Assembly (NCBI GenBank): GCA_947857085.1
Contig: CANUDF010000001.1
Location: forward strand, 3,841-67,840
DNA: 64,000 bases
Source: Candidatus Gastranaerophilales bacterium
GTDB lineage: Bacteria > Cyanobacteriota > Vampirovibrionia > Gastranaerophilales > Gastranaerophilaceae
Direction: 5' to 3'
Shown here: one piece after another, positions 1 to 64,000 of the stretch
How the letters are laid out: each line of letters opens with the position of its first letter
Position numbering within the stretch: position 1 is the first letter of the stretch
Made by a program: the position numbers and the translations under genes
Notes under the pieces: model-generated
Database searches by the model: none
What the model was told of the DNA's origin: nothing
What the model saw: the letters and a program-made list of their open reading frames with translations, nothing else

Positions 1-1
1 T

Positions 2-610
2 CCGACTTTAATTTCCAACTATCAAAAAAAGCAATTGAAATCGCAGCTTATGAAAACTTATTCCGTTTTAAAACAGGCTATTGACATGGAGTATGCACAA
101 AACGGCGTTGCTCTCGGATACAGTTATAATATTCAGCCGGAAAATAAGCTCAAGGATGCTCTAATGAGAAATTTAAAAGTTGCTAAAGACTGCAATAATC
201 ATGACTGTCTGCATTATACACAAGTGTCTGGCAATCCCTATAAAATAGAGCAATATAAAATTTTTAGTAAAAAAAAGAATATAGAAACAAGTTATTTTGA
301 TGACGGGCAGTTTATTTTACAAGATGGCACGCTTATTATGCTCGAAAGAGATTACTTAAATAATCCAGACTTTATACTTATCTCCGCTGACATAAATGGC
401 TTGGAAAAAGGGCCAAACGTGTGGGGACAGGATTTGTTTACTTTTGAATTAACCGACAAAGGACTTTTGCCGAGCGGTGCAGAAGGAACACATTTCGAAC
501 TGGAGAAAAATCCTGACTTATGCAGTGATACATCATCTAATGTTAAAAATGGAATTGCTTGTACTGAACGTGCATTGTATGATAAAGACTTTTGGGACAA
601 TTTGCCGTAA
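2..610 (+). CDS. Prepilin-type (type IV pilin/pseudopilin-like) protein, 5' end cut by window edge
   Basis: The frame of ORF 35..610 stays open back to nt 2 and reads PTLISNYQKK. This matches the end of the N-terminal prepilin helix seen intact in 53574..54326 (TIPTLISN). The C-terminal DINGLEKGPNVWGQDLFTF block resembles the xDxNG blocks of the other pilin-like ORFs here. Confidence 0.6.
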   Translation, partial: PTLISNYQKKQLKSQLMKTYSVLKQAIDMEYAQNGVALGYSYNIQPENKLKDALMRNLKVAKDCNNHDCLHYTQVSGNPYKIEQYKIFSKKKNIETSYFDDGQFILQDGTLIMLERDYLNNPDFILISADINGLEKGPNVWGQDLFTFELTDKGLLPSGAEGTHFELEKNPDLCSDTSSNVKNGIACTERALYDKDFWDNLP

Positions 611-668
611 CTCTTGACAAAGTATTAAAAATAATATTTAATAAAATGAGAAACGGAGGATTAATATT

Positions 669-1846
669 ATGAAAAAGACTTCTACAAAAGCGGTTCAGAT
701 AGTTACCCCCCCCCGAATTCCCCTCCGGACGCGGTTTTTACAAGATTTAACAAATTAAAAGAAAGCATTTATAATTCTAACGTTATAAATTACAAATCAG
801 GATTTACTTTATCTGAAATTCTTGTAACAATAACAATTATTGGTATTGTTGCAGTAATGGTAATTCCAACTTTGGTAAAGGAATACCAGCAAAAAGCCTG
901 GGATGAAAGTTCACGAGTATTTGAAATAAAACTTGGACAAGCTCTTCAAGTAATGAATACAGAACAAACACTCGCAGGTTATACAAAGACTGAAGATTTT
1001 GTGAATGAACTAAACAAGCATTTTAAAATAACAAAAATATGTCATGCTGATGACTTAAGAGAGTGTTTTGAAGATACAGTATTTTGGGGCGGAGGCGAGG
1101 TTGAACCCGCGGAGGTTGATATGACCTCAATAAAAACATCTAAAAATTTCGGACTTGAAGATTGGGATACAGAAGTTATAGGGGTTCAGTTTTCAAATGG
1201 AACAAATGGAGTTATTGCGTATAATCCGGAGTGCATCCAGAACCCTTACAGCAATCAAATAATAAATATATCTAAAGAAGGGAAGTTAGGTACTAGCTGC
1301 ATTGCATTATTATATGATACTACTGCATATAAAATGCCGAACGAAAGTGGAAAAGACCTGAGAAGCATTAACATTTTAAAACTTTCTAAAACTTGCTCTT
1401 TTGAATTAAACGGCAAATGTTACAGCCAGGCTTTTTTGCCCTCTCCTATGAGCAAAGCTGAATGCGAAAGAGAAAAAGATAGACTAGGTATCAAAGAATG
1501 CAATGATAATGATGATGTTTGGGCTGGAGCAGTCAAAAAATGCGGCGGGGTTAATAAAATGCCTACAATGGCAGAAATAAATGATTTAGCTAAGTATCTT
1601 TATAACACGAATAATATTAGCGAAGACTTTAGTGTAATAGATAAAAATCTAAAATTAGATACCGAAAAAGCTGCGGAATTAGGTTTTTCTCTAGATTCAA
1701 GCAGTTTTAATAATTATTTTGCAGTTTGGTCCGGAGAAGAATTAAATGATGAAACCACAACTGGCAGGGCATTTACTGACACTCAGACAAATGCAGCATA
1801 TGGATACAGGGGCCAAGCAAGCTGGCAGGCAATATGTATGGAGTAA
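669..1846 (+). CDS. Prepilin-type N-terminal cleavage/methylation domain protein, frame interrupted at a C9 tract (uninterrupted body 857..1846)
   Basis: GGAGG (655..659) lies 9 nt before ATG 669. The frame of 857..1846 is open back to 665 and encodes KSG/FTLSEILVTITIIGIVAVMVIPTL (G-1, E+5), but it has no start codon of its own. The ATG 669 frame joins it only if C9 were C10. Confidence 0.6.
706..714 (+). repeat. Poly-C homopolymer (9 C) inside the 5' leader of a pilin-like gene
   Basis: Counted directly: ttaCCCCCCCCCgaattc. Such a tract is unexpected in AT-rich DNA. Confidence 0.9.
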
Positions 1847-2013
1847 AACAACAACAGCAATGTGATTTCTACGTCAGGCTTTGCAATACTCGCAATGACA
1901 TTTAGTTCTGACGGTAATTGTTTCCGCGACAATAGCGGAGCTGAAGGCGGGAGCGTCGTCGAGGAAATAATTACCGTCAGAACTCCGCGAAACTTTTGTC
2001 CTGCCTCAGGCAG

Positions 2014-2772
2014 TTATACTTCCTGCAACACACCGGTGGTGTTAAATTTTCTCGAAGAATGACCGTTTATATATTCTTTTAAAAGCTCAAAACAAACTGT
2101 ACAGACTTTTTCGGTTGCTTTTTGTTCATATTCTGATTTGTAATCAAAATCAAATTGAACAAGCGCATTCAAAAAGTCTCTTATTTTATAATGCATCATT
2201 GTTTTCAAATGCAGTGTTTCATTGCATTTTTCACAGACAACTCCACCCATACGTGATGAAAAATACATGTTTTCATCACCAATCGGTTCGCGGCAGCAAA
2301 GACAGCTTTCCAACTCAATACCAAAGCCTGAAATCTGCATTATTTTTAGTTGAAACTTTATAACTGCAATAAGAATCTCTTCTTTTGTTTCCGCATCGGA
2401 AATCTTGTCCAACGCCTTATATAAAAGCTCGTAAATCTCTTTTGAACACGGGTCATCCTCAACGCCAAAGTTACTTACAACCTCTGAAATATACATGGAA
2501 TAAAAAATTTTATCCATATCACGGCGGGTTTTATTAAAAGTATTCAAAACATCTGCCTGACAAATACGGTCTAAATTTCTCCCCTTATAAAGCATAAGTT
2601 TGTTTGCAACAAGCAAATCCATGCGCGCTCCGAGCTTACTTTTAGGCTTTTTTACACCTTTTGCAACACATTTTATAAGCCCTTTATCTTTGGAATACAT
2701 AACAATAATCTTATCAGCTTCAGATAAGTTATATGATTTAAGATTTATAGCATCAGTTACAAAATTATTCAT
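2014..2772 (-). CDS. recO: DNA repair protein RecO
   Basis: 252 aa. The N-terminal OB-fold-like segment (AINLKSYNLSEADKIIVMYSKDKGLIKCVAKGVKKPKSKLG) and the C-terminal Cys cluster (CLCC..C..C) are typical of RecO. Confidence 0.8.
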   Translation of the reverse strand: MNNFVTDAINLKSYNLSEADKIIVMYSKDKGLIKCVAKGVKKPKSKLGARMDLLVANKLMLYKGRNLDRICQADVLNTFNKTRRDMDKIFYSMYISEVVSNFGVEDDPCSKEIYELLYKALDKISDAETKEEILIAVIKFQLKIMQISGFGIELESCLCCREPIGDENMYFSSRMGGVVCEKCNETLHLKTMMHYKIRDFLNALVQFDFDYKSEYEQKATEKVCTVCFELLKEYINGHSSRKFNTTGVLQEV

Positions 2773-3869
2773 TATTTATCCATGCCTGTACCATAGAATA
2801 CGCCGCGAATCATCTGTTTTAACTCGTTTTTGTTACTTGAAGCAAGCAATGCCGCATCTTCTGTAATGTCCCCACGCTGCAACATGCTGTATAAGGACAT
2901 ATTCAAAGTCAACATATTGTTGAAAGACCCCTTTTTAACTAAATCGTAAATTTGTTCCATTTCATTTTTTTCAATAAAATCTTTTATGGTTGAAGTAACC
3001 ACAAGAATTTCACAAGCAGGACGTCTTCCATTACCGCTTGCAAGCGGAACAAGTTTTTGAGAAACTGTCCCCCTTAAAATTTCTGCAAGCTGATTTCTCA
3101 CAAAAGGCCTATCAGCAGGCGTGTACATATTAATAATCCTATTTACAGTCTGAATTGCATTATTTGTATGAATGGTTGCAAAAACAAGGTGACCCGTCTC
3201 AGCAGCCTTTAATGCATTACTTATTGTATCCCTGTCTCTGATTTCACCAATAAAGATTACATCAGGATCCTGTCTCAAAGCATATTTTATACCATCAGAA
3301 TAAGAGGGAGTATCTACTAATAATTGTCGCTGCGATATAATGGATTTTTTATTATTAAAAATAAATTCAACCGGATCTTCAATTGTAATAATATGTTTTT
3401 GATAATTTGAATTAATATGGTCAAGTATAGAAGCCATTGTAGTTGACTTACCTGACCCGGTAGGTCCTGTTACCAGCACCAGTCCGTTATCCATCTCAGT
3501 AAATTGATTTATTGCATCAGGAAGATACAACTCCGGAAGCTTTTTAATAGCATAAGGAATAGTTCTTATAACAACTGCATATTTTGCAAGCTGCCTTGAC
3601 ACATTTACCCTGAACCTGGCAATACCTTTTATTTCATATGCAAAATCAACATCAAGCATTGACGAAATATTATCTTTTAAATGCAAAGGAGCTAATTCCA
3701 TACAGGCATTGAACACATCATTATCTGTAAGCGGAGGCATGTCGATTTTAATTATCCTGCCGTCACGTCTTACTGATGGATGTTCTCCGACATGAATATG
3801 TACATCAGAAGCCCCTATAGATACAGCCTGTTTCAAAAAGTCAACAATATTGAAAATCTTTTCTCCCAT
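2772..3869 (-). CDS. pilT: Type IV pilus twitching-motility ATPase PilT
   Basis: 365 aa. It has Walker A GPTGSGKSTT, the IITIEDPVEF motif, and GHLVFATIHTN (PilT/GspE family signatures). Confidence 0.85.
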   Translation of the reverse strand: MGEKIFNIVDFLKQAVSIGASDVHIHVGEHPSVRRDGRIIKIDMPPLTDNDVFNACMELAPLHLKDNISSMLDVDFAYEIKGIARFRVNVSRQLAKYAVVIRTIPYAIKKLPELYLPDAINQFTEMDNGLVLVTGPTGSGKSTTMASILDHINSNYQKHIITIEDPVEFIFNNKKSIISQRQLLVDTPSYSDGIKYALRQDPDVIFIGEIRDRDTISNALKAAETGHLVFATIHTNNAIQTVNRIINMYTPADRPFVRNQLAEILRGTVSQKLVPLASGNGRRPACEILVVTSTIKDFIEKNEMEQIYDLVKKGSFNNMLTLNMSLYSMLQRGDITEDAALLASSNKNELKQMIRGVFYGTGMDK

Positions 3870-4163
3870 ATACTATCCCCTCTTAAGAGAAATTATAGCA
3901 CTGTTTTGAGCAAATGACAATATTTTATAGATTGTAAAGCAAGATAAAAGCAGTTATTAAAATAATGTTACGATTTTGTTACATAGTAAAAAATAAAAAG
4001 CAATTTTGTATAAGCAAATTTGTTTATTAATATGTAAGGGAAATTTCAAAAATTAATAATTGGATATTAAACAATGTCAAAATTCAGGTTCCTGAGATTA
4101 TAGGAACAGAAGAAAGAAAAGTTTTTTATACTCTCTCTCTTAATATCCTCGTGTTTATTTAAT

Positions 4164-4189
4164 GTTGCCTCAATAGGCAACTTTTTTTT
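4164..4189 (+). terminator. Hairpin plus T8 (rho-independent terminator-like), plus-strand orientation
   Basis: gttgcc-tcaata-ggcaac is followed by tttttttt. It lies just outside the trxB stop, and an A-run precedes it only weakly on the other strand. Confidence 0.45.
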
Positions 4190-4194
4190 GCGTT

Positions 4195-5133
4195 TTATAC
4201 CGTAACTTCTTTGAGCGTTTCCAGATATTTAACAGCATATACTGCTCCAACGGCACCATCAGCAGCAGCTGTTATAACCTGCCTTAACGGAGTATTTCTT
4301 ACATCACCGACTGCAAAAACACCGTCAACAGAAGTTTTCATAGTTTCATCAGTTATAATAAAGCCGCCCTTATCCTGTTCAAGCTGACCATTTATAAAAT
4401 CAATATTAGGAACCATTCCTATATACGGGAAAACGCCGTTAACTGAAAGATTTGATAATTCCTTGGATTTTACATTTTCTATAACAACTGTATTAACCAA
4501 ATTTTCGCCTTTGATTTCCTTAACGATACTATCCCATACAAATTCTATCTTTTCATTTTTAAATGCACGTTCCTGAACAATTTTATCAGCCCTAAGAGCA
4601 TCACGCCTATGGATTAAATACACTTTATCTGCAAATTTTGTAAGATACATTGCTTCTTCGACCGCTGCATTACCGCCGCCAACAACAGCAACAGTTTTAC
4701 CTTTATAAAATGCGCCGTCGCAAACCGCACAATAACTTACCCCCCTGCCGACAAATTCTTTTTCCCCGGGTACACCTAGTTTCATTGGCTGAGCACCAGT
4801 TGCAATAATAACCGTTTTTGCTCTGAATTCAGCTTCTTTAGTCAAAACTATCTTAGGATTAGATATTAAATCAATTTTTTCAATCTCCTGCATCGGAAAT
4901 TTATTCACTGAAAATTTATCAGCATGTTCTTCAAATTTCTCCATCAGGTCAAATCCGCCTATCATTGAAAATCCCGGATAATTTTCCAATTCTAAATAAT
5001 TTGATGGCTGACCGCCCATCATATTGGTATCAATTATTGCTGTAGAAACAGCACCGCGTGCAGCATATATACCTGCAGAGAAACCGGCAGGACCGCCGCC
5101 TAGAATTATTGTATCAAAATCATATACCTGCAT
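4195..5133 (-). CDS. trxB: Thioredoxin-disulfide reductase
   Basis: 312 aa. It has the FAD motif GGGPAGFSAGIYAARG, the redox-active CAVCDG, and the NADPH motif GGGNAAVEEA. Confidence 0.9.
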   Translation of the reverse strand: MQVYDFDTIILGGGPAGFSAGIYAARGAVSTAIIDTNMMGGQPSNYLELENYPGFSMIGGFDLMEKFEEHADKFSVNKFPMQEIEKIDLISNPKIVLTKEAEFRAKTVIIATGAQPMKLGVPGEKEFVGRGVSYCAVCDGAFYKGKTVAVVGGGNAAVEEAMYLTKFADKVYLIHRRDALRADKIVQERAFKNEKIEFVWDSIVKEIKGENLVNTVVIENVKSKELSNLSVNGVFPYIGMVPNIDFINGQLEQDKGGFIITDETMKTSVDGVFAVGDVRNTPLRQVITAAADGAVGAVYAVKYLETLKEVTV

Positions 5134-5142
5134 CTGTTACCC

Positions 5143-5664
5143 TCATTTTCCTAATATACTCGTACCTGCTATCTTTTCACCTTTTAAAGTATAAACAGCT
5201 TTTGCTGTCTTTATAACAGAATTATCAATATCGGAAAGAGTTTCAAGAACTAAAGTATTTGTTCCTGTAAACCTTTCTGTATCTATATTTAATTCAACCT
5301 TATCAGTCAATATTCTTCCGTCGTAATTGCCTTTTCTTATGAACCTGATTGCATCATCTCCTGCATAACTCAAAGTTATTGAAGCTGAAGCCCCTGAAAA
5401 TGGGTTGCTTAAATTTATGACGTCACCTTGTTTTGATAAGTTCCATATATCAACATTTTCTTTTTTAAAATCATTAGGACTATTTGTCTCAATAAGCGAA
5501 GACTCTACACGCCACGTTCCAAAGAATGTTTCCGGAACTTTTTCAATTAACGATACACCTGCTTTTAACACATTATCATTATAAACTTCGTTTCCTTTTA
5601 CATTAATAGAAGATATAATTACTAATAAAGATAATATAAAAAGTTTTAAAATTTTTTTAAGCAT
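5143..5664 (-). CDS. Hypothetical secreted protein
   Basis: It has an N-terminal signal-peptide-like segment (MLKKILKLFILSLLVIISSINVKG). It is packed tightly between pgi and trxB. Confidence 0.5.
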   Translation of the reverse strand: MLKKILKLFILSLLVIISSINVKGNEVYNDNVLKAGVSLIEKVPETFFGTWRVESSLIETNSPNDFKKENVDIWNLSKQGDVINLSNPFSGASASITLSYAGDDAIRFIRKGNYDGRILTDKVELNIDTERFTGTNTLVLETLSDIDNSVIKTAKAVYTLKGEKIAGTSILGK

Positions 5665-5678
5665 TTTATATTCCTGTG

Positions 5679-7067
5679 TTAACCAGCCGCCATTTTTTCA
5701 CGCAGTATATGAGCCGATTCTTCATAACCAAATCTTCCCATTAATGCATAAGTATAATTTTTTGCCTGTTCAACACCGGGCTGATCAAAAGCATTAATAT
5801 TATATAAAGCACCGGCAATTGCTGTTTGTACTTCAAACATATACAAAAGCTGGGCAAGGTAATAAGCATTTATTTTAGGAAGAGTAATAGTAACAGTAGG
5901 TCTGTTATAATCCGATAATGAAACTCGCGTTGAATCTGCTTCTGCATTAAGTAAATCATTAACCGATTTTCCGCCTAAATAACCGATTCCCGTATATTCA
6001 AAAATCTTCGGGATTTCAAGTTTATTGTCAAATTCACTAACTCTTATGAAATTTATAATTTTATCATTAGGCCCCTCATTATAAAGCTGTATTTGTGAAT
6101 GCTGGTCAGTTGCCCCGAGAGCTTTAACAGGTGTAGGACCTACATTCACTGTTTGCCCGTTTAAATCTTTTTCTTTTCCTAAAGATTCTGCCCATAACTG
6201 GGAATACCAGTCCGCTACATACCTTAAACGCGTAGAATATGGCATCATAACGGAAATATTTTTGCCTTTTTCAGTATCAAGCAGGTAATGTATCAAAGCA
6301 TTTTGTGCTGCAATATTTTCGTTAATATCAGTATTTTTCAGTGCCAAATCCATATCTTTGACACCTCGCACAACTTCATCTATATCAATTCCGACAAGTG
6401 CAAAAGGTAACAGCCCCACAGCTGAAAATACAGAAAATCTGCCGCCCACATCATCTGGAACGACAAAAGTCTTATAACCTTCCTGTTCAGCAATCTGCCT
6501 CAATACCCCGATATTTTTGTCAGTAGTTGCAACAATATTTTTTCTGTAATCATCTCCTAATTCCTGCTCAAGCTTATCTTTAATAATCATAAACTGCGCC
6601 ATTATTTCTGCAGTTGAGCCGGATTTGGTAATGACATTAACAAGAGTTTTTTTCAAATCCAAAATATTTAAAAGACCGAACATTGTATCAGGATCAATAT
6701 TATCAAGAAAGAATATTCGTGGAAAATTATTTCTTTGTTCTTCGGTCAAAAAATTCCAATAAGGTTTTAAAAGCGCCTCTGTTACAGCTAAACCGCCAAG
6801 AGCAGAACCGCCTATACCAAGAACAAGGATATTTTCAAATCTGTTTTCAACAAGAGCGGCATATTCCTTAACATACCATACGGTTTCTTCACTATAGCCT
6901 AAATTCATCCACTGAAGTCCCTGTCCGCGTTTGTCTTTATTATTATTCAAATCTGTAATAATTTGTGCAATTTTGTCTTTGTATTCGGCAAATTTCTGTT
7001 GAATATGTAAACCGTTATCCTCGCCAACAACATTGCAGTCAGCATATTTATAATTCAGACTAATCAT
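5679..7067 (-). CDS. pgi: Glucose-6-phosphate isomerase
   Basis: 462 aa. It has the motifs LGIGGSALG, GGRFSVFSAVGLLP and WAESLGK, typical of PGI. Confidence 0.85.
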   Translation of the reverse strand: MISLNYKYADCNVVGEDNGLHIQQKFAEYKDKIAQIITDLNNNKDKRGQGLQWMNLGYSEETVWYVKEYAALVENRFENILVLGIGGSALGGLAVTEALLKPYWNFLTEEQRNNFPRIFFLDNIDPDTMFGLLNILDLKKTLVNVITKSGSTAEIMAQFMIIKDKLEQELGDDYRKNIVATTDKNIGVLRQIAEQEGYKTFVVPDDVGGRFSVFSAVGLLPFALVGIDIDEVVRGVKDMDLALKNTDINENIAAQNALIHYLLDTEKGKNISVMMPYSTRLRYVADWYSQLWAESLGKEKDLNGQTVNVGPTPVKALGATDQHSQIQLYNEGPNDKIINFIRVSEFDNKLEIPKIFEYTGIGYLGGKSVNDLLNAEADSTRVSLSDYNRPTVTITLPKINAYYLAQLLYMFEVQTAIAGALYNINAFDQPGVEQAKNYTYALMGRFGYEESAHILREKMAAG

Positions 7068-7260
7068 ATACCCTCAAAGTACTACTTGTATACACTATAT
7101 ATTAATTTTACGTACTCAAACCAAAATTGCAAGCAATAATAGAATTATAGTGCATGAATATAAAAGTATCTTTCCCCATTACATTAGGACCAGAAGCTCC
7201 ATTAAAATCTATTAATACAGCGTTACCCGATGAATAAGAAGTTACAATTAAAATTATATA

Positions 7261-8826
7261 CTATTTTTCAATTTTTTCAAGTTTTGCAATCTTAGATACT
7301 CTGGACTGTTTAACATTTTCTTCCAATCTTTTTTGTTTATACCCGTAACCTACATATATTAGAACGCCCATCAAAAGCCACAGCGGGAAATACAAAGATG
7401 ATGTAGTCAAATACTTCATTGAATAAACCATAAGCCCGCCGCAGGTTAATATACCCAGTATAGGGAATAATGGCGAAAAAGGCACTCTGAAAGGTCTTGG
7501 TCTGTCCGGATCTGTTTTCCTGAGAATTAAAACAGCTATACAGATAACAATAAAAGAAGTGAATGTTCCAAAATTACATAATTCAGCCGAAATACTCAAA
7601 TCCATAAACAAAGCACAAATCATAACAACAATACCTGAAATCCAGGTCAATACATGCGGAGTTCTATATTTTTTATGAATTAATCTTAAAGATTTTGGCA
7701 AAAATCTGTCTCTGCTCATGGCATACAGAATTCTTGTTGTTCCGAGCTGATAAATCAAAATAACCGAAGTTAATGCACATAATGCACCAATTGAAAGCAA
7801 ACCTGCAAACCAGTCTTTTCCAATCATTCTCATTGCATGCGCTATAGGAGCCTGAGTATCAATATGATGCAGCGGAACAGTTCCCGTTAAAACAAGGGCA
7901 ACTAAAACATATAATATTGTACAAATAATTAATGTTCCTAAAATTGCAATCGGCAAGTCTCTCTGCGGATTTTCAGTTTCCTCGGCCGTTGTAGAAATAG
8001 CGTCAAATCCGATATACGCAAAAAATATTATAAATGCTCCCATAAAGATTCCCTCAAATCCGTTAGGCGCAAAAGGTGTCCAATTTTCAGGCTTAACATA
8101 AAAAGCCCCGACCAGAATAAAAGACACAATCATAAACATGTTTACCCCGACCATAATACTTGCAAATCTGGTAGATTCTTTAACACCTTTAACCAGAATC
8201 ATGGTCAAAATAAGCACAATAAAAATAGCCGGAAGATTTATAGCAACCGGAATTTTATCAAAAATAAAAGGCATTTGTGTATGCGGATCAAGACCAAATT
8301 TATCACAATATGCAAACATATACCTGTAGTCATTTCTCAGCCACATAGGAAAATTTGTCACAAAAGCAGGCAGAATATGCTTAAACCCTTTTAAAAACTG
8401 TGCAAAATATCCGGTCCAGGCGCTTGCTACAGTAATATTTCCAATGGCATATTCCAGCATCAAAATCCAGCCGACCATCCATGCCATAAATTCGCCCATC
8501 GTGGCATATGTATATGTATACGCACTGCCGGCAACAGGAATCATTGCCGCAATTTCAGAATAACACAGAGCAGAGAACACACACACTATAACAGCTAGAA
8601 CCATTGACACAATAATTGCAGGTCCGGCCCCTACACCTTCAGGTCCCCCCTGAATAGCACTGCCTATAATTGTAAATATGCCTGTTCCGACAACCGCTCC
8701 AATACCTATTACAATAAGATCAAAAACATTTAAAGTTTTTTTCAATTCAGATTTCTTGCTTATAGCAATAAGTTCATCCGGACTTTTCTTTGTAAGTAAA
8801 TTTGATAAAATTGAGTTAAATGTCAT
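7261..8826 (-). CDS. APC-superfamily amino acid permease (paralog 2)
   Basis: 521 aa and polytopic. It has the GIGAVVGTGIF, SEIAAMIPVAGSAYTY and FFAYIGFDAISTTAEE blocks. It is colinear with the upstream paralog. Confidence 0.8.
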   Translation of the reverse strand: MTFNSILSNLLTKKSPDELIAISKKSELKKTLNVFDLIVIGIGAVVGTGIFTIIGSAIQGGPEGVGAGPAIIVSMVLAVIVCVFSALCYSEIAAMIPVAGSAYTYTYATMGEFMAWMVGWILMLEYAIGNITVASAWTGYFAQFLKGFKHILPAFVTNFPMWLRNDYRYMFAYCDKFGLDPHTQMPFIFDKIPVAINLPAIFIVLILTMILVKGVKESTRFASIMVGVNMFMIVSFILVGAFYVKPENWTPFAPNGFEGIFMGAFIIFFAYIGFDAISTTAEETENPQRDLPIAILGTLIICTILYVLVALVLTGTVPLHHIDTQAPIAHAMRMIGKDWFAGLLSIGALCALTSVILIYQLGTTRILYAMSRDRFLPKSLRLIHKKYRTPHVLTWISGIVVMICALFMDLSISAELCNFGTFTSFIVICIAVLILRKTDPDRPRPFRVPFSPLFPILGILTCGGLMVYSMKYLTTSSLYFPLWLLMGVLIYVGYGYKQKRLEENVKQSRVSKIAKLEKIEK

Positions 8827-10419
8827 TTATTTATATAATTCCTGTTTTTTATTGTGAACTTTCTCATTATGAATTCTATTCTCATTCAGACGGTTTTTCA
8901 CAAATCCGTACAACAAGTATATTAAGGCGCCAATTCCGAGCCATACAGGGAACAAAAGAGCTGAGCCTGAGGGTTGCATTGATTTATATATCATTAACCC
9001 GCCGCAGGTAATTATACCCAGAGCAGGAGTTACTGGTGAGAACGGCACCTTAAACGGTCTTGGACGCTCAGGATCTGTTTTTCGTAAAATAAGAACAGCA
9101 ACACATACAATTATAAAAGATGTAAATGTACCATAGTTGCATAACTCTGCAGCTACATCCAAATTCAAAGTCAATATACCGACAACAGCGAGCAATCCTA
9201 CAGTCCATGTTAAAAGCGCCGGAGTTTTGAATTTAGGATGAAGTTTTTGAAACCTTTTTGAAATAAAGTGGTCACGGCTCATGGCATATAGAATTCTTGT
9301 TGCTGCCATTTCCAATACCAGTAATACTGAAGTCAAACCTGCTAGCGAGCCGATAGAAATCAAACCAGCTGCCCAATTTTGTTTTGCAAGCATCATACAA
9401 TATGCCATAGGAGCTTTCAAAAATTCAGCCGGGACAGGTCCTGATGTGTTTTGCATACCGGTTAATACAAGAGCAACCAGAACATAGACAACTGTTGTTA
9501 TCAATAATGAACCGATAATACCAATCGGCAAATCTTTTTGCGGATTTTTACATTCTTCTGCAGCAGTAGCAAGAGCATCAAATCCGATATATGCAAAGAA
9601 AATCAAAAATGCACCTGCAAATATTCCGGCGGCACCGTTTGGAGCAAACGGAGTCCAGTTTTCAGGTCTTACAAAAAATGCACCGGCGATAACAAACAAA
9701 GCAATAACTGCAAGCTTCACAAATACCATTATACCTGCCATTTTTGTTGAATCCTTTGTTCCTTTAACAAGAATAGCTGTAATTAATAATACAATTAATA
9801 TTGCCGGCAAATTAATACAAACCGGCACACCCCATAATGTAGGAACAAATACGTCCGGATTACCTGAAACGATTTTTGAAGCTGTAAACGGATCATTTAC
9901 AAGCCAAACCGGAGGATGTGCAAGCCAGTCAGGTAAAAATCGTTCAAAGCCGCTAAGAAACTGGACGAAATGATTTGACCACGCACACGCAACAGCAATA
10001 AATCCGATAGCGTACTCTAACATCAAAACCCAGCCGACCATCCATGCGGCAAATTCACCGAGTGTAGCAAATGTATACGTATAAGCCCCGCCGGCAACAG
10101 GAATCATTGTCGCGAATTCTGAATAGCACAGAGCTGAAAAAATACAAGCAATTGCCGCGATTACCATTGAAATCATTAATGCCGGTCCTGCACCTAACGC
10201 TGAACCGTCAACATTACCTGCTGCGGCAATACCAACAACAGCAAAAATACCTGAACCGATAATTGCTCCGACACCAAGAATAATTAAGTCCCAAACACCA
10301 AGGGATTTTTCCAAACCTTCTGCACTAGCATCAGCAAGCATTTCATCGGGATTTTTAATTCTTGTAATAGTTTTCAAAAAATTGCGTGTTAAAGTCGCGC
10401 GACTAAATTTTTCTGCCAT
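8827..10419 (-). CDS. APC-superfamily amino acid permease (paralog 1)
   Basis: 530 aa with the same conserved blocks as 7261..8826. Its stop directly abuts the start of the next gene. Confidence 0.8.
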   Translation of the reverse strand: MAEKFSRATLTRNFLKTITRIKNPDEMLADASAEGLEKSLGVWDLIILGVGAIIGSGIFAVVGIAAAGNVDGSALGAGPALMISMVIAAIACIFSALCYSEFATMIPVAGGAYTYTFATLGEFAAWMVGWVLMLEYAIGFIAVACAWSNHFVQFLSGFERFLPDWLAHPPVWLVNDPFTASKIVSGNPDVFVPTLWGVPVCINLPAILIVLLITAILVKGTKDSTKMAGIMVFVKLAVIALFVIAGAFFVRPENWTPFAPNGAAGIFAGAFLIFFAYIGFDALATAAEECKNPQKDLPIGIIGSLLITTVVYVLVALVLTGMQNTSGPVPAEFLKAPMAYCMMLAKQNWAAGLISIGSLAGLTSVLLVLEMAATRILYAMSRDHFISKRFQKLHPKFKTPALLTWTVGLLAVVGILTLNLDVAAELCNYGTFTSFIIVCVAVLILRKTDPERPRPFKVPFSPVTPALGIITCGGLMIYKSMQPSGSALLFPVWLGIGALIYLLYGFVKNRLNENRIHNEKVHNKKQELYK

Positions 10420-10433
10420 TCATATTCCTTATT

Positions 10434-11306
10434 TTATTTGCAAAGAGGGAAACCTAATCCTTCTCTCTGTTCTACATACAATCTTGCAACAGCGGAAGCC
10501 ATTGTTCTAACTCTGTTAATAAAGTTCATTCTTTCGTCTTTACTGATTACGCCTCTTGCATCAAGCAGGTTAAATGTATGAGAACATTTTAAAACGTAAT
10601 CATATGCAGGTAATACCAGCTTGGCATTAATACAATTATCTACTTCTTTTTGGTAAAGGTCAAACATTGTAAATAACGCTTCTGCATTAGAAACTTCAAA
10701 GTTATATTTTGATTGCTCAATTTCGTTCTGTAAGAAAATTTCGCCGTATTTTAAAGTGTCATTCCACATAATATCATAGACTGATTCTTTATCTTGTAAA
10801 TACATTGCGATTCTTTCAAGACCGTAAGTAAGTTCAAGAGCTACAGGTTTTACTTCCAAGCCCCCTACCTGCTGGAAATATGTAAATTGAGTAATTTCCA
10901 TACCATCGAGCCAAACTTCCCAACCCACACCGGCAGCTCCTAATGTTGGAGATTCCCAGTTATCCTCGACAAATCTAACGTCATGTTCCGTTAAATCAAT
11001 ACCCATAGCTTCCAAACTTTTTAAATAAAGCTCCTGAGCATTGTCCGGAGACGGTTTTAAAATAACCTGAAACTGATAATAATGACCAAGTCTGTTAGGA
11101 TTTTCGCCATATCTTGCATCAGTGGGCCTTCTGCAAGGTTCAATCATTGCAGTATTCCAAGGTTCCGGCCCCAATGAACGCAAAAAAGTTGCAGGATTCA
11201 TTGTAGATGCACCTTTTTCTATATCATAAGGCTGCTGTATTATACAACCATAATCTGACCAGAACTTTTGTAAATTAAATACCAATTCCTGAAAATTTAA
11301 TGCCAT
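10434..11306 (-). CDS. glyQ: Glycine--tRNA ligase alpha subunit
   Basis: 290 aa. [28 protein letters not shown] and [15 protein letters not shown] are hallmark GlyQ sequences. Confidence 0.9.
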
Positions 11307-11470
11307 AACCGTACCTTTATTGTAAAAAATACACTCGTTCGTTCATAATACGACGGACATAGTAAAATTGCAATTATTTTGTAAAAAATATTAAGACGCC
11401 TGCAAAGAATTATAAATATTTTTCAAAAGACTGCGCAAATTTTATTTTGTTCGAATATTATATAAATATC

Positions 11471-12997
11471 ATGTTTATTACACCGGTAAATTTTGCACCA
11501 AATAATGGTTACAGAAGTAATAATATTTCATTTAGTGGTCTGACAAAAAAAATGAAACGGCAGATGTATATTGATGGGAAAAAAGATATTTTAAACATAA
11601 TAAATCAACGGGATCCATCCCAGACGGATTATATAGGACAGCTTCCGCCGGGAATCTTTTATAAACTGCCCAAAGAAAATCGTGAAGCAGCCATAAAAGA
11701 AATTTTGTCAGTTTTTGACACAAGTGCCATAGAAATTCGCAGCTACAGAAGCGGTATAACAAGCAGCCAAAAAGAATACAAGAACAGGCGTGCAGATTCG
11801 ACCGTTGAAAAAATGAAAAAAGTTTTTGAAAAGTATGACCTTATTGAACCCGATCAGGAATTTGACATAGAATTTTTAGGACGCGGTGACTACGGCAGTG
11901 CGTTTTTACTAAAGGGCTTATATGATCATACAACTAATGACCAATATATTTTAAAAGTTTACCACGTGGCAGATAAAGGGCCTGAATGGCACAGGTATAA
12001 AAGCCATGGGAATTATGCAGAACCGAATACCGGAGCATATTGGATGAATAAATGGGGGCGTGATACCCAGCGCGGCAAATTTTATTTTGCTAATATTGAT
12101 GCCGGATATCTTGTAGAAAACAGGATGGATTATACTATTCCGCCGCCTAAGCGTATGGTTAATGAATACACAAAAGGTGCAAAATTAACAGATGAAGAAC
12201 TTGCAATGCCCAACGGTCATAATAAATGCAATAACTACAGTTATGATTTAGGCGGAGTAAGAGTAGTTAACAGAGTAAAAAATAAAAGTAAAACGGCCTG
12301 CTATGTACTTGAAAGAATAAAAAACACGCCCAAAAAAGAACGAAGTTTAGAATGGTGGAAAATTTATAACCTAAAACATTTGGATATGGAACAGAAAAAA
12401 GCTGGTCTTGCACTTGCAATTAAGTATATGGAAGAACCTGATGAATATATAAAAGTATGTCTGCAAGAAGAACTTCCTATGGTTGATATGGGACTTGCCT
12501 ATGTCCTGAAATATCTGCCGCATAAAAAAGCCAAAAAACTATTTGAAGAATTAATGATGCGAAACGACATCCCTACACAAATAGTTTTGATGAATGAGAT
12601 ACCATTACTTGCACGAAACCAGAGAATTGCAGATAAATATGATGATTTAGATGTCCCAAAAGATCAGGTCGACCCTAAAAAAATCGAAGCTTTTTACAAG
12701 ATAGCTGAAAAACATGCAAACATTCTGTCTATTGAACATCTTGCAAGTTATGTTCATCTTTTACCGGATGAGAAAATAATGAAAGAGTTTCATAAACTTG
12801 TAAAACGTGAAGATGATAGAGTTTATGAAAGACTTCTGCATAAAATAAGAATTGTTAATGAGAAAGAGTTTCCTGTTAACCTGAAACTAGAAATGATTAA
12901 TATTCTAAAACAACATGTAAAAGAGCCCTACTTAAAACAAAAAACAGAAGAAACAAGGATTTTTGTTATCAGAAGCACACAAGATGACACCGATTAA
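11471..12997 (+). CDS. Hypothetical protein with a possible protein-kinase-like glycine loop and a helical-repeat C-terminus
   Basis: The ORF-track start 11447 is TTG, so I prefer ATG 11471. FLGRGDYGSAFLL...YILKVYH resembles a G-loop plus VAIK lysine, but the rest is unassigned. Confidence 0.4.
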   Translation: MFITPVNFAPNNGYRSNNISFSGLTKKMKRQMYIDGKKDILNIINQRDPSQTDYIGQLPPGIFYKLPKENREAAIKEILSVFDTSAIEIRSYRSGITSSQKEYKNRRADSTVEKMKKVFEKYDLIEPDQEFDIEFLGRGDYGSAFLLKGLYDHTTNDQYILKVYHVADKGPEWHRYKSHGNYAEPNTGAYWMNKWGRDTQRGKFYFANIDAGYLVENRMDYTIPPPKRMVNEYTKGAKLTDEELAMPNGHNKCNNYSYDLGGVRVVNRVKNKSKTACYVLERIKNTPKKERSLEWWKIYNLKHLDMEQKKAGLALAIKYMEEPDEYIKVCLQEELPMVDMGLAYVLKYLPHKKAKKLFEELMMRNDIPTQIVLMNEIPLLARNQRIADKYDDLDVPKDQVDPKKIEAFYKIAEKHANILSIEHLASYVHLLPDEKIMKEFHKLVKREDDRVYERLLHKIRIVNEKEFPVNLKLEMINILKQHVKEPYLKQKTEETRIFVIRSTQDDTD

Positions 12998-13032
12998 TCC
13001 TGAGTATGCTATAATTAATATGAGGTAAAATT

Positions 13033-13545
13033 ATGGCAGATAAAATTATAATTTTTTCGGGCAAGCAATATTCAGGTAAAGATACTCTGGCAAAAATCAT
13101 GCTTAATGCAATGCCTGATTATAAGCGCTTTGCAATGGGTGATATTATAAAATTAACCTACGGAAAAGAAAAAGGGTTAACATACGAAGAAATAGAAAAA
13201 AACAAACCGCTTTACCGTCAGGATTTAATTAATTTAGGCAATTGGGGCAGAGCACAAGATCCGGATTACTGGCTTAAAAAAATTTTAGAGCAGCCGGGAA
13301 ACATAATGGTCACAGATGTCAGGGTTCCGCACGAATACGAAGTGTTTAAAAATGCAGGAGCTATTTCAATAAGAGTCGAAGCCGATCGTGAAATACGTGC
13401 AAAACGTGGTGAGTTAATAGGTGAAAATGATATCACAGAAACAGGCTTAGACAATATTACTGATTGGGATTATATAATAGAAAACAATTCTGATTATGAA
13501 ACACTTGAAACACAAGCACAAAAACTTATAAAGGAACTGGCATAG
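13033..13545 (+). CDS. P-loop kinase resembling animal-type phosphomevalonate kinase (P-mevalo_kinase-like)
   Basis: FSGKQYSGKDT, WGRAQDPDYW, VTDVRV, IRVEADREIRAKRG and TETGLDNITDWDYIIEN are colinear with human PMVK blocks, as recalled from memory. Confidence 0.55.
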   Translation: MADKIIIFSGKQYSGKDTLAKIMLNAMPDYKRFAMGDIIKLTYGKEKGLTYEEIEKNKPLYRQDLINLGNWGRAQDPDYWLKKILEQPGNIMVTDVRVPHEYEVFKNAGAISIRVEADREIRAKRGELIGENDITETGLDNITDWDYIIENNSDYETLETQAQKLIKELA

Positions 13546-13837
13546 TGGCAGGAGACTATAAAAAACTTCTGAACAAAAAGAAGAAAAAATACTGCGACAC
13601 CAAAACAATGGGCGTAAACATTGACAAAAATGAATACTACGAAATAATCCTGTCTAATTCAGCGCATCCTGAACAAATTAAAAGCAACAAATCTTAATCA
13701 CCTCTTGAATTTAAATTATCTTTAATATAATATTTCTAATACGAACGTGCGTCGGTGGATTTTTTTGTGGAAGAAATTATTAAACACCGATTTAAGGAAT
13801 TTTTTATTAGTACTAGTAAAATATAAAGGAAAGCAAA

Positions 13838-14191
13838 ATGAACCCTATTATTAATGAATTAGAAAAACCTTATTTGGAAAAAGAATTACCGGAATTGAAC
13901 CCGGGTGATACCGTAAAAGTTTTCGTAAGAATTATTGAAGGCAACAAAGAAAGAACACAGGCTTTTGAAGGAACAATAATCAAAAAACACGGTTCCGGTA
14001 TCAACAAAACAATTACTGTAAGAAAAGTATTCCAAGGCGTAGGCGTTGAAAGAGTGTTTTTGGTACATTCACCAAGAATTGAAAAAATCAACGTATTAAG
14101 ACGCGGTGACGTAAGACGTTCTAAATTATACTACTTAAGAGAACGTTCAGGTAAAGCAACTCGTATCAAGGAAAAAATTGAAAAAAGATAA
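13838..14191 (+). CDS. rplS: 50S ribosomal protein L19
   Basis: 117 aa. PELNPGDTVKVFVRIIEGNKERTQAFEG and RRSKLYYLR are typical L19 sequences. Confidence 0.9.
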   Translation: MNPIINELEKPYLEKELPELNPGDTVKVFVRIIEGNKERTQAFEGTIIKKHGSGINKTITVRKVFQGVGVERVFLVHSPRIEKINVLRRGDVRRSKLYYLRERSGKATRIKEKIEKR

Positions 14192-15029
14192 ACTTCATAT
14201 ACACTGGTATCCGGGGCATATTGCCAAAGCTGAACGGAAGTTAAAAGAACAGCTTTCGTTAGTGGATGCCGTAATAGAAGTTATTGATGCGAGACTGCCT
14301 TATTCAAGCAGTTACGATAATATTACGGGGCTTTTAGGTGAAAAGCCCCGTTTAATTTTGCTTAATAAATCAGATTTGACTGAAAAAGCAGAACTTAAAC
14401 CGTGGATAAAAAAACTTGAGGATGCATCAGGTTATCCTGTTTTGTTAACAGACGCAAAAAATTCAAAGGATTTGTCCAATATAGTAAAAAAGGCTGTAGA
14501 GCTTGCAGAGCCGAGAATTCAGGCGTTAATGGCAAAAGGACTTTTAAGACGTCCGGCAAGAGTTATGGTAGTCGGCATGCCAAATGTCGGCAAATCAAGC
14601 GTAATTAATAAACTTACACGCTCATCCAAAACCAAAACAGGAGCAAAAGCAGGGGTAACAAGGCAGCAGCAATGGGTAAGGATAAACCCGCAGCTTGAAC
14701 TTTTGGATACCCCGGGAATAATTCCAATGAAACAGGATAATCAGGAAGTTGCCAAAAAGCTTGCATTTGTAAATTCAATATCAGAAAACGCATACTCAAA
14801 CGAACCCGTTGCAAGCCAATTGCTGGAACTTTTAAGCAAAAAATATCCGGAACAGGTAAAGGATTACTACAAAACAGAAGATTTATCACTGGAAAGCATT
14901 GCAATCGCGCGCAATTGGATTATATCAGGAGGAAATCCCGATATTGAACGCACGGCGGTTTATGTCCTACGGGACTTTAGAGAAGGAAAAATAGGGAAGT
15001 TTATATTAGACGATGTTAGTCAAGAGTGA
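14178..15029 (+). CDS. rbgA: Ribosome biogenesis GTPase A (YlqF/RbgA)
   Basis: It has HWYPGHIAKAERKL, a circularly permuted GTPase (NKSDL before GMPNVGKSS), and DTPGI. The TTG start overlaps the end of rplS. Confidence 0.85.
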   Translation: MKKDKLHIHWYPGHIAKAERKLKEQLSLVDAVIEVIDARLPYSSSYDNITGLLGEKPRLILLNKSDLTEKAELKPWIKKLEDASGYPVLLTDAKNSKDLSNIVKKAVELAEPRIQALMAKGLLRRPARVMVVGMPNVGKSSVINKLTRSSKTKTGAKAGVTRQQQWVRINPQLELLDTPGIIPMKQDNQEVAKKLAFVNSISENAYSNEPVASQLLELLSKKYPEQVKDYYKTEDLSLESIAIARNWIISGGNPDIERTAVYVLRDFREGKIGKFILDDVSQE

Positions 15030-15807
15030 AAAAATAAAAAAATATACTGATAAAGAGCGTATGGAAAGCCGTACGGCAGAAGAAAAAGAAATAATAAACA
15101 AACAGGTAAGCCGCAGGTTAAAAACAGAATTAACAGCAGATTCACCTATAATTAAACTTTTTGCTTTTGACATGCAGGATGAAAGAACAGTAATCGGCAC
15201 TGATGAAGCCGGCAGAGGCCCAGCAGCAGGCGGTGTTTTTGCAAGTGCAGTCTGTTTCAGAGAAAAAAGCCGTAAACTAATTGAAGAGTTAATGGTTTTA
15301 AACGACAGCAAACAACTTACCAAAAAGAAACGTGAAAGTATTTATGATGTGATTTTAAACAATACAATTAATGCAACAGCATGCATTGAAGTTGCTGAAA
15401 TAGAAGAAATAAATATATTAAACGCTTCTTTAAAGGCAATGAAAACGGCATGCGACGAGGTTTATAACAGGCTGCACAAAGAGTTTGAAATTCCGCGTCA
15501 CAAGCTTATTGTTTTTGTGGACGGAAACAGGTATATAAAATATTTAAACTACTCGCAAAAGTTTGTAATAAAAGGAGATGCACAATCTGCATCAATAGCG
15601 GCAGCAAGTGTATTAGCAAAAGTTGCACGTGACAGATATATGGAAAAACTTGACGCTGAATTTCCAGAATACGGCTGGGCGCATAATGCAGGATATTTAA
15701 CAAAAGACCATCTTAACGCTATAGATAAATACGGTCTTTGCAAATACCACAGACCCTCTTTTCTTAAAAAACATTTTGCAAAAGAAGAACAGTTGAGTTT
15801 GTTCTAG
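15013..15807 (+). CDS. rnhB: Ribonuclease HII
   Basis: It has the GTDEAGRGPAAGGVFASAV catalytic motif and DSKQLT. The true start may be an internal Met, because the N-terminal ~50 aa are an unusual extension. Confidence 0.8.
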   Translation: MLVKSEKIKKYTDKERMESRTAEEKEIINKQVSRRLKTELTADSPIIKLFAFDMQDERTVIGTDEAGRGPAAGGVFASAVCFREKSRKLIEELMVLNDSKQLTKKKRESIYDVILNNTINATACIEVAEIEEINILNASLKAMKTACDEVYNRLHKEFEIPRHKLIVFVDGNRYIKYLNYSQKFVIKGDAQSASIAAASVLAKVARDRYMEKLDAEFPEYGWAHNAGYLTKDHLNAIDKYGLCKYHRPSFLKKHFAKEEQLSLF

Positions 15808-15811
15808 TTAA

Positions 15812-17476
15812 TTATAATTCGAACAACTTGTGCAGTCTTTCTCTTATATCGTTTTCGTCAAGGTCATTTGTGATTTTATTCAAATCTATTGCCATTTGAT
15901 AGTAATGTGCGGCATCGTTTGTGAAATCCATTTTTTCGGATGCTCGTGCAGCATTGAAATAAGCAAGAGTGTAACTCGGGTTCAGCTCTATTGCCTCCTC
16001 AAAATATTCAAGCGCCTGCTCCGCATCCATCAATCCGTCTAAATATAAAATACCAAGATTATTATGTGCGAATTCGTTTTCAGGATTTAATTCAACAGCT
16101 TTGTGATAAGCGACAAGAGCTTCTTCAAGATAATCTTTTTCCCAGAGCGCAATACCTGCTTTAGAATACCCTCTGTAATCATTCGGGTTAAGAGTTATCG
16201 CGTCGCAATATGCCCTGATTGCCTTATCCAAATCATAATCCGCCATATAAATATCACCAAGAGCCAGATATAAATCATAGTTATTAGGGTCTAAAATCAA
16301 TCCGGCCTGATATGTTGCAACAGCAGCATCAAGATTTCCATTAACTTCTGCATATAACGACCCTAAAGCCTGGCATACAATTGATGTCCATTCTTTATCC
16401 GGGTTCAGATCAATTGCTTTTTGATAATGATGAATTGCGTCTTCAAACAATTCGGCTTTTGAATACGCATAAGCAAGCGAGTTATTATAGAACGGATTTT
16501 CCGGCTCCAACTCAACAGCAAGCTTAAACGCACTGATTGAATTTATTTTATCGTCTTTTGACATGTAAAGATGCCCTAACTCATAGTAGATAGGTGCTTT
16601 ACTTTCATCAAATTCCAAAAGTTTTTCATAACAGTCAATGGTTTCATCTTTGCAGTCAGGAAAATACGTCTGCAATACAGTTGCAAGTTTTGCCCAGACA
16701 TCCCTGTTCAAAGCATTTGCTTCCAAAACTTTTTTATAACTTTCTACGGCAAAATCATATTCACCGTTTTTCAAAGCAATATCACCCATTCTGTTATAGA
16801 AAATTTCTGCATGGTCTGTTTCATCAACAGCTTTTTTATAAAGATTTTCTGCGGCCGGAAGCATTTTAAATTTTTCAAAAAGTTTGCCGATTGTGTTATA
16901 TTTAAACACTGAAAAATCATCCGCAATATTTTTGTAAAACATTTTTATAGCAGGCTTGTCCCAGGCAAGCATCATGCTTCCTGTTAAAAAGTAGTATAAA
17001 AATCCCGCGTAATCGCCAATATTTCCGTCTTTGTTATTAATTTTCTGCAAAATCGCCTGAGATAAAATCAAACGCGGACGTGCGGATTTAAACTTGCTCA
17101 TTTTTATTGCCGACTTAAACTCAGCCTCGGCAGACTTGTAATCCTGAGCCAATTTCATGAAAAATCCTGCGTACATGTGCGCATTCATATTTGACGGAGC
17201 AAGAGAACATGCCGTTTTGCACTGTTCGATTGCTGTATTAATACTAATCTGCCCCTGCTCCCACATTAAACTTGCAAGTCTGTAATAACTTTCAGGGATT
17301 GTCGGGTCAAACTTTACCGCATCAACATAGTGTTCAATTGCCTCCTGCAAGTCACTGTTCTGCTGACGAATTAAATACCTTTCATGTGCTTCTCTGGCTT
17401 TTTCCAATGAATACTGCGCTTTTTCTAGATTTTCGCTATTATTTGTTCCTATAGGCATTAAAATTTGTTCTGACAT
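15812..17476 (-). CDS. Tetratricopeptide (TPR) repeat protein
   Basis: It has many A..Y....A...P.. TPR-like repeats (AIELNP, AVELNP, AIDLNP). I prefer ATG 17476, which has GGAG 7 nt upstream, over the TTG at 17488. Confidence 0.7.
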   Translation of the reverse strand: MSEQILMPIGTNNSENLEKAQYSLEKAREAHERYLIRQQNSDLQEAIEHYVDAVKFDPTIPESYYRLASLMWEQGQISINTAIEQCKTACSLAPSNMNAHMYAGFFMKLAQDYKSAEAEFKSAIKMSKFKSARPRLILSQAILQKINNKDGNIGDYAGFLYYFLTGSMMLAWDKPAIKMFYKNIADDFSVFKYNTIGKLFEKFKMLPAAENLYKKAVDETDHAEIFYNRMGDIALKNGEYDFAVESYKKVLEANALNRDVWAKLATVLQTYFPDCKDETIDCYEKLLEFDESKAPIYYELGHLYMSKDDKINSISAFKLAVELEPENPFYNNSLAYAYSKAELFEDAIHHYQKAIDLNPDKEWTSIVCQALGSLYAEVNGNLDAAVATYQAGLILDPNNYDLYLALGDIYMADYDLDKAIRAYCDAITLNPNDYRGYSKAGIALWEKDYLEEALVAYHKAVELNPENEFAHNNLGILYLDGLMDAEQALEYFEEAIELNPSYTLAYFNAARASEKMDFTNDAAHYYQMAIDLNKITNDLDENDIRERLHKLFEL

Positions 17477-17603
17477 TATGAGCTCCAATAAATGTATGTG
17501 TAAATTTTGTCGGCAGAAAACTTTAAGACTTTATTATTTATCGAAAATATCCTCTGAATGTATTAGCCGGTTTATTAATTTGTATTTGTACTATAATGTA
17601 GTT

Positions 17604-19490
17604 ATGGATTATTTGAAGAATAAATTTGATATAATCGTTGTCGGTGCAGGTCATGCAGGATGCGAGGCAGCAATTTCCGCGGCACGTTTAGGCTGTAAGG
17701 TTTTACTGTGTACACTTAACATTGATAATATTGCATTAATGCCCTGCAATCCTGCAATAGGCGGACCTGCGAAATCAACTCTTGTACGCGAAATTGACGC
17801 TCTTGGCGGGGTTATGGGTGAAGCTGCGGACGCTACTTATATCCAAATGAAAATGTTAAATTCTTCAAAAGGTCCTGCTGTTCGTGCACTTCGCGCCCAG
17901 TCAGACAAAAAAGAATATATGGCATATATGAGAAATATTATTGAGAACACTGAAAATATTTACCTCAAACAATGCTGTATAACTGAACTTCTTGTAAAAG
18001 ACGGGGCTGTCTGCGGTGCTGTTGATGAATTTGGTATAGAATATAGTGCGCGTGCTATAGTTTTGACTACAGGAACTTCACTTGACGGAAAAATCTGGGT
18101 AGGCTTACGTTCATATAGTGCAGGTCGTCTAGGTGAAAAAGCTGCAATCGGTTTATCTGAAAGCCTGAACAAACTCGGAATTCAGACAAAGAAATTAAAA
18201 ACAGGCACACCGGCACGTGTTGACAAACGTACAATTGATTACTCAAAAATGATAATTCAGCCGGGGGATGACGAATTAAACTTTTATTCTTTCAAGCCTA
18301 ACAGACCAATAAGGCCGCAATATCCTTGTTATTTAACAAGAACAAACGAAAAAACACATGAAATTATAAAAGCTAACCTTGACAAATCCCCTATGTATCA
18401 AGGATTAATTCATGGGGTTGGTCCGCGCTATTGCCCGTCAATTGAAGATAAAATCGTAAGATTTGCAGAAAATCCGTCACACCATATATTCATAGAGCCC
18501 GAAGGGCTTGGAACTTATGAGGTTTATATACAGGGATTTTCAAGCAGTTTACCTGCCGATATACAGCTAAAAATGCTTAGAACCTTGCCGGGCCTGGAAC
18601 ATGCGCATGTAATAAAGCCGGCTTATGCTGTGGAATATGATTATGTACCGGCAGTCCAGACAATGCATTCTTTAATGTCAAAACAAATTCAGGGCTTGTT
18701 CTTCGGGGGACAGATTAATGGTACAAGCGGTTATGAAGAAGCTGCTGCTCAGGGCCTTATTGCAGGAATTAATGCAGTAAATTATCTGAACAATTCTGAA
18801 ATGCTTGAACTTTCTAGAAGTTCCTCTTATATCGGAACATTAATTGACGATTTGGTAACCAAAGATATTGAAGACCCTTACAGAATGCTTACTTCGCGTT
18901 CAGAATACAGATTGCTGCTGCGTCAGGACAATGCAGATGCAAGGTTAACTGAAATCGGGCATAAGCTTGGTTTGATAGACGAAAAACAGTATAAAGTATT
19001 CACGGATAAGCAGGAAGCAATAAAAAGCGAACATCAAAGACTCTTGGGAACAAAACTTTCTGCAAGTGATGAAGTTAACGGCATTTTGGCTAAATACGGC
19101 GAAAGCATTGAGCGCGGGATTAAGCTTGGGGAACTATTAAAACGGCCGAATATTAGTTACAAAATTTTAAAAGAACTTGATAATGAAACTGCCGAATTAG
19201 ATATTCCGCGTGATGTATATGAACAGGTAGAAATTTTAATAAAATATGACGGCTATTTAAAACGTCAGGAATATCAGGTGGAACAGGGTTCAAAGCTTGA
19301 AAAATACCGAATTCCCGATGATATAGATTATTCAAAAATAGATCATATTTCATCAGAAACAAAAGACAAACTGGCAAAAATCCGTCCTAAAACGCTTGCA
19401 CAGGCTTCCCGTATCGGCGGGGTTAAGCCTGCGGATATTTCTGTTTTAATGGTTATGCTGGATAGGAATATGTTTATTAAATCAAAATAA
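17604..19490 (+). CDS. mnmG: tRNA uridine 5-carboxymethylaminomethyl modification enzyme MnmG (GidA)
   Basis: It has FDIIVVGAGHAGCEAA, GPRYCPSIEDK and QINGTSGYEEAAAQG. ATG 17604 removes a 42-aa non-homologous extension that overlaps the divergent TPR gene. Confidence 0.9.
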   Translation: MDYLKNKFDIIVVGAGHAGCEAAISAARLGCKVLLCTLNIDNIALMPCNPAIGGPAKSTLVREIDALGGVMGEAADATYIQMKMLNSSKGPAVRALRAQSDKKEYMAYMRNIIENTENIYLKQCCITELLVKDGAVCGAVDEFGIEYSARAIVLTTGTSLDGKIWVGLRSYSAGRLGEKAAIGLSESLNKLGIQTKKLKTGTPARVDKRTIDYSKMIIQPGDDELNFYSFKPNRPIRPQYPCYLTRTNEKTHEIIKANLDKSPMYQGLIHGVGPRYCPSIEDKIVRFAENPSHHIFIEPEGLGTYEVYIQGFSSSLPADIQLKMLRTLPGLEHAHVIKPAYAVEYDYVPAVQTMHSLMSKQIQGLFFGGQINGTSGYEEAAAQGLIAGINAVNYLNNSEMLELSRSSSYIGTLIDDLVTKDIEDPYRMLTSRSEYRLLLRQDNADARLTEIGHKLGLIDEKQYKVFTDKQEAIKSEHQRLLGTKLSASDEVNGILAKYGESIERGIKLGELLKRPNISYKILKELDNETAELDIPRDVYEQVEILIKYDGYLKRQEYQVEQGSKLEKYRIPDDIDYSKIDHISSETKDKLAKIRPKTLAQASRIGGVKPADISVLMVMLDRNMFIKSK

Positions 19491-19495
19491 GACTT

Positions 19496-20782
19496 TTACA
19501 GAGCCGCCAGTGCCATAGCCTGCTCAATAACATATTTGTCTGTACTATTAATTTTTTTTGCGATATTTACAGCATTTATTGCTCTTTTTATATATTTCTC
19601 TTCTCCTGTCTGTTTATACAAAAATTCATTGGCATAAGAAATATACAAGTAAGGAACATAACTTTCTGTCGTATCTGCCAGTTTTTTGAAGTATTTTATG
19701 GCCTCCGGCATGTTTCTGTTCCTGTAATTTATATATGCAATACGGGCAAGTCTTTTATCAACCGTTTCTGTTTCATAATAATCTTTAGGTCTGTTTGATT
19801 TACTTATAATAATGGAAACCCTATCGGAAGACTTTTTACAATTCAATACATCGGAATTCATAATATTAAATTTCCCTTCATTTACCCATTCAGGAGCAAA
19901 TGCCGATATATTTTCCCTCATGCTTTCAATACGTTTTTCCGGCATTGGATGTGTATCGCTTAAAGTTTTAACATGGGGCAAAGCATTCATAAAGTTTAAT
20001 GCCTCCATGCCTTTATCCATTTCAAACCCGGCTCTGGTCATAAGCATAGCGCCTTCAGCATCAGCCATATATTCCATCATTCTTGATTCTGCAAGCATTC
20101 TTTTTTGCTGAACTAAAGCACCTATAGTACCAACAGAAGAAACAAGCTGATCATTCGGTATGCTGGTTTTCTTAATGATCTTCTGGTAACGATAAGACAG
20201 TTCTGCCATACGCTGAGGGTGACCTAGTATTTGATGCGCCATTTCATGGGCAATAATAAAAGCAAGTGCATCATCATTTGTATATAAAGAATCGTATAAA
20301 GCTGTATTTATGAATATATAATTGGCCTCTGAAGTTGCAGCATTAAACTCATCCTCAGATTTTCTAATAGCAATACGCCAGTTCATGTAATCAAGATTAT
20401 TTGCTCTAATTAACCGTTCTGCAATTCTATAAACTTTATAAAAATCAACATCCATAGGCTGCACATTATAAGTATTCATATTTTTGGAAATTGCCGGTAT
20501 AATTTTCGTCTTATAAACTATATTATCACTTGCAATTTTGGCATTATATAATGCTTGGTTAACAGGTTTCAAATCAGACAGAGATATAAGTTTTGGATCT
20601 TTTAATTCAATTGTTGAAATATCTTTTACAACCGGTAAAGTATACTTTGCAGCATGACGTTTTACAGATGAATATTTAGAATTTTTTTTCATATCATTAA
20701 GCTGTTTATCCAGATATGAACCCGCTGATACAGGCATCTGAATTGCCAGTATTAATAAATATAATAAAATCTTTTTGTTCAT
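19496..20782 (-). CDS. Secreted M48-family zinc metallopeptidase with TPR-like C-terminus
   Basis: It has a signal peptide (MNKKILLYLLILAIQMPVSA) and an HEMAHQILGH (HExxH) motif. Confidence 0.65.
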   Translation of the reverse strand: MNKKILLYLLILAIQMPVSAGSYLDKQLNDMKKNSKYSSVKRHAAKYTLPVVKDISTIELKDPKLISLSDLKPVNQALYNAKIASDNIVYKTKIIPAISKNMNTYNVQPMDVDFYKVYRIAERLIRANNLDYMNWRIAIRKSEDEFNAATSEANYIFINTALYDSLYTNDDALAFIIAHEMAHQILGHPQRMAELSYRYQKIIKKTSIPNDQLVSSVGTIGALVQQKRMLAESRMMEYMADAEGAMLMTRAGFEMDKGMEALNFMNALPHVKTLSDTHPMPEKRIESMRENISAFAPEWVNEGKFNIMNSDVLNCKKSSDRVSIIISKSNRPKDYYETETVDKRLARIAYINYRNRNMPEAIKYFKKLADTTESYVPYLYISYANEFLYKQTGEEKYIKRAINAVNIAKKINSTDKYVIEQAMALAAL

Positions 20783-21092
20783 AATATCTCCTAACTCCGA
20801 CTTAATGTATTATAAATAAATTTTCTCTGAAATGCAATAGTTCATTAAGCAAATTTGACCGGTCTGCTTAGTACTAAAATTTTTTCTTACGGTTAATTTA
20901 ACCAATCTAATATAAAAGTTGGTTACTTACGCCATTTTGCAAGAATATATTCAATCTGCGCGGCAAATTCTACCCATATTTTTAACTATTTTTTGCTATT
21001 CTTTTACAATAAATTAATACAAATAGCAAAAAAAACATTTATGAGTTTTATAAAATACATTTACAACAATAAACCTGAGACAGGCATTATTT

Positions 21093-22898
21093 ATGAAAAT
21101 AACAAACAATTTAAATGTAATATCTCCTATTTGCTTTAAGGAAAATTCTAAGATTGATATAGTTAGATTTTTACAAGTTGACAAAACCTTATACCGGGGA
21201 GGGAAACCTAATGAAAAGCAATTAGAAAGTTTAAAAACTATAGGAATAGATACTATTATTGATTTTTCGACAGGTTATGGAGCAAAAACTCAAGGGAGAA
21301 CAGAAAAGCAGATAACTGAAAATCTCAAAATGAATTATATAAACTTGCCCTTTCCATCTTTTGAAAATCCTCCAGAAGAATATATTGCTAAATTCTTTGA
21401 TATTGTAGAAGAGGCTCGAAATAATGGCAAAAAAGTTTTCATTCACTGTACACATGGGAAAGACAGAACTGGTTTATTTGCAGGGATGTATAAACTTAAA
21501 TATGGTTTGGATAATATTGAAAATGTAGTGAATGAAATGTTGACAATAGGACATGATTCAAATGCTAATCCTAATTTGATACCATTTCTCAAAGACTATT
21601 GTAAATCAACAGATTTAAACTTATCACATAGTAATGTGATTGGTAAAAGCCTGATTTTAAATAAAATAATGGATACATCACATTTTGTGAATGAATTTTT
21701 AAAAGAAGATATATTACTAAAATCAGCAAAACAATTAATTGATAGATATCCTGAGTTAAAATGGCTTACTGGAAATGTAAATGCAACTCCGGAAGGTAAA
21801 ATGACAAATAATATAAATTCAATTTCTGAAAATTTATTTGGGAATAAACATATTGAATTTGATAGAACAATCGTAGGAATTAATTGTCTAAAACAGGTTT
21901 TAAACAATGATTATGAGGGCTTTACTAAATGTCAAAAAGATAATGTAAAATTAACCCCTGAAAACTTTGAACAGCTTAGAGATTTTACTTTAAGTGTTCT
22001 AAAAACTCCCGAAGATATTGATGCAATGATTTCCTATACCGTAATAAATGATTTGGGAAAAATCAAAGAATTTGTTACAAATATTGAGAAATCTACAGGT
22101 AAAAAAGTGAAAGATCATGATGAGGCATTGTTAATAGCACTTAAAGTTAGGCCTAATAAAATACCTTCATTCAACAGATTATCTGATGATTATAAAAATA
22201 ATATTTTGAATGGTTTGAGTGCTGATTTTAATCTAGGGCAATTTGTTCAGGCAGAATGCTTAGAAAGAAATTTGACAGGTTTAAAAAATGTTACTGAAAA
22301 AGCTAGGAACTTGTATCTAACTCATATGTTTTATGATGTAGCAGGGGCAGCCGGTCATGTTAATCCTAACGGGTCTCTGGTTATGACAAACCCTGTTTAT
22401 AAAGGTTATATTCAAGGCATAAATGCTATTAAAGAAATAAATCATTCGTCAGAAATAGAAGTTTATAATAAATTTTTAAAGGAAAAAGCAGAAGATTTAC
22501 AACTGCCAATGCAAAATATTAAAGATCGTGCATTGGTAAAATTAGCAGTAATGAGTAGAGCATCCAATCCTCAAGAGGCTCAAAATGTAATATTGGCTTT
22601 TAGTAAGTTAAGCCAAGACGAACAAATAAATTTAATTAATGGCATAAATGGTAATGGTATAGACAGCCCTGGAACACTTCTATACTATGCACCGGCTTTC
22701 ATTCAAAACTGTATAAATGCTGGTGATAAACGTGAAATGTTAGAAAAAGCATATAAAGTCATTAGCAGGATTTACAAACAAAATGCTAATTACAAAAATG
22801 ATGTAAATGTCCTGTCTTTAGCAAATATTGCAAATGCGATAAAAAGTAATTCAAACTTAACCGTTGATGAATTGTATCAATTATTTATTACAGGTTAA
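21093..22898 (+). CDS. Protein-tyrosine/dual-specificity phosphatase domain protein with a large unknown C-terminal domain
   Basis: It has LYRGGKP...IDTIIDF and the HCTHGKDRTG (HCx5R[ST]G) active-site signature in the first ~170 aa. The remaining ~430 aa are unassigned. Confidence 0.65.
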   Translation: MKITNNLNVISPICFKENSKIDIVRFLQVDKTLYRGGKPNEKQLESLKTIGIDTIIDFSTGYGAKTQGRTEKQITENLKMNYINLPFPSFENPPEEYIAKFFDIVEEARNNGKKVFIHCTHGKDRTGLFAGMYKLKYGLDNIENVVNEMLTIGHDSNANPNLIPFLKDYCKSTDLNLSHSNVIGKSLILNKIMDTSHFVNEFLKEDILLKSAKQLIDRYPELKWLTGNVNATPEGKMTNNINSISENLFGNKHIEFDRTIVGINCLKQVLNNDYEGFTKCQKDNVKLTPENFEQLRDFTLSVLKTPEDIDAMISYTVINDLGKIKEFVTNIEKSTGKKVKDHDEALLIALKVRPNKIPSFNRLSDDYKNNILNGLSADFNLGQFVQAECLERNLTGLKNVTEKARNLYLTHMFYDVAGAAGHVNPNGSLVMTNPVYKGYIQGINAIKEINHSSEIEVYNKFLKEKAEDLQLPMQNIKDRALVKLAVMSRASNPQEAQNVILAFSKLSQDEQINLINGINGNGIDSPGTLLYYAPAFIQNCINAGDKREMLEKAYKVISRIYKQNANYKNDVNVLSLANIANAIKSNSNLTVDELYQLFITG

Positions 22899-22977
22899 GC
22901 AGAAAATAAAATTAATACAACAAACAAATATGATACTATAAATGTAGTATCCTACTTACTAAAAGCATATTATATCC

Positions 22978-25017
22978 CTACATATTTAGACTTTTTAATA
23001 TTAATTTTTGCTCTTGTAATGCATTATATAATGAAGATACTGCCCAAGCCAATGGTGCATTTGTGCCTTGTATCATTTTAGTTTTACCATTTACATCCGT
23101 AACATACTGTAAAGCTTCACTGACTGTTACACCTGGCATATCTAATCCATTAGCTTTTATTTGATTTATTTCTTTAGGGTTTTCATCACTTATTCTTGAA
23201 AGTGCTCTATTTAAATATTCTGTCTGTTTAGATTTCAAGGTCTTGATAAGTTGTCTCTCTTCACTTGTAAAATCCCTCTTTTCTTTTTTGGCAAGTTTAA
23301 TAAGTTTCTCAATTTGCTTTCCATATCCTACAGACATATCAGATACCATAAACCATTGAGCTTCTTTATTTGGTGTTGATAATTTCGCTCTTGCAAAAAA
23401 CATATCAGGATCTGAACAATCTTTCGATGCAAAATTATCTAAAATGCCTTTCCAATCCAAATTTAACTTTCCATTATTATCAATTGCATTAAAATAATTT
23501 AAATTTAAATAACTATCAGGAGAGCTGCCATATTCACCATTTTGTAATTCGAATTTAAATGGAGCATAACGAATTACACCATTTTCTCTGACAAGGTTAT
23601 CCTCAACTGATTGCAGGATTTCCATATGTTTCTTCACATCATCTATAACATTATCTGCTAATTTTATATCTGAAGTTGTTATAAAAATAAGAGAAGAATC
23701 ATGAGGCCTTATACCAGGAGCTTCTTCTAAATATGATTTTCGCACTCTTTGAGTTCCGGCTTCTATTAACTTATTGATTTCATCTTCTTTTAATGGATTT
23801 AATTCACTTAATCTGGCTCTAACTTTTTGTATTTCTACATTATTAGAATATTTAGGAGAATACAACATTTTTTTATAAGCTGCTAAAGCACTTCTTATAG
23901 CTTCCGTATCGGATGTCAAGCCACCTTTAAGTGGTATTTCTTCCCAATTGCCAGAAGATGGAGCTGTTGGATAGTCAATAGCTTTAAAATATTTACTCAA
24001 ATTATCAATTGCCTCTAATACATTTTTAGGTATTGAATCCGCTGATTGATAACCATATTTTTTACCTTTTCCTAAACCATCAATAATTCCATTACAAAAT
24101 TCCTTTAATGCAAGGCCATGTGATTCAAGCCTTTTATTATTAAACCAATTTAAATCAGGTTCTAATGTTTTAGGTAAAAATATATGAGGAATACCTTGTA
24201 AAGCATTACCATCACGATAATTTTCAGGAGCTGCTATTAACTTAGCAAAATTATCTTTTTGATAACCATAATATTCTCCAATAGTATTCAATGCCTTGGT
24301 CCATGTTTCAGGTCTTCTTTTTTTCTGAATATCGCCTATTCTCATAATATCAGTAATCCAGGATCTAGCACTCATATCCCAATTTTCATTGGCTCCACAA
24401 GTTTTTGGAATACCCCTGTTTTTATCTAAGACTATTCCAAAATTGTTGTCATCGCTCATGTCAAAAATACGTTTAGATTCCAAATATTTCTGCAACTTTG
24501 TCAAACTATCAGTGTTATATTCTTCTTTCATTAAACCAGCAATTTTTTTATTATGAACATTATAAACTACATTACCTAATTTTAATTTATTGGGCTTATA
24601 CTCTGTTGCTGCAATCATAACTCTTAGAGCATTCTTTAATGCCTCCATATTATTATCTTTATTTATTTTTTCAATAGTTAATATACTATTTATAGTAGTT
24701 AATTCTCTCGGATTTTCCGGATTATTAACAGTAAAAGAATTTGTTCCGAAAAATTTTCTTAACTTAACCAGCCATTTTTCATCATTTGAATCTAGTTTTT
24801 TATTATTTTCAATATTTATTGAAAGTTTTGTCAAAGCTTTTTTAGCAAAATTTAATTTTGAATTCCCTTCAAAAGATGGATAATATGAATTTGAAATTTC
24901 ACTCAATGAGAATAATATATTTTTTCTTTCTTTTGTTGATATAATACTATTATTGTTTTTATAATTTTTAGATTTTATATTGTTAGCTGTATACGATTGA
25001 ACTGCAGATATTTGCAT
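22978..25017 (-). CDS. Glycoside hydrolase family 15 (glucoamylase)-like protein
   Basis: GNWEEIP, HDSSLIFI, GVIRYAPF and TNAPLAWAVSSLY resemble the GH15 (alpha/alpha)6 blocks (WEE, DxSLL, RY, PLxWSxA). I prefer ATG 25017 over the GTG at 25035. Confidence 0.5.
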   Translation of the reverse strand: MQISAVQSYTANNIKSKNYKNNNSIISTKERKNILFSLSEISNSYYPSFEGNSKLNFAKKALTKLSINIENNKKLDSNDEKWLVKLRKFFGTNSFTVNNPENPRELTTINSILTIEKINKDNNMEALKNALRVMIAATEYKPNKLKLGNVVYNVHNKKIAGLMKEEYNTDSLTKLQKYLESKRIFDMSDDNNFGIVLDKNRGIPKTCGANENWDMSARSWITDIMRIGDIQKKRRPETWTKALNTIGEYYGYQKDNFAKLIAAPENYRDGNALQGIPHIFLPKTLEPDLNWFNNKRLESHGLALKEFCNGIIDGLGKGKKYGYQSADSIPKNVLEAIDNLSKYFKAIDYPTAPSSGNWEEIPLKGGLTSDTEAIRSALAAYKKMLYSPKYSNNVEIQKVRARLSELNPLKEDEINKLIEAGTQRVRKSYLEEAPGIRPHDSSLIFITTSDIKLADNVIDDVKKHMEILQSVEDNLVRENGVIRYAPFKFELQNGEYGSSPDSYLNLNYFNAIDNNGKLNLDWKGILDNFASKDCSDPDMFFARAKLSTPNKEAQWFMVSDMSVGYGKQIEKLIKLAKKEKRDFTSEERQLIKTLKSKQTEYLNRALSRISDENPKEINQIKANGLDMPGVTVSEALQYVTDVNGKTKMIQGTNAPLAWAVSSLYNALQEQKLILKSLNM

Positions 25018-25388
25018 AGACCTTCCCACTTTCACATTTACGTAAGTTTTATAGATTCATTTTCTGATATACCCCCAAAAAGATATCTTTTAGATATATG
25101 CCACTATATGCTAGTATTAATAAAACAAAACAAAACAAAAACAAAATATTTTTATTCTAATATGCTAACTTTTTTAATAATTTGTTACAATTGTATCACT
25201 TTTATTCGATTAAAACATAAAAAAGTGTCTGATAGTTGCTATTCAATCCAATCATAGTTTTTGAAGTTCATCAGAATGGATTTCATAAAATATTTCCCAC
25301 TAGGGGATTAAAAAAATTGCTTGCCCGAAATTCTCAAACTAAACGTTAAAATACAATTGTTTAGAGTCTTAACAACAAAATTCAGTCA

Positions 25389-25435
25389 TAAAAAAACTCC
25401 CCAGGTTGGACTCGAACAAACAACCTACTGGTTAA
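25389..25435 (-). repeat. Degenerate copy of the 3' half of tRNA-Asn (distal att-like repeat)
   Basis: This segment matches 39412..39457, which runs from the anticodon loop (TTAA) through the 3' end plus ~8 nt downstream. The copies differ by 2 substitutions and 1 A-run indel. Confidence 0.85.
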
Positions 25436-25568
25436 GCTACGCTGGGTAGATGTAGACGTTTATAATGAAGAAATAACTATCAGAAATTCTAAATTTATAT
25501 AAATACAGAATATGTTTAAAAATCCTAAAACGAATAAGCCTTATGTAGATATAAAAATAGCATAATCT

Positions 25569-25862
25569 CTAAATAAAAAAGTCCTGATATCCAGTTAAAA
25601 CTCTTAATATATAAAGAATATCATCCTTAACATAGTATATAATTTGGTAATGTTTAGCTACAATACACTCTCTAACATCTCGTCTAACGAAATTAGATTT
25701 TCTGAATCCACTTTTAGGAAATAAAGCTAAAGTATTAAACTTTTTTTCAAAAAGGTCTATCATTTCAATAGCCTTAGCGACATTATCTTGGGCAATAAAA
25801 TCAAAAATATTTTGCATGTCTACTTCAGCAGCAGTTGTAATTATAATATTTAAGTTAGGCAT
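25569..25862 (-). CDS. parE: Type II toxin, ParE/RelE family
   Basis: 97 aa. It overlaps the upstream antitoxin ORF by 8 nt, and its C-terminal YQIIYYVKDDILYILRVLTGYQDF is typical of ParE. Confidence 0.75.
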   Translation of the reverse strand: MPNLNIIITTAAEVDMQNIFDFIAQDNVAKAIEMIDLFEKKFNTLALFPKSGFRKSNFVRRDVRECIVAKHYQIIYYVKDDILYILRVLTGYQDFFI

Positions 25863-26103
25863 ATTTCTTTCTTAAATCCTTAAATACTTCCTCGCTAGAG
25901 CGACCTTTACCAGCTTGCATTTCTTCCCAACCTTTTTCAATTTCAGAATTGAGGTTTTCAATATTTTCTTTAGAAATGTTATTATCTATAAAAGCAACCT
26001 GAACAGCAAATGAAATTGCGTCTTCTAATGTATCAAAAATTCCCTCGGAAACTTTAGCTTTTAAAAGATTTTCTATATTATTTGGTAAAGAAGATATATC
26101 CAT
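25855..26103 (-). CDS. Type II antitoxin, ParD-like
   Basis: 82 aa. It lies immediately upstream of and overlapping the ParE-like ORF. It is small and acidic, with a helical SEGIFDTLEDAISFAV segment. Confidence 0.6.
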   Translation of the reverse strand: MDISSLPNNIENLLKAKVSEGIFDTLEDAISFAVQVAFIDNNISKENIENLNSEIEKGWEEMQAGKGRSSEEVFKDLRKKYA

Positions 26104-26171
26104 AATCTAACCTCATATTAATAAAAATTGTATAATTAGATTATAACAAATTAACGGTAAAATTTCAATAT

Positions 26172-26221
26172 AGCTGTAAAGTAACACTTAGTTTGAGAAA
26201 AAGTAACAGTAGGTTTGAGAA
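26172..26221 (+). repeat. Left-end site pair: two tandem ~22-bp sites (aaagtaacaNtNNgtttgagaa)
   Basis: aaagtaacacttagtttgagaa and aaaagtaacagtaggtttgagaa sit back to back. They are the inverted partners of 38790..38812 and 38918..38940. Confidence 0.7.
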
Positions 26222-26341
26222 TTTTATATGTTTAACTAAAATTTTTATGATGCTAATCAAATAATTTTATACGAAGTTTTCCGATGCAATAATTTCTTGT
26301 AAAAATTTTCTATTGTACTTGATTTAAAGCATTTTGATAGT

Positions 26342-27613
26342 ATGATTATATGCATGGTACCATGCTTAGATGATAGAATTAAAGAAAATAATAATTTTAC
26401 TATTTTAAATTATCAAGGTAGTAAGAAAAATTTGATTGATTTTATTCATAAGCATATAGATAATTTAATCATTCCAGAAAAAGCTTTTTTAGATATTTTT
26501 GCAGGAACTTGTGCTGTTGGCTATAGTTATAAGTCTTGTTGCCCAGTATATGCTAATGATTTAGAATATTATTCTTACTTAATAGCTGATTCTTTATTGA
26601 ATAATTATAATAACTATAATTTTAATAAGATAAAAAAAGAAATAGGCAATCAATTTAAAAACTTATACAATTTAAAATTAAAAAAATATGATAAGTGGAT
26701 TATTGCAGAAGAAACTTTTTTAGAATCCAATAAAATAGAAGATTTAATTGATTTATATAGCTCATATCCAACAATATGGAATAACGCCGAAATGATATTG
26801 GATAAAAAGCAATATATCCTTTTTACGTCATATTATGCTGGTAATTATTTTGGAATAAAACAAGCTATAGAAATTGATTGTTTAAGAAATTTAATTGAAA
26901 ACATTGATAGTAATTTATTCTCAATGTTAATATCATGTTTATTTTTTGCTATGAAAAATTGTGTATTTTCAAAGGATGGTCATATGGCTCAACCGTTAGA
27001 TTTGCATAAAAATGCTTCAAAACTAATATTTAAGCGCAAAAATTCTATTTTGGATAATTTTTATAGCAAATTAACGGAATACTTTTCTTCAGAGTTTATA
27101 AATACTAATTTTTCTAACTCCGCATATAATATGGATTTTGAAAATCTTATAAAGTTAAAAGAAATTCAAGATAATGTTGGACTTATATATGCTGATCCAC
27201 CATATACAGATATGCAATATTCTAGATACTATCATTTATTAAACATTGTTTCTAAATATGATTATCCAAAGCCAACATTAATAAAAAATGTATATACCAA
27301 AGGTTTATATACTGAAGGCAGAAGTCAATCTTTGCTTAGCCAAAAACGATATTGTCTAGAGCATTTTAGTAATCTTATTAACTTTTCAAAAAAATATAAC
27401 AAAAATCTTGCTATCAGCTTTGCATATCCCAATGATCCAATACTTCAAAAAACGGATAGATATGTTATGAGCATTGAAGAAATAGTAAGAGAATGTACCA
27501 AAGTCTTTAAAGAAAAAAATGTAAATGTTGTATCAACAAAATACAATCATTCAAACAATAGAAATACACAAACAAAAAAGGTATTAGAGTATTTAATACT
27601 ATGTAAATATTAA
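26342..27613 (+). CDS. Dam-like (D12 class) N6-adenine DNA methyltransferase
   Basis: It has NYQGSKKN (the Y-x-G-x-K block), FAGTCAV (motif I) and IYADPPY (motif IV), in the order I...IV. At 423 aa it is larger than canonical Dam. Confidence 0.7.
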   Translation: MIICMVPCLDDRIKENNNFTILNYQGSKKNLIDFIHKHIDNLIIPEKAFLDIFAGTCAVGYSYKSCCPVYANDLEYYSYLIADSLLNNYNNYNFNKIKKEIGNQFKNLYNLKLKKYDKWIIAEETFLESNKIEDLIDLYSSYPTIWNNAEMILDKKQYILFTSYYAGNYFGIKQAIEIDCLRNLIENIDSNLFSMLISCLFFAMKNCVFSKDGHMAQPLDLHKNASKLIFKRKNSILDNFYSKLTEYFSSEFINTNFSNSAYNMDFENLIKLKEIQDNVGLIYADPPYTDMQYSRYYHLLNIVSKYDYPKPTLIKNVYTKGLYTEGRSQSLLSQKRYCLEHFSNLINFSKKYNKNLAISFAYPNDPILQKTDRYVMSIEEIVRECTKVFKEKNVNVVSTKYNHSNNRNTQTKKVLEYLILCKY

Positions 27614-27614
27614 T

Positions 27615-29198
27615 ATGGAAATTTGCTTAGAAAAAATAAAAGATAAAATAAATAAAGCGACAGCTACCAATAGAAATGATCTATATGATTCACATATCTA
27701 TTGGTCACAAAAACCTTATAATATTTGTGATATTCTAATAAATTCATTTAGCAAAAAAGGTGATATTGTTTTTGATCCATTTCTAGGTTCTGGAGTAACA
27801 TTATTACAATCTATAAAAAAAGAGAATGATCGTATTGGTATTGGTTGTGAAATTAATGATGCACCTATTTTTATTGTTAATACCCTATTGGCAAAATATG
27901 ATACTAAAAAATTCAAAAAAATATCAGAAGAATTTATTCAACAATTAAAAAAACTATTACCATATTATTACACGAAATGTCCTTATTGTGGGAAAAATGC
28001 AGTAATAACATCTGTAATTTTTGATAAACCGTCAAGAAATGCTGATATTAATATTAAAACAATTAATTTTAGATGTTCTTGTACTAGTAAATCTACAAAA
28101 TTAGCTGATGATAATGATTACAAATCAATAAATATAAATGAAGAAATTAAAAATATTAAAAGCGAGTTTCTAATTCCGAACTCAAAAATAGCCGTATATG
28201 AAAATCAACATATTGATCAGATTTTTACAAAACGAAATTATCTAATTTTAGATAAAATTATAGGAATAATAAACCATCTTGAAAACTATAGTGATTTGTT
28301 TAAATATTTATTAATGTCTATTATTCATTTAGCAAAAATCACTGATACACATTCATCTTCACAGTGGCCGCTTTGGATTCCGAAGAATAACTGCGTTGAA
28401 AAAAACATTATTGATTTAATAGAAAAAAAAGTTATTAAATTTGAGAAAACAATAAAATATTTAAATAATAATTACTCTAACACTAACTCTTATAAATTAT
28501 TGCACAAGGGCAGTCAGTTTATAGATGATACAGATATTTCAGATGAATCCATTCAACTTATTATTACTGATCCTCCATACTTAGGACAAGTTGCATATTC
28601 AGAATATATGCAATTATATAAACCTTTTTTAAATTTAAATTTTAATTTAGACGATGAAATAATTGTGTCATCTGCACCTTCAAGAAATAAAAACGAAGAC
28701 CAATATTTCAAAGACCTAGATAATGTATTTTCAATATGTTCAAAAAAAATGAAAAATGAAGGTTATTTGTGTTTGTATTTTCATGATAGCAGTCTAGAAG
28801 TATGGGATAAATTAATTAATATATTGTCAAAAAATCACTTTAAATATTTATCACAAGCACATATACGAAAATCAAACACTTTAAAGAATATAATAAGCCC
28901 CAAAAAGTCTCTGAATGGAGATTGTATATTATTTTTCCAAAAGGATAATAACATTGCTTCGAATCCTATTGGTTCAGAAGATATATTAGAAATCGAACAA
29001 AATATTATAAAACAAGCGAAATTTTTAGTAAAACGAGCGAATTGCCTTTCTACTCCAGAATTGTATGATTTGGGTCTTATGGAAATTTTAATTCACAATG
29101 GATGGTTAAATCCATTATCAAAAAAATACAAATCTTTAGTTGATATATTTGAAAAGCATTTAATTTGGGATTCAATTAAATCAAAATGGACTCTTTAA
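27615..29198 (+). CDS. Alpha-class amino (N6A/N4C) DNA methyltransferase with Cys-rich insert
   Basis: It has VFDPFLGSGVT (motif I) near the N-terminus, a CPYCG...CSC insert, and IITDPPY (motif IV) about 260 aa later. It starts 1 nt after the upstream MTase stop. Confidence 0.7.
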   Translation: MEICLEKIKDKINKATATNRNDLYDSHIYWSQKPYNICDILINSFSKKGDIVFDPFLGSGVTLLQSIKKENDRIGIGCEINDAPIFIVNTLLAKYDTKKFKKISEEFIQQLKKLLPYYYTKCPYCGKNAVITSVIFDKPSRNADINIKTINFRCSCTSKSTKLADDNDYKSININEEIKNIKSEFLIPNSKIAVYENQHIDQIFTKRNYLILDKIIGIINHLENYSDLFKYLLMSIIHLAKITDTHSSSQWPLWIPKNNCVEKNIIDLIEKKVIKFEKTIKYLNNNYSNTNSYKLLHKGSQFIDDTDISDESIQLIITDPPYLGQVAYSEYMQLYKPFLNLNFNLDDEIIVSSAPSRNKNEDQYFKDLDNVFSICSKKMKNEGYLCLYFHDSSLEVWDKLINILSKNHFKYLSQAHIRKSNTLKNIISPKKSLNGDCILFFQKDNNIASNPIGSEDILEIEQNIIKQAKFLVKRANCLSTPELYDLGLMEILIHNGWLNPLSKKYKSLVDIFEKHLIWDSIKSKWTL

Positions 29199-29200
29199 CA

Positions 29201-31591
29201 CTAGCTTTCTAATATTCCATTATAATATTTGTTTGGAAATGCATCATTTAGTTGTTGGACAATTTCTTGACCATTTATTATTTTAATATCATTTGCGCAG
29301 GCTATTGTTTTTCCATCTTGCGTGTAATCTGATGTTGTAATACATACTGCGATATCGAAACCTCTTCGAATTTTTTCAGAATGTAAACGTTGAATTGGTT
29401 CGCTTCCAACATTGGCAACCCAACGTTTACATTGGAATAAGTATTTAGTTGTATTGCCATTTGTTATTTTTTTTGCGAGCAAATCAACACCTAGGTCTCC
29501 AGAACCTCCAGTATTAATTACATCAATATAGCCTTGCGCTTCGAGTAATGATTTTATAATTATTTCAAAATCCGTCCCCGATAAACATGATACATCTATT
29601 GCATCATCAGAAATTGCGTTTGTATATGTTTTTTTGATATAAACATTTTCATTGCAATCGCAATAATTTTTAATTATTTTTTTTATTTCATTTTGACAAT
29701 TATTATCATCTAAAAAACTATTAATAGAATTAGGATTACCATCACATAGTTTGTTTGCTATTTCAAAATAAAGATCATCTAATACAAATTGTCCGTTTTT
29801 TTCTAGTAATTCTTTTATAAATAACGGCATCAAATCATATAATTTTGTAAATAAATCATTATTGTCTTCAATATCAAGATATAACTTGTTACAGTTTATT
29901 CTCACTATTGCATTTGTGTCTATATGAAAATTTTGTTGTATTACAGAAGTAATCTTCTCAATATCACTTTCGGTTGCAATATAAGATTGTTTCTCTTTCA
30001 AAATGTCTAAAATATATTGCACGCAGGTAGTTAAAGTAATATCAGAATTTGCAGTTTGTAGTATTTTATTATATATTAATTTGACAACTTCAAATTCATA
30101 GTTTTTATTACCTACATACCAATAAGCTTCGGTTTTAGGCAATTTCTCGAAAAATACAATCATTTCTTTTGATAAGGTATTTTTGTATGCAGATTGTTTT
30201 CTGATTGTCGGATCATTTTTATCAATTCCAATTCTGGCAATATACTCAAACCCATTTTTTCTTGCAAGATTTATAATTTGAGTCAAAGTTTCAAAATATT
30301 TTCTTGCACCAAGTTTAATTGTAAAGATAGCAAGTTTGTTATCTTTTAAAACCTTGATAAAGTTTTTAAACATGGTATCTATATCATTAAAATAATTATC
30401 AAGAGATTGTTTGTTTGGTCTTGAAGGTGCATTTGTTAACACTAATTCATTATTAAGCATATCCTCAGTTAATTCAAATTCACCAGGTTTATAAAATTTA
30501 TTCAACCATTTTCTATATAACTGATTCCATTCTAAATATGGCACTTGATCTGTATAAGGGAAGTCAGTATATATCATATCAAATTTTTGTTCTAGGCAAT
30601 TATTTATATAGGCTTGATAAGGAACGTTATATAGTTCGTATAAATTGTTATTTTCCGGATTTGTTGATAATATTTCGCAAAATTCTTCCTGAAATTTAAT
30701 AAGTGCTTCAACTTTGTTTTTAAATATTTCCCAAACATTCGTTTCTTGTGCTCCTTTCATAACAACATGGTATAAACGGTCAGTTGATGAACCATACATT
30801 GCAATTCTAGATAATGCAAGAGATGATACTAACATGAATTCTAAAAAATCTTTTTCCGGACTATTTGTTAAGTTTTTAATACCATTTTGAAGAATCAATA
30901 GTGCTTTTTGATTTCTTTTAGTAAAAAGCCTATTATAATAATCGGCACCAGTTGCTGCAGTTATATTTATTCTGCTATTTTCAATATATTTATCATTAGG
31001 AAAATCTTCAATATGTTCATTATTTATTTCATTTAATTTTTCTAAATCATAGCTAGAAAAATGTTTATATAAATTATGACATTTAGAACACCTTTCAACT
31101 AATTTCACATTTTTCCCATCTTGTATATCTCTATTATCCGTTGGATTAAAATATTCTTCTGTTTGTGGATCATAAAATAATTTTGAAATATAGTTTTTTT
31201 CTCCACAACATTCTGTTTCATATAGATTCATAATTAACGGCTTGGTATCAGTTTCTAATTGATTTAGATAATTTTGTAATATTTCCAAGTTTATTTTCTT
31301 AAATATTGTTTTTACAATAGAAAAAGTATAATTATCAATTTCATTCCCAATGATTTTTTTATTAGCCATTGATGCCGCGATAATAAAAGAACCAGACCCC
31401 ATAAATGGATCATAAAGTACATCATTTGGACCAGCTAGCGTTTCTATGATGTTGTGTGCAATGTCAATTGACTTTCTACCGGGAAAGTTAAACACAGTCT
31501 TAAAAGAATGAGGGACTTTATTTTCAACACCTTCCAAATTAGCAATTAAAGTTCTAATTTTTTGATAAGTTTCTTCATTGATTCTTTTCAT
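29201..31591 (-). CDS. Fusion protein: alpha-class DNA methyltransferase-like module plus C-terminal Mrr-type (PD-(D/E)xK) restriction endonuclease domain
   Basis: The N-terminal module (LYDPFMGSGSF, CC..CSKC insert, IYTDFPY, NAPSRPNK) is colinear with 27615..29198. The C-terminal FEIIIKSLLEAQGY..GGSGDLGVDLL..FQCKRW..VG..CITTSDYT matches the Mrr catalytic domain pattern. Confidence 0.7.
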   Translation of the reverse strand: MKRINEETYQKIRTLIANLEGVENKVPHSFKTVFNFPGRKSIDIAHNIIETLAGPNDVLYDPFMGSGSFIIAASMANKKIIGNEIDNYTFSIVKTIFKKINLEILQNYLNQLETDTKPLIMNLYETECCGEKNYISKLFYDPQTEEYFNPTDNRDIQDGKNVKLVERCSKCHNLYKHFSSYDLEKLNEINNEHIEDFPNDKYIENSRINITAATGADYYNRLFTKRNQKALLILQNGIKNLTNSPEKDFLEFMLVSSLALSRIAMYGSSTDRLYHVVMKGAQETNVWEIFKNKVEALIKFQEEFCEILSTNPENNNLYELYNVPYQAYINNCLEQKFDMIYTDFPYTDQVPYLEWNQLYRKWLNKFYKPGEFELTEDMLNNELVLTNAPSRPNKQSLDNYFNDIDTMFKNFIKVLKDNKLAIFTIKLGARKYFETLTQIINLARKNGFEYIARIGIDKNDPTIRKQSAYKNTLSKEMIVFFEKLPKTEAYWYVGNKNYEFEVVKLIYNKILQTANSDITLTTCVQYILDILKEKQSYIATESDIEKITSVIQQNFHIDTNAIVRINCNKLYLDIEDNNDLFTKLYDLMPLFIKELLEKNGQFVLDDLYFEIANKLCDGNPNSINSFLDDNNCQNEIKKIIKNYCDCNENVYIKKTYTNAISDDAIDVSCLSGTDFEIIIKSLLEAQGYIDVINTGGSGDLGVDLLAKKITNGNTTKYLFQCKRWVANVGSEPIQRLHSEKIRRGFDIAVCITTSDYTQDGKTIACANDIKIINGQEIVQQLNDAFPNKYYNGILES

Positions 31592-31765
31592 ACTTAAACT
31601 ACCTCAACTCTTTAAAACTATTCTTCATTTATCTCATAAAAATATGTTTATATCAATTTAGAATATAAATTTTTGTACTTAAAAATTAAAAAATAATTAA
31701 TTTTGAGCCGATTTGCTAAAATTTAATATATGATTTTCATGAGAAATTGAACTATAGAGTTAAAT

Positions 31766-33442
31766 ATGGTGGAAGAGGAAAAAGTTAAAACTATTAATCT
31801 CAATATAATGTTATTAAAAAATTGTTGTAATTTAAACAATCGAGAAGATTATATTGATAAATATTCAGAAAAAAATATTATAAAAGGTGGCAAGAGCAAT
31901 GATTCTTACTTTTTATATAAAAATGGTCGAGGAAAAAGCAAACCTTCTTGGGTTTTAGAATTTGATGAAAAAGTATTAGATGGGATCAAAGATTCTTTTG
32001 AAGATACTTCTTCTGAAGGACTTTCTGTTATTAAACAGATTAATTACAAAAATATAAATTATTTATTTTCAATAAATTTTGGTCAAGGATGGAGAAATAT
32101 AAAAAAAGACAAAATAGAAGATACTTTTGGTATATATACAACAATTGCAATAATAGAAGAAGGTGCTAAAATACGTAGAGCAGGAACACGAAATATATCA
32201 AGCAATCCTAAAAATACAGAATTTCAACATGCTTTTGAAATTACAAATGAGACATTTAACTCAGAATTAGAAGATAATGATATTATAAGACATTTGAATG
32301 CAACAGCTGATACTTCTACTATTAGCTCGGTCATTGGTAAATATGGTCCTTTAAATATAAGAATGAGGTTTAAGGAATCAGAAATCCCTTGTTGGGACTA
32401 TCTTGATGACAGATTATTGTCATTATTAGAACAGTATTTAAAAATACAAACAAATGAAAGAATTATAAATAAATATTTTAAAGGATTACGCCCATTACCT
32501 AGTGCTAAGCAAAAAGAATTAAATGATAACCTTGACTCTAAAATACTCGAAGATACTTCTAAATTTTTCTTATTTGAACCAGAAATAGACTATGATCCTA
32601 CTATTATTTCAAGTATCAAATACAAATTAAAAGAGGATTCTAGAGCCTCTGAAACATACGAAAATTTAAAATTGGAAGATTATCTAGTTTTAAGAGAATC
32701 CAAAATGCCTTTAAATTTAAATGAAGATAAAGTCTTTTTAATAAATGAAGATGGGAAAAAGTGTAAAGAATGGACCATTTTAAAGTGTCTATATGGCGAA
32801 ATTAAACAAGACAATCAAGTCTATATATTATCAAATTCTGTCTGGTATGGTATGTCTAATGATAAATACGAACGAATTAATAAAAATATTAAAGCGATAC
32901 AAGAAGATTTTTATATAGATGATTGTACCAAGGAATCTACACAAAAAAGTATTATGAAGCAAAAATTAAAAGGTGTAAAACAAATAGCCAAAGAACGAAT
33001 TTTTAATACGGCATTATGTAAACAACTTTCAGGTGAATTATTTGATGAAATTAGTCAACAAATTACTATTGATGGTGACAAGATGGAAGTTTGTGATATT
33101 TTTAATCCAAAAGAAAAAGAATTTATTCATTCAAAAATAAGTTCTGATGCTGCGAAACTTAGCCATCTTTTTAATCAGGGATATGTTTCTGCAAGAGCAT
33201 TCGCATCGATGAAAGAACAATATGTATCATTAGTAAATGAAAAAATGAAAAATGAAGAACATAAATTAGATGATTCACAAAATTCGCATCAAAAATATAC
33301 CATAAGGTATCTAATAATAAATGGTAATACTAAAAATAGATTAACTTTTATAAGCAAGTTAGCTCTTGATAAAATTATTACCGATTTAAAAGGTTTTGGT
33401 TATAATGTTAAATTGTCTTGGGTAAATCAAATCAGTTTATAA
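31766..33442 (+). CDS. Uncharacterised protein, probably DUF6119 / TIGR04141 'sporadically distributed' family
   Basis: At 558 aa, its N-terminal INLNIMLLK..., FSINFGQGW and C-terminal MEVCDIF..FIHSKISSDAAKLSHLFNQGYVSA fit my recollection of that family (E.CD..iH.K...S..LSHLf.QG.vSa). This is not verified by search. Confidence 0.45.
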   Translation: MVEEEKVKTINLNIMLLKNCCNLNNREDYIDKYSEKNIIKGGKSNDSYFLYKNGRGKSKPSWVLEFDEKVLDGIKDSFEDTSSEGLSVIKQINYKNINYLFSINFGQGWRNIKKDKIEDTFGIYTTIAIIEEGAKIRRAGTRNISSNPKNTEFQHAFEITNETFNSELEDNDIIRHLNATADTSTISSVIGKYGPLNIRMRFKESEIPCWDYLDDRLLSLLEQYLKIQTNERIINKYFKGLRPLPSAKQKELNDNLDSKILEDTSKFFLFEPEIDYDPTIISSIKYKLKEDSRASETYENLKLEDYLVLRESKMPLNLNEDKVFLINEDGKKCKEWTILKCLYGEIKQDNQVYILSNSVWYGMSNDKYERINKNIKAIQEDFYIDDCTKESTQKSIMKQKLKGVKQIAKERIFNTALCKQLSGELFDEISQQITIDGDKMEVCDIFNPKEKEFIHSKISSDAAKLSHLFNQGYVSARAFASMKEQYVSLVNEKMKNEEHKLDDSQNSHQKYTIRYLIINGNTKNRLTFISKLALDKIITDLKGFGYNVKLSWVNQISL

Positions 33443-33462
33443 TTAAAAATCAAAAGCAAAAC

Positions 33463-33506
33463 ATTGTTCAAAAAGTGTTCAACAGTGTTCAAAAGGTGTT
33501 TAAAAA
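33463..33506 (+). repeat. Four tandem 10-11-bp repeats (GTGTTCAAMA-like), helically phased
   Basis: The repeats read attgttcaaaaa / gtgttcaaca / gtgttcaaaag / gtgtttaaaaa. They lie in the 147-bp gap between two convergent genes. Confidence 0.7.
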
Positions 33507-33589
33507 TCAAAATAGGTATCAGAGTGCCTTTTTGAAATTTTCATGCAAAATAACGCAAAATAAAAGGAGCTGTTAAACTCCCAAATAGA

Positions 33590-34423
33590 CTACTCATGAA
33601 AAAAATTTTCGGTATCAAATCGTGAAAAGTTTAGGTTTCTGAATTTTTCTATTTTATTATCTGAATATTCTTTCTTCACCCAACGAAGATATGTTTTAGC
33701 AGAAGATACTTTTGCTCGATTAATTTTTATTTTAATCAATCTCTCAAATCTTTGAATTGCAAGTTCTCGGGCTTCACTTAAAGAATACTGTTTTGGCGAA
33801 AGATAATATTCTTTAAAAAAATAATATATTTCACCGGGTTCTCTTGTTTCTGATCCTACAAGATTTATCAAGCCATTTCTTGAAATTTCATATTTAAATT
33901 TATTATATTTATTTAATGTAATATTGGCTGTTTTTAACGTCTTTTTAAGTTCTCTCTCATTCATTCCTTGAGTTTGTTTTAATAACTTGAACATATCTTT
34001 TATATTTTGTTTAGTTTCAGGAGGAGCAAAGAAATAATCAATAAAGCCATCTAACTCATTAATATATTTGGGAAAAACTTCTTTAGGCTTTTTAACTTGA
34101 AATGGCAACATATGACGCATGCAGTCGCTGTCACTTTCTATTGTTTTTTCTTTGGATTTACTTATTTGAGGAATATAAATATATGAATCCCCATTATCTC
34201 TTATAATATTTTTTGACGTTAGTTTTTCTAAAATCGGAATAATTTCTATTTTTGATTTTTCAAGTAGGATTTCTAAATCTTCTACTGTAAAAATATTTAA
34301 TTTCTTAATCGCTATTTCAATATTTTTTTCTAATAAATTTTTCCTATGTCTTGTTTCCACCTTAAAACTCCAGTTCTTGCTTTGTAATTTTCTTATATCC
34401 GTTAGTTTGTGCCAATTCTTCAA
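33590..34423 (-). CDS. Hypothetical HTH/winged-helix-like protein, third gene of the transposition operon
   Basis: The ORF-track ATG 34423 overlaps the ATPase gene by 62 nt. An in-frame GTG at 34360 lies 1 nt after the ATPase stop, with GGAG 7 nt upstream, so it is the likely coupled start. Confidence 0.5.
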   Translation of the reverse strand: MKNWHKLTDIRKLQSKNWSFKVETRHRKNLLEKNIEIAIKKLNIFTVEDLEILLEKSKIEIIPILEKLTSKNIIRDNGDSYIYIPQISKSKEKTIESDSDCMRHMLPFQVKKPKEVFPKYINELDGFIDYFFAPPETKQNIKDMFKLLKQTQGMNERELKKTLKTANITLNKYNKFKYEISRNGLINLVGSETREPGEIYYFFKEYYLSPKQYSLSEARELAIQRFERLIKIKINRAKVSSAKTYLRWVKKEYSDNKIEKFRNLNFSRFDTENFFHE

Positions 34424-35036
34424 TCTTTAAAATATAAATTACAATTTGCCTTAGTCGATTAGCATTTTTTGCAATCATTTCAATTACTTCATCATCAAGC
34501 GGAACTTCGCATAATTTTGTAACAATTTCTTTTATATCTTCAAAATCAAAAGGGACAAATTTATAAATACCCAAAAGCCTGTCATATAAATGCTTAAATC
34601 TTTTTAATTTTTTATCAGCAGCTCCCATTCCAACTAATAAAACAGGAATTCCTGTTTTATCGTGCAAATCACGAACTGTTTCAATAGCTCTTGTAGATTC
34701 TACCAAGTAATCAACTTCATCCACGATTAACATTCTTGGTTTTTCTATTAACTTCGCAACAGCTTGATCAAATAATTCAAAAGATGTTTTCTTTGGCTCT
34801 TCGCCTAATTCCTTAACAAGAGCTTTTAAAAACCAAATTCTTGACATTCCATTTGTTGCTGTAACCAGTATGGCATTTTGGTTTAAAGTCCACCAAAGAA
34901 CAGCATTGCTTTTACCCAATCCTGGTTCACCATATACAAGTCCAATTTTAGGAACATTATATTTTGCATTATTTAATCTTTCTATTAATGAAACAAATGC
35001 TCTAACATTTTTTGTTTTTACAAATGTTCTTCTCAT
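34362..35036 (-). CDS. MuB/TniB-like AAA+ ATPase (transposition target-capture protein)
   Basis: It has Walker A GEPGLGKSN and Walker B LIVDEVDYL. It is 224 aa and lies 12 nt downstream of the transposase gene. Confidence 0.65.
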   Translation of the reverse strand: MRRTFVKTKNVRAFVSLIERLNNAKYNVPKIGLVYGEPGLGKSNAVLWWTLNQNAILVTATNGMSRIWFLKALVKELGEEPKKTSFELFDQAVAKLIEKPRMLIVDEVDYLVESTRAIETVRDLHDKTGIPVLLVGMGAADKKLKRFKHLYDRLLGIYKFVPFDFEDIKEIVTKLCEVPLDDEVIEMIAKNANRLRQIVIYILKIEELAQTNGYKKITKQELEF

Positions 35037-35048
35037 AATTATCTCCCT

Positions 35049-36986
35049 TTAATCCTCAACGCCATACAACAATTTATATTCGGTTGATTTTTTATAATTA
35101 TCCACCCATTTTTGCTCATCTTCAGATAAATCGGGTTTGTTTTTTAGATAATCATATCTTTCGTATTTATTATGAAATACAATTTTTTCAGGTTGAATTT
35201 CATCTTCTTTTAAGCTTTCAATGAGCAACTTTTTATCTTCTATGCTTGGCTTATAAATCACATTATCGGTTTCATTTAGTGCCGGTAAATATACCTTTTC
35301 TTTTTTCAGTTCTCTAAGATATTGTTTTACAGTTTGCTTTTCAAGTTCTTTTTGTTGTTTAATTCGTTGTTTTAATTCTTCCACATCTTTTGCTTCGCCT
35401 GTATAATTAGCAAGTGGATGAATTGGGGCAAGTCTTTCGGCTGTACATAAAAATTCGCCCGACATTGTAAAAACTTTGATATAAGACAAATCAAAAAGAC
35501 TATATTTTATAACAACTTGAGTCCTTAATCCGTATAAACTTTCGTGATAATAATCGGATTTTAAAAATCTTATTCCGTTTCTGCCAATATTTTTAATAAC
35601 ATTTACCATCATTAAATCATCTAGTGTTGAAATATCAATGCCATTACCTTTTCCCGCATCAAATACTTCCCCAATACTTAAACCCTTTACATTAGGACAA
35701 GGTTGTGCATAATGAAAGTTAACCATCCAACGAGTAATATAATTTATAACTTCATCCATTGTAGGAATGTAATTGCTGTGAATTTCTTTGTGTAAGCGTT
35801 CATTGCGTTTTTTATAAGCTGGTTTATTATCAATACAAGAACCCACAAAAGAAGGCAATATACGTTCAAAACTATCCTGCATTTCCCTAAAAAATCTTTC
35901 TATCGGTTTAGCTTTGGCATTATATGGTTTTGCGAAAATCGGAGTTATTCCAAGTTTTATAAATAAACCGCTAATATCATCATCTGCTGTAAAATAATCA
36001 GCCTTATATGCTTTTCCGTTATCTTGATAAACAAATTTTGGATATTTACCCAATGCAATAATTGAATTTCTGAGTGCTGAAGCAATACATTGGGTATTTT
36101 CTTCCAACATAACTTCAAAACCAACCATTGCTCCAGATTTCCAATCTTGATAAGCAGCAATTGTCGGTCTGCATGGTTTGCCTGTAAATGGATTTATAAC
36201 CTCAAATGCAAGCCTATGCCCATCACCAATTAAAACATCTCCTACATTTAATTTTAAAATATCTCTTTCGATATATGGTATAACTTTATCTCTTAAGGCT
36301 TTTGCACCTTCTCTTGCAAATATCCACATATCATAGTGTTCCTGTTTATACTTGGAGATAAACCTCCGATATGTCATCTCGCATGCTAAATTAGTTACAC
36401 CCTGCTGTAATAAAAGATGCTTTGTTAATTTGATAGCTTTTCCAATATTTGGTTGGTTAGGGTTCAGTAATATTTTTAAAACTGTTTCCTTTTCTTTTTC
36501 TGAAAATTTATCTTTATTCGGTTGTGATTTATATTTTGGAGCTAGGACTTTCCAATTATCAGCATTTTCTTTTAGAAGTCTATCCCAACGCATTATTGTT
36601 GATATTGCTATATTGTTAATATTTTCATACTGATTATTTTTATTTGGCATGTTATTATAAACAGATACAAATTCTTTAATAGCATCAACCTTTTTACCTT
36701 TATAATTAACGCAAAAAGCACGCCATTTCATTACAATATCAAATTTAGTTAATGCTCGTTTTTTACTCTTTTCACTAATGGGAGTGTTAAAATTCTCTGT
36801 GGAAATTTCGGTCGAATATAGTTTATTAACTTCATCTTGCCACTCTTGTTCAATAGATGAAACTAAAACTTCATATCTCTGGCAAATTTTTCGCCCTATA
36901 TATTTTCCGCTTGTTACTAATTTGCGAACAGATCTATCAGATACGCCTTTAATTTTTGCAAGCTCGGTTGCTCTAATCCACTCCAT
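35049..36986 (-). CDS. Mu A-like DDE (rve/Mu-transposase) transposase
   Basis: It has an N-terminal HTH (IRATELAKIKGVSDRSVRKL). The DDE core is LIGDGHRLAF..RPTIAAYQDWKSG, VYQDNGKAY and KPIERFFREMQ. The GDG(H/Y)...RP...(W)QD spacing is like phage Mu A. Confidence 0.75.
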   Translation of the reverse strand: MEWIRATELAKIKGVSDRSVRKLVTSGKYIGRKICQRYEVLVSSIEQEWQDEVNKLYSTEISTENFNTPISEKSKKRALTKFDIVMKWRAFCVNYKGKKVDAIKEFVSVYNNMPNKNNQYENINNIAISTIMRWDRLLKENADNWKVLAPKYKSQPNKDKFSEKEKETVLKILLNPNQPNIGKAIKLTKHLLLQQGVTNLACEMTYRRFISKYKQEHYDMWIFAREGAKALRDKVIPYIERDILKLNVGDVLIGDGHRLAFEVINPFTGKPCRPTIAAYQDWKSGAMVGFEVMLEENTQCIASALRNSIIALGKYPKFVYQDNGKAYKADYFTADDDISGLFIKLGITPIFAKPYNAKAKPIERFFREMQDSFERILPSFVGSCIDNKPAYKKRNERLHKEIHSNYIPTMDEVINYITRWMVNFHYAQPCPNVKGLSIGEVFDAGKGNGIDISTLDDLMMVNVIKNIGRNGIRFLKSDYYHESLYGLRTQVVIKYSLFDLSYIKVFTMSGEFLCTAERLAPIHPLANYTGEAKDVEELKQRIKQQKELEKQTVKQYLRELKKEKVYLPALNETDNVIYKPSIEDKKLLIESLKEDEIQPEKIVFHNKYERYDYLKNKPDLSEDEQKWVDNYKKSTEYKLLYGVED

Positions 36987-37135
36987 TAAATCCTCCTGTA
37001 TTTTAATAATTTGTATTGAAGTACAATTTTTGTAGATTAATCAAGATAGGTTTTATATTATACTAAATAGACTAATGGTATAGTGGAATAATATACCATG
37101 TAATTCTAAAGTTTTGTTATAAATTACTCGGGCTG
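36987..37135. promoter_or_regulatory. Divergent control region between the transposase and the Mor-like gene, with an operator-like palindrome
   Basis: There is a perfect 8-bp inverted repeat, atggtata(9 nt)tataccat, at 37076..37100, and a second small palindrome, ttgta-ttgaag-tacaa, near 37011..37026. Confidence 0.35.
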
Positions 37136-37471
37136 ATGGTTATTATAATATTTCTCATGTATAATTGGTTTATGTACGACAAAGAACCTAAATGGGCAAA
37201 ATATATTACAGAAGATTCTATTGATGACTATGGTTTATTAGACTTAGTCAACATAATTGGACTTGAAGCAACAAAAAAGTTGATGATTCATTATGCAGGA
37301 AATAGCATTAGAATTCCAAAATCAGCCAATACAAAATATAAACATCAATATGTTTTAGATAATTATGATGGAACAAAAATCTCTAGAATGAGAACTGCTA
37401 TTGAATGTCAAATTACTGAAAATTATATTTTTAAAATTATGAAAATGTATAAAGATAAAAAGCCAATGTAA
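37136..37471 (+). CDS. Mor-like transcription activator family protein (tentative)
   Basis: At 111 aa, its AGNSIRIPK...YDGTKISRMRTAIECQITENYIFKIM fits the Mor pattern (G...iyIPK...f.G.n...la..y.ls.r.iyrI). It is divergent from the Mu A-like gene. Confidence 0.4.
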   Translation: MVIIIFLMYNWFMYDKEPKWAKYITEDSIDDYGLLDLVNIIGLEATKKLMIHYAGNSIRIPKSANTKYKHQYVLDNYDGTKISRMRTAIECQITENYIFKIMKMYKDKKPM

Positions 37472-37474
37472 AAA

Positions 37475-38677
37475 TTATACATTATAACCTAAGTATCTCA
37501 GTCCTGAATTTGTATTTTCGTTTCTAATTGGCAATTCATCCCTAAGAAGTCCAATAACTTCTTGTGCTGTGGATTCCCCAAAATATCTTATAGAAGAATT
37601 TTTTATTAATTTATCAAGTTCTTTTGGAGAAGCTATTTTTAATTTCTGAATACACGATTTTACATCTTTTACATTGTTTTCTTTTGCAAATTTCTCCTTC
37701 CAGTTAAATCTTACAGAATTGGTCAAATAAGTATTTATGTTATTTGCGAGAAATTCGGATATATCTTCTAAATTTGCACTATCTATGTTCTGATCCGAGA
37801 ATATTTCTAGTGCATTTTTTCTATAATTCAATCTGATGCCTTCATTATCCCATACAGAATCAGAAATTATCCAATTATGATATTCTTGAATACAATTTTT
37901 TAAAAGTTTTGCTTTTTGTTCACTATTTAAATTGTTTACTTCAAATGAATAGTAGTAATCTTTTGAAGAATTATTCTCTGAATGATGGAATAAGTAATTC
38001 AAGAAACTATCTATTTCAAATTTTAGCGGTGAATTTTTCCAAATTCTACCATAGGATTCATATTGTTTTGACAACTCATTATATTCATTCAGGAACTGTT
38101 CATAACTACATTTTTCAGTAAGCTCTTTTGGCAATTTAATAATTGGTTTTAAATCAGGATTAAAACCTTCTGTATCAATATAAGTTGAATTATTCAATGC
38201 TTCATCCAACATTTCTTGATTAACTGGTGTTCCAAGTTCCCAAATTTCATTGTACATTGCTTCAAATCTATCAACATCTAATATATCACCGGCAACACCT
38301 GTTTCATAGTTTACATATAATCCTCTATAGGTCATATTAGCAGAGGTTACAACCGAATAATCATCCATTAAATACATTTTTGCGTGTAAATGTTTTAAGC
38401 TTCTTAATTCACAATTATTACCTAAGAAAAATTTTAAAATTTTATAATTATTGATTGAAATATTATTCAAATCAGTAAGAAGTCTGAAATTTGGCTTGTG
38501 TTTCTTAATTTTGCTTATTTGAAAAATATAATAAAAAATCTTTTCACTACTTATAAATGGTGAAGATATCCATAGACGATTACATATTCTGCCTGAATGT
38601 TCGTGTAGATAATTGGTAATACAATCCATTTTTGTAGTATACCTAAAATCAATTAAATTATTAATTAAATCTGCCAT
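37475..38677 (-). CDS. Single-HKD phospholipase D-superfamily nuclease (Nuc/BfiI-like) with unknown C-terminal domain
   Basis: It has one canonical HxK(x)4D(x)6..SxN motif, LHAKMYLMDDYSVVTSANMT, in the N-terminal ~150 aa. The C-terminal ~230 aa end in an HhH-like segment, FGESTAQEVIGLL. Confidence 0.6.
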   Translation of the reverse strand: MADLINNLIDFRYTTKMDCITNYLHEHSGRICNRLWISSPFISSEKIFYYIFQISKIKKHKPNFRLLTDLNNISINNYKILKFFLGNNCELRSLKHLHAKMYLMDDYSVVTSANMTYRGLYVNYETGVAGDILDVDRFEAMYNEIWELGTPVNQEMLDEALNNSTYIDTEGFNPDLKPIIKLPKELTEKCSYEQFLNEYNELSKQYESYGRIWKNSPLKFEIDSFLNYLFHHSENNSSKDYYYSFEVNNLNSEQKAKLLKNCIQEYHNWIISDSVWDNEGIRLNYRKNALEIFSDQNIDSANLEDISEFLANNINTYLTNSVRFNWKEKFAKENNVKDVKSCIQKLKIASPKELDKLIKNSSIRYFGESTAQEVIGLLRDELPIRNENTNSGLRYLGYNV

Positions 38678-38789
38678 ACTTGCTCCTAAATACTATTATA
38701 TCTAACTATATTATTATAAATAAGCATACAAAACTAGTTCCGATAAATTGGTTCCGCAAATTTAAAAACTTTACTGATTTTTTATAAAT

Positions 38790-38940
38790 TTCTCAAACTC
38801 AATGTTACTTTTAAAAATCAGCTTTAAATATTTATATACATTAAATTTTAGGTGTTTATACATAAAACAAATTTATTGGGTTTGAGCCATAAAAGTTCCG
38901 CAAAATTACATTTTTTAAATTCTCAAACATATGTAATTTG
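38790..38940 (+). repeat. Right-end sites (ttctcaaac...gt(t/a)a(c/t)), inverted relative to 26172..26221
   Basis: The sites are ttctcaaactcaatgttactttt at 38790..38812 and aattctcaaacatatgtaatttg at 38918..38940. The first matches the reverse complement of 26199..26221 at 20 of 23 positions. Confidence 0.65.
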
Positions 38941-39078
38941 CCTTTCCGACCAATCCTGTTTATATTTCCGACCAATCCGTTTGTACTCATTTTATGTGTT
39001 ACTTTACACCTTATGATAATTTTTCCGAAACTTGGTGTTAATTTTTTAATTCCTTGCACAACTGGACTATACCAAAAT

Positions 39079-39262
39079 AATCAAACTATCCGTACACCTT
39101 AAAAACGGTGCTAAAACCAGCTATATTAAGAAAAAATCAAACTATCCGTACAGTCCCCAAAAAGTCCATTTCGGCAGTTTGATTTTTTTGGTAAACTTAA
39201 TTTTCCGACCCAAAAACGCCCTCGCAGAGCGGGCTGTCCAAAATAATCAAAGTATCCGTACA
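39079..39262 (+). repeat. Three direct copies of an 18-bp motif, aatcaaa(c/g)tatccgtaca
   Basis: The copies lie at 39079..39096, 39135..39152 and 39245..39262 (start spacings 56 and 110 bp). The reverse complement begins TGTAC. Confidence 0.8.
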
Positions 39263-39418
39263 AATAAAACCGGTCGTTAAATTACAATAGCCAAAATAAA
39301 TTAAATAATAAGTGCAGACAATAATAATTTTATTCAAGGGTAAATAATTATTTTTTTGGTCAATATATGGTCAATTTTTTTTAGTCGATTTTCGAGGGGG
39401 CTGAAACCCAATAAAAAA

Positions 39419-39490
39419 CTCCCCAGGTTGGACTCGAACCAACAACCTACCGGTTAACAGCCGGTTGCTCCGCCATTGAGCTACTGAGGA
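39419..39490 (-). tRNA. tRNA-Asn (anticodon GTT)
   Basis: The reverse complement TCCTCAGTAGCTCAATGG...CCGGCTGTTAACCGG...GGTTCGAGTCCAACCTGGGGAG folds into a cloverleaf with a CTGTTAA anticodon loop. CCA is not encoded. Confidence 0.9.
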
Positions 39491-39611
39491 TTATATCTTT
39501 ATTATATGATAAAAATTTTTCTTGTAAAGTACTTTTTTATAATTTTATTGGCAAATTGTACAGTTGTATGATAAAATAAATTATGTAATAGTTAGTGAAA
39601 AGGGGGTATAT

Positions 39612-40343
39612 ATGGCAAATCCTGTTTTTAACGATAATCTCGTTGAACAAACACATATTCTAGAGGGCGAACCCATGACAATTAACGGCGCCATTAACAA
39701 GACATTTATTTTATTTGCGTGTCTTATTGTATCAGCATGCTACACATGGTATCTTGCATTTAACGGGTTTACCGATAAAGCCCAAATGCTTACTTTCGGC
39801 GGCGCAATCGTCGGACTTATTTTAGCACTTGTTATTGTCTTTTCAAGAAAAGCAATGCACATACTTGCACCGATTTATGCAATTGCTGAAGGTTTCTTTA
39901 TAGGCGGTGTATCAGCCGTTTACGCAGCCGCTTATGCTGGTATTGTAATTAATGCTGTTATTGCTACATTTGCGGCGCTTGGTTCAATGCTTATACTTTA
40001 CAGAACCGGTTTAATTAAATGTACTGACAAATTCCGTTCCGTAATATTTACAGCAACGCTGTCAATTGCAATTGTATATTTAATTCAAATTATTGCATCG
40101 CTTTTCGGACGCGGAATCCCGCAAGTATTTACATCAAGCGCAATTGGTATCGGTTTCAGCCTTGTAGTAGTCGCAATTGCCGCACTAAATCTTATAATCG
40201 ATTTTGATTTTATTGAACGCGGCTCTCAAGGCATGCTTGAAAAAAAATATGAATGGTATGGAGCTTTCGGATTAATGGTTACGCTTATCTGGCTATACCT
40301 TGAAATCCTTAGATTGTTAGCTAAATTAAGTGATAGAAGATAA
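39612..40343 (+). CDS. Bax inhibitor-1/YccA-like integral membrane protein
   Basis: ATG 39612 has a GGGGG-type SD. It has an MANPVFN N-terminus, about 7 hydrophobic segments, and the C-terminal YLEILRLL motif typical of the BI-1-like family. Confidence 0.6.
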   Translation: MANPVFNDNLVEQTHILEGEPMTINGAINKTFILFACLIVSACYTWYLAFNGFTDKAQMLTFGGAIVGLILALVIVFSRKAMHILAPIYAIAEGFFIGGVSAVYAAAYAGIVINAVIATFAALGSMLILYRTGLIKCTDKFRSVIFTATLSIAIVYLIQIIASLFGRGIPQVFTSSAIGIGFSLVVVAIAALNLIIDFDFIERGSQGMLEKKYEWYGAFGLMVTLIWLYLEILRLLAKLSDRR

Positions 40344-40346
40344 ATT

Positions 40347-40376
40347 AAAAGCTCCCTTGAACGGGAGCTTTTTTTA
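40347..40376. terminator. Bidirectional rho-independent terminator between convergent genes
   Basis: aaaagctccc-ttgaac-gggagcttttttt has an A-run on one side and a T-run on the other. Confidence 0.7.
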
Positions 40377-41657
40377 AATAAGTTCGCCATATATTTTCCC
40401 GTCTACATAATCTGTAAGCTTAACCTGACGGATAGTATTACATAATCCTGCAATGTCTGTATTCAAATGGACTGTAAGATAATTTCTTGTAACCCCTTTG
40501 AGTTTTCCGTCATGTTTATCCGGACGTTTTTCAATAAGTACTTCTCTAATCTGCCCAATATTTTTTTCCACAAATTTTTTGAACTTGTATGCAGATATAT
40601 CCTTTACAATAGAAGCCCGCTTTACTTTTACACTATCATCAAGCTGGCAAGCCATAGATGCACCTGCGGTTCCCTGCCTTATCGAGTAAGGGAATGTATG
40701 AATCTGTGTCAATCCTGATTGTTCGAGATTTTTACGTGTAGTTTCAAAATCTTCATCAGTCTCACCCGCAAAACCCGTTATTATATCACTGCCCAAAAAC
40801 GGCATTTCAAACATTGCATTTATTTTATCAATCTGTTTTAGATAATATTCAACTGTATACAACCTATTCATTGATTTTAAAGTTTTATCACAGGCCGATT
40901 GGAGAGAAAGATGGAAATGCGGACAGAATTTTTCGGAAACGGAAAGAAAATCCAACATTTCGTCTGTAATTTCTAAAGGATTTAATGAACCCAGTCTGTA
41001 ACGTACGATTTTTGTCCTTTTTTCAACCTCTTTTAAAAGGTCAAGAAGTTCCAGACCAAAATCTTTTCCCCATAAACCAATATGAATACCGGTAAATACA
41101 ACTTCTTTAAACCCATGCGCTGATAAATTATTTATCTGTTCAATAATAAAATCAATATCTGCGCTGCGGCTTTTACCTCTTGCAAAAGGTATTATACAAT
41201 AAGAACATCTATTATCACATCCATCTTGAATTTTAAGACTTGCACGCGTTTTAGACATATCTGTAAGAACAGTTTTATTAAAAGTTTCAAGCTGCATAAT
41301 ATCTGAAGCATGAAGACGCTCATTTGTTGATACAAAATCAAATATATTTAACTTTTCATCATTACCAATTACATAATCAATAAACTCGTTTTTAAGAAGT
41401 TTTTCTTTTTCAATCTGTGCAAGACAGCCGGTTAATATAGTGATTATTTCCGGATTTTTATGTTTTGCATTACGCAAAAGATAAAGTGCTTCGTTGTCGC
41501 TTTTATGGGTTACAGAACAGGAATTAAGAACATAAGTATCTGCTTCTTCAAGTTTTGTAACCTTTTGCATGCCATTTTTTATCAAATTTTCTTCTATTAT
41601 TGACCCCTCGAACTGGTTCGATTTACAGCCCATTGTATGTATTAAAAATCTTTTCAT
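40374..41657 (-). CDS. mtaB: tRNA methylthiotransferase, MtaB-like (MiaB family radical SAM)
   Basis: It has an N-terminal MGCKSNQFEG, the radical SAM motif CDNRCSYCIIP, and a C-terminal TRAM-like domain. It is 427 aa. Confidence 0.7.
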   Translation of the reverse strand: MKRFLIHTMGCKSNQFEGSIIEENLIKNGMQKVTKLEEADTYVLNSCSVTHKSDNEALYLLRNAKHKNPEIITILTGCLAQIEKEKLLKNEFIDYVIGNDEKLNIFDFVSTNERLHASDIMQLETFNKTVLTDMSKTRASLKIQDGCDNRCSYCIIPFARGKSRSADIDFIIEQINNLSAHGFKEVVFTGIHIGLWGKDFGLELLDLLKEVEKRTKIVRYRLGSLNPLEITDEMLDFLSVSEKFCPHFHLSLQSACDKTLKSMNRLYTVEYYLKQIDKINAMFEMPFLGSDIITGFAGETDEDFETTRKNLEQSGLTQIHTFPYSIRQGTAGASMACQLDDSVKVKRASIVKDISAYKFKKFVEKNIGQIREVLIEKRPDKHDGKLKGVTRNYLTVHLNTDIAGLCNTIRQVKLTDYVDGKIYGELI

Positions 41658-41781
41658 TTTTCTATGATATTCAAAAGAAAAAATATTGTAAATAATTATT
41701 AAAAAGAATTAATCCGCTAGCAAATTAATTTACTTTTTTATTTTATATGTGTATAATAAAAGTGCGAAAGGTGTGTGTAAC

Positions 41782-42669
41782 ATGCAAATTAACGCTATGG
41801 CGGTTAATGCGCCACAAACAATAACTACCGGTCAAAACTTTAAAGGCAAACGTGATAATATTAATGCGTTTATTAACCTTGATGACAGGTCTATACAACA
41901 GATTGCTTATTTGAAAACAATAAAAAGTGTTGATGACAGGCGGCATAGAAAGCTTGACAAAAAGCTCATGGCTGCTGTTCCTGTTGCAGCCGGAATTGCT
42001 TCTGCAGCATTTTTAAAAGGCAAATTCTTTACCAATAAAGGAAGACTTGAAAAAATAATGCAGTTTAGTGGTACAACTGCTAAATGGTTTGCAGCATTCG
42101 GAATTATTGATTTAGTATTTGCAGCTAAAAACAAAGTTGAACAAAAATCTGAGAAAGCTCAAAATTTTGCAAAAAATAATCCTTTGTTATCTTTTGCCGG
42201 CGCAGCAGCATTAAGTTTCTTAGCTATTGCAGGTGCTAAAAAAGGCTTTGGCAAAGTATTAAACAAATATGGTGTTAAGATAGTTGATAAATACGATGAA
42301 AATATCACTAAAGCTTTATTAAAAACAGGAGAATTATTAGATAACAATAAAATATTAAACAAAATAGCTAAAGGAAAAGCTAAAATATCTAAAAAAATTC
42401 CGTCTGCAATCAAAGAATTTGGTAAAACGCTTCTAAGCTGGTCTCCAGTTCTTATTGGTACAGGAGCTGTTATACACTCTATCGACCATAACAAGACAAA
42501 AATGAGAACTTTTGCTGATAATTATAATGATTTGAAAACAAAACAATTAAATTTAGCAAGAAAAAGAAATGTAGAACTTTCGCTTCAAAATGACTTTTTC
42601 TTAACTAATCCTAAAAATAAAGAGGATTTAGAACTATTGAAAGATCCGAAAAAAGGTTTAGAAGTATAA
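41782..42669 (+). CDS. Hypothetical membrane protein with lineage-type N-terminal motif
   Basis: I prefer ATG 41782 (MQINAMAVN...NFKGK). It has several hydrophobic segments (AAVPVAAGIASAAFL, WFAAFGIIDLVFAA, LLSFAGAAALSFLAIAGA). Confidence 0.5.
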   Translation: MQINAMAVNAPQTITTGQNFKGKRDNINAFINLDDRSIQQIAYLKTIKSVDDRRHRKLDKKLMAAVPVAAGIASAAFLKGKFFTNKGRLEKIMQFSGTTAKWFAAFGIIDLVFAAKNKVEQKSEKAQNFAKNNPLLSFAGAAALSFLAIAGAKKGFGKVLNKYGVKIVDKYDENITKALLKTGELLDNNKILNKIAKGKAKISKKIPSAIKEFGKTLLSWSPVLIGTGAVIHSIDHNKTKMRTFADNYNDLKTKQLNLARKRNVELSLQNDFFLTNPKNKEDLELLKDPKKGLEV

Positions 42670-42682
42670 TAAGTTAATCATA

Positions 42683-42716
42683 AAAAAGACTGTTCCCAAG
42701 GGAACAGTCTTTTTTA
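42683..42716. terminator. Bidirectional rho-independent terminator
   Basis: The sequence aaaaagactgttcc-caag-ggaacagtctttttt lies between convergent genes. Confidence 0.7.
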
Positions 42717-42717
42717 T

Positions 42718-43592
42718 CTAAAATATTTTTATTGGTTTTTTAACAATCATTCTACAGTCTTTCACCATATCTTTGCAAATGTCATCCTGTAAAATTGCCC
42801 CGCAGTATTTTTGGCTCTTAATATAGCCGCTAATACATGCAGCACGATGATAATCAGCATCGGTTATTAGTAATCTTTCTTCTCGATTTTCACCGCTATA
42901 ATAATCATAAAGTACATTTACACTTATAAGGTTATTATAATTTTTCCCATCTTGTGCACCTTTTTTATATCCGGTTATGATTTTCCCTGATTTTAACTTG
43001 TAAAAAGGATAAACATCATCCCACAGTTTTCCTGCACCCAAAGTTCCATTTATGTCAATATATAATATATATCCTGTTCTATCATCTTCATTTTCTGCAT
43101 CTGATAAGTCATCTATTTCTCCATAATCGGAACCTATATATAGTTTTAAGCCATTAGTAAAAACTATATGCGGATTTATATCAAAAACACCTGATTTTGC
43201 ATATGCAGTAACTGTATTCGGTGTAATATTACAATTCTTTTCTGAAATATTAAAATGTTCAGAAATTTGTTCACAAAGCTTCATTGCCGAATCTGCTGCA
43301 ATTTTTTGGCTGTCTGTTTGACTTTCACAACTTTTATCCTGATTTTCAATATCTAAAATGCATTCTTCATACATGCTGTCAAATAAAATATCCTGTGAAA
43401 TATTTTTCACAATGTTATATCCAATATAATAGGCTGTAGAATCAATTTTTTTAATTTTACTTTGAGTTATTGGAAAAGTAATGCATAAAATTAACGAAAT
43501 AACTGTAAATACAGTTACAAGCTCGCCTAGTGTAAATGCTTGCTGAGAGTGGTTTGTATACTGCCCCCCCCCCTGTGACCTAATTTGTTCAT
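42718..43592 (-). CDS. Prepilin-type protein, frame interrupted at a G10 tract (uninterrupted body 42718..43410/43563)
   Basis: AAAGGAG lies 5 nt before ATG 43592 (MNKLGHRGGG). The body frame is open from 43563 and encodes QQA/FTLGELVTVFTVISLIL with E+5. The two frames join only if G10 were G11. The YIDINGTLG block resembles the other pilin-like ORFs. Confidence 0.6.
43564..43573 (-). repeat. Poly-G (minus strand) homopolymer, 10 nt, in the 5' leader of a pilin-like gene
   Basis: Counted directly on the plus strand: ctgCCCCCCCCCCtgtgacc. Confidence 0.9.
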
Positions 43593-43657
43593 ATTAACTC
43601 CTTTTGGTAATATAATATCATATTTCATAATAATTGACAATAAATTAATATGAACAT

Positions 43658-43691
43658 AAAAAAACTCCCTTTGAATAAAGGGAGTTTTTTT
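43658..43691. terminator. Rho-independent terminator downstream of nifJ
   Basis: aaaaaactcccttt-gaat-aaagggagttttttt is symmetric, with A and T runs. Confidence 0.7.
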
Positions 43692-43709
43692 ATGTATTTG
43701 GCAAAACGA

Positions 43710-46700
43710 TTATTTCATCAATTCACCAACTGCTTTGTAAACAGACATACGTTTTGCTGCATCTTCTTCAGCCTGATTGTAAAGAGCCTCAGCAGCTTCA
43801 GGATTCGTTTTCATCAATGATTTATAACGACCTTCACTTCTAATAAAGTCTTGATAACTGCCTTTAGGATCTTTAGCATCCCAAGTGAACGGCACTTCGT
43901 TTTCAGGGTTATATCTGTATAATGGGAAGTAACCGGCTTCAACAGCACGTTTTTGTTCTGTTTGAGTTTTACTCATATCAATACCGTGAGCAATACAAGG
44001 AGCATAAGCAAAAATGATTGATGGTCCTTTGTATGCTTCAGCTTCCTGGAATGCTTTCAGAGTTTGAGCTCTATCAGCACCAAGTGCAACTGAGGCAACA
44101 TATACATAACCATAAGACATACTCATCAAGCCCATGTTTTTCTTGTAAGTTCTCTTACCGCCTGTAGCAAACTTCGCAACAGCACCTGTAGGTGTTGATT
44201 TAGAAGCTTGACCGCCAGTATTAGAGTAAACTTCGGTATCAAGAACAAGAATATTAACATCTTGATTTTGAGCTAATACGTGGTCAATACCGCCGTATCC
44301 GATATCGTTAGCCCAGCCATCACCGCCGATAATCCAAACTGATTTATCAGTAAAGTAATCTTGAAGTTCTCTTACTTTTGCTAAATCAGGACAATCAACA
44401 TCAGCATATTTAGCAAGAACTTCTTTTGCTTTATTTTGAGCTGCAACAGCTTCTTCAGTTTTTGAATTATCGAAGTGTGAAATTGCTTCTTCCAAAGCTT
44501 GTTTCAAATCAGCCGGAGCTTTTTCACTTGCGATTACTTTTTCAACATAAGTTTTCAAAGTATCTCTGTTTTGGTCAACAGCTAATCTCATACCGAAACC
44601 AAACTCAGCGTTGTCTTCAAACAATGAGTTAGCCCAAGCAGGACCTCTGCCATCCTTATTAGTTGTATAAGGAATAGTCGGGAAAGTACCTGAATAAATT
44701 GATGAACATCCTGTTGCGTTAGCAACAATCATGTTTTCACCAAATAATTGTGAAACTAATTTAACGTAAGGTGTTTCACCACAGCCGGCACAAGCACCTG
44801 AGAATTCAAATAACGGTTTTCTCAACATTGCACCTTTAATAGTTTTAGTTGTATTTTTACCCATTACGTTATCAGGTAATTCATCAAAGAATTTTTCATT
44901 AACTAATTCACAAGCTTCTTCTTCTTTTTCAATAGTTGACCAGGTAAGAGCTTGTTTTTCAGGATTTTTGTTTGCAGGACACTGATCCACACAAACACCG
45001 CAGCCAGTACAATCTTTGCAGTAAACCTGAACTTTAAATTCTTCATCAGCTAAAGCAGGTCTAGCAGGAATTGTATTAAATGATGCAGGAGCATCTTTCA
45101 GATTTTCTTTTTCGATTAATTTAGTTCTGATAGCTGCGTGAGGACAAGCAGAAGCACAGATACCGCACTGTATACAAGCTTCTGAATTCCAGTGAGGAAC
45201 ACGCGGAGCAATACCGCGTTTTTCAAGGCAAGCTGTACCTGTCGGGATAACACCGTCAACGGACATTGCAGAAACAGGTATATCATCCCCTTTTTGTCTC
45301 ATTGAAGGTTCAATGATTTTCTTTGCAAAATCACTTGCTTCATCAGAGATTAATTTAACGTCATCAACACATCCAACGCCATCTAATGAAGCCGGAATAG
45401 GTACTTCTTCAGTTGCGTTAACAGCTGCGTCAATCAATGCTAAGTTCATGTTAACAACATCATCGCCTTTTTTCTTAAAGGTTTTCTTAGTCATTTCTCT
45501 CATACCTTCAAGAGCTTGTTCAAACGGAATAATGCCTGAAACTTTGAAGTATGCAACCATCATAACTGTGTTTGCACCTTTACCTCGCAAACCGGGCTGC
45601 TGTTCAATAAGTTTTTCTGCATCAACATTGTAGAATTTAATCTTCTTATCAATAATAGTTTTCTGCAAATCTCTTGTTAAGTGAGCAAAAGCTTCTTCTT
45701 TTGAGTAAGGGCTGTTAAGCAAGAATGTACCGCCCTCTTTGATACCTTTTAACAGGTCATATCTGCCAATGTATGCATGAGCTGAGCAGGATACAAAGTC
45801 AGGAGCTGTGATAAGGTATGTTGATTTAATCGGTTTGTCGCCGAATCTCAAGTGAGAAACAGTAACACCGAATGATTTTTTAGAGTCATAAGCAAAATAT
45901 GCCTGAGCATCTTTGTTTGTATATTGACCGATAATTTTAATTGAGTTTTTGTTCGCACCTACAGTACCATCTGAACCCAAGCCCCAGAACATGCAGTTTG
46001 TAGTACCTTCAGGTTCTGTAACAATATGTTCTTCAACTTTTAAAGATCTGTTAGTTACATCATCTTCAATACCAACTGTAAATCCATGGAAACCATTGTT
46101 TTCAGAGTGTTTATAAATAGCAAGAACCATTGACGGAGTAAATTCTTTAGAAGATAAACCGTAACGTCCGCCGATAACTCTGATATCTTTATTTTCAAGA
46201 GCTGCAACAACATCCATGTATAAAGGCTCGCCAATAGAACCCGGTTCTTTTGTTCTATCAAGAACAGCAATACGTTTAACAGATTTTGGTAAAGCCTCAT
46301 TGAAACGTTTAACATCAAATGGTCTGTATAATCTAACTTTAACCAAACCGTATTTAGTACCGCGTTTAGCATTTAAGTATTCAATTGTTTCTTCAATAGT
46401 TTCACAACCTGAACCCATAGCTACGATAACATCAGTTGCATCAGGAGCTCCGACGTAATCAAACGGATGATATTGTCTTCCGGTAACTGCTGCAACTTTA
46501 TCCATGTATTCCTGAACAATATCAGGAACCATATCGTAGTATTTGTTAACGGTTTCACGTCCCTGGAAGTAAACATCTGTATTTTGAGCCCCAACTTTAC
46601 AAACCGGAGCTTCTGGTCTCATTGCTCTTTGTCTGAATTCTTCAATATATTTAGGTTCAACTAATTTAGCAATATCTTCATAAGAGATTTCTTCAATTTT

Positions 46701-47243
46701 ATGAACTTCGTGAGAAGTTCTGAATCCGTCAAAGAATTGTAAGAACGGAACTTTCGCTTTGTAAGTTGATAAATGAGCAACTAAAGCCAAATCCATTTCT
46801 TCCTGAACAGAGTTTGCAGCTAACATTGCATAACCTGTGTTACGACAGCCCATAACATCAGAGTGGTCTCCGAAGATTGCCAATGATTGTGCAGCCAAAG
46901 CACGTGCTGAAACGTGAATTACGTGCGGAAGCATTTCACCGGCGGCTTTGTGCATAACCGGAATCATTAATAATAAACCTTGTGAAGCAGTATATGTAGA
47001 AGTTAATGAACCTGCTGCCAGAGACCCATGTACAGCACCTGCTGCTCCGGCTTCTGATTGCATTTCAGCAACTTTTACAGTTTTGCCCCAGATATTTTTC
47101 TTTCCTTGTGATGCCCATTCATCAACCCATTCACCCATAGTAGATGAAGGAGTAATAGGGTAAATTGCCGATACTTCGCTCAGTGCATATGCAACATGCG
47201 CTGCGGCGTAGTTACCGTCAACTGTTATAGTTTTTCCTGGCAT
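43710..47243 (-). CDS. nifJ: Pyruvate:ferredoxin (flavodoxin) oxidoreductase
   Basis: It is a 1177-aa single-chain PFOR. It has two ferredoxin-type clusters (CIQCGICASACPHAAI, CTGCGVCVDQCP) and a TPP-binding GGDGWANDIGYGG motif. Confidence 0.9.
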   Translation of the reverse strand: MPGKTITVDGNYAAAHVAYALSEVSAIYPITPSSTMGEWVDEWASQGKKNIWGKTVKVAEMQSEAGAAGAVHGSLAAGSLTSTYTASQGLLLMIPVMHKAAGEMLPHVIHVSARALAAQSLAIFGDHSDVMGCRNTGYAMLAANSVQEEMDLALVAHLSTYKAKVPFLQFFDGFRTSHEVHKIEEISYEDIAKLVEPKYIEEFRQRAMRPEAPVCKVGAQNTDVYFQGRETVNKYYDMVPDIVQEYMDKVAAVTGRQYHPFDYVGAPDATDVIVAMGSGCETIEETIEYLNAKRGTKYGLVKVRLYRPFDVKRFNEALPKSVKRIAVLDRTKEPGSIGEPLYMDVVAALENKDIRVIGGRYGLSSKEFTPSMVLAIYKHSENNGFHGFTVGIEDDVTNRSLKVEEHIVTEPEGTTNCMFWGLGSDGTVGANKNSIKIIGQYTNKDAQAYFAYDSKKSFGVTVSHLRFGDKPIKSTYLITAPDFVSCSAHAYIGRYDLLKGIKEGGTFLLNSPYSKEEAFAHLTRDLQKTIIDKKIKFYNVDAEKLIEQQPGLRGKGANTVMMVAYFKVSGIIPFEQALEGMREMTKKTFKKKGDDVVNMNLALIDAAVNATEEVPIPASLDGVGCVDDVKLISDEASDFAKKIIEPSMRQKGDDIPVSAMSVDGVIPTGTACLEKRGIAPRVPHWNSEACIQCGICASACPHAAIRTKLIEKENLKDAPASFNTIPARPALADEEFKVQVYCKDCTGCGVCVDQCPANKNPEKQALTWSTIEKEEEACELVNEKFFDELPDNVMGKNTTKTIKGAMLRKPLFEFSGACAGCGETPYVKLVSQLFGENMIVANATGCSSIYSGTFPTIPYTTNKDGRGPAWANSLFEDNAEFGFGMRLAVDQNRDTLKTYVEKVIASEKAPADLKQALEEAISHFDNSKTEEAVAAQNKAKEVLAKYADVDCPDLAKVRELQDYFTDKSVWIIGGDGWANDIGYGGIDHVLAQNQDVNILVLDTEVYSNTGGQASKSTPTGAVAKFATGGKRTYKKNMGLMSMSYGYVYVASVALGADRAQTLKAFQEAEAYKGPSIIFAYAPCIAHGIDMSKTQTEQKRAVEAGYFPLYRYNPENEVPFTWDAKDPKGSYQDFIRSEGRYKSLMKTNPEAAEALYNQAEEDAAKRMSVYKAVGELMK

Positions 47244-47427
47244 AAAAAATAACCTCCTTATTTATGCTATACTTAATAAAATACTTACAACTTATATCAT
47301 AATACAAACATATATCTTTGACAAAAAATAAAACTTGTAAATTTATGTAAAGATTGATTATATTTTTAATTGTATGCTGTTAAAATTTTTTTATTATAAT
47401 CTTTATTTAAAAGAAAGGAATTTTTAT

Positions 47428-48471
47428 ATGCATATATCCCCAATAGGCTTATTTACAGCTAACAGGACAGAACAACGAAAGAGCATTTTCAATAATAATG
47501 TTACCCCCATAAAAACTAGACAAACTTTGACCGGAGATACTGTTTCATTTAAGCAATCCTCGATTAAAGACACTATAGAAATGCAGCACGAGAGAAATAT
47601 AGAAAAATATAAAGTATACGCTGACATATTTTTTGACACTTTAGGCGATGTAGCTGATGAGTTATCTGAATTTGGTGTAAGTTTTGACAGAGATTATGCA
47701 AAACTTAATCCCATAAAATCTGCAAATTCTGTAAGCAGCAAAATAGCACGTTCAGGTTCTTTTGATGTACCTGATCTAATCAGAACGACACTTTTTGTAG
47801 AAAATCCATATGATAAGAGTCTTATATACGAAAAATTTCTTCCGGCTATGGAAAAACGAGGATACATTCTTGCAAAAGCAAATGGCAAACCTGATATTGA
47901 TTTTAGGCTTGATGAAATAGGAGAGCCTCAAGCCTCCGGATATGAAGATATTCAGATGAGATTTGTTCAAAAAAATATTAAAAATAATAAAATTAAGCAT
48001 GAACTTATAATTTTATTCGGTCCAAACTATGCTAACGCAAAACACCTTGAATCAGAAAAAGTCTATAGCATTTTGAGACAATTCAAAGAAATACATATGG
48101 ACACAAACGATGCCCCTATAGGCTCACCGGCTTTTAAGGCTAAACGATATATGGAGCTGGTAAAAACACAAGTACAAAATAAAATTTCAAAAAAATTATA
48201 TGATAATGCAAAAAATAAAGATTTCTATAAAATCGATGATATTTCCCCGATTTATTTTACAGACGAAAATAAAAAATTAATGAAAAATTATTTTGCAGCA
48301 CTTTTAGACAGAACAAAAGACTATTACAGAGAAAAACGCAACAGTGCTAAAAGTAGTGAAATTGCAATAATTCAACTTAGAAAAGATGAAAAAGATGATT
48401 TAGCCTTAATACACTACATAAATGATATGCTCAGGGAAACCGTCAAGTATTTTGAACGCAATCCACAATAG
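47428..48471 (+). CDS. RelA/SpoT-domain (nucleotidyltransferase-fold) protein with lineage-type N-terminal motif
   Basis: ATG 47428 follows AAAGGAA. IKSANSVSSKIAR, DLIRTTLFV and SGYEDIQMRF are colinear with the RelA_SpoT blocks (KS..S...K..R / D..g.R / GY.s.H). Confidence 0.45.
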   Translation: MHISPIGLFTANRTEQRKSIFNNNVTPIKTRQTLTGDTVSFKQSSIKDTIEMQHERNIEKYKVYADIFFDTLGDVADELSEFGVSFDRDYAKLNPIKSANSVSSKIARSGSFDVPDLIRTTLFVENPYDKSLIYEKFLPAMEKRGYILAKANGKPDIDFRLDEIGEPQASGYEDIQMRFVQKNIKNNKIKHELIILFGPNYANAKHLESEKVYSILRQFKEIHMDTNDAPIGSPAFKAKRYMELVKTQVQNKISKKLYDNAKNKDFYKIDDISPIYFTDENKKLMKNYFAALLDRTKDYYREKRNSAKSSEIAIIQLRKDEKDDLALIHYINDMLRETVKYFERNPQ

Positions 48472-49804
48472 CAACATTTTCAATATGGTAAGTGTGGCAG
48501 AACATATCAAAAGGCTGTATACTTTCCACTTGTGCTCCTTTTTCTGTAAGATATTTTAAATCACGCGCAAGAGTTGCAGGATTACAGCTGACATAAATAA
48601 TTTTCCCTTTACAAAGCCGTAAGGCTTCATCTAAAGAATTTTGCGTACAGCCCTTACGCGGCGGATCTAAAATTACAGCATCGAATTTTCGTTTTTCTTT
48701 TGCGAAAAATTTTGCAGCATCCATATTATGAATTTCAACATTCTCAATTTCATTTGCTTCAAGCGTTGCCCTTGCAAGTTCACAAGACTGCTTATTTTCT
48801 TCCACGCTAACAACTTTCTTGCAGACATCGGAAACACAAATTCCGAATGCAGTTATACCGGCATAAGCATCCAGAATAACCGGATTATCAAAATTAGACT
48901 GAATAAAATCTTTTACATACAGAAAAATATTTTCGGCACTCTCAGGATTAACCTGAAAAAACGTATTTGCCCCAATTCTAAAGGTCTTATCTATAATCCG
49001 TTCTTTTATAAAATCTTTTCCAACTATACATTCAGATTTTTCGCCAAGAATTACATTAGTCTTTTTAGAATTATAATTTACACAAACACCTGAAACTTCT
49101 TTAAATTCCTTGTAAATAGCTTCTGCAAAATCTTTGAGTCTGTCAAACATTTTTGTTGAATTCACGACAAGAACAACCAGATTTTTGCCTGTAGCAGCAG
49201 ATGTTCTTATAACAACATGCCGTAAATCTCCGGTGTGTTTTTTCTCATTAAATCCAGCAATTCCATAATCAAAAGCATGACTGCGTATGAAATCAATAAT
49301 TCTGTCACAAATTTCCGGCTGAATGGGGCAATGCTTTATATTAACTATTTCGTGCGTTCCTGTTTTATAATAACCCGCAAGAATTCTTCTAGAAACTTTC
49401 GTTTCCGACACGGGATATTGAATTTTATACCTGTATTCTCGTATTTTGGGACTTGGAACAGGATCATTAATCTTAATATCCAGTCCGGCGATAGTTTTTA
49501 TTGCATCTTCGACAATTTGTTTTTTAAGTTCTAACTGGTAATTATAATCAATAAACTGAAGCTGGCATGCTCCGCATACTTTTTGCAAAGCGCAAAAAGG
49601 TTCGATTCTGTATGGAGACGGTTTAATAACTTTTAAAACTTTTGCATGTGCATAAGATTTCGTAAGCCTGGTAATTCTAATTTTCACGATATCTTCTGGA
49701 CAAGCACCCTCGACAAAAACTACCAGACCATCTACACGGGCTATTCCGTATCCAAGATTTGAAAAACTTTCTATTACTACATCAATTTCATCATTTTGCT
49801 GCAT
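48443..49804 (-). CDS. rlmD: 23S rRNA (uracil-C5)-methyltransferase, RlmD/RumA family
   Basis: It has an N-terminal TRAM domain, a Cys cluster (CALQKVCGACQLQ), a SAM-binding motif (VILDAYAGITAFG) and a C-terminal DPPRKGC...YVSCNPATLARD. Confidence 0.75.
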   Translation of the reverse strand: MQQNDEIDVVIESFSNLGYGIARVDGLVVFVEGACPEDIVKIRITRLTKSYAHAKVLKVIKPSPYRIEPFCALQKVCGACQLQFIDYNYQLELKKQIVEDAIKTIAGLDIKINDPVPSPKIREYRYKIQYPVSETKVSRRILAGYYKTGTHEIVNIKHCPIQPEICDRIIDFIRSHAFDYGIAGFNEKKHTGDLRHVVIRTSAATGKNLVVLVVNSTKMFDRLKDFAEAIYKEFKEVSGVCVNYNSKKTNVILGEKSECIVGKDFIKERIIDKTFRIGANTFFQVNPESAENIFLYVKDFIQSNFDNPVILDAYAGITAFGICVSDVCKKVVSVEENKQSCELARATLEANEIENVEIHNMDAAKFFAKEKRKFDAVILDPPRKGCTQNSLDEALRLCKGKIIYVSCNPATLARDLKYLTEKGAQVESIQPFDMFCHTYHIENVAIVDCVQNT

Positions 49805-49917
49805 ATATAATATTATATTATGAAAATGTTAAATTTTAGTTAAAAACATAAAGTTTATTACAAAACAGAGTTATAACATAAGTGTGGATAATAATAAGTT
49901 TGAAAGGAGTGTTGAAT

Positions 49918-50373
49918 ATGAAATTTTTAGTTAGAAAAGCACCGGAAAATTTTATAAGGACTGTAAATGACGAAATCAGCTCTTTATTAAACAGACATTT
50001 TGACAGTTATTTCCCTGAAGCTGCATACTGGGAGGAAATGGATAAATATTCAATGCCTGTAGAAATTTGTGATAAAGGCAATGATTATGAGGTCAAGGCA
50101 GAATTACCGGGAGTTAAAAAAGAAAATCTGGATATAGATTTAGATAAAAATTACTTAACAATAAATGCAAAAAAAGAAGAAGAATCAACTGTAAACGAAA
50201 AATCATACAAAAAATCTGAGTTCAGATATGGGGAATTTTCAAGGACAGTATATTTTCCTGAAGAAATTGATACAGAGAAAACAGAGGCAAAACTTGAGCA
50301 TGGTGTATTAAAAATTTATGCTCCAAAAATAAGAATTGAAAAAGAAAACAAAAAGAAATTAATAGTAAAATAA
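49918..50373 (+). CDS. Hsp20/alpha-crystallin family small heat-shock protein
   Basis: ATG 49918 follows AAAGGAG. It has the alpha-crystallin core DYEVKAELPGVKKENLDIDL...FRYGEFSRTVYFPEEID...LEHGVLKIYAPK. Confidence 0.8.
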   Translation: MKFLVRKAPENFIRTVNDEISSLLNRHFDSYFPEAAYWEEMDKYSMPVEICDKGNDYEVKAELPGVKKENLDIDLDKNYLTINAKKEEESTVNEKSYKKSEFRYGEFSRTVYFPEEIDTEKTEAKLEHGVLKIYAPKIRIEKENKKKLIVK

Positions 50374-50390
50374 TAACCAACCCTGAAAAT

Positions 50391-50423
50391 AAAGCGATGT
50401 CAGAACTTTTCTGACATCGCTTT
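50391..50423. terminator. Perfect 14-bp-stem hairpin after hsp20, directly abutting the tRNA-Val 3' fragment
   Basis: The hairpin is aaagcgatgtcaga-acttt-tctgacatcgcttt. Confidence 0.6.
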
Positions 50424-50443
50424 ATGGTGGACGTTAGAAGACT
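50422..50443 (-). repeat. Duplicate of the tRNA-Val 3' end (22 bp, 1 mismatch against 50627..50648)
   Basis: Compare ttatggtggAcgttagaagact here with ttatggtggGcgttagaagact at the true tRNA 3' end. Confidence 0.8.
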
Positions 50444-50594
50444 GTCTTGCTCGGTCGCGTTTAACGGGTCTACGGATTTTCTTTTCACAAGCTGTACTTG
50501 TTTCAAAGAAAACTCCTTCGCCTTCAGCTCCCTCGCGCTCGAACTAAGCTGGACTTTGTCCGGCAAGTTCTCGCCTTGTGAACAATCCAAAAAT

Positions 50595-50628
50595 AAAAGA
50601 CAGAATAACAAAAGTCATTCTGTCTTTT
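50595..50628 (-). terminator. Rho-independent terminator of tRNA-Val
   Basis: It has a perfect 12-bp stem, aaaagacagaat/attctgtctttt, followed on the minus strand by a T-run. Confidence 0.7.
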
Positions 50629-50629
50629 A

Positions 50630-50705
50630 TGGTGGGCGTTAGAAGACTCGAACTTCTGACCCTCTCCTTGTAAGGGAGACGCTCTACCAACTGAGCTAAA
50701 CGCCC
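50630..50705 (-). tRNA. tRNA-Val (anticodon TAC), CCA encoded
   Basis: The reverse complement GGGCGTTTAGCTCAGTTGGTAGAGCGTCTCCCTTACAAGGAGAGGGTCAGAAGTTCGAGTCTTCTAACGCCCACCA gives a good cloverleaf with a CTTACAA anticodon loop. Confidence 0.9.
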
Positions 50706-50823
50706 TTATCTTTCGGCAAGAACTATCTTAACAGCAACAAAATTTTTTGTCAATATTTTTTGAAACATTTTTTTGAATTCTTCGTCGAAATCATTAGTAA
50801 TAAAAAGAGAGGGGATTTTATAC

Positions 50824-51792
50824 ATGATTTTGAGCTGTGAAGATAATACTTTGTTTAAAGATTTAGAATACAATTTAATAGAAAATGAAACCGAAGAAAC
50901 AATTGAACTCGAAGATGAAGATTTAACAACTCAAAACCCGAAAACATTTAATTCTATTTCACATGATGACGATATCCTCCAAATGTATCTGAAAGATATC
51001 GGAAAAATCAAACTGCTATCTTCAAAAGAAGAAAGGGCTTTAGGCAAGCAAATTAAAGAAAACAAATCAGAAATAGCAAAGCGTAAACTTGTACAGGCAA
51101 ACCTCCGACTTGTTGTAAGTATTGCAAAAAAATACATAGGACAAGGTGTTTTGTTTATGGATTTAGTACAGGAAGGTTCACTTGGCTTGATAAAAGCTGC
51201 TGAGAAATTTGATTATTCCAAAAATTTCAAATTTTCAACATATGCAACATGGTGGATAAAACAAACAATAATAAGAGCCATATCAAACAACTCAAGAACA
51301 ATAAGAATTCCTGTGCATATGGCCGATAAAATAAGAAAATACAAAAGATATTACACTCAATTATCGTTTAGCTTAGGCAGAGAACCAACCGATGCCGAAA
51401 TAGCAGAAAAAATGGAAATGCCTGTGAAAAAACTGACTGCTATAAAAAAAGCTATAATTAAAGAGCCGATAAGTCTTGAAACACCTGTAACCGATGATTT
51501 GAATGTAGGAGACTACGTAGAAGACACCAGTTATAATTCACCCGAGACTCAAACAAGAAATAATATTGTAAAAGGAAGTATAGAAAACTTACTTGAAACA
51601 CTTAATGAGAGAGAACGAAAAATAATAACCTACAGGTTTGGAATAAATGGTGAAACCCCAAAAACTCTTGAACAGCTGGGAATAATAATGGGATACTCAA
51701 AAGAACGAATCAGGCAGCTTGAAGACGGAGCACTTAAAAAAATACGCGAGCAAAAAGAATTTCAACACTTCAGAGATTTTATAGACGATTAG
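50824..51792 (+). CDS. RNA polymerase sigma factor, RpoD/SigA family
   Basis: It has region 2 ([32 protein letters not shown]), region 3, and region 4 ([19 protein letters not shown]). ATG 50824 follows a GAGAGGGGA SD. Confidence 0.85.
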
Positions 51793-51816
51793 GGCATTGG
51801 TGTACAATGCCCTTTT
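51792..51816 (+). terminator. Rho-independent terminator after the sigma factor gene
   Basis: The hairpin gggcattg-gtgta-caatgccc is followed by tttt. Confidence 0.7.
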
Positions 51817-51822
51817 AAAACT

Positions 51823-53472
51823 CTAACCTACTAGCGACCGGGCAAACTCGATTGACTGTTCATTAATTTCACCTCCGGCAAGTTCTGCCAGTGCCTTAAT
51901 CTTATTATCGCCGGTCAAAACATATACCTCAACTTTGGTTTCATCAGTCTGTGATTTTCTTACATAAAAATGTTTGTCTGATTTTGAGGCAATAATTGCC
52001 TGATGGGTAATCAATATAATCTGATGATATTTAGACAATGAAACTATTTCATCAGCAACACTTTGCGATGCTTTTCCGGAAATTCCCGTGTCTATTTCGT
52101 CAAATATTACTGTATCAATTTCATCGTTTTCAGCAAAAATAGTTTTGATTGCAAGCATGACCCGGGAAATTTCACCGCCTGATGCGACTTTTGCAAGGGA
52201 TTTCAAGTCTTCTGACACATTAGTAGAAATTAAAAACTCAACTTCATCCGCGCCGTCTGCACCTAGCTCTTTATCTTTAACAGAAATTTCAAACCTTGAT
52301 TTAGGAAGTTCCAGCAATGCAAGCTTATCCTGAATTTGTACAGACAAAACTTTTGCAAAGTCTTTTCTATATGAACTTATAACATCAGCCCTTTCTTCAA
52401 GTTCCTTCCTTGCATGCGCAGTTCTGGTTTCAAGTTCTTCTATATTTTGTGTGGAAAACTCAATTCCGGAAAGTTCACCTGAAAGCCGTTCATAAGTTGA
52501 CAATACTTCTTCAAGTGAACCGCCGTATTTACGTTTCAATTTATCAAGCAAAAATAAACGTTCCTGAATCTGATTTAATCTTTCAGTATCATTTTCAAGA
52601 TTTTGACTGTAATAATTTAAATCCGTGCCAGCTTCTCTTAAAGTTTCAGAAGCATCAATAATTGCCTGCTCAATATTTAAAAGTTTATTATCAAAGGCTG
52701 CAGCCTTTGACACATTTGCCTTAATTTTATTTAACGCTTCAATTATAGAGCCGTCATCGCCATTTAACGTCCAATATGCAGCACCTGTCAGTTCTTTAAG
52801 TTTTTCAGTATTTTCAAGGACCTCAAGTTCAGAATTTAATTCTTCATCTTCAGTTTGTGATTTAATTTCAGCGCTTTCGATTTCATTTATTTGAAATTTT
52901 AAAAACTCAAGCTGTGCTTCTGACGCTCCTGCTGATTTTTTTGCATTTTCAAGTTTTAAAAGCAATTCCTGATATTCCACATACAGTTGTTTATACTCTG
53001 AAAGTTTAGCTCCATAAGCATCTTTACCATAAGAATCCAGCAGGCTGATATGATGTTTGGGCATCATGAACGTATAAGTCTGATGTTGAGAATGAATATC
53101 TATAAATAAAGCTCGAAGACTGCGCAGCAATTCTGTATTGACTAGTGTTCCATTTATTCTCGAACGCACTGCATTCTGAGTAATTTCTTTTGTAATAACA
53201 AGTTCACTGCCCCAGTTATCAATTCCGTTATTTTCAAAAAACTTTGTCAAATCATGATTTTTATTTTCAATAACAAGCTCAATTATTGCTTTTTCATTTC
53301 CAGTTTTTATAACCTCCTTTGAAACGCGGGAGGCAAAAGCCAAATCAATAGCATTAATAAGAATACTTTTTCCGGCCCCGGTTTCGCCAGTAATTATATT
53401 CAAACCATTATCAAAATTTGCTATCAGTTCATCAATTAAAATATAATTCTTTAACTTTAATTGCTTAATCAT
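51823..53472 (-). CDS. recN: DNA repair protein RecN
   Basis: It has an MIKQLKLKNYILIDEL start, Walker A GETGAGKSIL, a long coiled coil, and a C-terminal SGGEISRVMLA...FDEIDTGISG. I prefer ATG 53472 over the TTG at 53490. Confidence 0.85.
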   Translation of the reverse strand: MIKQLKLKNYILIDELIANFDNGLNIITGETGAGKSILINAIDLAFASRVSKEVIKTGNEKAIIELVIENKNHDLTKFFENNGIDNWGSELVITKEITQNAVRSRINGTLVNTELLRSLRALFIDIHSQHQTYTFMMPKHHISLLDSYGKDAYGAKLSEYKQLYVEYQELLLKLENAKKSAGASEAQLEFLKFQINEIESAEIKSQTEDEELNSELEVLENTEKLKELTGAAYWTLNGDDGSIIEALNKIKANVSKAAAFDNKLLNIEQAIIDASETLREAGTDLNYYSQNLENDTERLNQIQERLFLLDKLKRKYGGSLEEVLSTYERLSGELSGIEFSTQNIEELETRTAHARKELEERADVISSYRKDFAKVLSVQIQDKLALLELPKSRFEISVKDKELGADGADEVEFLISTNVSEDLKSLAKVASGGEISRVMLAIKTIFAENDEIDTVIFDEIDTGISGKASQSVADEIVSLSKYHQIILITHQAIIASKSDKHFYVRKSQTDETKVEVYVLTGDNKIKALAELAGGEINEQSIEFARSLVG

Positions 53473-53573
53473 AATATTAGAATACCCCAAAATTCCATTA
53501 CGGGCAATAATTTAACAAATAAAAAGAGTTCGAACAAAAGTCCGAACCCTTTCTATATTAAACCGATATACGA

Positions 53574-54326
53574 TTATTTGCCAAATAATACTGATCTAGC
53601 TGCATCATTACCCGGTTCAACAGTTTGACCGTAGAAGAATACAGGATATACATCAGTAATACCAGAAGCAGAAACACCGCAAGCACCGCTTGTAGTTCCA
53701 TTAGCTGCACCAGTACCGCCTTCAACACCTTCAGTACATGCAATTACCTGGTTAGGGTTAGTAGAACCGTTTACGTCAATAAAACCGATACATTCGTCGT
53801 TTCTTACAGAACAATTTTCAGCAGCACCATTGTAACCGAATGATGTACCATCAGCAAATGCAAATACTGACCAATCAGCAGCAGTTAAAGTAACTTCTTT
53901 ATTATAATCAATTTCAGTACCTGCAGTTGTACAACCCTCAATTGCATCTTCATCATCTTGAGTACATGTATAATTACTAATAGTCAACTCAAGTTTTGTT
54001 GGTAGAGTATAAGTATCAGTGATGTTTGTTGCTGATTGCATTCTTTTTCTTAAAATGTAAGACATTGTTTTTGAAGTAAGACCGTCGGCATCTGCACCTT
54101 TTTTAGATGAAGGTTCTGCAACTAAAGAAGAAAAATCATAATCTTCTAAAGCAACGTTCATAACAGCAGCCTGATTTAATGTTGATAAAGCTTTTTTGTA
54201 CGCTGTTTTAAATTGTGCACCGTTAGTGTTTGAAATCAATGTCGGAATAGTCATAGCAGCAACTACACCAATAATACCCAATGTGATTAATACTTCTGCC
54301 AAAGTAAAACCGAATCTTTTTGTCAT
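53574..54326 (-). CDS. Prepilin-type N-terminal cleavage/methylation domain protein (intact pilin/pseudopilin)
   Basis: MTKRFG/FTLAEVLITLGIIGVVAAMTIPTLISN is a canonical class III signal with E+5. ATG 54326 follows AAAGGTGA. Confidence 0.8.
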   Translation of the reverse strand: MTKRFGFTLAEVLITLGIIGVVAAMTIPTLISNTNGAQFKTAYKKALSTLNQAAVMNVALEDYDFSSLVAEPSSKKGADADGLTSKTMSYILRKRMQSATNITDTYTLPTKLELTISNYTCTQDDEDAIEGCTTAGTEIDYNKEVTLTAADWSVFAFADGTSFGYNGAAENCSVRNDECIGFIDVNGSTNPNQVIACTEGVEGGTGAANGTTSGACGVSASGITDVYPVFFYGQTVEPGNDAARSVLFGK

Positions 54327-54451
54327 AATCTTTTCACCTTTCTTTTTTACTAATAAAGCTATGAACAATTTTTATCTTTACTAATGCGATTATAATATCA
54401 ATTTTTTTAAAAGGTGTCAAGCATATGTATGATTTTTAATATTTGAAGGCA

Positions 54452-64000: not shown

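Follow-up and report, generated by a model that had tools for sequence, protein, structure and literature searches.

A PLD-family nuclease gene as optional cargo at the right end of a Mu-type transposon in Gastranaerophilales

Does a nuclease gene that lies next to the end of a transposon serve transposition, or is it carried along? The question arises in a 64,000-nt stretch of DNA from a Candidatus Gastranaerophilales bacterium (the window, analysed over its whole length), in which a PLD-family nuclease gene borders the right end of a Mu-type transposon. A sequence-only reading of this DNA had proposed two roles: a TnsA-like partner of the transposase, whose activity would explain the missing resolvase, or the endonuclease of two methylases (MTases A and B) on the same element.

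The PLD gene and its two domains

The gene and its parts are as follows.

37475..38677, (-): PLD-family nuclease gene (P0001), 400 aa; intact ORF, PLDc_2 match above threshold, full-length homologues
38183..38620, (-): N-terminal PLD catalytic domain, about residues 20-165; Pfam and fold matches
38330..38386, (-): HKD motif HAKMYLMDDYSVVTSANMT, residues 98-116; from the translation, with invariant residues in alignment A1
37478..38137, (-): C-terminal all-helical domain, residues 181-400; from the model and conserved blocks, no family match
38678..38739, (-): short leader upstream in the PLD cassette, with an AGGAG 6 nt ahead of the ATG; homology with PLD-less elements ends here

The gene's island has a GC content of ∼26%, compared with 33-38% in the flanks. 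Pfam PLDc_2 matched residues 34-129 of the protein (E 3.1e-8; 34 bits against a cut-off of 27 bits), which contains a single HKD motif (LHAKMYLMDDYSVVTSANMT, residues 97-116). In an alignment of 11 full-length homologues with identities down to 23%, residues H98, K100, S112, A113, N114 and E125 were invariant and the aspartate of the HKD motif was variable (D, E or G), so that the catalytic pattern of Nuc/BfiI-type HKD nucleases, HxK...N(x)E, is present. An AlphaFold model of the whole protein, built from the same alignment, reached a pLDDT of 87. Foldseek matched its PLD domain with probability 1.00 to SauUSI, Zucchini, BfiI, NucT, Nuc and TrmBL2, with SauUSI as the top fold match (PDB 7clg, E 9.7e-6) and BfiI (PDB 2c1l) at E 8.9e-5. 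A sequence search of the PDB with the whole protein gave no match, another PLD copy in the same genome was looked for and not found, and a promoter scan upstream of the gene gave nothing above shuffled expectation. Together, motif and predicted structure show that the gene encodes a PLD-type (HKD superfamily) nuclease fold with an intact active site. The earlier description, in which a PLD nuclease of the single-HKD, Nuc/BfiI type carries a C-terminal domain without assignment, is thus borne out by the PLDc_2 match, the invariant residues and the fold matches, and the Foldseek comparison proposed with it returned nucleases (SauUSI, Zucchini, BfiI, NucT and Nuc) as neighbours.

The same matches bear on whether the protein might have kept the fold and lost the activity, acting as a catalytically silent DNA-binding or chromatin protein like TrmBL2, or as a lipid-directed PLD. 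TrmBL2 is among the top fold and sequence matches and the HKD aspartate is not conserved, but the active-site residues H, K, N and E do not vary within the family and the best fold neighbours are nucleases. By inspection, the protein has no signal peptide or membrane segment; as its N-terminus lacks a signal peptide, it is expected to be cytoplasmic. We therefore regard a silent or lipid-directed protein as quite improbable.

The C-terminal ∼220 aa form an 11-helix domain (pLDDT 92 when modelled alone) with two conserved blocks, E.D.FLNYLF and P..N....G.R..GY. Its last 75 aa match phrog_28026, a family of unknown function. Pfam and PDB sequence-profile searches with the domain gave nothing significant. 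The fold had no Foldseek match in the PDB (none at E<2) or BFVD, so the domain stays without assignment after the structural comparison that had been suggested for it. The idea that it ends in a helix-hairpin-helix-like segment is faintly hinted at: hhalign placed the C-terminal FGxS..QELLG onto the HhH motif of the genome's own EndoIII with a probability of 0.4%. Genome-wide, PF21790 (OGG-like) and PF00730 (HhH-GPD) matched the housekeeping EndoIII and not the PLD gene. As the domain has no detectable similarity to known modification readers, the label 'sensor', where we use it, is given by position only.

An optional slot at the right end of the transposon

The transposon that contains the PLD gene is Mu-type and phage-less, and its inverted termini TGTAAAGTAACA lie at 26175 (+) and 39008 (-); the same termini are found in three related elements (L045, L043 and L044). 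Its landmarks are the following.

26175..26221, (+): transposon left end, TGTAAAGTAACA plus two GTAACAnnnnGTTTGAGAA sites; the counterpart in G001 is L039:6284-6333
33590..34423, (-): third conserved core gene, 277 aa; no family
34362..35036, (-): MuB/TnsC-like AAA+ ATPase, 224 aa; AAA_22, TniB; phrog_296 E 5.5e-43
35049..36986, (-): MuA/TnsB-like DDE transposase, 645 aa; Mu-transpos_C; phrog_310 E 2e-96
37136..37471, (+): Mor-like small regulator, 111 aa, a conserved core gene; Pfam Mor E 2.6e-4; phrog_836
38790..39008, (-): right-end repeats, with terminus TGTAAAGTAACA (ending at 39008) and an inner GTAACAnnnnGTTTGAGAA site at 38790-38808
39419..39490, (-): tRNA-Asn gene (ARAGORN); the element lies downstream of the tRNA

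With the inverted termini located, the PLD gene proves to lie outermost of all genes at the transposon's right, tRNA-proximal end, in agreement with its earlier placement there. It is convergent with the Mor-like regulator, with 3 nt between the stop codons; the regulator, which matches a late transcriptional activator family (phrog_836), is divergent within the transposon and 53-80% identical in L001, L043-L047 and L049. The third core gene had no match in Pfam, NCBIfam or PHROG and is 36-72% identical in L001, L043-L046, L049 and L050. The cargo comprises a DUF6119 gene and a three-gene methylase/Mrr cassette. No 5-bp target duplications were found at 26175 and 39008.

If the PLD protein were a TnsA-like partner, it would cut the 5′ strands at the element ends and convert a replicative Mu-type transposase to cut-and-paste. 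Its gene is the first inward of the right end and is transcribed inward, as is tnsA in Tn7, and the genes of the window element gave no resolvase-family Pfam match. A second element, L001 in another Gastranaerophilales genome (G141), has the same arrangement as the window with different cargo (AbiH and type I R-M): all five genes, PLD included, are 52-63% identical, and the PLD gene has the same slot and orientation. Such retention of the PLD gene in two elements at core-like divergence, taken alone, looked favourable to the TnsA-like idea.

Closer relatives of the window element argue against it. In L045 and L043/L044, TnsB is 82%, TnsC 80-87%, the regulator 79-80% and the third gene 67-72% identical to those of the window, and the right ends of L045 and L043 match the window base by base from the terminus to CTGCGGAACCAATTTATCGGAAC (alignment A3). 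Beyond CTGCGGAACCAATTTATCGGAAC, the L045 and L043 sequences enter the regulator gene directly from its 3′ end, without an intervening PLD, whereas window and L001 continue into the PLD cassette. The slot is thus empty beside an 82%-identical transposase, and the called genes of L045 and L043 likewise gave no resolvase-family Pfam match. As the called genes of PLD-less elements lack such a match too, PLD is not the reason for the missing resolvase, contrary to the explanation first offered. No PLD was found in L049 (transposase 60% identical), L050 (55%) or L056 (49%), nor in G060, which has an 81%-identical transposase. A further element on contig C27 of the same genome (39%) also has none; that contig stops ∼640 bp past the transposase start.

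The same picture holds across the host order: the transposase was found in 139 of 201 genomes and a PLD homologue in three of the 201. In one and the same database, the transposase family had 4,737 matches at E<1e-20 and the PLD 13. Most PLD homologues lie outside any transposon, which was the outcome of surveying their linkage to MuA-like genes. The two trees also disagree. The PLD of L001 is 70% identical to the non-transposon PLD of L005 and 58.6% to that of the window; window and L001 PLDs thus occupy the same slot, yet are not mutual closest relatives, and by these identities the PLD tree does not match that of the transposon. Two further points weigh against a TnsA-like partner, namely that the PLD fold is not the PD-(D/E)xK fold of TnsA and that a convergent regulator gene separates PLD from the transposase operon. 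A literature search for PLD nucleases linked to Tn7-like or Mu-like machinery found nothing relevant. We consider a TnsA-like role highly unlikely: it fails where the slot lacks PLD next to transposases of 82%, 60%, 55% and 49% identity. As the comparative data rule out a PLD that replaces TnsA, no new transposition chemistry is implied.

Because PLD is absent from close elements, is so much rarer than the transposase across the order and has a tree of its own, the conserved core of the transposon is, as judged from gene content, a set of four genes, with PLD optional. The PLD gene is shown to be a single-gene cassette of ∼1.26 kb, which fills an optional slot with the transposase-binding repeats of the right end on one side and the Mor-like regulator on the other.

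Several further observations concern the slot and the ends. In another Melainabacteria MAG, L019:1-1760 corresponds to window positions 37262-38970 with a 98.5% identical PLD and the right-end DNA kept; from a point within the Mor-like gene onward, core-like genes follow instead, and L019 is a derivative formed by deletion or else a chimera of the assembly. L050 carries a distinct two-HKD PLD protein (451 aa; L050:11439-13801) beside a PAPS-reductase-like gene in the main cargo region (TnsB 55%), so PLD nucleases are a recurrent type of cargo among these transposons. The 3′ end of the tRNA-Asn gene is duplicated across the window element (25391-25435 and 39413-39457; 45 nt, 96%). A related element in G001 has a 29-nt duplication (86%) of a tRNA-Asp 3′ end at L039:6389-6417 (G001:C5:91388-91416), followed by a different terminator hairpin. 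Such att-like duplications thus recur around a DDE transposon, and neither locus gave a site-specific recombinase Pfam match.

Between the tRNA and the TGTAAAGTAACA terminus lie TGTACGGATAGTTTGATTATTT / CAGTTTGATTATT repeats (window 39075-39262, L001:9350-9570, L045:120-380 and L043:9080-9160). As they accompany elements at different tRNAs, they travel with the element, though outside the inverted termini. The 22-nt TGTACGGATAGTTTGATTATTT repeat was considered as the inverted terminus itself and rejected: no copies were found at the left end, and the real termini are TGTAAAGTAACA. L043 is a tandem array, in which the left end of one element lies 2 bp from the TGTACGGATAGTTTGATTATTT / CAGTTTGATTATT repeats of the next. 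A TTCCG / CGGAAC core motif occurs ∼7 times in the right end (window 38738-38990), is kept in L045, L043 and L001 (alignment A3), and may be a binding site of the Mor-like regulator or the third core protein. Within the right-end repeats, a 67-aa ORF (38856-39059, (-)) has tblastn matches in L043-L047 (55-63% identity), which probably reflect conserved end DNA and not a gene. Beyond the tRNA fragment, a low-GC block (20800-25390) holds a PTP-DUF6829 fusion, a 685-aa ORF without family and, at 25330-25355, a degenerate site of the right-end type; this block may be what is left of an older tandem element.

In the host order, the Mu-type transposase often occurs in 2-6 copies per ∼2-Mb genome, and the cargo of these transposons is variable and mostly defence (DpnII R-M, MmeI-like, type I R-M with AbiH, SIR2 with an SNF2 helicase). 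This is a highly successful and apparently undescribed Gastranaerophilales transposon family. In the genome of the window, the C27 element is a divergent TnsB/TnsC pair at the contig end (G000:C27:21877-24582; L030:11878-14583; 39% and 44% identity), which adjoins ORFs of 1045 and 1416 aa; near it, the third core gene had no detectable homologue.

A stand-alone cargo nuclease

As the PLD gene is cargo, its partner might be sought among the other cargo genes. A BfiI-like Type II restriction endonuclease with MTases A and B as cognate methylases would agree with the layout of the protein (N-terminal PLD plus a C-terminal DNA-binding candidate) and with the presence of two MTases on the element, and the BfiI gene itself adjoins methyltransferases (PMC12191111). 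Here, however, the MTases lie ∼8.3 kb from the PLD gene (29198 to 37475), beyond the transposition genes, and the C-terminal domain is all-helical and not the pseudobarrel of BfiI. The distribution of the genes also separates them. MT_A, MT_B and an MTase-Mrr fusion nuclease recur together in the PLD-less L056 (69%, 84% and 75% identity), where they are carried by a Mu-type transposon that is more distantly related (transposase 49%), and the MTase-Mrr family has 486 members in the database that yielded 13 PLD matches. Conversely, G141 has PLD and lacks the methylase cassette, and homologues of MTases A and B were absent from the ∼15 PLD homologue loci, L001 included, so that the co-occurrence survey found no linkage. 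By this distribution, MT_A, MT_B and MTase-Mrr are a self-contained three-gene cassette of which PLD is not the nuclease, and we give the proposed partnership very little credence.

In an exhaustive search for the PLD family, a threshold of E<1e-3 gave 303 cluster representatives and one of E<1e-10 gave 88. The majority have a length of ∼400 aa and align from end to end; the joining of PLD and helical domain therefore defines a real but modest family. Across ∼15 homologue loci (from Melainabacteria, Acidobacteria, WOR-3, Scalindua, a Micrarchaeota archaeon and metagenomes) no neighbour gene is conserved. The surroundings are those of mobile elements and defence islands: two ThsB-TIR genes, a DUF433/DUF5615 pair, TA pairs, an integrase with a UvrD-like helicase, a HipA-like kinase, a Schlafen/AAA_21/methylase cluster, and Fic and ArdC.

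One regularity stands out among the four homologues of at least 58% identity (window, L001, L005 and L040): each is the first gene downstream of a tRNA, co-directional with it, at 53-740 bp. This would suit a selfish or element-serving nuclease, either a homing-type cassette directed to tRNA-downstream sites or an aid against competing mobile DNA, as would the tight single-gene insert and a PLD tree that does not follow the transposon. Such a role is nevertheless unlikely. The transposon itself targets tRNA-downstream sites, which accounts for two of the four cases; in L005 and L040 no flanking tRNA-fragment repeats or target duplications were found around PLD; and the loci of the more distant homologues L010, L012, L016 and L042 contain no tRNA. 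A shade less probable again is a fully autonomous selfish cassette that occupies tRNA-downstream sites, transposon ends there included, or, as a milder version, a helical domain that acts as a new type of sensor for DNA or its modification, with the protein as founder of a new single-gene defence family.

Overall, we favour a stand-alone cargo nuclease that partners neither the transposition machinery nor the MTases and is most likely a methylase-independent restriction-type defence enzyme, with a probability of roughly 0.6. The defence role is suggested by the architecture, the lack of a partner gene and the mobile-element and defence-island contexts of the relatives. If Nuc and BfiI are a guide, the N-terminal single-HKD domains of two molecules would come together in one metal-independent active site, and the phosphodiester would be cut through a covalent phospho-histidine (H98, K100, N114 and E125). 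The 220-aa helical domain would supply DNA binding and substrate choice, and the enzyme would act as a Type IV-like or END-like defence that needs no methylase. In this it comes close to the orphan restriction-type enzyme of the sequence-only reading, from which the partnership with MTases A and B has to be dropped. PADLOC gave just weak, generic matches of the DrmC/DpdK type, which leaves the family outside the catalogued defence systems. Defence leaves unexplained the tRNA-first position of the four close homologues. The core-like divergence (52-63%) between window and L001 implies long-term retention of PLD, which leaves room for a transposon-related benefit.

The PLD gene is an ordinary-looking, uncharacterised cargo nuclease, and its modest interest rests on the C-terminal domain without known relative. 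It stands for a small uncharacterised family (∼300 cluster representatives, from Melainabacteria to Acidobacteria, WOR-3, Scalindua and an archaeon) in which a PLD nuclease of the BfiI/SauUSI type is fused to a well-folded helical domain. If PLD is a methylase-independent restriction enzyme like the END nucleases, this domain would be a new reader of DNA or its modification, of interest for phage-defence work and as a possible tool enzyme. For the abundant Gastranaerophilales Mu-type transposons, the locus reveals a second cargo slot at the tRNA-proximal end.

Comparison with known systems

PLD nucleases with varied C-terminal domains have been described, for example BfiI and SauUSI, and the END nucleases are single-gene proteins, a PLD domain plus a C-terminal sensor, that restrict hypermodified phages (PMC12191111). 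By analogy, the protein of the window would belong to this modular kind of PLD nuclease with a variable C-terminal sensor.

TnsA of Tn7 resembles the PLD gene in position only, as the first gene inside the right end, transcribed inward. TnsA is a PD-(D/E)xK nuclease and an obligate partner of TnsB encoded in the same operon, whereas PLD has another fold, is dispensable and is missing from nearly all related elements. DrmC of DISARM and DpdK of Dpd share the generic HKD motif region, but PLD scores 24 against 133 bits and 22 against 100 bits, far under the family cut-offs. Membership of these systems was rejected, as the DrmC, DpdK and ZacB matches were sub-threshold (PADLOC, NCBIfam); the window contains no DISARM or Dpd genes.

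The Type IIS enzyme BfiI (2c1l) likewise has an N-terminal single-HKD PLD domain and a separate C-terminal domain, and dimerisation to one active site would be expected in both. However, BfiI binds DNA through a B3-like pseudobarrel, whereas the C-terminus here is all-helical, and Foldseek found no match to 2c1l outside the PLD domain; BfiI has adjacent cognate methylases, whereas the PLD gene has no conserved methylase neighbour. The Type IV enzyme SauUSI (7clg), the top fold match of the PLD domain, is a methylase-independent restriction enzyme, but is an ATP-dependent protein of ∼950 aa with helicase and target-recognition domains, compared with 400 aa and no ATPase here.

By analogy, the closest precedent for the PLD gene is the END nuclease family (ENDPaCF1; PMC12191111). 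Both are single genes without a methylase, with an N-terminal PLD domain that carries HxK and has the SauUSI PLD domain as its best structural neighbour. Both have a C-terminal helical domain of ∼200 aa and occur in mobile or defence contexts. They differ in that domain: the END C-terminus is an inactivated EndoIII/OGG (HhH-GPD) fold (PMC12191111), whereas the domain here has no PF21790 or PF00730 match, an hhalign probability of 0.4% against EndoIII and no Foldseek match to an EndoIII or OGG structure. As the domain that defines END nucleases is not detectable, we place PLD as an enzyme that would work like the END group, and not as a member of it.

Follow-up and report, generated by a model that had tools for sequence, protein, structure and literature searches.

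A candidate phase-variable pilin-like gene with a G10 tract in its prepilin leader, and a large family of similarly built paralogues, in an uncultured gut Melainabacteria genome

Introduction

Phase variation by slippery repeats is a textbook mechanism for a few pathogens, whereas to our knowledge it has hardly been documented in commensal, uncultured gut lineages. In Helicobacter pylori, CT repeats in the signal-sequence region of outer-membrane protein genes switch a paralogous adhesin family; compared with the system described below, these repeats are dinucleotides, the signal is of the Sec type, and about five genes are concerned. The opa genes of Neisseria share several features with the present locus, as they form a multigene family of surface proteins in which each copy carries a slippage-prone repeat in the coding part of the cleaved leader, the copies switch ON and OFF independently, and the repeat number leaves the mature protein unaffected (PMC3960869). 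A further likeness is found in pilC1 and pilC2 of Neisseria, where, according to the account of Jonsson et al. (1991) given in PMC5953494, an in-frame G/C homopolymer close to the 5′ end turns a pilus-associated protein ON or OFF by frameshifting. The published numbers of repeat loci reach 54 in gonococci and range from 36 to 82 in N. lactamica (PMC5953494). Likewise, Campylobacter jejuni possesses a genome-wide contingency set in a small AT-rich gut genome, and its poly-G/C tracts resemble those reported here in being mostly G on the coding strand, with a modal length of 9 followed by 10; in Campylobacter, 53% of the contingency tracts have length 9 and 26% have length 10 (PMC6321876).

Here, we describe a pilin-like gene of an uncultured gut member of the Melainabacteria, from the family Gastranaerophilaceae, which carries a homopolymeric tract between its start codon and its predicted prepilin cleavage site, and we compare it with the other tract-bearing genes of the same genome (a draft of 1.75 Mb in 88 contigs; GC content, 34.3%) and with its orthologues. 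A full-text literature search found no paper describing such a switch in Melainabacteria, and a termite-gut study lists just single pilA, pilB, pilC, pilD, and pilT genes.

Results

A prepilin body out of frame with its leader

The gene lies on the minus strand of the window, by which we mean the whole 64-kb stretch of DNA that was analyzed. A candidate promoter-like site (43612..43640), consisting of TTGTCA and TATTAT separated by 17 nt with an extended TG and matching the consensus at 10 of 12 positions, is found downstream of the hairpin and T-run that terminate the upstream pyruvate:ferredoxin oxidoreductase (PFOR) gene. It is followed by the Shine–Dalgarno sequence AAAGGAG (43598..43604), a 5-nt spacer, and the leader start codon ATG (43590..43592), and in the Shine–Dalgarno region the string AGGAGTTAATATGAA is common to this gene and a tract-free paralogue on contig C44. 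Beginning in leader codon 7 (AGG), an uninterrupted G10 homopolymer (43564..43573; C10 on the plus strand) lies inside the reading frame and is the proposed slippage switch. As assembled, the leader frame reads MNKLGHRGGG, continues after the tract with SIQTTLSKHLH, and stops at 43529..43527, which gives an OFF-state product of 21 codons, MNKLGHRGGGSIQTTLSKHLH, plus the stop (43527..43592).

In the body frame, the remainder of the leader reads QYTNHSQQA (43537..43563) and places Ala at position −1 of the predicted prepilin cleavage site. The FTLGE motif, with Phe at +1 and Glu at +5, and the hydrophobic N-terminal segment FTLGELVTVFTVISLILCITFPIT come next (43465..43536), so that the N terminus, QQA/FTLGELVTVFTVISLILCITFP, displays the prepilin signal pattern of leader, Ala, Phe+1 to Glu+5, and hydrophobic stretch. 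The predicted mature protein has 272 residues (42718..43536, including the stop) and comprises a helix, a low-confidence linker, and a Cys-rich alpha/beta domain ending in CRMIVKKPIKIF. From 43563 to 42718, the body frame is open over 281 codons (281 aa; stop at 42720..42718). By our own estimate, with about 0.07 stops per codon in DNA of 34% GC, an open frame of this length would arise with a probability of about 5e-10, and it is no chance event. Beyond the stop, a terminator-like hairpin, AGACTGTTCCC-TT-GGGAACAGTCT, is followed by a T-run (42681..42710); our hairpin scan missed it because the loop has just 2 nt.

A tract of G11 fuses leader and body into a 291-aa preprotein, and a tract of G8 fuses them into one of 290 aa. 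An alternative start codon that would make G10 productive was also considered and was rejected: ATG, GTG, and TTG are all absent from this leader between the tract and the cleavage site with its FTLGE motif, and the longest ORFs crossing the tract amount to 37 aa at G10 and 60 aa at G9. A preliminary description of this DNA had read the minus-strand AAAGGAG, the 5-nt spacer, the ATG at 43592, MNKLGHRGGG, the G10 tract, and an out-of-frame QQA/FTLGELVTVF body, all of which were recovered when the sequence was read again. It had also stated that the body is reached only with 11 G; G11 does join the two frames, but the word "only" has to be dropped, as the loss of two bases (G8) joins them too.

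Runs of at least nine G or C occur exactly twice in the window, at 706..714 and at 43564..43573, and correspond to three overlapping 9-mer matches where 0.03 were expected from shuffles. The first run belongs to a sister locus on the plus strand (669..1846), which has a Shine–Dalgarno sequence, an ATG at 669, a C9 tract at 706..714, and a prepilin body, KSG/FTLSEILV, that needs C10. The genome-wide run count upheld the earlier statement that the window has no other tract of this length, and the two further points made about this pair, namely that both tracts sit in pilin-like leaders with the same +1 offset (C9 needs C10, G10 needs G11) and that the common design marks both genes as candidate phase-variable loci, were likewise supported. 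A PilT/PilB-type T2SSE ATPase (366-aa open frame) is encoded on the minus strand at about 3030..3836 of the window (C1:6870-7676), 1.2 kb downstream of the sister locus.

The predicted protein and the pilus machinery

No Pfam family matched the window protein, for which the PF07963 cut-off was not reached, and in a search of curated HMMs TIGR02532 was not listed, while ComGC scored 17.4 bits against a cut-off of 75. Because the N terminus stays below the TIGR02532 and PF07963 cut-offs, the gene is called pilin-like on account of its motif, its predicted helix, and its homology to paralogues; to this extent the initial naming of the product as a pilin-like prepilin can be kept, whereas the curated models and the Ala at −1 speak for a more guarded use of it. 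Paralogues of the main family, including the sister gene at 669..1846, do pass TIGR02532 (18.6–22.1 vs a cut-off of 16.3), and one of them matches DUF6613. Ala, as opposed to Gly, is also found at −1 in 15 of the 69 tract-bearing paralogues.

The AlphaFold2 model, built from an alignment of 28 homologues, predicts a long helix (residues 12–58) that is joined by a disordered linker to an alpha/beta domain modelled with confidence (pLDDT 80.4, pTM 0.74). A Foldseek search of this model against the PDB returned no significant neighbor (best E 0.3), and the best PDB match of the sister gene model, a Bdellovibrio fibre-tip domain, was not significant either (E 0.19). Each of the 22 genomes in the genus encodes homologues of the body, and these share 35 invariant columns, including Cys residues. 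Many of them have an extra central module of about 150–200 aa, and the same module terminates the sister gene. The paralogue on C44 is intact and tract-free, is 42% identical to the window gene, and has a 10-aa leader; the leader of the window gene is about 27 nt longer, and the tract falls within the added stretch.

These observations bear on the possibility that the gene is a decaying pseudogene, that is, a redundant paralogue in which the frameshift has become fixed and which will never be expressed again. The presence of an intact paralogue on C44 would fit such a course. However, the 281-codon body contains no stop, all invariant Cys and motif columns of the family are retained, the promoter-like site, the Shine–Dalgarno sequence, the ATG, and the terminator-like hairpin are intact, and the sole defect is located in an uninterrupted tract of mutable length.

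With respect to the machinery, the genome encodes one A24 prepilin peptidase, with an above-cut-off match to PF01478 at C42:2804-3196, and four T2SSE (PF00437) ATPases, one of which is that at about 3030..3836 of the window. From what is known of the family, it would be expected that the leader is cleaved, the new N terminus methylated, and the protein displayed on the surface.

G/C tracts across the genome

The lengths of G/C runs in the genome are bimodally distributed, with 31 runs of length 6, 4 of 7, 6 of 8, 45 of 9, 28 of 10, 13 of 11, 2 of 12, and 1 of 15. Thus, 95 tracts of at least 8 nt were observed where fewer than one was expected, and for runs of at least 9 about 0.5 were expected from base composition. 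The profile has 47% of tracts at G9 and 29% at G10, close to that of Campylobacter. When the check was extended from the window to the whole genome, as had been proposed at the outset, prepilin-type genes were found to carry about 82 of the 95 tracts in their 5′ leaders. This number comprises 69 pilin-like genes with a tract of at least 7 (70 were first listed, and the false positive C37:8722 was dropped) and about 12 further tracts in leaders of the same types that are truncated at contig ends. In the 69 genes, the tract lies 9–41 nt past an ATG with a strong Shine–Dalgarno sequence (typically AAGGAGG), and the FTLxE motif with its hydrophobic segment follows 4–89 codons past the tract. The coding-strand base is G in 56 genes, which encodes a Gly run, and C in 13, which encodes a Pro run.

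A motif scan identified 96 pilin-like N termini in all, whose mature parts account for 69 kb or 3.9% of the genome; about 20 of these genes have short ordinary leaders (e.g. MKKGFTLAE) and are without a tract. The C-terminal parts group into two large clusters, with 34 and 18 genes, and leave a few singletons, among them the window gene; the sister gene belongs to the 18-member cluster B.

The leaders show several further peculiarities. Seven tract genes (C4:6182, C18:18088, C35:19549, C48:10668, C56:287, C61:216, and C73:6258) have a second Shine–Dalgarno-like sequence and ATG 3–9 codons before the FTLAE site, which gives a short leader such as MRKFG/FTLAE. Six of the seven are of the MGVNTHYHYFASRGGGG leader class, the exception being C56:287 with the leader MISKNNRMKIRGGG and a weak Shine–Dalgarno-like match, and six of the seven need −1; in these genes the tract ORF may be an upstream ORF rather than a simple frame switch. 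In long leaders, which extend up to about 90 aa past the tract, translated modules such as CHCEGAKRLSQSHYR and SLRGGRMSDVAIASLSNSDDNAITTQTTFARDDK recur (C2:44896, C25:11731, C38:12183, C46:621, C53:3503, C54:11521, C65:7909, and C66:664), and these modules look like dispersed repeat elements that are read through in frame. In six genes (C1:71533, C18:18088, C36:15327, C72:6142, C84:286, and C71:161), the cleavage motif is duplicated, GFTLAEVAEPRQHIRHWSKG being followed by a second GFTLAEVLITL, so that the leader may offer a decoy or a second place for processing.

The 69 scorable pilin-like genes occupy all three phases, with 12 in frame (at G8, G9, G10, G11, and G15), 45 needing +1, and 12 needing −1. 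Less than one-third of the genes are ON (p = 0.005), and +1 and −1 are not equally frequent among the OFF genes (p = 8e-6); in most genes, a tract of 9 was observed where ON takes 10. To account for this strong, one-sided bias toward OFF, something further has to be assumed, be it a mutational attractor at G9–10 or selection against ON; an attractor at 9–10 combined with genes built such that the resting length is OFF is a plausible arrangement.

As the G10 at 43564..43573 is the consensus of one draft metagenome-assembled genome, a sequencing or assembly artefact deserves attention, according to which the true tract is a uniform G11, the gene is intact, and homopolymers of about 10 bases were miscalled by one base. 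Systematic under-calling would put most genes off by the same +1, as is the case for 45 of 69, and the assembler did struggle at these places, with 18 of the 95 tracts lying at most 150 nt from a contig end. On the other hand, eight non-pilin genes with G/C tracts of 9–11 are in frame as assembled, and 12 pilin-like genes are in frame and another 12 off in the opposite direction, which argues against systematic under-calling. Moreover, Campylobacter tracts of such length were reported to be accurate on Illumina (PMC6321876).

The same frame states were considered with regard to recoding at the RNA level, in which RNA polymerase slippage, or −1 ribosomal frameshifting on G GGG GGG, would yield an in-frame fraction from the sequence as it stands. 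The out-of-frame length would then be the working state, with all paralogues expressed at a low level at once. Most genes do stand at one base below ON and could be rescued by one added base or a −1 shift, and runs of 9–10 identical bases are known slippage substrates; however, these are mainly A/T runs, G:C-rich hybrids slip poorly, and 12 genes need the opposite shift. Furthermore, no frameshift-stimulating RNA structure of note was detected downstream of the window tract (z −1.35).

Candidate contingency genes of a more conventional kind form a second set, made up of non-pilin genes with internal G/C tracts of 9–12, eight of which are in frame and two of which need +1 (C7:31513, C7:37750, C45:31, C49:12581, C62:3334, C63:1779, C33:2949, C43:6952, C41:13081, and C49:9807). 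By eye, the in-frame set includes glycosyltransferase-, formyltransferase-, FdtA/WxcM-, and LicD-like genes, a 1190-aa autotransporter, and three others. Such classes are phase-variable in Campylobacter, Haemophilus, and Neisseria.

Tract polymorphism in orthologues and spread within the family

The same arrangement of Shine–Dalgarno sequence, ATG, and tract, with unrelated leader codons, is present in several orthologues of the window gene. The tract is a G9 needing +1 in the orthologues from genomes G002 and G013 and a G7A in that from G032, and among published genomes the design was found in the OFF state in MEL.A1 (complete genome, CP017245; G9) and in Clostridium sp. CAG:967 (G10). The tract is nevertheless sporadic in this orthologue group, as many members, in addition to the C44 paralogue, are without it.

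Within species, the orthologous tracts differ in length. The G013 orthologue has G9 in the species representative and in three ENA samples, G10 in others, and an in-frame G7 allele in others again, all with identical flanks; G10 yields the 501-aa full-length protein P0011. Public assemblies of the G032 orthologue contain G7A, G9, and G10 between identical flanks, and the G7A allele is the commonest form (16 contigs), its interrupted tract looking locked OFF. Protein clusters at 90% identity show the matching length classes, among them full-length, alternative-start, and truncated forms: one cluster comprises a 501-aa (ON) form on 5 contigs and a 466-aa form with an internal start on 12, and in a second the forms are of 427 aa (8 contigs), 433 aa (7 contigs), and 367 or 386 aa (25 contigs). 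Populations of a single species thus have orthologous tracts of different lengths, and alleles that are in frame are common among them, which is the signature of a hypermutable switch.

Two further features of these orthologues were observed. In that of G032 (L006 and L022–L024), a second ATG overlaps the Shine–Dalgarno sequence in another frame (ATGTTACGAAGGAGG...) and represents a start without a Shine–Dalgarno sequence of its own; if this start is used, G9 as well as G10 would give a full-length open frame (433/436-aa vs 427/430-aa forms). P0036 (506 aa), found on two contigs, has the same body as P0011 (501 aa) behind a wholly different, tract-free leader, MQKKGMKRVVISRPETGDEVNLSLFRRG/FTLGE, which suggests that leaders may be exchanged between paralogues by recombination.

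The polymorphism bears on all three alternatives. Independent orthologue assemblies give different tract lengths between identical flanks, each length being recovered from several samples, which is hard to reconcile with a miscalled homopolymer; together with the tracts found in all phases, it leaves the artefact very improbable. For RNA-level recoding, which is not needed to account for the data but may contribute leakiness, the in-frame DNA alleles common in natural orthologue samples indicate that the out-of-frame state is not conserved, and both this mechanism and the constant low expression of all paralogues that it implies appear highly unlikely. The commonest allele of the sister species, with its interrupted tract on 16 contigs that looks locked OFF, does speak for a pseudogene; given the preserved body and signals of the window gene, we nonetheless regard decay as an improbable account of it. 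The reading that is left as the favored one is a phase-variable gene whose tract changes length by slippage.

Other copies from the source species were not encountered: an exact look-up of the neighboring PFOR protein returned no other strain, scans of genomes and metagenome contigs with the body protein found no further copy, and the protein database held just the source genome's own 218-aa call for this gene. As the source species is not represented elsewhere, variation of the tract at the exact locus is inferred from the orthologues.

Words of nine G are found in all genomes of the genus; in the sample taken from the family, 98 of the 120 genomes and 52 of the 60 genera contain them, and they are hardly present in the other families of the order; these pattern counts are of overlapping matches and not of tracts. 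A profile of the N-terminal 110 residues of the mature proteins detected the pilin-like family in 59 of 60 genera. The number of first-look candidates, which is a loose proxy for family size, with the scored matches limited to 39, ranges from 10 to 190 per genome and correlates with the nine-G counts (Spearman rho 0.65, p 7e-16). Two genomes, G079 and G132, have 65 and 156 first-look candidates, respectively, and zero runs of nine G/C, for which a different switch, a real loss, or a pipeline that drops or collapses homopolymers could be the cause.

Discussion

Our analysis suggests that the locus is probably a contingency gene, in which a pilin-like protein is subject to phase variation through slipped-strand changes in a simple sequence. 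With its own promoter-like site, Shine–Dalgarno sequence, and ATG, the gene would be transcribed alone, and the ribosome would meet the G10 tract seven codons in. Slipped-strand mispairing at replication would change the length of the tract, such that translation would end after about 20 codons at G10 or G9 (OFF), whereas the 291- or 290-aa preprotein would be made at G11 or G8 (ON). Mutability cannot be put down to missing mismatch repair on the evidence of MutS, of which the genome contains two homologues. The ON product would carry a class-III-type (prepilin) signal, and the A24 peptidase would presumably cut after Ala19; because this cut removes the Gly run, tract length would never alter the mature protein. 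The latter, with its predicted long N-terminal helix and Cys-rich globular domain, could then enter a type IV pilus or pseudopilus machine and reach the surface.

The same switch appears to operate on about 80 paralogous pilin-like genes, most of which are OFF in this assembly, and the number of surface combinations within one population could therefore be very large. Selection is likely to come from host immunity, from phage, and from shifts in the binding targets available in the gut. On a broader scale, we think it somewhat more probable than the opposite that the phasome of gut Gastranaerophilaceae consists almost wholly of one family, with some 50–150 leader-gated type-IV-pilin-like genes per genome of 1.5–2.3 Mb, most of them OFF. 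If so, the putative adhesive pilus subunits shown by each cell would be a small sample, drawn at random from a very large repertoire. The system would then be the largest single-family repeat-switch system known to us and, for the lineage that is sister to the Cyanobacteria, the first contingency-locus system to be described.

About 4% of a 1.75-Mb genome and about 85% of its 95 hypermutable tracts appear to be devoted to one pilin-like family. If the switching is real, Melainabacteria would vary their surface stochastically on a large scale, which bears on their persistence at low abundance in the gut, on the pressure from IgA and phage, and on the targets bound by their pili. There are also practical consequences. 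Gene callers truncate or miss most such genes, the window gene having been recorded as a mere fragment of 218 aa; the tracts coincide with assembly breaks, as seen for those close to contig ends; and tract lengths in metagenomes could report selection in vivo.

Compared with type IV pilins and pseudopilins (TIGR02532/PF07963, including modular pilins with grafted adhesive modules), the family described here has in common the leader, the G/A before the cleavage site, the F-T-L-x-E motif, and the hydrophobic helix, as well as a predicted globular domain on a long helix and a genome encoding a prepilin peptidase and assembly ATPases. However, the window gene falls short of the curated cut-offs, its leader of 19 aa is long, as are those of the paralogues (about 100 aa at most), the mature proteins are large (220–500 aa), and no solved pilin matched the models.

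The known repeat-switch systems differ in other respects. The repeats of Neisseria opa are CTCTT pentamers, and there are about 4–12 copies, whereas homopolymers and about 80 copies are found here (PMC3960869); in addition, Opa is a beta-barrel outer-membrane protein of a proteobacterial pathogen, made with a Sec signal peptide, as opposed to a pilin-like protein with a class III prepilin leader in an uncultured gut member of the Melainabacteria. PilC of Neisseria is a Sec-exported tip or adhesin factor without an FTLxE N terminus and is encoded by two loci that do not form a family. The resemblance to C. jejuni extends to the non-pilin tract genes, which by eye look like surface-glycan enzymes and an autotransporter. 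However, C. jejuni genomes contain 20 loci at the median and 81 at most, in one isolate (PMC6321876), compared with about 95 tracts here; the C. jejuni loci are spread over glycan, flagellar-modification, and restriction genes, whereas about 85% of the tracts here gate one family. Campylobacter is also without MutS/MutL-type repair, unlike the source genome with its MutS homologues. Our best reading is that of a classical slipped-strand contingency switch, which here would sit in a prepilin leader that can be cleaved off and would recur throughout a single gene family. Overall, the system is distinguished from those known by its class III prepilin leader, its approximately 95 tracts, its target of almost exclusively one family, and its occurrence in the non-photosynthetic sister lineage of the Cyanobacteria.
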